From Eledone cirrhosa (lineage: Eukaryota), in assembly GCA_964016885.1 (NCBI GenBank), contig CAXHJY010000797.1:1-60573 (forward strand): DNA of 60,573 bases, given 5' to 3'. Positions 1 through 60,573 of this stretch are shown piece by piece. How positions within the stretch are numbered: the stretch's first letter is position 1; every line of letters begins with the position of its first letter. The translations under genes were made by a program, and so were the position numbers. The notes under the pieces are model-generated. The model was not told where the DNA came from, searched no databases, and saw nothing but the letters and a program-made list of their open reading frames with translations.

Positions 1-612
1 AAGATAGAACACCAGGGTAAATTAGAGAACATAGAAATAAAAATAGAATCTACACACAGAAAAGACGCAATGTTTAGACAAATTACAGAGGCAATAAACA
101 TAAAAGAATTACAACCAAAATTAAATAGAAAATATGAGTGAAACAGCAACATCACAACTTACAATTAAGGACAAAATGAAAACACACACACACACATAGA
201 ACAAACAACCAACCAGTAACATGTAAATAAACAAATAAATAAATGAACATAAACACACACAGACACCCGGATGTGGCGCATGCGCAGACTGAGCACACAA
301 CACACACACAGAAACAAAATGGCGTAGGACAGAACAAAGGAGAGGCACAGAAACAAAGAAAGGAATCCCCAGTCACTGAAGAGGTCACAGAGTGTGTAAC
401 GAAAGAACTATGACTATATATAAACAACTATCTGGTTGTGGAACCAACCAACCAACCAGAAATTTATAAATTTATAAATATATAATAAATTGAAGTGAAA
501 GCAACTGGTGCGTGTGTTTCTTATTGGCAACATGACCCTCCCAAAGTATAACAATATCGGTTTCAACACACGATTTCAGATAAAGAATCTTGCTAAACAA
601 ATTCAGAAACGA
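1..612 (+). mobile_element. Penelope-like element 3' fragment (end of GIY-YIG ORF plus pLTR), cut by the window start
   Basis: Closely similar to 56187-56855, which follows a GIY-YIG coding segment. It contains a hammerhead motif and ends at the same base (..ATTCAGAAACGA) before (TA)n. Confidence 0.85.
371..415 (+). ncRNA. Minimal type I hammerhead ribozyme in the Penelope pLTR
   Basis: AGTCA-CTGAAGA-G-(imperfect stem II GTCACA..TGTAAC)-GAAA-GAAC-TA-TGACT. Stem I is AGTCA/TGACT, stem III is 1-2 bp, and the cleavage triplet is CUA. Confidence 0.75.
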
Positions 613-5327
<4,715 letters not shown>

Positions 5328-7835
5328 CTCCCCGGAGTTGACTGGTCCACAAACAGCCTGCCACCAGGTTCTTCTGCCTCAACCTCTGACAGGGAAGCTG
5401 TGGAATCGCTTCTTGACTTCATGGATGATTTCTTCCTATCCCAACTGGTGCTCGAACCAACGAGGTGCCACAAAAACGTCCTAGACTTAATTTTCAGCAA
5501 TCACACTGACAATATCCACAATATTGCAGTGGAGAAAACTCTACTCTCTGATCATGACATGGTTCTCTGTGATCTGAGATTCCACCGTCCAATATACAAA
5601 CCCAATGTCATCTCTCCTGTCCATCCGTTTGACGCTATGGATTTCCACAATGCAAACTGGGAAGCGCTCAGTCATGATCTTGCACATGTCGACTGGTCCT
5701 TCACGCACACTCATACACCCACTAACATCAAAAAGTCCTGGCAGACATTTGTGGACACTGTTACAAACATATGTGCTAAACACACCCCATTAAGAACTAT
5801 AAACAAATCTAAGAGCAGAATCCCTAGAAATAGAAAAACGCTCATCAGAAAAATTAAGAGAACGAACAAAAAAATCAACAAGCTGAAATACTGTCAGCAG
5901 CAACACATCAACTTGACTGCCATTTCATCACTAGAGATTAAAAAACATAACCTCCAAAACAACATAATGTCCCTCATCAACAATCAGAGAAGAGCTGAAG
6001 AGGCCTGGGCCATTGAGAAGATCAAACTCAATCCCAAAGTGTTCTTTTCATTTGCAAAAAAACACAAAATCACTGGCTCTACTGTTGGCCCTCTAATTGA
6101 TGAAAATGGCATTCTTCAAGACAATGCTAAAACCATGGGTGAGATACTGCAGAAACAATACTGCTCTGTTTTCAGCAATCCTGATATGGCCGATCTGGGC
6201 TGTATCGGCGATGTTACTCCCCATTACACCTTATCGGACATAACGTTTGGCGCCCCTGATGTCTTGGCGGCAATAAAGGAAATCAAGCATAATTCAGCAG
6301 TAGGTCCCGATAGGTTCCCTGCTTGTGTCTTGAAGGCGTGTCAACACCAACTTGCATCTCCTCTTGCCAATCTGTGGCGGAACTCACTGGATGCTGGATA
6401 TGTGCCAGAAAACCTTCTATCCCAGTCTGTTGTCCCAGTTTTCAAAAAGGGAAACAAATCCCTTGCCGTGAATTACCGTCCAATCTCACTCACCTCTCAT
6501 ATCATTAAGGTATTTGAGCGAGTGGTGAGATCGCGAATGACCCACTTCCTTGAGAGTAACAATATGCTGAACTCCAACCAGCATGGATTCCGTAATGGAA
6601 GGGATTGCCTGACGCAGCTACTGCATCACTTTGATGACATTTTGAGAGCCTTGGGAGAGGGTTCCAACACTGATGTTATCTACCTTGATTTCAGCAAGGC
6701 CTTTGACAGGGTTGATCATAACATTCTACTGAGAAAGCTGTCCAATATTGGTGTCACTGGAAAGCTGCTGCAGTGGATCAAGAGCTTCCTGTCAAACAGA
6801 ACCCAACATGTTGTAGTTGAGGGAGTCAAATCAAGCCCAGCCAAAGTCAGTAGTGGGGTCCCACAAGGCACTGTGTTGGGCCCACTTCTCTTCATCATCT
6901 ATATTAATGACATCACTGACATCATCAAACACAGCAACATTAAAATTTTCGCTGATGATTCCAAGCTCCAAAAGGTCATCAATGGCGTGGATGACCGGAT
7001 AAGCCTTCAGTCAGACCTACTGGCTGTTACCCAATGGGCAGAAAAGAACAACATGTTACTGAACGAAGACAAATTCGAACTGATCCACTTTGGAAAAGAG
7101 GATGCTCTGAAACTCCCGTACTCCCTTCCCTCCGGGGAAACTCTCGTGGCATCTAACAACATCAGAGACTTGGGAGTAACCGTGGACAGCAACATAAGCT
7201 GGACCACGCATATAAGCAGCAAAGTTGACATGGCCCGCAGAATGTGTTCCTGGATCCTCAGAACCTTCCAGTCGAGAGATTCCCGCACCATTATCCTTCT
7301 CTTCTCTACTTTCGCCCGACCACACCTTGAATACTGTTGTCCACTGTGGTCTCCCCACACGAAACAAAGTATCATGAAACTTGAAGCTCCTCAAAGGGCA
7401 ATCACGAAAAAGATAGATGGCATGTCAGACCTTGACTACTGGGGTCGATTAGAAAACCTGAAACTTTACTCACTCCAACGTCGCCGTGAGCGTTATATTA
7501 TCTGCATGATGTGGAAAATGTTCCATCATCACTGCCCAAATGATGTTGGCATCGCCTTCAAGATACACCCAAGGCTTGGGCCCCGTGCTATCCGTCCCAT
7601 TCAAAAATCTAAATCGCAACTCATAACAACAATACGGCACAATTATTTCACCTCAATCGGCCCTGCTCTCTTCAACATCACACCAGGACACGTCAAAACA
7701 GAAACTGACCACACAAAATTCAAGAAGTCTTTGGACAAATTCCTCCAAGTAATCCCGGACAAACCACCCACACCCGGATATGTCTCCGCAAACAGTAATT
7801 CTCTTCTCGAATGGGCCATGGTGCCCAAATCCTGA
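5328..7835 (+). CDS. LINE ORF2 fragment: C-terminal APE endonuclease plus reverse transcriptase (no start codon, uninterrupted)
   Basis: Motifs [82 protein letters not shown] and FKKSLDKFL. The frame stays open upstream of the track start at 5400. Confidence 0.9.
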
Positions 7836-7922
7836 ATTGAAAGACTTCGCCAGGTGGTGCTATTAAGTTAGACATGGCCTGGGCCAATACTGGCCAAAAC
7901 ATTTCAAAGTTATTCAAAGTTA
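5328..7922 (+). mobile_element. 5'-truncated CR1-group (CR1/Zenon-like) LINE
   Basis: Starts mid-APE domain (LPGVDW), then RT. The short 3' UTR has a GGCCA-ATAC-TGGCC stem-loop and a duplicated TTCAAAGTTA tail. Both flanks are (TA)n. Confidence 0.88.
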
Positions 7923-7985
7923 TATATATATATACATATATATATATATACACACATATATATATATACACATATATATATATAC

Positions 7986-8018
<33 letters not shown>

Positions 8019-8055
8019 CATATATACATATATATATACACATATATATATATAC

Positions 8056-8102
<47 letters not shown>

Positions 8103-8163
8103 CATATATATATATACATATATATATATATACATATATATATATACATATATATATATATAC

Positions 8164-8242
<79 letters not shown>

Positions 8243-8251
8243 CATATATAC

Positions 8252-8299
<48 letters not shown>

Positions 8300-8307
8300 G
8301 TATATAT

Positions 8308-8532
8308 GAAGGCGTGTGGCTGAGTGGTTAGAGTATTGGATTCACAATCGTGAGGTTGTGAGTTCGATTCCTGAACCAGGCGATGCGTTATGTCCTTGAG
8401 CAAGACACTTTATTTCACGTTGCTCCTTCTACCTGGAGTTGCGACCGATAGATAGTATTAGCAATTGGAAAGACCAACGGAAACATAGTTTCCTCGGTCC
8501 GATTTGACGAAAGTCGATCGACTAGAAAAAAA
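8308..8532 (+). mobile_element. tRNA-derived SINE with CORE-like body
   Basis: A box TGGCTGAGTGG (8317-8327), B box GTTCGATTCC (8362-8371), then a CORE-like TGTCCTTGAGCAAGACACTT and an A-rich end. Confidence 0.75.
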
Positions 8533-8787
8533 TATATATATATACATATATATATATATACATATATATATATACATATATATATATATACATATATATA
8601 TATACATATATATATATATACATATATATATATACATATATATATATATACATATATATATATACATATATATATATATACATACATATATATACATATA
8701 TATATATATACATACATATATATATATATATATACATACATATATATATATACATATATATATATATACATACATATATATATATAC

Positions 8788-8882
<95 letters not shown>

Positions 8883-8905
8883 CATATATACATATATATA
8901 TATAC

Positions 8906-9014
<109 letters not shown>

Positions 9015-9152
9015 CACTAATTATACAAACTATCAAGATTAAATATATATACGCCGTCTTCAGAACGTATATATATGTATATATATATACATATATATAC
9101 ATATATATACATATATATACATATATATACATATATATACATATATATATAT

Positions 9153-9561
9153 GGTGGCTGCCAACTCGTTTTCGAGTACGGCCACTACTTTATATCCATG
9201 TAGGAGAACCCCTACCGATGCGCTGAACGAGTGGGACTTTTTAGTCCAGCCAGCGACTTGAAAACTCTGGTACAAACACTACACTTGTGACAATTATTGA
9301 CACATAGTGCTGGGCCCATGGTACCATGTGATGACAAGTGCAGAGAGATCTCCAGATATAAAGCAATGCCTGTGCCGTGAAGCTTTTATAGTGAGCAAAG
9401 GCACTGCACAAAGCCAGTCCCACTCTCTTAACCGAGATGATATTTACCAAAAAGAAGAACAAGTCAACATCATTGGATACCATCAGGGTTGCAGGTGTTA
9501 TATCAGAGTTTTCCTTCTCCTAGAATTCTGCCTTGACAAAGGCTAAGGGGTCATCTCTCCC
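9153..9561 (-). mobile_element. Non-autonomous bipartite RTE-derived element, copy 1 (5'-truncated)
   Basis: Near-identical to copies 2-4. The minus strand has the RTE 5'-UTR motif TAGGAGAAGGAAAACTCTGA and a C2H2-finger-coding 3' part. Confidence 0.75.
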
Positions 9562-9879
9562 AATACATATATATACATATACATACATACATACATACAT
9601 ATACATATACATACATATACATATATATATATACATATACATACATATATATATATACATACATACATATATATACATACATACATATACATACATACAT
9701 ACATATACATACATACATATACATACATACATATATATATATATATACATATATACATATACATATATATATACATACATACACACATATATATACATAT
9801 ATATACATATACATACACACACATATACACATATATATACATATACATACATATATATATACATACATACATACATATA

Positions 9880-9915
<36 letters not shown>

Positions 9916-9976
9916 TATACATATATATATACATACATATATACATATATATATACATACATATATACATACATAT

Positions 9977-10009
<33 letters not shown>

Positions 10010-10142
10010 TACATACATACATATATATATACATACATACATATATATACATACATACATATATATACATACATACATATATATATATACATACATACAT
10101 ATATATATACATATATATATATACATACATACATACATATAC

Positions 10143-10173
<31 letters not shown>

Positions 10174-10484
10174 CATACATACATACATACATATATACAT
10201 ACATATATATATACATACATATATATATACATACATATATATATACATACATATATATATACATACATATATATATACATACATATATATATACATACAT
10301 ATATATATACATACATATATATATACATACATACATATACATACATATATATATACACACATATATATATACATACATACATATATATACATATATATAT
10401 ACACACATATATACATACATATATATATATACATACATACACATACATACATATACATACATACATATATATATACATACATAC

Positions 10485-10535
<51 letters not shown>

Positions 10536-10546
10536 CATACATATAT
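9562..10546. repeat. (TA)n/(TACA)n microsatellite
   Basis: TACATACA-rich alternating repeat. Confidence 0.97.
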
Positions 10547-11127
10547 GGTGGCTGCCAACTCGTTTTCGAGTATGGCCACTACTTTATATCCATGTAGGAG
10601 AACTCCTACCGATGCGCTGAACGAGTGTGACTTTTTAGTCCAGCCAGCGACTTGAAAACTCTGGTACACTTGTGACAATTATTGACACACAGCGCTGGGC
10701 CCATGGTACCATGTGATGACAAATGCAGAGAGATCTCCAGATATAAAGCAATGCCTGTGCCGTGAAGCTTTTATAGTGAGCAAAGGCACTGCACAAAGCC
10801 AGTCCCACTCTCTTAACCAAGATGATATTTACCAAAAAGAAGAACAAGTCAACATCATTGGATACCATCAGAGTTGCAGGTGTTATATCAGAGTTTTCCT
10901 TCTCCTAGAATTCTGCCTTGACAAAGGCTAAGGGGTCATCTCTCCCGGTGATTTTGGATGGCCACTGACTCTTAAGAGCTCCTCTGCCCTTTGACAGGTT
11001 TTGTTTTTAGTCCTGCAGGATGTCCAAAGTCACCCTCCTCACCAAGAAACCTTGGTGGGGCTGCCAGTTTAGTCGCCAACGACCCGACCATGAGACAGGT
11101 TGTACTGGGATACATGTTACCAGTAGC
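10547..11127 (-). mobile_element. Non-autonomous bipartite RTE-derived element, copy 2 (longest, about 580 bp)
   Basis: The minus strand starts GCTACTGGTAAC, carries the RTE motif at about 10888-10907, and ends GGCAGCCACC followed by (AT)n. Confidence 0.78.
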
Positions 11128-11492
11128 ATATATACATATATATATACATATATATATACATATATATATACATATATATATACATATATATATACATATA
11201 TATATACATATATATATACATACATATATACATACATATATATACATATATATATATACATATATATATACATATATATATACATATATATATACATATA
11301 TATATACATATATACATACATATATATATACATACATATATATATACATATATATATATACATATATACATACATATATATATACATATATATATATACA
11401 TATATATATATACATATATATATACATACATATCTATATACATACATATATATATACATATATATATATACATATATATATACATACATATC

Positions 11493-11528
<36 letters not shown>

Positions 11529-11715
11529 CATATATATATATACATATATATACACATATATATATACACATATATATATATACATACATATATATATACA
11601 TATATATACATATATATATACATACATATATACATACATATATATATACATATATATATACATATACATATATATATACATATATATATACATACATATA
11701 TACATACATATATAT

Positions 11716-12672
11716 ACTAGACATGAAAAATGCGCAAGCTCAAAAGTGCCACAGAATGTTATAATAAACCTTCAAAAGTGTGGGACTAGAGTTGTTGCTA
11801 AAAAATATTGTAATCATTATATATCGTACATTCTGTGGCATCCTTTATAAAAATAGCTTAAACCAACGAAGCCTTTATTTTTACGCTATTTCACTTAGTT
11901 AATTCTTAGAGTGTAACATATAAAAATATCATTTACAACTATAAAATAAATTAATTAATATAATAACAGAGCTGCGGAGCTGAAATTTAGGAAATAATGG
12001 AGTATCGGATCCTGAGTTGGAGCCAGTCAATTTTTGGCCGACTCCGCAGCCCTGTATAATACATTTCATATTAAAGTTATTAATAAACCTATTTTACACT
12101 TCATGCAAATTACCACGAGATATTGATATTAGATATAAGATACAGCGCAATATCTACAGCTGTAAAAGTACGAAAGCGAAGTAATAATAAGTGGCTTAAG
12201 GTAATTCCAATATGAAAGTTTGTAGTGATAAAAATTTGATAATGCAATACGATTGTTAATATTATAGTTCTATGAAAATGTAACAATAGATAACTAAATT
12301 ATTTTACTATTAGTATATTTAAGAAATTATCATTATAGATTTGATCGTTCATATAAGCATCATATTAAGTTTCAACACAATTATTTTGTTACTATGAGTA
12401 TATGATAATAATATTACGTAATTATTTATAGCTGTTATTACATTAAACATAGATGCATTTATTTTTATATGTTACACTCTAAGAATTAACTAAGTGAAAT
12501 AGCGTAAAAATAAAGGCTTCGTTGGTTTAAGCTATTTTTATAAAGGATGCCACAGAATGTACGATATATAATGATTACAATATTTTTTAGCAACAACTCT
12601 AGTCCCACACTTTTGAAGGTTTATTATAACATTCTGTGGCACTTTTGAGCTTGCGCATTTTTCATGTCTAGT
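11716..12672. mobile_element. Foldback/MITE-like element with 213-bp terminal inverted repeats
   Basis: 11716-11928 is the reverse complement of 12460-12672, with no mismatch seen by eye. The interior is AT-rich and non-coding. No clear TSD. Confidence 0.7.
11967..12054. mobile_element. Small hAT-like MITE nested in the foldback element
   Basis: TIR CAGAGCTGCGGAG / CTCCGCAGCCCTG (12/13 match). Flanks TATAATAA / TATAATAC match 7/8, consistent with an 8-bp TSD. Confidence 0.55.
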
Positions 12673-13230
12673 TTAATATTTTTTTAAGGCAACGCTTGTA
12701 ATAACTCTAGTTAAACAGGATATATATTAATAATAAATTATCGTTGTAATGTAATTAGATTATGTAATTGTTATTATAAATTATCTTATAAATATTAGTG
12801 TAAGATGTATAAAAATATTTTCAGACTTTTAATATAAACAACTACAAAAAACAATCAATATTAAATCAATATATTATACATAATAGAAAACATAAAATAT
12901 ACAATACAAAAACAAAATATTTACATACAATTGCAATTATCAGTGTATATACATTTTCTTTATATTCCCTGAGCAAATTAATAAGATTTGTTTTTATTGT
13001 ACATAATTTGATGACTTGTTGGAGTGTATTAAAAGATAGCAACAATTTGTGATTAAATTGTTATCTTAAGCAACTCACTTTTTAATAGTTGTTGGCTGAG
13101 CGAAATTGTAAAAGCCTATGAGCAAATATAAAAAAAAATACACAAACAACATTTCCTTGTGTTATTACAACATTAGATAAAATAATTGAGCAATGTCGTT
13201 ATATTTTGCTCTTATTGCACATTAATAGTG

Positions 13231-13392
13231 TTTCTATTTTTCGGCACAAATCCATTACGGCAGTCCATTACTGGTACTTTATTTTATCGAATTAGTAAGT
13301 ATGAAAGTCGAAGTTAACCTCGGCAGGATTTGAACTTAGAATGCAAAGGACCATAACAATACTGCAAAGCATGGTGTCTGACGCTCTACCAA
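13231..13392 (-). mobile_element. Degenerate Nin/Deu-domain-like SINE
   Basis: ACTGGTACTTTATTTTATCGA...ATGAAAG...CCTCGGCAGGATTTGAAC on the + strand. The minus strand gives a B-box-like GTTCAAATCC. A second fragment lies at about 14198-14243. Family call is from recalled consensus. Confidence 0.5.
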
Positions 13393-13789
13393 TACTTGTG
13401 TTGAGCTGGTCATTAATTTATGGTGGTCGTGCGTGGAGTAGAGCAATCGCTAGTTGAAATATTATGAACAAAACATTTTTATTTGCCGAAGAACATATTT
13501 TCAATACTGTTTGTGAATGTGACGAAGGAAATACATTCTGATATGGAACAGTGTACAAAGTGTGTCTGTGAATAACATAATGTTACCTCATGTTGTTGTC
13601 AAGACATAATGGATTTCGTATATCCAGTTAGAAGATGAAACCTAGCCATCTCGGATTAGTTATATTTCATGCCATGTGTAAACGTGTTTGAGGATAGCAA
13701 AATATGCGCGTTAATTATAATAATTAGTTAATAATATTACAAAATATACCTAATTAAACTCTTTGCTTGAAATTTTATCATTCTTCGTT

Positions 13790-13820
<31 letters not shown>

Positions 13821-15343
13821 GGAGAGAGATTTATCTAGTCCTTCGCTCAAGATTAATCTATAAGTTTAGATGTTTGCCTTCGTTTAAGTAAATATTACAG
13901 TAAGATTTTTAATATAAACAACTACAAAAAACAATTAATATTAAAACGAAAAAATTATCAATGATAAAAGAAGCGGATGCAACTTTTTTTTTTATAAAGT
14001 TATATTCCTGTTTCTTTAAAGAACATTTCATTTTTGTTCTATTGTAGGCGAAATAATGCAATGGTTTAATAGGGAAGATATAACTTACGAATTATGTCTC
14101 TAACCGTGTAACGCTTTTTAAGTAGATAACTACAATTGAAAATACTAAAGAAATGGAACCAACAATTCAATTTGAAAGTCGTCTAGTGACAGTGTATTAC
14201 TGGTACTTTATTTTATCGACCCCGTAACGATGAAAGGCAAAAATGCAAATGCTTAAAATTTAAATTGCCTTAATTCTATCGTCTGCTGTTTCATTAAAGG
14301 GAGATTATCGTCTGTATTTAATTCTATCGTCTACTGTTCCACTAAACAGATATACCTCCACTATCGTCTCTATTTATACATTTTAACTTATAACTTATAC
14401 ACATTTGATTTGAAATATTTTATCTAGTCCCCCCTCTCAATATTATGATGATTTCTTTCGAATGAAACAGTTCTAGTCCTGTAGAAACCATTTATATATA
14501 TAATTGAACTGAGTTAAAAATTCACAATATTTATAATTAAATAAGCTCATATATATATGTGTGTATTTATCTGTTTATTGTATTATATATAATGTGTGTA
14601 TATACAGGATGTCCCCCAAAAATATATACACACTTCAACAGCATTCTAATAACTATTGCCTGTACAGGTAATCAAAGTGTCAATCGAATGTTAGTTTCGT
14701 GTTTTAACAGTACAAATTTACAATACACACATAAAACCAGTGTATATACATACATGAGTGTATATACACATACATGAATGTGTATATACAATATATATGT
14801 ATATATATATAGACACATATATTCACGGTGCAACGGTACATTAAAATATAGATGCGGGAGAGGGGGGGTGTATATATAGGGGCGCTGGGGATAAAGGAGT
14901 GTAAAGCGTGTGTAATTGATATATTGAAGGAGAGGAGCGTGCAGCGATAGAGTAACAAATATATAGAGAGGGGGAGAGATGGTATTGAAGGGGAGGAGTG
15001 CAAAGCGAAAGAGTAAGAGATATATATAGAGACGGAACAGATAGAGAGAAACAGGCGTAAGTAACAGTGGAAGAGATATAGAGAGAGGTACTCTGATTGG
15101 TTGAAAATTAGCCAATGACATACGATCACCACCACCACGGCTATCCCCGAAAAATTTTTTAAGAAGCTACGCATATATGTTAGAACACGAAAAGTGAACA
15201 TTCTGTTGTTTCACACTTTTCGTGTTCTAACAGATACATATATATATATATACATATACATATATATATATATATACATATATATACATATACATATATA
15301 TACATATACATATATATATACATATATATGTATATATATACAC

Positions 15344-15380
<37 letters not shown>

Positions 15381-15395
15381 CATATTTATATATAC

Positions 15396-15428
<33 letters not shown>

Positions 15429-15465
15429 CAAATATATATATATACATATATATATACATATATAT

Positions 15466-15560
<95 letters not shown>

Positions 15561-15568
15561 TATATATT

Positions 15569-15599
<31 letters not shown>

Positions 15600-15606
15600 T
15601 TATATA

Positions 15607-15748
15607 TAGTAATAATAATAAATTTGAAGACTAAAATCCAAAGAGGGCTCGATAAAGATAAACATATATCAAATATATAAGAACCGTAGAGCAAATATTT
15701 ATTAAAATAACAGATTAAAGTTTAAGCAAAGAATCGTTGCTTTCACCC
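15607..15748 (-). repeat. Inverted copy of 20495-20637 (probable pLTR 3' end)
   Basis: About 140-bp reverse-complement match. Both copies end in (ATT)n then (TA)n. Confidence 0.7.
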
Positions 15749-15769
15749 ATACATATATATATATTTATA

Positions 15770-15964
15770 TAACGAAGGAAATGTGGTAAGGAACCAGGTG
15801 GACCATAACGCACCAAAGTACTCAATACTGAGGGTAGTAGAGTGGGTAATAGGAACGAGTAGGACCCCGACGGCTGAGCTCAAGCTGTTTCGACGGCTAA
15901 TTCTGGACAGAATTAGCCGTCGAAACGGCTTGAGCTCAGCCGTCAGGGTCCTACTCGTTCCTAT
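15770..15964. repeat. About 195-bp interspersed element ending in a 116-nt palindrome, copy 1
   Basis: 57-bp arms at 15849-15905 and 15908-15964 with 2 non-Watson-Crick positions. Related copies lie at 17006-17181 (inverted) and 32472-32527. Confidence 0.85.
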
Positions 15965-15969
15965 ATATT

Positions 15970-16001
<32 letters not shown>

Positions 16002-16023
16002 CATATATACATATATATATATT

Positions 16024-16054
<31 letters not shown>

Positions 16055-16169
16055 ACATATATATATATTTATATATATACATATATATATATATACTTAT
16101 ATATATATACACCCCTGTCCCACTACCCCCACCCCATCCACACCACCCCCTTCAATGTTAAGTTATGTT

Positions 16170-16436
16170 GGTGCCACAACATCCAGTCCGAAACTAATGA
16201 GGTCGTGTAGGTGTCACGACAAAAAAAACACACAGTCCACGCTGTAATGTGGCAGTGTAGGAACACGGTAAAAACCTCCTCGTCCACACCGTAAACGTGG
16301 TTGGTGTTAGGAAGGGCATCCAGCCGTAGAAAATCCGCCAGGACAACCAATGTTGCCTCAAGTGGGAAAACTCGCGTCCAAACCCATGCAAGCGTGGAAG
16401 ATGGACGTTAAACGATGATGATGATGATGATGATGA

Positions 16437-16440
<4 letters not shown>
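16170..16440 (+). mobile_element. RTE-related SINE / non-autonomous element 3' part with (GAT)n tail
   Basis: GGTTGGTGTTAGGAAGGGCATCCAGCCGTAGAAA ... GGACGTTAAACGATGATGATG. The 5' boundary is approximate. Confidence 0.6.
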
Positions 16441-16487
<47 letters not shown>

Positions 16488-16533
16488 TATATATGTATAT
16501 ACATATATATGTATATGTATACATATATATATG

Positions 16534-16564
<31 letters not shown>

Positions 16565-16705
16565 GTATATATATATATATGTATATATATATTTATATAT
16601 ATATATATATTTATATATATTTATATGTATATATATATTTATATATATATATATATATTTATATATATTTATATGTATATATATATATATATGTATATAT
16701 ATATT

Positions 16706-16758
<53 letters not shown>

Positions 16759-16759
16759 T

Positions 16760-16836
<77 letters not shown>

Positions 16837-16837
16837 T

Positions 16838-16910
<73 letters not shown>

Positions 16911-16911
16911 T

Positions 16912-16996
<85 letters not shown>

Positions 16997-17002
16997 TTAT
17001 TT
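16441..17002. repeat. (TA)n tract with reversed (TATG/TATT) polarity
   Basis: Interruptions are mostly G/T on the + strand, unlike most other tracts. Confidence 0.92.
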
Positions 17003-17005
17003 ATA

Positions 17006-17181
17006 GGACAGCAGAGCTCAAGCCGTTTCGCCGGCTATTTCTGTCCAGAAATAGCCGTCGAAACGGCTTGAGTTCTGCCGTCGTGGTCATACCTTTTTCT
17101 ATTACCCACTCTACTACCCTAAGTATTGAGTACTCTGGTGCGTTATCGTCCATCTGGTTCCTTACCACAATTCCTTCGTTA
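17006..17181. repeat. Palindrome-ended element, copy 2 (inverted relative to copy 1)
   Basis: 37-bp arms at 17007-17043 and 17046-17082. The unique part is the reverse complement of about 15770-15850. Confidence 0.82.
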
Positions 17182-17294
17182 CATATATTTATACATACAT
17201 ATATGCAAACGGCCAACAAATATGACCAACCAACCGACACAGTACAATGAAGAAATATATGATTAGTTTTATGCTTGATATAGTAGGAGAAGAG

Positions 17295-17330
17295 TCTTAT
17301 TGTTTCGGACGCTAGTCCTTCATCAGAAGA
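17295..17330 (-). ncRNA. Degenerate minimal hammerhead (probable pLTR relic)
   Basis: Minus strand TCTT-CTGATGA-A-GGAC-TAGC-GTCC-GAAA-CAAT-AAGA. The core and stem II are good, but the stem III/cleavage segment is too short. Confidence 0.45.
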
Positions 17331-17705
17331 TAGAATGGGAAAGTAAAGAAGAAATAGAAAGATTGAGGAGTCGGGCAGTAGCAGAAAGGAAAAAACATTT
17401 TAGAGGAAAATAATAGATTCGTCATATCTTGAAAAACTGTTGATGCTGGTGTACTGACTCACATACATACATATATATATGTATATATATAGAGAAGAAG
17501 AAAGAAGAAAACAGAAGAAAAATCGAAGAAGAAAAAGAAGAAAACAGAAGAAGAAAAAAACAAAAAGGAAGAAAAAGAAAAAGAAGAAGACTAAAACGAG
17601 TGGTGAAAGACGGTGGCATATTACTATTAATGAAAGTTATTGTATTAACCGTTAGAAGTTCGTGAGAGAGAGAGGGGGAGAGAAAGGGAGAGAAAGAGAA
17701 AGGTG

Positions 17706-17737
<32 letters not shown>

Positions 17738-18019
17738 CATGAATATAGAAAAAAGATAGATAAATAGAGAGATGGAGAGAGAGAGAGAGAGGGGTAAATA
17801 GATAGATGGGTAGAAGGAGGTAGAGGGTTAGGGAGAGGTAAATAGAGAGAGGGATAGAGAGAGAGAGCTGTGTTATCTGTAGAGACGAGTAAAACAAGCG
17901 AGAGATAAAATGGCGGCCGAGGAGAGCGTTGGCGTTGTTAATTCATAAGATAGCAATCTGATTTATTTTCAGTGCGATCTCACATTTTTACAGATAATAA
18001 TAGTATAACGGAAACGTAA

Positions 18020-18058
<39 letters not shown>

Positions 18059-18076
18059 CACAAATGTACGTATATA

Positions 18077-18123
<47 letters not shown>

Positions 18124-18126
<3 letters not shown>

Positions 18127-18616
18127 TTTGCGAGGTTTTTTATATGAAATCGTGTGTCGAAACAAATATTCTTATACTTGGGGAGGGTCATATTTGTGTA
18201 ATATTGCCAGAATTAATAACAGAACACACTCACTGTTTCGTTGGTTTTCGCTTCTCGCTGTCTTTTATATCTGCGATCTAACTTAATCGGTCCTCAAAAA
18301 GAGACAGACTGAATAAAAAATGGCGTAGACATACAACACAACAAGAGGAAAAAAATATAACACCACTGACGATTTTTGCAGATGTGCAACGAAAGATTTA
18401 TGTAAATTATGTAAACTATATATATGTGTTTGTGTCTATATTGTATCTGTATTATTTTTGACCGTCGGTCAGTCAATGGCAACATTGAGGACCGATTAAG
18501 TTAGATCGCAGATATAAAAGACAGCGAGAAGCGAAAACCAACCAAACAGTGAGTGTGTTCTGTTATTAATTCTGGCAATATTACACAAATATGACCCTCC
18601 CCAAGTATAACAATAT
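18124..18616. mobile_element. Penelope-related pLTR with an inverted 3'-end copy (head-to-head)
   Basis: About 18166-18297 is the reverse complement of 18485-18616. It shares ATGACCCTCCC-AAGTATAA..ACACACGATTTCA and AAAATGGCGTAG with the element at 1-612. Confidence 0.7.
18364..18402 (+). ncRNA. Degenerate minimal hammerhead in the related pLTR
   Basis: CA-CTGACGA-TTT-TTGCA-GATG-TGCAA-C-GAAA-GATT-TA-TG, in the same position relative to AAAATGGCGTAG as the 371-415 ribozyme. Stem I is eroded. Confidence 0.55.
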
Positions 18617-19198
18617 ATATATATATATATATATATAAACGGAAAAAATGAAACGATATTTCATTTCCCACTCTTAATGCGGCTGTTACTTAAATATAAG
18701 TATGTACACGTACATATATGTATACAGACGTACAGTAGTATGTATATATATATATATACATACATGCACACATATATATATGCACGTATGGATTCATATA
18801 CACATGCATATATATTTACATATATATATACACATACATATATATATATATACATATATATATATACACATACATATATATATATATACACATACATAAA
18901 CACACATATATATATATACTAATCAGATCAGAGCAAACAGCACGGACACTCTATCTCAAAATTATTTTTGAAAAGCATTTAGAAATGCGCAACCGGTAAA
19001 AACTTAAAAACTTAAAACCACAACTGAATACTAACCCATACAATCACTAATACTCTTTTATTCCTAATTAAACCTTTTTTCAACTGTGAACAATTTGTCA
19101 GCATTTTCTATTCCGTTTACCAATATATATATATATATATACATACATACACACACATATATATATATATACATACATACACACATACATATATATAT

Positions 19199-19534
19199 AC
19201 TGGGGGTTCTTTTCTTTGTTTGTTGTGCCTCTCCTTTGTTCTGTCCTACGCCATCTTGTTTTTGTGTGTGTGTTGTGTGCTTAGTTTGCGCATGTGTTAC
19301 ATCCAGGTGTCTGTGTGTGTTTATATTCGTTTATTTATTTGTTTATTTCCATGTTACTGGTTGGTTGTTTGTTCTATGTGCGACTGTGTTTTCATTTTGT
19401 CCTTAATTGTAAGTTGTAATGTTGCTGTTCCACTCATGTTTTCTATTTAATTTTGGTTGTAATTCATTTATGTTTATTGCCTCTGTGATTTGTCTAAACA
19501 AATGAGAAAAGACGCAATGTTTAGACAAATCAGA
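19199..19534 (-). mobile_element. Older minus-strand copy of the Penelope pLTR with a short inverted 5' piece
   Basis: Reverse complement of about 71-373. It stops where the hammerhead would begin. 19505-19534 flips to the + orientation (AGAAAAGACGCAATGTTTAGACAAAT). Confidence 0.8.
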
Positions 19535-19593
19535 GTTTATTAGACTGGACTATATATAAGAAGAAATAAAAAGATGGTTAAAAAAGTTCCATA

Positions 19594-19664
19594 TATTTTA
19601 TTATGCACATTTCAAAAACAAATATCATCCAGGGACGATATTTGCGCTCTCATCAGATAAAATA
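19594..19664 (-). ncRNA. Minimal type I hammerhead ribozyme
   Basis: Minus strand TATTTTAT-CTGATGA-(long stem II GCAAATATCGTC..GATGATATTTGT)-GAAA-TGTGCA-TA-ATAAAATA. Stem I is a perfect 8 bp and the triplet is AUA. Confidence 0.72.
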
Positions 19665-20128
19665 GGGAGACATGAAATGAAGCATAAAAAAGAGACTTGT
19701 GAACAAGGTAGTGTGTAAACAACATATGTTGTTTAGACACTACCTTGCTCACATGTCTGCGTCTGCGTGAGTATGCAGGTTCGTACGTATGGAGGGTGTG
19801 TGTATATGTGTACTTCTTGTTTTAGTTGACTTACGTCTCCGAACATTCGTGTATTTATATGTAGGTATGTGTGTGCGCTTGTTATATACGTATTTATTTA
19901 CTTATATACGTTTATATAATTATTTATTTATTTGTACACAAGCATACACACACACACATATTTATATGTGCGTGGTTGTATACTTATGGTAAGGTTTTGC
20001 ATATGCTTGTGTATGTACGTATTTGTTTGCGTGTATGTATTTATTTATTTCTATTACTTCTGTATTGTATTTATTTACTTTGTTCTTAACTCTGTAGCGG
20101 AGATTCATTTGGTCTCCTAGTTAGAATT

Positions 20129-20392
20129 TTAGTCTACGACTTCTGCTATACCATTTACGTGGTTTTGTCTTTGCGTGCTATTGTTCTCCACGCTCCACAT
20201 ATGACTTATTATCTTCGTTTTTTCGTTCATTGCCAGAGAACGTCTCTATGCACCACCTAAGAGAACATTAGTCTACGACCTCTTTTATACCTAAACGTGG
20301 TTCTGTCTTTGCGCGTAATTGTTTTTCACCGCTCCTTTTAATGACGTATTATTCTTGTTTTCCCGTTCTTTGCCAGCGAACGTTTCCACGAA
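20129..20392 (+). repeat. Diverged tandem duplication of about 140 bp
   Basis: TTAGTCTACGAC...ACGTGGTT.TGTCTTTGCG...TTGCCAG.GAACGT occurs twice (starting about 20129 and 20268). Confidence 0.65.
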
Positions 20393-20649
20393 CCAAAGTA
20401 TCGTCTTCCTGTCTTCCGCAGGTTGCAACGTTTTTTGAAATATCCAGTTCTGCGTTTACAGATTGACTTTGTTAGTTTCAGAAGATCCCGGTAAGGGTGA
20501 AAGCAGCGATTCTTTGCTTAAACTTTAATCTGTTATTTTAATAAATATTTGCTCTACGGTTCTTATATATTTGATATATATTTATCCTTATCGAGCCCTC
20601 TTTGGATTTTAGTCTTCAATTTTATTATTATTACTATTATTATTATTAT

Positions 20650-22255
<1,606 letters not shown>

Positions 22256-22695
22256 TTTTACCAGTTGCGCACACATGAAATCACACCTGCTTTCCAGCTC
22301 ATATAAACTTAACACACTTTCAGATACTTATTCTCCATAAACTCTTATTATTCTCTTTTTAATTACCCTTTCTGACTTACTTTCATTCTTATCCTTGTCA
22401 ATAATTTCATTTATTTTCACTTTTATTTATTTTTATTTCACCCCCCCCCCCCTTTATTCTCCGATCTACTTCCTATTTTCTATTTTTTACTTCCCTTCTT
22501 TTACTTCCCTTTTTCCTCCACTAACTGATTATACTTGTCTTTTGTGTTTTTCAATCCAGATATATTTTTCATTTTTATTTTTATGTATGTACATATATAT
22601 GTATATATATATGTATGTACATATATATGTATATATATATGTATGTATATATATATATACATACATATATATATACATATATACATATACATACA

Positions 22696-22783
<88 letters not shown>

Positions 22784-22794
22784 CATACATATAT

Positions 22795-23379
22795 TGTGGC
22801 TGCCAACTCGTTTTCGAGTACGGCCACTACTTTATATCCATGTAGGAGAACCCCTACCGATGCGCTGAACGAGTGTGACATTTTAGTCCAGCCAGCGACT
22901 TGAAAACTCTGGTACAAACACTACACTTGTGACAATTATTGACACATAATGCTGGGCCCATGGTACCATGTGACGACAAGTGCAGAGAGATCTCCAGATA
23001 TAAAGCAATGCCTGTGCCGGGAAGCTTTTATAGTGAGCAAAGGCACTGCACAAAGCCAGTCCCACTCTCTTAACCAAGATGATATTTACCAAAAAGAAGA
23101 ACAAGTCAACATCATTGGATACCATCAGGGTTGCAGGTGTTATATCAGAGTTTTCCTTCTCCTAGAATTCTGCCTTGACAAAGGCTAAGGGGTCATCTCT
23201 CCCGGTGATTTTGGATAGCCATTGACTCTTAAGAGCTCCTTTACCCTTTGACAGGTTTTGTTTTTAGTCCTGCAGGATGTCCAAAGTCACCCTCCTCACC
23301 AATAAACCTTGGTAGGGTTGCCAGTTTAGTCGCCAACGATCCGACCATGGGACAGGTTGTACTGGGATACATGTTACCA
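22795..23379 (-). mobile_element. Non-autonomous bipartite RTE-derived element, copy 3
   Basis: Near-identical to 10547-11127, lacking about 5 nt at the 5' end. Confidence 0.78.
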
Positions 23380-23505
23380 TATATATATGTATGTATATAT
23401 ACATGTTACATACATATATATATACATACATATATATATATACATACATATACATACATATATATATACATACATATATATATACATACATATATACATA
23501 TATAA

Positions 23506-25003
23506 AAAACGTGGAAGAGCTGTGCTCTCCTCTAGAAATCTAGAGATGAACGGCCTGACAATACAACCTCTACAGTCAGGTGACAACTACAGATATCTTG
23601 GACAGGATGAGAATGTCAGATATGATTGACCCATAAATAAGGAGAGAACCAGAACTGAATACCTCAGAAGAGTAAAGAAAATATGTTCATCAGAACTCAG
23701 CATACAACAAATACATTGCCCACAATACTTATGCTGTGCCAATTCTAACGCCAACATACGGCCTGCTGAACTGGTCATTGCAAGAACTAAGTGGATGTTA
23801 GAACTCGCTAAGTGGATGTTAGAACTCGAAAACTTCTCAGTGTTACTGGGAACTTTAACATCAATGGTGATGTGGATAGGCTATACTTCTCATGCAAGGA
23901 AGGTGGCCGGGGTCGAAAATCAATATTAACATCATATGAGACCCAGATAGTAACACTGAAGCAACACCTTCAACAGAGGAAAAAGGTTGGCAACCACGTT
24001 GCCCAGGTTTATGAGCATGAAAAATAAAATATCATTAGAATAGCGACTGATCTGGAGGAGAGATATGGAATAAAGCCTGATATAAATCTCTCACCCAGAG
24101 AAATCGGAAGATCCTATTCAATGTTCAAACAAGATGAAAAAATTGCCCAATTTACAGAAAAAGTTGTGCATGGATACTTGAGACGTAAAGCTCAGACCAT
24201 AGAGGAGATAAACCACTCAAAAAGCCTGGCATGGAGTTCCGACAAGTTTATGACATCACACCTTGAGGGATATATCTATGCAATACAGGAACAAGAACTC
24301 CCTACCAAATATCTGCTGCACAAAAGAGGAGGGCCAGCAGCTGACAATAAATGTAGGCTATGTAAAACAAAGATCGAGGATGTAAGCCACATTGTTGCCA
24401 GCTGCGAAAGATTGTCATCTCGCTGCTACTTCCCCATGAGACACGATGGGATAGCTAGAACCATCTGGAACGCACTTCGGAAAACAAAATTAACAACAAA
24501 TGAGGAAGAATATATTGAGACAGATGGCACTAAGGAATACTGGTGGAACCTGAAAATAAAAACTGCCACCAAATTAAAGCACAACCGGCCTGATATTGTT
24601 GTTTGGGACCACACATTGAAAACGTGTTCTGTTGTGGAGATTAGCTGCCCACTTGATGTAAACGTTGTCAGAAAAATACAGGAGAAGAAAGACATCTACG
24701 GACCATTGATGAGGAGTTTACAAATCCAGTATCCAAGATACACCTTTAGCTTCATACCCATCATTATTGGAGCTACGGGTTATATACCAACCCGCTTGGA
24801 CCAAAGTATGACTGAACTTGGATTTACGGACAAAGAGCGCAGCTCCCTAATTCATAGTCTGCAAATGGCTGCGATAGCAGGCACCTTCAAAATTTGCAAA
24901 ACATTCTTGCGATTCAAGGAATGACAATTTTTCTTTTACAACCTTGGAACCAGGAAGTTGGCCGGTCAAAAAAATATACTCTAAATTAAGAGAAAGAGAT
25001 AAC
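23506..25003 (+). mobile_element. 5'-truncated R4/Dong-clade LINE (RT thumb, CCHC, RLE), copy 1, decayed
   Basis: YRYLG, DRLY..KEGGRG, AIQEQ, CRLC..HIVASC, RHD, NRPDIVV and VEISCP. It has stops, indels and a small internal duplication at about 23788-23828. Confidence 0.88.
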
Positions 25004-25035
25004 ATATATATACATACATATATATATATATACAT

Positions 25036-25076
<41 letters not shown>

Positions 25077-25201
25077 TATATATATATACACATACACATA
25101 TATATATATATATATACACATACACATATATATATATATATACACATACACATATATATATATATATATACACATACACATATATATATATATATACACA
25201 T

Positions 25202-25244
<43 letters not shown>

Positions 25245-25258
25245 TATATACATACATA

Positions 25259-25294
<36 letters not shown>

Positions 25295-25339
25295 CACATT
25301 TATATATATATATACACATATATATATATATATACACAT

Positions 25340-25376
<37 letters not shown>

Positions 25377-25527
25377 TATACATACATATATACATATATA
25401 TATACATACATATATATATATATATACACATATATATATATATATATACACATATATATATATATATACACATACACATATATATATATATACACATACA
25501 CACACATATATATATATACACATACAC

Positions 25528-25560
<33 letters not shown>

Positions 25561-25585
25561 CATATATATATACATACATATATAT

Positions 25586-25624
<39 letters not shown>

Positions 25625-25636
25625 TATATACATACA

Positions 25637-25680
<44 letters not shown>

Positions 25681-25821
25681 CATACATATATATATATATA
25701 TATACACATACACACATATATATATATATATATACATATATATATACATATATATATACATACATATATATATACATATATATATACATACATATATATA
25801 TATACATATATATATACATAC

Positions 25822-25892
<71 letters not shown>

Positions 25893-25895
25893 TAT

Positions 25896-25936
<41 letters not shown>

Positions 25937-25975
25937 CATATATACATACATATATATATATATATACATACATAT

Positions 25976-26016
<41 letters not shown>

Positions 26017-26047
26017 CATATATATATATATATATATACATACATAT

Positions 26048-26078
<31 letters not shown>

Positions 26079-26114
26079 CATACATATATACATACACATA
26101 TATATATATATATA

Positions 26115-26148
<34 letters not shown>

Positions 26149-26485
26149 TACATACATATATATATATATACATACATACATATATACATATATATACATA
26201 CATATATATATATATACATACATACATATATACATATATATACATACATATATATATATATACATACATATATACATACATACATATATACATATATATA
26301 CATACATATATATATATATACATACATACATATATACATACATATATATATATATACATACATATATACATACATATATATATATATACATACATATATA
26401 CATACATATATATATATATATACATACATATATACATACATATATATATATATACATACATATATACATACATATATATATATAT
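25004..26485. repeat. Interrupted (TA)n microsatellite
   Basis: TA/TACA/CACA repeat. Confidence 0.97.
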
Positions 26486-27070
26486 GGTGGCTGCCAACTC
26501 GTTTTCGAGTACGGCCACTACTTTATATCCATGTAGGAGAACCCCTACCGATGCGCTGAACGAGTGTGAATTTTTAGTCCAGCCAGCGACTTGAAAACTC
26601 TGGTACAAACACTACACTTGTGACAATTATTGACACAGTGCTGGGCCCATGGTACCATGTGACGGCAAGTGCAGAGAGATCTCCAGATATAAAGCAATGC
26701 CTGTGCCGTGAAGCTTTTATAGTGAGCAAAGGCACTGCACAAAGCCAGTTCCACTCTCTTAACCAAGATGATATTTACCAAAAAGAAGAACAAGTCAACA
26801 TCATTGGATACCATCAGGGTTGCAGGTGTTATATCAGAGTTTTCCTTCTCCTAGAATTCTGCCTTGACAAAGGCTAAGGGGTCATCTCTCCCAGTGATTT
26901 TGGATGGCCATTGACTCTTAAGAGCTCCTTTGCCCTTTGACAGGTTTTGTTTTTAGTCCTGCAGGATGTCCAAAGTCACCCTCCTCACCAAGAAACCTTG
27001 GTGGGTTTGCTAGTTTAGTTGCCAACGACCCGACCATGAGACAGGTGAGATCATGAGACAGGTGAGATCA
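26486..27070 (-). mobile_element. Non-autonomous bipartite RTE-derived element, copy 4
   Basis: Encodes [23 protein letters not shown] on the minus strand. Its 5' junction carries a 17-bp tandem duplication (CATGAGACAGGTGAGAT x2 on +). Confidence 0.78.
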
Positions 27071-27108
27071 TATATATATATACATACATATATACATACA
27101 TATATATA

Positions 27109-27174
<66 letters not shown>

Positions 27175-27175
27175 C

Positions 27176-27246
<71 letters not shown>

Positions 27247-27473
27247 CATATATATATACATACATACATATATATATATACATATATATATACATACATA
27301 CATATATATATATACATATATATATACATACATACATATATATACATATATATATACATACATACATATATATACATATATATATACATACATACATATA
27401 TATACATATATATATACATACATACATATATATACATATATATATACATACATACATATATATACATATATAT

Positions 27474-27505
<32 letters not shown>

Positions 27506-27546
27506 TCATATATATATACATACATATATACATACATATACATACA

Positions 27547-27577
<31 letters not shown>

Positions 27578-27613
27578 ATACATACATATATATATATACA
27601 TACATATATATAT

Positions 27614-27646
<33 letters not shown>

Positions 27647-27651
27647 CATAG

Positions 27652-27684
<33 letters not shown>

Positions 27685-27812
27685 CATACATATATATATA
27701 TATATATACATACATACATATATATATATACATACATACATCTAAATACATACATATATATATACATACATACATGTAAATACATACATACATATACATA
27801 TATATACATATA

Positions 27813-27845
<33 letters not shown>

Positions 27846-28503
27846 CTATACATACATATATATATATACATATATATACATACATATCTATACATACATA
27901 TATATATATACATATATATATATACATATATATACATACATATATATATATATACATATATATACATATATATACATACATATCTATACATACATATATA
28001 TACATATCTATACATACATACATATATATATATACATATATATACATACATATATATATATATATATACATACATATATATATATATACATACATATATA
28101 TATATATATATACATATATACATATATATATATACATATATACATATATATATATACATATATACATATATATATACATATATATATATACATATATACA
28201 TATATATATATACATATATACATATATATATACATATATACATATATATATATACATATATATATATATACATATATACATATATATATATACATATATA
28301 TATATACATATATACATATATATATATACATATATATATATACATATATATATATACATATATATACATACATATATACATATATATATATACATATATA
28401 TACATACATATATACATATATATACATACATATATATATATATACATACATATATATACATATATATACATACATATATATATATATACATACATATATA
28501 TAC

Positions 28504-28534
<31 letters not shown>

Positions 28535-28573
28535 CATATATATATATATACATACATACATACATATATATAC

Positions 28574-28620
<47 letters not shown>

Positions 28621-28646
28621 CATACATATATATATATATACATACA
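27071..28646. repeat. Interrupted (TA)n microsatellite
   Basis: Includes a local higher-order unit of about 30 bp (about 27300-27480). Confidence 0.97.
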
Positions 28647-29806
28647 TGGGAACTTTAACATCAATGGTGATGTGGATAGGCTATACTTCTCACGCAAGGA
28701 AGGTGGCCGGGGTCTAAAATCAAAATTAACAACATATGAGACCCGGATAGTGACACTGAAGCAACACCTTCAACAGAGGAAAAAGGTTGGCAACCATCTT
28801 GCCCAGGTTTATGACCATGAAAAAAGAAATATCATTAGAATAGCGACTGATCTGGAGGAGAGATATGGAATAAAGCCTGATATAAATCTCTCACCCAGAG
28901 AAATCGGAAGATCCTATTCAATGTTCAAACAAGATGAAAAAATTGCCCAATTTACAGAAAAAGTTGTGCATGGATACTTGAGACGTAAAGCTCAGACCAT
29001 AGAGGAGATAAACCACTCAAAAAGCCTGGCATGGAGTTCCGACAAGTTTATGACATCACACCTTGAGGGATATCTCTATGCAATACAGGAACAAGAACTC
29101 CCTACCAAATATCTGCTGCACAAAAGAGGAGGGCCAGCAGCTGACAATAAATGTAGGCTATGTAAAACAAAGATCGAGGATGTAAGCCACATTGTTGCCA
29201 GCTGCGAAAGAATGTTATCTCGCTACTACCTCCCCATGAGACACGATGGGATAGCTAGAACCATCTGGAACGCACTTCGGAAAACAAAATTAACAACAAA
29301 CGAGGAAGAATATATTGAGACAGATGGCACTAAGGAATACTGGTGGAACCTGAAAATAAAAACTGCCACCAAATTAAAGCACAACCGGCCTGATATTGTA
29401 GTTTGGGACCACACATTGAAAACGTGTTCTGTTGTGGAGATCAGCTGCCCACTTGATGTAAACGTTGTCAGAAAAATACAGGAGAAGGAGGACATCTACG
29501 GACCATTGATGAGGAGTTTACAAATCCAGTATCCAAGATACACCTTTAGCTTCATACCCATCATTATTGGTGCTACGGGTTATATACCAACCCGCTTGGA
29601 CCAAAGTATGACTGAACTTGGATTTGTGGACAAGAAGCGCAGCTCCCTAATTCATAGTCTACAAATGGCTGCGATAGCAGGCACCTTCAAAATTTGCAAA
29701 ACATTCTTGCGATTCAAGGGATGACAATTTCTTTTCTTTTACAACCTTGCCACCAGGAAGGTGGCCAGTCAAAAAAATATACTCGAAATTAAGAGAAAGA
29801 GAAAAC
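28647..29806 (+). mobile_element. 5'-truncated R4/Dong-clade LINE, copy 2 (open frame to the stop at 29724)
   Basis: 350-aa ORF with a CCHC zinc knuckle and PD..E..K restriction-like endonuclease motifs. Same 3' end as copies 1 and 3. Confidence 0.9.
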
Positions 29807-30150
29807 ATATATATATATATATACATACATATATATATACATACATACATATATATATATACATACATACATATACATACATATATATATATATATATAC
29901 ATACATATATATATATATATATACATACATATATATATATATATAGACATACATATATATATATATACATACATATATATATATATACATACATACATAT
30001 ATATATATATACATACATATATATATATATACATACATATATATATATATATACATACATATATATATATATACATACATATATATATATATATACATAC
30101 ATATATATATATATACATACATATATATATACATACATACATATATATAC

Positions 30151-30204
<54 letters not shown>

Positions 30205-30214
30205 ACATACATAC

Positions 30215-30261
<47 letters not shown>

Positions 30262-30319
30262 CATACATATATATATACATACATATATATATACATACAT
30301 ACATATATATATACATACA

Positions 30320-32110
30320 TAGAGAATGAGTGAGAAGGAGCAGGTTAAGACTGATAAGATACATTACCAGAAGGGCATCTTTCAGGGTGATAGCTTGTCA
30401 GTGCTACTCTTCGTTCTCTCACTGAATCCACTATCTTACCTACTAAGGAAACAAGGTGGACAAAGAAGTGGGACCAGAAGTATCTCCCATCTTTTCTTTG
30501 TTGATGACCTGAAGTTGTATGGGCCAAATATCAATGACATCAAGAAACAATTGGAGCTCATTACACAATTTTCAACCGACATCAAAATGAAATTTGGTGA
30601 GTCCAAGTGTGCATATTTGGCAGTAAAACGTGGAAGAGCTGTGCCCTCCTCTAGAAATCTAGAGATGAACGGCCTGACAATACAACCTCTGCAGTCAGGT
30701 GAAAACTACAGATATCTTGGACAGGATGAGAATGTCAGATATGATGGACCCATAAATAAGGAGAGAACCAGAACTGAATACCTCAGAAGAGTAAAGAAAA
30801 TATGGTCATCAGAACTGTCAGCATACAACAAATACATTGCCCACAATACTTATGCTGTGCCAATTCTAACGCCAACATTTGGCCTACTGAACTGGTCATT
30901 GCAAGAACTAAGTGAGATGGATGTTAGAACTCGAAAACTTCTCAGTGTTACTGGGAACTTTAACTTCAATGGTGATGTGGATAGGCTATACTTCTCACGC
31001 AAGGAAGGTGGCCGGGGTCTAAAATCAATATTAACAACATATGAGACCCGGATAGTGACACTGAAGCAACACCTTCAACAGAGGAAAAAGGTTGGCAACC
31101 ATCTTGCCCAGGTTTATGACCATGAAAAAAGAAATATCATTAGAATAGCGACTGATCTGGAGGAGAGATATGGAATAAAGCCTGATATAAATCTCTCACC
31201 CAGAGAAATCGGAAGATCCTATTCAATGTTCAAACAAGATGAAAATTTGCCCAATTTACAGAAAAAGTTGTGCATGGATACTTGAGACGTAAAGCTCAGA
31301 CCATAGAGGAGATAAACCACTCAAAAAGCCTGGCATGGAGTTCCGACAAGTTTATGACATCACACCTTGAGGGATATATCTATGCAATACAGGAACAAGA
31401 ACTCCCTACCAAATATCTGCTGCACAAAAGAGGAGGGCCAGCAGCTGACAATAAATGTAGGCTATGTAAAACAAAGATCGAGGATGTAAGCCACATTGTT
31501 GCCAGCTGCGAAAGATTGTCATCTCGCTGCTACTTCCCCATGAGACACGATGGAATAGCTAGAACCATCTGGAACGCACTTCGGAAAACAAAATTAACAA
31601 CAAATGAGGAAGAATATATTGAGACAGATGGCACTAAGGAATACTGGTGGAACCTGAAAATAAAAACTGCCACTAAATTAAAGCACAACAGGCCTGATAT
31701 TGTTGTTTGGGACCACACATTGAAAACGTGTTCTGTTGTGGAGATCAGCTGCCCACTTGATGTAAAGGTTGTCAGAAAAATACAGGAGAAGGAGGACATC
31801 TACGGACCATTGATGTGGAGTTTACCAATCCAGTATCCAAGATACACCTTTAGCTTCATACCCATCATTATTGGAGCTACGGGTTATATACCAACCCGCT
31901 TGGACAAAAGTATGACTGAACTTGAATTTACGGACAAAGAGCGCAGCTCCCTAATTCATAGTCTGCAAATGGCTGCGATAGCAGGCACCTTCAAAATTTG
32001 CAAAACATTCTTGCGATTCAAGGAATGACAATTTCTTTTCTTTTACAACCATGCCACCAGGAAGGTGGCCGGTCAAATAAATATACTCTAAATTAAGAGA
32101 AAGAGATAAC
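30320..32110 (+). mobile_element. 5'-truncated R4/Dong-clade LINE, copy 3 (RT core to RLE, one frameshift near 31245)
   Basis: [31 protein letters not shown] and YRYLG (ORF 30326-31285), continuing in ORF 31270-32028 with CCHC and RLE. Confidence 0.92.
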
Positions 32111-32327
32111 ATATATATACATACATATATATATATATATACATACACACATATATATATATACACACACACATATATATATATATATATACATACATAC
32201 ACACATATATATATATATATACATACACTATATATATATATATATATATACATACATACACATATATATATATATATATATACATACATACATACACACA
32301 TATATATATATATATATATACATACAT

Positions 32328-32362
<35 letters not shown>

Positions 32363-32471
32363 CATACATACACATATATATATATATATATATATACATA
32401 CATACACACATATATATATATACATACATACACATACATATATATATATACATACATATATATATATATAT

Positions 32472-32527
32472 AGAATTAGCCGTCGAAACGGCTTGAGCTC
32501 AGCTGTCGGGGTCTTACTGGTTCCTAT
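32472..32527. repeat. Single arm of the palindrome-ended element, copy 3
   Basis: Matches 15909-15964. It starts at the palindrome centre and ends at the same TTCCTAT|(AT)n junction. Confidence 0.8.
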
Positions 32528-33004
32528 ATATATATATATATATACATACATACATACATATATATATATACATACACATATATATATATATATATACATA
32601 CACATATATATATATATATATACATACACATATATATATATATATACATACATACACATATATATATATACATACATACACATATGTATATATATATACA
32701 TACATATATATATATATATACATACATACACATATATATATATATATACATACATACACATATATATATACATACATACACATATATATATATATATACA
32801 TACATATATATATATATACATACATACATACACATATATATATATATATACATACATATATATATATATATATACATACATATATATATATATATATACA
32901 TACATATATATATATATATATACATACATATATATATATACATACATACATATATATATATACATACATACATACATATATATATATACATACATACATA
33001 TATA

Positions 33005-33036
<32 letters not shown>

Positions 33037-33249
33037 CATATATATATATACATACATACATACATATATATATATACATACATACATATATATATATATA
33101 TACATACATACACATATATATATATATATACATACATACACATATATATATATATATACATACATATATATATATATATACATACATATATATATATATA
33201 TACATACATACACATATATATATATACATACATATATATATATATATAT

Positions 33250-33298
<49 letters not shown>

Positions 33299-33525
33299 CA
33301 TACATATATATATATATATATATACATACATACATATATATATATACATACATATATATATATACATACATACATATATATACATACATACATACATATA
33401 TATATATACATACATACATATATATATATACATACATACATACATATATATATATACATACATACATATATATATACATACATATATATATATATACATA
33501 CATACATACATACATATATACATAT

Positions 33526-33611
<86 letters not shown>

Positions 33612-33615
33612 ATAT

Positions 33616-33704
<89 letters not shown>

Positions 33705-33713
33705 CATACATAC
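32528..33713. repeat. (TA)n/(TACA)n microsatellite
   Basis: Direct reading. Confidence 0.97.
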
Positions 33714-36700
33714 ATATATATGTGAATATAGACATAGAATATTCGAAAATATTCTGTATGTTTATAATAAACATTTTGAAGACCTAATCGCTATAGAATA
33801 GAATACGTCACGTATTACAATTAGATTCTCGATAAAAGCAAGGGAAGTAATCTACGCGTTTCATTCTCGTTAGAAATCATCAGGACTACATATCCAGTGC
33901 TTTTATCGAGAATGACACAGCTAGAGACTTATAGAATACTTAGCTGTGTACAGGAACTGGTTTGAAAGAGCGGTTGCCGGTCCGGCAGAAATTAGAAATT
34001 GGAATAAATGCTCTGAAATAGCGATATATATGTGAATATAGACATAGAATATTCGAAAATATTCTGTATGTTTATAATAAACATTTTGAAGACCTAATCG
34101 CTATAGAATAGAATACGTCACGTATTACAATTAGATTCTCGATAAAAGCAAGGGAAGTAATCTACGCGTTTCATTCTCGTTAGAAATCATCAGGACTACA
34201 TATCCAGTGCTTTTATCGAGAATGACACAGCTAGAGACTTATAGAATACTTAGCTGTGTACAGGAACTGGTTTGAAAGAGCGGTTGCCGGTCCGGCAGAA
34301 ATTAGAAATTGGAATAAATGCTCTGAAATAGCGATATATATGTGAATATAGACATAGAATATTCGAAAATATTCTGTATGTTTATAATAAACATTTTGAA
34401 GACCTAATCGCTATAGAATAGAATACGTCACGTATTACAATTAGATTCTCGATAAAAGCAAGGGAAGTAATCTACGCGTTTCATTCTCGTTAGAAATCAT
34501 CAGGACTACATATCCAGTGCTTTTATCGAGAATGACACAGCTAGAGACTTATAGAATACTTAGCTGTGTACAGGAACTGGTTTGAAAGAGCGGTTGCCGG
34601 TCCGGCAGAAATTAGAAATTGGAATAAATGCTCTGAAATAGCGATATATATGTGAATATAGACATAGAATATTCGAAAATATTCTGTATGTTTATAATAA
34701 ACATTTTGAAGACCTAATCGCTATAGAATAGAATACGTCACGTATTACAATTAGATTCTCGATAAAAGCAAGGGAAGTAATCTACGCGTTTCATTCTCGT
34801 TAGAAATCATCAGGACTACATATCCAGTGCTTTTATCGAGAATGACACAGCTAGAGACTTATAGAATACTTAGCTGTGTACAGGAACTGGTTTGAAAGAG
34901 CGGTTGCCGGTCCGGCAGAAATTAGAAATTGGAATAAATGCTCTGAAATAGCGATATATATGTGAATATAGACATAGAATATTCGAAAATATTCTGTATG
35001 TTTATAATAAACATTTTGAAGACCTAATCGCTATAGAATAGAATACGTCACGTATTACAATTAGATTCTCGATAAAAGCAAGGGAAGTAATCTACGCGTT
35101 TCATTCTCGTTAGAAATCATCAGGACTACATATCCAGTGCTTTTATCGAGAATGACACAGCTAGAGACTTATAGAATACTTAGCTGTGTACAGGAACTGG
35201 TTTGAAAGAGCGGTTGCCGGTCCGGCAGAAATTAGAAATTGGAATAAATGCTCTGAAATAGCGATATATATGTGAATATAGACATAGAATATTCGAAAAT
35301 ATTCTGTATGTTTATAATAAACATTTTGAAGACCTAATCGCTATAGAATAGAATACGTCACGTATTACAATTAGATTCTCGATAAAAGCAAGGGAAGTAA
35401 TCTACGCGTTTCATTCTCGTTAGAAATCATCAGGACTACATATCCAGTGCTTTTATCGAGAATGACACAGCTAGAGACTTATAGAATACTTAGCTGTGTA
35501 CAGGAACTGGTTTGAAAGAGCGGTTGCCGGTCCGGCAGAAATTAGAAATTGGAATAAATGCTCTGAAATAGCGATATATATGTGAATATAGACATAGAAT
35601 ATTCGAAAATATTCTGTATGTTTATAATAAACATTTTGAAGACCTAATCGCTATAGAATAGAATACGTCACGTATTACAATTAGATTCTCGATAAAAGCA
35701 AGGGAAGTAATCTACGCGTTTCATTCTCGTTAGAAATCATCAGGACTACATATCCAGTGCTTTTATCGAGAATGACACAGCTAGAGACTTATAGAATACT
35801 TAGCTGTGTACAGGAACTGGTTTGAAAGAGCGGTTGCCGGTCCGGCAGAAATTAGAAATTGGAATAAATGCTCTGAAATAGCGATATATATGTGAATATA
35901 GACATAGAATATTCGAAAATATTCTGTATGTTTATAATAAACATTTTGAAGACCTAATCGCTATAGAATAGAATACGTCACGTATTACAATTAGATTCTC
36001 GATAAAAGCAAGGGAAGTAATCTACGCGTTTCATTCTCGTTAGAAATCATCAGGACTACATATCCAGTGCTTTTATCGAGAATGACACAGCTAGAGACTT
36101 ATAGAATACTTAGCTGTGTACAGGAACTGGTTTGAAAGAGCGGTTGCCGGTCCGGCAGAAATTAGAAATTGGAATAAATGCTCTGAAATAGCGATATATA
36201 TGTGAATATAGACATAGAATATTCGAAAATATTCTGTATGTTTATAATAAACATTTTGAAGACCTAATCGCTATAGAATAGAATACGTCACGTATTACAA
36301 TTAGATTCTCGATAAAAGCAAGGGAAGTAATCTACGCGTTTCATTCTCGTTAGAAATCATCAGGACTACATATCCAGTGCTTTTATCGAGAATGACACAG
36401 CTAGAGACTTATAGAATACTTAGCTGTGTACAGGAACTGGTTTGAAAGAGCGGTTGCCGGTCCGGCAGAAATTAGAAATTGGAATAAATGCTCTGAAATA
36501 GCGATATATATGTGAATATAGACATAGAATATTCGAAAATATTCTGTATGTTTATAATAAACATTTTGAAGACCTAATCGCTATAGAATAGAATACGTCA
36601 CGTATTACAATTAGATTCTCGATAAAAGCAAGGGAAGTAATCTACGCGTTTCATTCTCGTTAGAAATCATCAGGACTACATATCCAGTGCTTTTATCGAG

Positions 36701-37916
36701 AATGACACAGCTAGAGACTTATAGAATACTTAGCTGTGTACAGGAACTGGTTTGAAAGAGCGGTTGCCGGTCCGGCAGAAATTAGAAATTGGAATAAATG
36801 CTCTGAAATAGCGATATATATGTGAATATAGACATAGAATATTCGAAAATATTCTGTATGTTTATAATAAACATTTTGAAGACCTAATCGCTATAGAATA
36901 GAATACGTCACGTATTACAATTAGATTCTCGATAAAAGCAAGGGAAGTAATCTACGCGTTTCATTCTCGTTAGAAATCATCAGGACTACATATCCAGTGC
37001 TTTTATCGAGAATGACACAGCTAGAGACTTATAGAATACTTAGCTGTGTACAGGAACTGGTTTGAAAGAGCGGTTGCCGGTCCGGCAGAAATTAGAAATT
37101 GGAATAAATGCTCTGAAATAGCGATATATATGTGAATATAGACATAGAATATTCGAAAATATTCTGTATGTTTATAATAAACATTTTGAAGACCTAATCG
37201 CTATAGAATAGAATACGTCACGTATTACAATTAGATTCTCGATAAAAGCAAGGGAAGTAATCTACGCGTTTCATTCTCGTTAGAAATCATCAGGACTACA
37301 TATCCAGTGCTTTTATCGAGAATGACACAGCTAGAGACTTATAGAATACTTAGCTGTGTACAGGAACTGGTTTGAAAGAGCGGTTGCCGGTCCGGCAGAA
37401 ATTAGAAATTGGAATAAATGCTCTGAAATAGCGATATATATGTGAATATAGACATAGAATATTCGAAAATATTCTGTATGTTTATAATAAACATTTTGAA
37501 GACCTAATCGCTATAGAATAGAATACGTCACGTATTACAATTAGATTCTCGATAAAAGCAAGGGAAGTAATCTGCGCGTTTCATTCTCGTTAGAAATCAT
37601 CAGGACTACATATCCAGTGCTTTTATCGAGAATGACACAGCTAGAGACTTATAGAATACTTAGCTGTGTACAGGAACTGGTTTGAAAGAGCGGTTGCCGG
37701 TCCGGCAGAAATTAGAAATTGGAATAAATGCTCTGAAATAGCGATATATATGTGAATATAGACATAGAATATTCGAAAATATTCTGTATGTTTATAATAA
37801 ACATTTTGAAGACCTAATCGCTATAGAATAGAATACGTCACGTATTACAATTAGATTCTCGATAAAAGCAAGGGAAGTAATCTACGCGTTTCATTCTCGT
37901 TAGAAATCATCAGGAC
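33714..37916 (-). mobile_element. Retrozyme-like 310-bp tandem array, left arm (about 13.6 units, hammerheads on the minus strand)
   Basis: TGTGAATATA recurs every 310 bp from 33721 to 37751. Each unit contains the antisense hammerhead TACGCGTTTC..TCATCAG. Confidence 0.92.
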
Positions 37917-40900
37917 AACCGCTCTTTCAAACCAGTTCCTGTACACAGCTAAGTATTCTATAAGTCTCTAGCTGTGTCATTCTCGATAAAAGCACTGGAT
38001 ATGTAGTCCTGATGATTTCTAACGAGAATGAAACGCGTAGATTACTTCCCTTGCTTTTATCGAGAATCTAATTGTAATACGTGACGTATTCTATTCTATA
38101 GCGATTAGGTCTTCAAAATGTTTATTATAAACATACAGAATATTTTCGAATATTCTATGTCTATATTCACATATATATCGCTATTTCAGAGCATTTATTC
38201 CAATTTCTAATTTCTGCCGGACCGGCAACCGCTCTTTCAAACCAGTTCCTGTACACAGCTAAGTATTCTATAAGTCTCTAGCTGTGTCATTCTCGATAAA
38301 AGCACTGGATATGTAGTCCTGATGATTTCTAACGAGAATGAAACGCGTAGATTACTTCCCTTGCTTTTATCGAGAATCTAATTGTAATACGTGACGTATT
38401 CTATTCTATAGCGATTAGGTCTTCAAAATGTTTATTATAAACATACAGAATATTTTCGAATATTCTATGTCTATATTCACATATATATCGCTATTTCAGA
38501 GCATTTATTCCAATTTCTAATTTCTGCCGGACCGGCAACCGCTCTTTCAAACCAGTTCCTGTACACAGCTAAGTATTCTATAAGTCTCTAGCTGTGTCAT
38601 TCTCGATAAAAGCACTGGATATGTAGTCCTGATGATTTCTAACGAGAATGAAACGCGTAGATTACTTCCCTTGCTTTTATCGAGAATCTAATTGTAATAC
38701 GTGACGTATTCTATTCTATAGCGATTAGGTCTTCAAAATGTTTATTATAAACATACAGAATATTTTCGAATATTCTATGTCTATATTCACATATATATCG
38801 CTATTTCAGAGCATTTATTCCAATTTCTAATTTCTGCCGGACCGGCAACCGCTCTTTCAAACCAGTTCCTGTACACAGCTAAGTATTCTATAAGTCTCTA
38901 GCTGTGTCATTCTCGATAAAAGCACTGGATATGTAGTCCTGATGATTTCTAACGAGAATGAAACGCGTAGATTACTTCCCTTGCTTTTATCGAGAATCTA
39001 ATTGTAATACGTGACGTATTCTATTCTATAGCGATTAGGTCTTCAAAATGTTTATTATAAACATACAGAATATTTTCGAATATTCTATGTCTATATTCAC
39101 ATATATATCGCTATTTCAGAGCATTTATTCCAATTTCTAATTTCTGCCGGACCGGCAACCGCTCTTTCAAACCAGTTCCTGTACACAGCTAAGTATTCTA
39201 TAAGTCTCTAGCTGTGTCATTCTCGATAAAAGCACTGGATATGTAGTCCTGATGATTTCTAACGAGAATGAAACGCGCAGATTACTTCCCTTGCTTTTAT
39301 CGAGAATCTAATTGTAATACGTGACGTATTCTATTCTATAGCGATTAGGTCTTCAAAATGTTTATTATAAACATACAGAATATTTTCGAATATTCTATGT
39401 CTATATTCACATATATATCGCTATTTCAGAGCATTTATTCCAATTTCTAATTTCTGCCGGACCGGCAACCGCTCTTTCAAACCAGTTCCTGTACACAGCT
39501 AAGTATTCTATAAGTCTCTAGCTGTGTCATTCTCGATAAAAGCACTGGATATGTAGTCCTGATGATTTCTAACGAGAATGAAACGCGTAGATTACTTCCC
39601 TTGCTTTTATCGAGAATCTAATTGTAATACGTGACGTATTCTATTCTATAGCGATTAGGTCTTCAAAATGTTTATTATAAACATACAGAATATTTTCGAA
39701 TATTCTATGTCTATATTCACATATATATCGCTATTTCAGAGCATTTATTCCAATTTCTAATTTCTGCCGGACCGGCAACCGCTCTTTCAAACCAGTTCCT
39801 GTACACAGCTAAGTATTCTATAAGTCTCTAGCTGTGTCATTCTCGATAAAAGCACTGGATATGTAGTCCTGATGATTTCTAACGAGAATGAAACGCGTAG
39901 ATTACTTCCCTTGCTTTTATCGAGAATCTAATTGTAATACGTGACGTATTCTATTCTATAGCGATTAGGTCTTCAAAATGTTTATTATAAACATACAGAA
40001 TATTTTCGAATATTCTATGTCTATATTCACATATATATCGCTATTTCAGAGCATTTATTCCAATTTCTAATTTCTGCCGGACCGGCAACCGCTCTTTCAA
40101 ACCAGTTCCTGTACACAGCTAAGTATTCTATAAGTCTCTAGCTGTGTCATTCTCGATAAAAGCACTGGATATGTAGTCCTGATGATTTCTAACGAGAATG
40201 AAACGCGTAGATTACTTCCCTTGCTTTTATCGAGAATCTAATTGTAATACGTGACGTATTCTATTCTATAGCGATTAGGTCTTCAAAATGTTTATTATAA
40301 ACATACAGAATATTTTCGAATATTCTATGTCTATATTCACATATATATCGCTATTTCAGAGCATTTATTCCAATTTCTAATTTCTGCCGGACCGGCAACC
40401 GCTCTTTCAAACCAGTTCCTGTACACAGCTAAGTATTCTATAAGTCTCTAGCTGTGTCATTCTCGATAAAAGCACTGGATATGTAGTCCTGATGATTTCT
40501 AACGAGAATGAAACGCGTAGATTACTTCCCTTGCTTTTATCGAGAATCTAATTGTAATACGTGACGTATTCTATTCTATAGCGATTAGGTCTTCAAAATG
40601 TTTATTATAAACATACAGAATATTTTCGAATATTCTATGTCTATATTCACATATATATCGCTATTTCAGAGCATTTATTCCAATTTCTAATTTCTGCCGG
40701 ACCGGCAACCGCTCTTTCAAACCAGTTCCTGTACACAGCTAAGTATTCTATAAGTCTCTAGCTGTGTCATTCTCGATAAAAGCACTGGATATGTAGTCCT
40801 GATGATTTCTAACGAGAATGAAACGCGTAGATTACTTCCCTTGCTTTTATCGAGAATCTAATTGTAATACGTGACGTATTCTATTCTATAGCGATTAGGT

Positions 40901-43900
40901 CTTCAAAATGTTTATTATAAACATACAGAATATTTTCGAATATTCTATGTCTATATTCACATATATATCGCTATTTCAGAGCATTTATTCCAATTTCTAA
41001 TTTCTGCCGGACCGGCAACCGCTCTTTCAAACCAGTTCCTGTACACAGCTAAGTATTCTATAAGTCTCTAGCTGTGTCATTCTCGATAAAAGCACTGGAT
41101 ATGTAGTCCTGATGATTTCTAACGAGAATGAAACGCGTAGATTACTTCCCTTGCTTTTATCGAGAATCTAATTGTAATACGTGACGTATTCTATTCTATA
41201 GCGATTAGGTCTTCAAAATGTTTATTATAAACATACAGAATATTTTCGAATATTCTATGTCTATATTCACATATATATCGCTATTTCAGAGCATTTATTC
41301 CAATTTCTAATTTCTGCCGGACCGGCAACCGCTCTTTCAAACCAGTTCCTGTACACAGCTAAGTATTCTATAAGTCTCTAGCTGTGTCATTCTCGATAAA
41401 AGCACTGGATATGTAGTCCTGATGATTTCTAACGAGAATGAAACGCGTAGATTACTTCCCTTGCTTTTATCGAGAATCTAATTGTAATACGTGACGTATT
41501 CTATTCTATAGCGATTAGGTCTTCAAAATGTTTATTATAAACATACAGAATATTTTCGAATATTCTATGTCTATATTCACATATATATCGCTATTTCAGA
41601 GCATTTATTCCAATTTCTAATTTCTGCCGGACCGGCAACCGCTCTTTCAAACCAGTTCCTGTACACAGCTAAGTATTCTATAAGTCTCTAGCTGTGTCAT
41701 TCTCGATAAAAGCACTGGATATGTAGTCCTGATGATTTCTAACGAGAATGAAACGCGTAGATTACTTCCCTTGCTTTTATCGAGAATCTAATTGTAATAC
41801 GTGACGTATTCTATTCTATAGCGATTAGGTCTTCAAAATGTTTATTATAAACATACAGAATATTTTCGAATATTCTATGTCTATATTCACATATATATCG
41901 CTATTTCAGAGCATTTATTCCAATTTCTAATTTCTGCCGGACCGGCAACCGCTCTTTCAAACCAGTTCCTGTACACAGCTAAGTATTCTATAAGTCTCTA
42001 GCTGTGTCATTCTCGATAAAAGCACTGGATATGTAGTCCTGATGATTTCTAACGAGAATGAAACGCGTAGATTACTTCCCTTGCTTTTATCGAGAATCTA
42101 ATTGTAATACGTGACGTATTCTATTCTATAGCGATTAGGTCTTCAAAATGTTTATTATAAACATACAGAATATTTTCGAATATTCTATGTCTATATTCAC
42201 ATATATATCGCTATTTCAGAGCATTTATTCCAATTTCTAATTTCTGCCGGACCGGCAACCGCTCTTTCAAACCAGTTCCTGTACACAGCTAAGTATTCTA
42301 TAAGTCTCTAGCTGTGTCATTCTCGATAAAAGCACTGGATATGTAGTCCTGATGATTTCTAACGAGAATGAAACGCGTAGATTACTTCCCTTGCTTTTAT
42401 CGAGAATCTAATTGTAATACGTGACGTATTCTATTCTATAGCGATTAGGTCTTCAAAATGTTTATTATAAACATACAGAATATTTTCGAATATTCTATGT
42501 CTATATTCACATATATATCGCTATTTCAGAGCATTTATTCCAATTTCTAATTTCTGCCGGACCGGCAACCGCTCTTTCAAACCAGTTCCTGTACACAGCT
42601 AAGTATTCTATAAGTCTCTAGCTGTGTCATTCTCGATAAAAGCACTGGATATGTAGTCCTGATGATTTCTAACGAGAATGAAACGCGTAGATTACTTCCC
42701 TTGCTTTTATCGAGAATCTAATTGTAATACGTGACGTATTCTATTCTATAGCGATTAGGTCTTCAAAATGTTTATTATAAACATACAGAATATTTTCGAA
42801 TATTCTATGTCTATATTCACATATATATCGCTATTTCAGAGCATTTATTCCAATTTCTAATTTCTGCCGGACCGGCAACCGCTCTTTCAAACCAGTTCCT
42901 GTACACAGCTAAGTATTCTATAAGTCTCTAGCTGTGTCATTCTCGATAAAAGCACTGGATATGTAGTCCTGATGATTTCTAACGAGAATGAAACGCGTAG
43001 ATTACTTCCCTTGCTTTTATCGAGAATCTAATTGTAATACGTGACGTATTCTATTCTATAGCGATTAGGTCTTCAAAATGTTTATTATAAACATACAGAA
43101 TATTTTCGAATATTCTATGTCTATATTCACATATATATCGCTATTTCAGAGCATTTATTCCAATTTCTAATTTCTGCCGGACCGGCAACCGCTCTTTCAA
43201 ACCAGTTCCTGTACACAGCTAAGTATTCTATAAGTCTCTAGCTGTGTCATTCTCGATAAAAGCACTGGATATGTAGTCCTGATGATTTCTAACGAGAATG
43301 AAACGCGTAGATTACTTCCCTTGCTTTTATCGAGAATCTAATTGTAATACGTGACGTATTCTATTCTATAGCGATTAGGTCTTCAAAATGTTTATTATAA
43401 ACATACAGAATATTTTCGAATATTCTATGTCTATATTCACATATATATCGCTATTTCAGAGCATTTATTCCAATTTCTAATTTCTGCCGGACCGGCAACC
43501 GCTCTTTCAAACCAGTTCCTGTACACAGCTAAGTATTCTATAAGTCTCTAGCTGTGTCATTCTCGATAAAAGCACTGGATATGTAGTCCTGATGATTTCT
43601 AACGAGAATGAAACGCGTAGATTACTTCCCTTGCTTTTATCGAGAATCTAATTGTAATACGTGACGTATTCTATTCTATAGCGATTAGGTCTTCAAAATG
43701 TTTATTATAAACATACAGAATATTTTCGAATATTCTATGTCTATATTCACATATATATCGCTATTTCAGAGCATTTATTCCAATTTCTAATTTCTGCCGG
43801 ACCGGCAACCGCTCTTTCAAACCAGTTCCTGTACACAGCTAAGTATTCTATAAGTCTCTAGCTGTGTCATTCTCGATAAAAGCACTGGATATGTAGTCCT

Positions 43901-46900
43901 GATGATTTCTAACGAGAATGAAACGCGTAGATTACTTCCCTTGCTTTTATCGAGAATCTAATTGTAATACGTGACGTATTCTATTCTATAGCGATTAGGT
44001 CTTCAAAATGTTTATTATAAACATACAGAATATTTTCGAATATTCTATGTCTATATTCACATATATATCGCTATTTCAGAGCATTTATTCCAATTTCTAA
44101 TTTCTGCCGGACCGGCAACCGCTCTTTCAAACCAGTTCCTGTACACAGCTAAGTATTCTATAAGTCTCTAGCTGTGTCATTCTCGATAAAAGCACTGGAT
44201 ATGTAGTCCTGATGATTTCTAACGAGAATGAAACGCGTAGATTACTTCCCTTGCTTTTATCGAGAATCTAATTGTAATACGTGACGTATTCTATTCTATA
44301 GCGATTAGGTCTTCAAAATGTTTATTATAAACATACAGAATATTTTCGAATATTCTATGTCTATATTCACATATATATCGCTATTTCAGAGCATTTATTC
44401 CAATTTCTAATTTCTGCCGGACCGGCAACCGCTCTTTCAAACCAGTTCCTGTACACAGCTAAGTATTCTATAAGTCTCTAGCTGTGTCATTCTCGATAAA
44501 AGCACTGGATATGTAGTCCTGATGATTTCTAACGAGAATGAAACGCGTAGATTACTTCCCTTGCTTTTATCGAGAATCTAATTGTAATACGTGACGTATT
44601 CTATTCTATAGCGATTAGGTCTTCAAAATGTTTATTATAAACATACAGAATATTTTCGAATATTCTATGTCTATATTCACATATATATCGCTATTTCAGA
44701 GCATTTATTCCAATTTCTAATTTCTGCCGGACCGGCAACCGCTCTTTCAAACCAGTTCCTGTACACAGCTAAGTATTCTATAAGTCTCTAGCTGTGTCAT
44801 TCTCGATAAAAGCACTGGATATGTAGTCCTGATGATTTCTAACGAGAATGAAACGCGTAGATTACTTCCCTTGCTTTTATCGAGAATCTAATTGTAATAC
44901 GTGACGTATTCTATTCTATAGCGATTAGGTCTTCAAAATGTTTATTATAAACATACAGAATATTTTCGAATATTCTATGTCTATATTCACATATATATCG
45001 CTATTTCAGAGCATTTATTCCAATTTCTAATTTCTGCCGGACCGGCAACCGCTCTTTCAAACCAGTTCCTGTACACAGCTAAGTATTCTATAAGTCTCTA
45101 GCTGTGTCATTCTCGATAAAAGCACTGGATATGTAGTCCTGATGATTTCTAACGAGAATGAAACGCGTAGATTACTTCCCTTGCTTTTATCGAGAATCTA
45201 ATTGTAATACGTGACGTATTCTATTCTATAGCGATTAGGTCTTCAAAATGTTTATTATAAACATACAGAATATTTTCGAATATTCTATGTCTATATTCAC
45301 ATATATATCGCTATTTCAGAGCATTTATTCCAATTTCTAATTTCTGCCGGACCGGCAACCGCTCTTTCAAACCAGTTCCTGTACACAGCTAAGTATTCTA
45401 TAAGTCTCTAGCTGTGTCATTCTCGATAAAAGCACTGGATATGTAGTCCTGATGATTTCTAACGAGAATGAAACGCGTAGATTACTTCCCTTGCTTTTAT
45501 CGAGAATCTAATTGTAATACGTGACGTATTCTATTCTATAGCGATTAGGTCTTCAAAATGTTTATTATAAACATACAGAATATTTTCGAATATTCTATGT
45601 CTATATTCACATATATATCGCTATTTCAGAGCATTTATTCCAATTTCTAATTTCTGCCGGACCGGCAACCGCTCTTTCAAACCAGTTCCTGTACACAGCT
45701 AAGTATTCTATAAGTCTCTAGCTGTGTCATTCTCGATAAAAGCACTGGATATGTAGTCCTGATGATTTCTAACGAGAATGAAACGCGTAGATTACTTCCC
45801 TTGCTTTTATCGAGAATCTAATTGTAATACGTGACGTATTCTATTCTATAGCGATTAGGTCTTCAAAATGTTTATAATAAACATACAGAATATTTTCGAA
45901 TATTCTATGTCTATATTCACATATATATCGCTATTTCAGAGCATTTATTCCAATTTCTAATTTCTGCCGGACCGGCAACCGCTCTTTCAAACCAGTTCCT
46001 GTACACAGCTAAGTATTCTATAAGTCTCTAGCTGTGTCATTCTCGATAAAAGCACTGGATATGTAGTCCTGATGATTTCTAACGAGAATGAAACGCGCAG
46101 ATTACTTCCCTTGCTTTTATCGAGAATCTAATTGTAATACGTGACGTATTCTATTCTATAGCGATTAGGTCTTCAAAATGTTTATTATAAACATACAGAA
46201 TATTTTCGAATATTCTATGTCTATATTCACATATATATCGCTATTTCAGAGCATTTATTCCAATTTCTAATTTCTGCCGGACCGGCAACCGCTCTTTCAA
46301 ACCAGTTCCTGTACACAGCTAAGTATTCTATAAGTCTCTAGCTGTGTCATTCTCGATAAAAGCACTGGATATGTAGTCCTGATGATTTCTAACGAGAATG
46401 AAACGCGTAGATTACTTCCCTTGCTTTTATCGAGAATCTAATTGTAATACGTGACGTATTCTATTCTATAGCGATTAGGTCTTCAAAATGTTTATTATAA
46501 ACATACAGAATATTTTCGAATATTCTATGTCTATATTCACATATATATCGCTATTTCAGAGCATTTATTCCAATTTCTAATTTCTGCCGGACCGGCAACC
46601 GCTCTTTCAAACCAGTTCCTGTACACAGCTAAGTATTCTATAAGTCTCTAGCTGTGTCATTCTCGATAAAAGCACTGGATATGTAGTCCTGATGATTTCT
46701 AACGAGAATGAAACGCGTAGATTACTTCCCTTGCTTTTATCGAGAATCTAATTGTAATACGTGACGTATTCTATTCTATAGCGATTAGGTCTTCAAAATG
46801 TTTATTATAAACATACAGAATATTTTCGAATATTCTATGTCTATATTCACATATATATCGCTATTTCAGAGCATTTATTCCAATTTCTAATTTCTGCCGG

Positions 46901-49900
46901 ACCGGCAACCGCTCTTTCAAACCAGTTCCTGTACACAGCTAAGTATTCTATAAGTCTCTAGCTGTGTCATTCTCGATAAAAGCACTGGATATGTAGTCCT
47001 GATGATTTCTAACGAGAATGAAACGCGTAGATTACTTCCCTTGCTTTTATCGAGAATCTAATTGTAATACGTGACGTATTCTATTCTATAGCGATTAGGT
47101 CTTCAAAATGTTTATTATAAACATACAGAATATTTTCGAATATTCTATGTCTATATTCACATATATATCGCTATTTCAGAGCATTTATTCCAATTTCTAA
47201 TTTCTGCCGGACCGGCAACCGCTCTTTCAAACCAGTTCCTGTACACAGCTAAGTATTCTATAAGTCTCTAGCTGTGTCATTCTCGATAAAAGCACTGGAT
47301 ATGTAGTCCTGATGATTTCTAACGAGAATGAAACGCGTAGATTACTTCCCTTGCTTTTATCGAGAATCTAATTGTAATACGTGACGTATTCTATTCTATA
47401 GCGATTAGGTCTTCAAAATGTTTATTATAAACATACAGAATATTTTCGAATATTCTATGTCTATATTCACATATATATCGCTATTTCAGAGCATTTATTC
47501 CAATTTCTAATTTCTGCCGGACCGGCAACCGCTCTTTCAAACCAGTTCCTGTACACAGCTAAGTATTCTATAAGTCTCTAGCTGTGTCATTCTCGATAAA
47601 AGCACTGGATATGTAGTCCTGATGATTTCTAACGAGAATGAAACGCGTAGATTACTTCCCTTGCTTTTATCGAGAATCTAATTGTAATACGTGACGTATT
47701 CTATTCTATAGCGATTAGGTCTTCAAAATGTTTATTATAAACATACAGAATATTTTCGAATATTCTATGTCTATATTCACATATATATCGCTATTTCAGA
47801 GCATTTATTCCAATTTCTAATTTCTGCCGGACCGGCAACCGCTCTTTCAAACCAGTTCCTGTACACAGCTAAGTATTCTATAAGTCTCTAGCTGTGTCAT
47901 TCTCGATAAAAGCACTGGATATGTAGTCCTGATGATTTCTAACGAGAATGAAACGCGTAGATTACTTCCCTTGCTTTTATCGAGAATCTAATTGTAATAC
48001 GTGACGTATTCTATTCTATAGCGATTAGGTCTTCAAAATGTTTATTATAAACATACAGAATATTTTCGAATATTCTATGTCTATATTCACATATATATCG
48101 CTATTTCAGAGCATTTATTCCAATTTCTAATTTCTGCCGGACCGGCAACCGCTCTTTCAAACCAGTTCCTGTACACAGCTAAGTATTCTATAAGTCTCTA
48201 GCTGTGTCATTCTCGATAAAAGCACTGGATATGTAGTCCTGATGATTTCTAACGAGAATGAAACGCGTAGATTACTTCCCTTGCTTTTATCGAGAATCTA
48301 ATTGTAATACGTGACGTATTCTATTCTATAGCGATTAGGTCTTCAAAATGTTTATTATAAACATACAGAATATTTTCGAATATTCTATGTCTATATTCAC
48401 ATATATATCGCTATTTCAGAGCATTTATTCCAATTTCTAATTTCTGCCGGACCGGCAACCGCTCTTTCAAACCAGTTCCTGTACACAGCTAAGTATTCTA
48501 TAAGTCTCTAGCTGTGTCATTCTCGATAAAAGCACTGGATATGTAGTCCTGATGATTTCTAACGAGAATGAAACGCGCAGATTACTTCCCTTGCTTTTAT
48601 CGAGAATCTAATTGTAATACGTGACGTATTCTATTCTATAGCGATTAGGTCTTCAAAATGTTTATTATAAACATACAGAATATTTTCGAATATTCTATGT
48701 CTATATTCACATATATATCGCTATTTCAGAGCATTTATTCCAATTTCTAATTTCTGCCGGACCGGCAACCGCTCTTTCAAACCAGTTCCTGTACACAGCT
48801 AAGTATTCTATAAGTCTCTAGCTGTGTCATTCTCGATAAAAGCACTAGATATGTAGTCCTGATGATTTCTAACGAGAATGAAACGCGTAGATTACTTCCC
48901 TTGCTTTTATCGAGAATCTAATTGTAATACGTGACGTATTCTATTCTATAGCGATTAGGTCTTCAAAATGTTTATTATAAACATACAGAATATTTTCGAA
49001 TATTCTATGTCTATATTCACATATATATCGCTATTTCAGAGCATTTATTCCAATTTCTAATTTCTGCCGGACCGGCAACCGCTCTTTCAAACCAGTTCCT
49101 GTACACAGCTAAGTATTCTATAAGTCTCTAGCTGTGTCATTCTCGATAAAAGCACTGGATATGTAGTCCTGATGATTTCTAACGAGAATGAAACGCGTAG
49201 ATTACTTCCCTTGCTTTTATCGAGAATCTAATTGTAATACGTGACGTATTCTATTCTATAGCGATTAGGTCTTCAAAATGTTTATTATAAACATACAGAA
49301 TATTTTCGAATATTCTATGTCTATATTCACATATATATCGCTATTTCAGAGCATTTATTCCAATTTCTAATTTCTGCCGGACCGGCAACCGCTCTTTCAA
49401 ACCAGTTCCTGTACACAGCTAAGTATTCTATAAGTCTCTAGCTGTGTCATTCTCGATAAAAGCACTGGATATGTAGTCCTGATGATTTCTAACGAGAATG
49501 AAACGCGTAGATTACTTCCCTTGCTTTTATCGAGAATCTAATTGTAATACGTGACGTATTCTATTCTATAGCGATTAGGTCTTCAAAATGTTTATTATAA
49601 ACATACAGAATATTTTCGAATATTCTATGTCTATATTCACATATATATCGCTATTTCAGAGCATTTATTCCAATTTCTAATTTCTGCCGGACCGGCAACC
49701 GCTCTTTCAAACCAGTTCCTGTACACAGCTAAGTATTCTATAAGTCTCTAGCTGTGTCATTCTCGATAAAAGCACTGGATATGTAGTCCTGATGATTTCT
49801 AACGAGAATGAAACGCGTAGATTACTTCCCTTGCTTTTATCGAGAATCTAATTGTAATACGTGACGTATTCTATTCTATAGCGATTAGGTCTTCAAAATG

Positions 49901-50294
49901 TTTATTATAAACATACAGAATATTTTCGAATATTCTATGTCTATATTCACATATATATCGCTATTTCAGAGCATTTATTCCAATTTCTAATTTCTGCCGG
50001 ACCGGCAACCGCTCTTTCAAACCAGTTCCTGTACACAGCTAAGTATTCTATAAGTCTCTAGCTGTGTCATTCTCGATAAAAGCACTGGATATGTAGTCCT
50101 GATGATTTCTAACGAGAATGAAACGCGTAGATTACTTCCCTTGCTTTTATCGAGAATCTAATTGTAATACGTGACGTATTCTATTCTATAGCGATTAGGT
50201 CTTCAAAATGTTTATTATAAACATACAGAATATTTTCGAATATTCTATGTCTATATTCACATATATATCGCTATTTCAGAGCATTTATTCCAAT
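37916..50294 (+). mobile_element. Retrozyme-like 310-bp tandem array, right arm (about 39.9 units, hammerheads on the plus strand)
   Basis: Reverse complement of the same unit, with 40 CTGATGA cores from 38009 to 50099 at a 310-bp period. Confidence 0.92.
37979..38067 (+). ncRNA. Type I hammerhead ribozyme of the 310-bp unit (representative copy, 54 cores in total)
   Basis: Stem I GTAGTC (38003-08) / GATTAC (38040-45); core CTGATGA (38009-15); stem II TTCT-AACG-AGAA; GAAA (38030-33); palindromic ACGCGT stem III; GUA triplet with predicted cut after 38039. Stem I is extended by a perfect 16-bp helix (37979-94 / 38052-67). Confidence 0.88.
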
Positions 50295-55950
<5,656 letters not shown>

Positions 55951-56855
55951 CCCGTTCCAAAGACCCTCATGTATAGATAAGAAATGTATAACCTGTAAAA
56001 TAAGCCCCCATATTAACTGTAAAACTAGAAATGTAGTGTATAGCATAAGATGTACTGAAGGACAATGTAGAAACAAAAATATAGTGTACATAGGTGAGAC
56101 AGCTCGTAGTATAGGGGAACGAATAAATGAACACTGGCGAGACCTTCAAGATAATAAAGAATCATCTGTGCTCTACCAACATGCTAAGATAGAGCACAGA
56201 GGTAGATTAGAGAACATAGAAATAAAATAGAATCCACACACAGAAAAGATGCAATGTTTAGGCAAACTACAGAGGCAGTAAGCATAAAAGAATTACAACC
56301 CAAATTAAATAGAAAATATGAGTGGAACAGCAACATCACAACTTACAATTAAGGACAAAATGAAAACACACACAGGACAAAATGAAAACACACACACACA
56401 TAGAACAAACAACCAACCAACAATAAATAAATAAATAAATAAACAAATAGATAAATGAACACAAACACACACAGACACCCGGATGTGGCGCATGCGCAAA
56501 CTGAGCACACAACACACACACAGAAACAAAATGGCGTAGGATAGAAGAAAGGAAAGGCACAGAAACAAAGAAAGGAATCCCCAGTCACTGAAGAGGTCAC
56601 AGAGTGTGTGACGAAAGGACTATGACTATATATAAACAACTATCTGGTTGTGGAACCAACCAACCAAACAACCAGAAATTTATAAGTTTGTAGTAAGTTT
56701 GTAGATTTGTAAATTTATAAATATATAATAAATTGAAGTGAAAGCAACTGGTGCGTGTGTTTCTTATTGGCAACATGACCCTCCCAAAGTATAACAATAT
56801 CGGTTTCAACACACGATTTCAGATAAAGAATCTTGCTAAACAAATTCAGAAACGA
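55951..56855 (+). mobile_element. 5'-truncated Penelope-like element: GIY-YIG endonuclease fragment plus pLTR
   Basis: Translates as [34 protein letters not shown]...[17 protein letters not shown] (Cys-rich linker plus VY..YIGET.R motif), then a frameshift near 56225 and a pLTR with a hammerhead. Confidence 0.9.
56583..56627 (+). ncRNA. Minimal type I hammerhead ribozyme in the Penelope pLTR
   Basis: AGTCA-CTGAAGA-G-GTCACA-GAGTG-TGTGAC-GAAA-GGAC-TA-TGACT, with a perfect 6-bp stem II and 5-bp stem I. Confidence 0.82.

Positions 56856-60573
<3,718 letters not shown>

What the first reader, a model, noticed from the sequence alone, without database searches (positions are those of the whole stretch)
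33714..50294. Head-to-head arms with outward-facing 3' ends: possible twin-primed rolling-circle reverse transcription
Seen: orientation flips once, at 37916 (CAGGA-C-AACC, 1-nt microhomology). The ribozyme-sense 5' ends meet there and both 3' ends run into (TA)n. The left end stops exactly in the unit's internal ATATATAT (8-nt match to the target), and the right end stops at CAAT|ACAT (2-nt match). Neither end is at the ribozyme cleavage site. Inference: both ends of a cut (TA)n target primed cDNA synthesis at different points on a circular template, ran about 14 and 40 laps, and were then joined. That implies more than 12 kb of strand-displacing synthesis. The arms differ in length and end point, and the variant at 37574 is not mirrored at 38348, which argues against a simple fold-back copy.
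Basis: partly seen in the sequence, partly recalled or inferred. Interest (0 to 1): 0.85.

Follow-up and report, generated by a model that had tools for sequence, protein, structure and literature searches.

The report
Twin-primed insertions of ribozyme circles
A 310-base repeat carrying a predicted self-cutting ribozyme sits in this animal genome as back-to-back tandem arrays whose two outer ends stop at two fixed, different points of the repeat, which likely records a Penelope-type transposon enzyme copying one small RNA circle many times round from both ends of a DNA cut.

Summary
Observation confirmed, and it is a family-wide rule. The array is a non-LTR retrozyme (310-bp unit, type I hammerhead motif). 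80 of 90 complete arrays examined in this genome are head-to-head with 3' ends outward; in 80 of 80, one arm ends at site A (unit 118-139) and the other at site B (157-172), including 20 of 20 held-out loci on other chromosomes. The A-B stretch matches the 30-40-bp 'tail' of Penelope-like elements (PLEs), whose enzyme extends both target strands from two internal RNA sites in vitro. Both arms share one sequence variant in 51 of 52 loci (shuffled mean 8.7); 852 crossings of the ribozyme site show no excess of changes; sporadic errors favour sense T>C (22 vs 6). Best reading: PLE-driven twin priming at two fixed sites on one monomeric circle (about 0.7). Corrections: the start points are fixed, not arbitrary; typical arms are 1-1.5 kb; the 40-lap, 12-kb arm is an outlier that may be partly expanded later. 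Not shown: RNA, cleavage, partner PLE, reads over this junction. The scan noted PLE-type ends on a ribozyme-free tandem element in another genome.

The parts
33714..37916 (-). A arm: 13.56 tandem copies of the 310-bp retrozyme unit; 3' (outer) end at unit position 139 (site A), 5' end at unit 277
37916..50294 (+). B arm: 39.93 tandem copies; 5' end at unit 187, 3' (outer) end at unit 165 (site B)
37916..37916 (.). Head-to-head junction of the two 5'-truncated ends, 1-nt overlap
   Evidence: family-wide 43 of 79 junctions overlap by 1-6 nt, 14 blunt, 21 with inserts, 1 overlaps 16 nt
38003..38045 (+). Predicted type I hammerhead (first full copy of the B arm): 6-bp helix I, core at 38009-38015 and 38030-38033, 4-bp helix II, short palindromic helix III; predicted cut between 38039 and 38040; one per unit
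   Evidence: sequence; helices I and II form in the MFE of the unit opened at the cut; layout as described for metazoan type I motifs in PMC4209133; no Rfam match; cleavage untested
50260..50294 (+). PLE-type tail: the A-to-B stretch (unit 131-165) present at the B end only
   Evidence: conserved in a sister family whose hammerhead has diverged
33714..33721 (-). Site A end, merging with the (TA)n target over 8 nt
37574..37574 (-). Unit 309 T>C (predicted to spoil the cut site); the same change at 39278, 46098, 48578
   Evidence: only 8 units in the genome differ at this position in the pattern searched, 4 of them here
32111..33713 (.). Left target flank: (TA)n with ACAT interruptions
50295..60573 (.). 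Right target flank: (TA)n with ACAT interruptions in the same polarity as the left flank

Best explanation
The array is one insertion of a non-coding, hammerhead-bearing 310-bp repeat (a non-LTR retrozyme) that was likely made when a Penelope-like (PLE) reverse transcriptase-endonuclease cut both strands of a (TA)n tract and used the two DNA ends to start copying the same, likely circular, monomeric RNA at two fixed sites about 35 nt apart. Steps: (1) shown: unit, hammerhead motif, two inverted arms, one ending at site A and one at site B, both in (TA)n, both arms of one sequence variant. (2) inferred: array transcripts self-cleave and are ligated to monomer circles (shown for other retrozymes, not here). 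(3) inferred: a PLE protein, predicted dimeric for an anole PLE, binds the A-B tail, nicks both target strands, one strand starts at B and the other at A. (4) inferred: each enzyme runs round the circle, usually 3-5 laps, and stops at a random phase. (5) inferred: the two cDNA ends are joined by end-joining with 0-6 nt of microhomology or short templated patches. (6) possible: later duplication among units lengthened the longest arms, this 40-unit arm included.
For: Layout: 80 of 90 complete arrays two-armed head-to-head, none tail-to-tail; 80 of 80 have one A and one B end, 20 of 20 in a held-out set picked by a B end on contigs C2-C17. (TA)n at both ends in 50 of 59, at one end in the other 9; flank polarity the same on both sides in 8 of 8 informative loci. 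Inner 5' ends uniform over the unit (160 arms, chi-square p 0.75), 3 within 5 nt of the cut against 5.2 expected. One template: both arms share the majority variant in 51 of 52 loci with arms of 2 units or more, among 20 variants (shuffle mean 8.7, max 17 of 10,000); 14 of 80 loci carry a change fixed in every lap and seen fixed in no other sampled locus, which needs a one-unit bottleneck. Seamless laps: 852 crossings of the cut site, 5 of 123 sporadic variants within 5 nt, none an indel. Not a linear multimer as a rule: 2 of 36 sporadic variants are shared at the same lap from the outer ends. RNA-sense copying in both arms: sporadic T>C 22 vs A>G 6 in ribozyme sense (p 0.009, post hoc), in A arms 11 vs 3 and B arms 14 vs 3, on both chromosome strands. 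Ribozyme kept: 11 of 30 fixed variants lie in the hammerhead region, 0 in its 12 core positions. Machinery present: ORFs with RT plus C-terminal GIY-YIG; PLE copies here show inverted arms with a tail at one end in (TA)n (L126, L129, L133, L134, L135 among 15 loci looked at); in L133 the two ends lie 125 and 169 nt after its hammerhead cut, like 130 and 165 here. Literature: anole PLE protein cleaves and extends both strands and starts at two internal RNA sites that bound the tail (PMC11167929).
Against: No RNA, circle or cleavage shown for this unit. No partner PLE found: 7 PLE 3' regions gave no clear match to the unit (best 69 vs shuffle maximum 64). In the anole PLE in vitro, ribozyme cleavage was not needed and unprocessed RNA was the main substrate, and start sites did not differ between strands. 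22 of 123 sporadic variants recur within a locus, some as linked blocks (L062+63 offset 27 units; L048 offset 7), so arrays are also copied unit to unit after or during insertion. Two loci (L058, L067) share a variant at lap 1 of both arms only, and L088 is mixed, which a single clean circle does not explain. 10 of 90 arrays have one arm (9 A, 1 B). One sister-family locus is B/B (L149). If most sporadic variants arose after insertion, the linear-multimer and fold-back tests lose power. The T>C bias is one of six complementary pairs (about p 0.05 after correction).
Confidence: 0.68

Rival explanations
1. Same PLE twin priming at A and B, but on an uncleaved linear multimeric transcript of a donor array, with no circle.
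For: Unprocessed RNA was the main substrate of the anole PLE in vitro; L058 and L067 carry a variant at the same lap of both arms; a multimer also gives seamless laps.
Against: Only 2 of 36 sporadic variants are shared by lap; variants fixed in all laps of single loci (14 of 80) need a one-unit bottleneck; fixed variants spare the hammerhead core.
Confidence: 0.12
2. One priming event, then the cDNA folds back on itself (self-priming, as proposed for PLE inversions in PMC3846280) and the second end is set by endonuclease cleavage at the tail.
For: Gives the same head-to-head layout and shared variant; PMC8557442 ascribes the tail to endonuclease resolution; PMC3846280 proposes self-priming from junction palindromes.
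Against: The A arm is longer in 35 of 80 loci and the B arm in 45, so neither is always the copy; 1 of 37 sporadic variants in the zone to be mirrored is mirrored (smallest-loop register only); 5' phases of the two arms are unrelated; sense T>C bias in both arm types.
Confidence: 0.07
3. Dual priming: two different RNA molecules, one per target strand, held by a PLE dimer.
For: Named for L1 in PMC2837659; L088 has arms that differ at one site.
Against: 51 of 52 loci have the same variant in both arms against 8.7 expected from a mixed pool; it survives only if one donor supplies nearly all RNA in a cell, and it does not by itself explain 80 of 80 A+B.
Confidence: 0.08
4. Short PLE-type insertions of 1-2 units that grew into arrays afterwards by unequal exchange (satellite model of the 2026 preprint).
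For: Recurrent and block-duplicated variants (22 of 123); three arms of 27-45 units exceed a geometric tail (0.35 expected); the window lies among very long (TA)n tracts. Likely true in part for the longest arms.
Against: No variant is fixed in one arm and absent from the other in 80 loci; recurrences are not confined to one arm more than chance (17 vs 14.3); median arm length (1-1.5 kb) equals that of inverted PLE arms here (1.6-1.8 kb in L133, L126).
Confidence: 0.04
5. Assembly or library artefact (fold-back chimeric read).
For: The window is a whole small contig rich in repeats (C824); no independent read over this junction.
Against: Flank polarity is kept across the array; 79 other loci on large contigs follow the same A+B rule; contigs of another public run show TA joined at window 38178 (site A, 9 contigs) and 38209 (site B, 1 contig).
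Confidence: 0.01

Closest known systems
Animal non-LTR retrozymes (Cervera and de la Pena 2020, PMC7229834; Li et al. 2026, 10.64898/2026.07.22.740005)
   Same: Tandem 150-450-bp non-coding units, type I hammerhead in each, GC under 50%; multimeric cDNA from a circle by a PLE enzyme was proposed there as a hypothesis.
   Different: The passages and sections read describe no inverted arms, fixed end pairs or (TA)n targeting ('inverted' 0 times in PMC7229834); the 2026 preprint links them to PLEs by co-occurrence and pLTR homology and favours local expansion after insertion. Supplements not seen.
Endonuclease-bearing Penelope-like elements (PMC8557442, PMC3846280, PMC11167929)
   Same: Inverted 5'-truncated copy head-to-head, 30-40-bp tail at one end, (TA)n or AT-rich targets, type I hammerhead, two internal RT start sites, extension of both target strands.
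   Different: No ORF; both arms are multi-lap monomer arrays; the tail is described as optional, whereas here every two-armed array has exactly one A and one B end; no partner PLE identified.
L1 twin priming and dual priming (as described in PMC2837659)
   Same: Both nicked target strands prime cDNA; inverted arms meet at their 5' ends.
   Different: L1's first primer uses the poly(A) tail and the second an internal site; the arms are separate pieces of one linear RNA; it is a variant route. Here both sites are internal and fixed, the arms repeat the same unit, and two arms are the rule (80 of 90).
Non-autonomous Chlamys PLE derivatives such as MRC1 (PMC8557442)
   Same: Non-autonomous, PLE-mobilised, multicopy head-to-tail insertions.
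   Different: Share 3' sequence with an autonomous family; that clade lacks canonical hammerheads.

Membership tests
non-LTR retrozyme | tandem units of 150-450 bp, GC under 50% | tested here: met
   310 bp, GC 0.34-0.35
non-LTR retrozyme | type I hammerhead motif in each unit | tested here: met
   core and helices read from the sequence and folded; Rfam models did not match; 4 of 54 copies here carry a change at U16.1
non-LTR retrozyme | no protein-coding capacity | tested here: met
   no open frame of 200 aa or more within the window array; shorter frames not examined
non-LTR retrozyme | self-cleavage of the transcript | not testable with these tools
   needs in vitro transcription of a dimer
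non-LTR retrozyme | expressed as monomeric circular RNA | not testable with these tools
   only indirect genomic signs; circular fold z -4.5 against 100 shuffles
non-LTR retrozyme | homology to the pLTR of a resident PLE (2026 preprint) | tested here: inconclusive
   7 PLE 3' regions, no clear match; only 36 GIY-YIG loci of 150 listed were fetched
PLE-type insertion | inverted 5'-truncated copy, head-to-head | tested here: met
   80 of 90 complete arrays
PLE-type insertion | 30-40-bp tail at one end | tested here: met
   modal ends 130 and 165, 35 nt apart; one end each in 80 of 80
PLE-type insertion | AT-rich or (TA)n target | tested here: met
   50 of 59 with TA at both ends, 9 at one; most loci were picked by one TA end
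autonomous PLE | ORF with RT and GIY-YIG endonuclease | tested here: not met
   none in the array; such ORFs exist elsewhere in the genome
PLE-type insertion | target-site duplication or deletion | not testable with these tools
   both flanks are simple repeats and no empty allele is held
L1 twin priming | first primer on a 3' poly(A) tail | tested here: not met
   both outer ends are internal unit positions
L1 twin priming | two inverted pieces of one RNA joined at their 5' ends | tested here: met
   geometry and shared variants; works like it, not a member

The most novel reading that the evidence does not exclude
These arrays are a natural read-out of the unsolved PLE insertion reaction: a PLE dimer grips one circular RNA by its tail and obligately assigns one target strand to site A and the other to site B, so two reverse transcriptases chase each other round the same ribozyme-made circle, displacing each other's cDNA for up to tens of laps (over 12 kb here). 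Inverted pseudo-LTRs and tails of all endonuclease-bearing PLEs would come from this one twin-primed reaction, and variants recurring at one site of a locus would be repeated misreadings of a modified base on a single RNA molecule.
Probability: 0.35. Interest if true: 0.88.

Novelty: new variant of a known kind. Interest (0 to 1): 0.7.

Why it matters
Two open questions meet here: how animal retrozymes are inserted (circle plus PLE enzyme was a hypothesis) and how PLEs make their inverted copies and one-sided tails (called undefined in PMC8557442). A short, very young, non-coding passenger with an estimated 1,200-1,500 loci (inferred from 586 and 760 forward-strand end matches) gives a rule that long PLE copies hide: one arm from each of two start sites, both from one template variant, many seamless laps. 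It names a 310-nt substrate, two start sites and a target for a direct test in the existing in vitro PLE system.

Tried and rejected
DNA search of the own genome with the unit returned nothing (common words are skipped); patterns worked. Rfam: no hammerhead match. Idea that 309 T>C marks misreading at a ligation scar on all circles: rejected as a general effect; near-cut variants are at the expected rate (3 of 93 vs 3.0), and genome-wide 8 units differ at 309 against 5 at a control position. Idea that each enzyme stalls at the other primer's site: A-arm 5' ends 7 of 59 near B vs 3.2 expected (p 0.04, several windows tested), B-arm none; not accepted. Idea that fixed A>G changes are A-to-I editing of the circle: 7 A>G vs 3 T>C fixed sites against 4 vs 14 sporadic (Fisher p 0.02, post hoc), 5 T>C-type sites in the larger set; a hint only. 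Partner PLE: not found. Public runs: no RNA holder listed; 20 runs of 17 studies hold the stretch, but of 4 laid one gave 0 reads and two gave a single low-depth 340-nt contig, so no claim on spread between species is made. Sequence look-up in earlier scan findings: nothing. 10.64898/2026.09.17.752431: passages read, not relevant. No structure or complex job was run.
Full report
Observation. The window is the whole of contig C824 of a 3.0-Gb genome. Tandem Repeats Finder gives two arrays of period 310 at 33714-37916 and 37916-50294 between long (TA)n tracts. Numbering the unit from the predicted ribozyme cut, the left arm is on the minus strand, 13.56 units, outer end 139, inner end 277; the right arm is on the plus strand, 39.93 units, inner end 187, outer end 165; the arms overlap by one base. 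Only six positions in 53 units differ from the majority, and four are the same change at unit 309 (37574, 39278, 46098, 48578). Both flanks have the same ACAT polarity.

The unit. It holds a type I hammerhead motif with a 6-bp helix I, 4-bp helix II and a short palindromic helix III (38003-38045), the layout that PMC4209133 gives for most metazoan type I motifs, which act as dimers (passages). Rfam did not match it. The unit folds more stably than shuffles (z -3.9 linear; z -4.5 circular). GC is 34-35%. It fits the non-LTR retrozymes of PMC7229834 (passages). Cleavage and expression are untested.

The family. A 32-mer of the window's variant matches 4,242 times in the genome. I fetched the first 10 loci listed, then every further locus in the first 115 Mb of C1 listed by an A-end or B-end pattern, one extension, and 20 held-out loci on C2-C17, taken at every second place of a list of 60 rarer B ends. 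Of 91 arrays including the window, 1 was cut by an assembly gap (L082) and dropped; 10 have one arm (9 ending at A, 1 at B); 80 are head-to-head with 3' ends outward, 79 with one flip and L041 with an extra internal flip. In 80 of 80 one outer end lies at unit 118-139 (A) and the other at 157-172 (B). Selection fixed one end in most loci but not the other; the 10 loci picked by an internal 32-mer gave 9 A+B and one single A arm. Inner ends are uniform over the unit (p 0.75); junctions overlap by 1-6 nt in 43 of 79, are blunt in 14, carry inserts in 21 and overlap 16 nt in one; 10 of 11 inserts of 6 nt or more are short and largely match unit sequence, the other is 272 nt of unrelated DNA. Median arms are 1,066 bp (A) and 1,468 bp (B); the three longest are 27, 40 and 45 units.

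The PLE signature. PMC8557442 (passages) describes for PLEs an inverted 5'-truncated copy, a 30-40-bp tail at one end and (TA)n targets, and calls the cycle undefined. PMC11167929 (parts 1-3 of 4 read) shows a purified anole PLE protein cutting and extending both strands of AT-rich DNA and starting at two internal RNA sites that bound the tail; it is predicted dimeric; start sites did not differ by strand and ribozyme cleavage was not needed. This genome is rich in GIY-YIG frames (150 scored of 10,596 candidates), and 4 of 5 long ORFs tested have RT and GIY-YIG matches, the fifth RT only. Five of 15 such loci show inverted arms with a tail at one end; in L133 the ends are 125 and 169 nt past its hammerhead cut. 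A sister repeat family (824 B-end matches) keeps the A-B stretch while its hammerhead differs, so the tail is likely the part recognised. No PLE sharing that tail was found among 7 3' regions compared.

One template, many laps. Both arms share their majority variant in 51 of 52 testable loci among 20 variants (shuffle mean 8.7, max 17). Fourteen of 80 loci have a change fixed in every lap and in no other sampled locus (some will be rare subfamilies, as 210C>A proved). That needs a one-unit bottleneck. The cut site is crossed 852 times without excess change, so the monomer was not a linear RNA re-entered by jumps; a ligated circle fits. A linear multimer would pass its odd units to both arms at the same lap: 2 of 36 cases; a fold-back would mirror them about the junction: 1 of 37; the A arm is longer in 35 of 80. 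Sporadic substitutions favour T>C over A>G in ribozyme sense, 22 to 6, in both arm types and both chromosome strands, as expected if both arms were copied from sense RNA (G opposite U misreading is my recalled explanation; the test is post hoc). Eleven of 30 fixed variants lie in the hammerhead region and none in its 12 core positions.

Against the simple picture. Twenty-two of 123 sporadic variants recur within a locus. Some recur as linked blocks (L062+63, L048), which needs DNA-level duplication; others are scattered over both arms as chance would place them (17 in one arm vs 14.3 expected), which fits either conversion or repeated misreading of one template. The window's 309 change is such a case: 4 of the 8 genome-wide matches are here. 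Three arms of 27 units or more were seen where a geometric fit expects 0.35. So the lap counts of the longest arms, and the 12-kb single-pass claim, are not secure (my estimate 0.35). L058, L067 and L088 depart from a single clean circle, and the sister family has at least one B/B array. No read set confirmed this junction.

Mechanism. Most likely a PLE enzyme, bound to the tail of one circular monomer, nicks both strands of (TA)n; one DNA end starts at B and the other at A; both copy round the circle, stop at random, and the ends are joined. The layout, end rule and shared variants are shown; the circle, the enzyme and the order of events are inferred. Rivals are a linear multimer, fold-back with endonuclease resolution (PMC3846280, passages), dual priming (PMC2837659, passages) and later expansion (10.64898/2026.07.22.740005, parts 1-3 of 5 read).

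Novelty. The element class, the inverted-plus-tail anatomy of PLEs, the two start sites and the circle hypothesis (PMC7229834, PMC7761336, PMC4209133; passages) are in print. I found no paper that reports PLE-type inverted, tailed ends on retrozyme arrays, a strict one-A-one-B rule, or variant evidence for a monomer template, in eight searches of the open library; subscription papers and the preprint's supplements were not seen and could hold such notes. Verdict: real, a new variant of a known kind, interest 0.7.

Noticed in passing
L081:1-273, L066:3035-3301, L033:6373-6709, L102:2449-2871, L137-L149: Sister repeat family (period about 318 in L144; 824 B-end matches) with the same A-B tail but a different hammerhead; mostly A and B ends in (TA)n, one B/B array (L149).
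   Followed up: partly
L129:7495-7712, L132:3192-3333, L126:683-708, L139:1680: Short palindromic elements in (TA)n whose hammerhead core and helix II are nearly the same as this unit's but whose other sequence differs: retrozyme parts may be exchanged as modules.
   Followed up: no
L126, L129, L133, L134, L135: PLE copies with inverted arms and family-specific one-sided tails of about 37-62 nt; a census could test the A+B rule on autonomous elements.
   Followed up: partly
L088, L090, L035, L064, L067, L085, L089, L162 (unit 276): The change 276 A>G, in a UAG context in helix I, occurs on several variant backgrounds and is mixed within two loci; possibly RNA editing of the template.
   Followed up: partly
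L062+L063 (C1:97.46-97.48 Mb): 45-unit arm with two linked changes in 9 scattered units and a partly duplicated block at an offset of 27 units.
   Followed up: partly
L083:2899-3170: 272 bp of unrelated pyrimidine-rich DNA captured at a head-to-head junction.
   Followed up: no
window:30323-32025 and 24028-24921: Fragments of a non-LTR retrotransposon (RVT_1 and zf-RVT matches), unrelated to the array.
   Followed up: partly
window:614-5327, 25002-28644, 50295-60573: Very long (TA)n tracts (3.6-10 kb) with ACAT interruptions all in one polarity.
   Followed up: no
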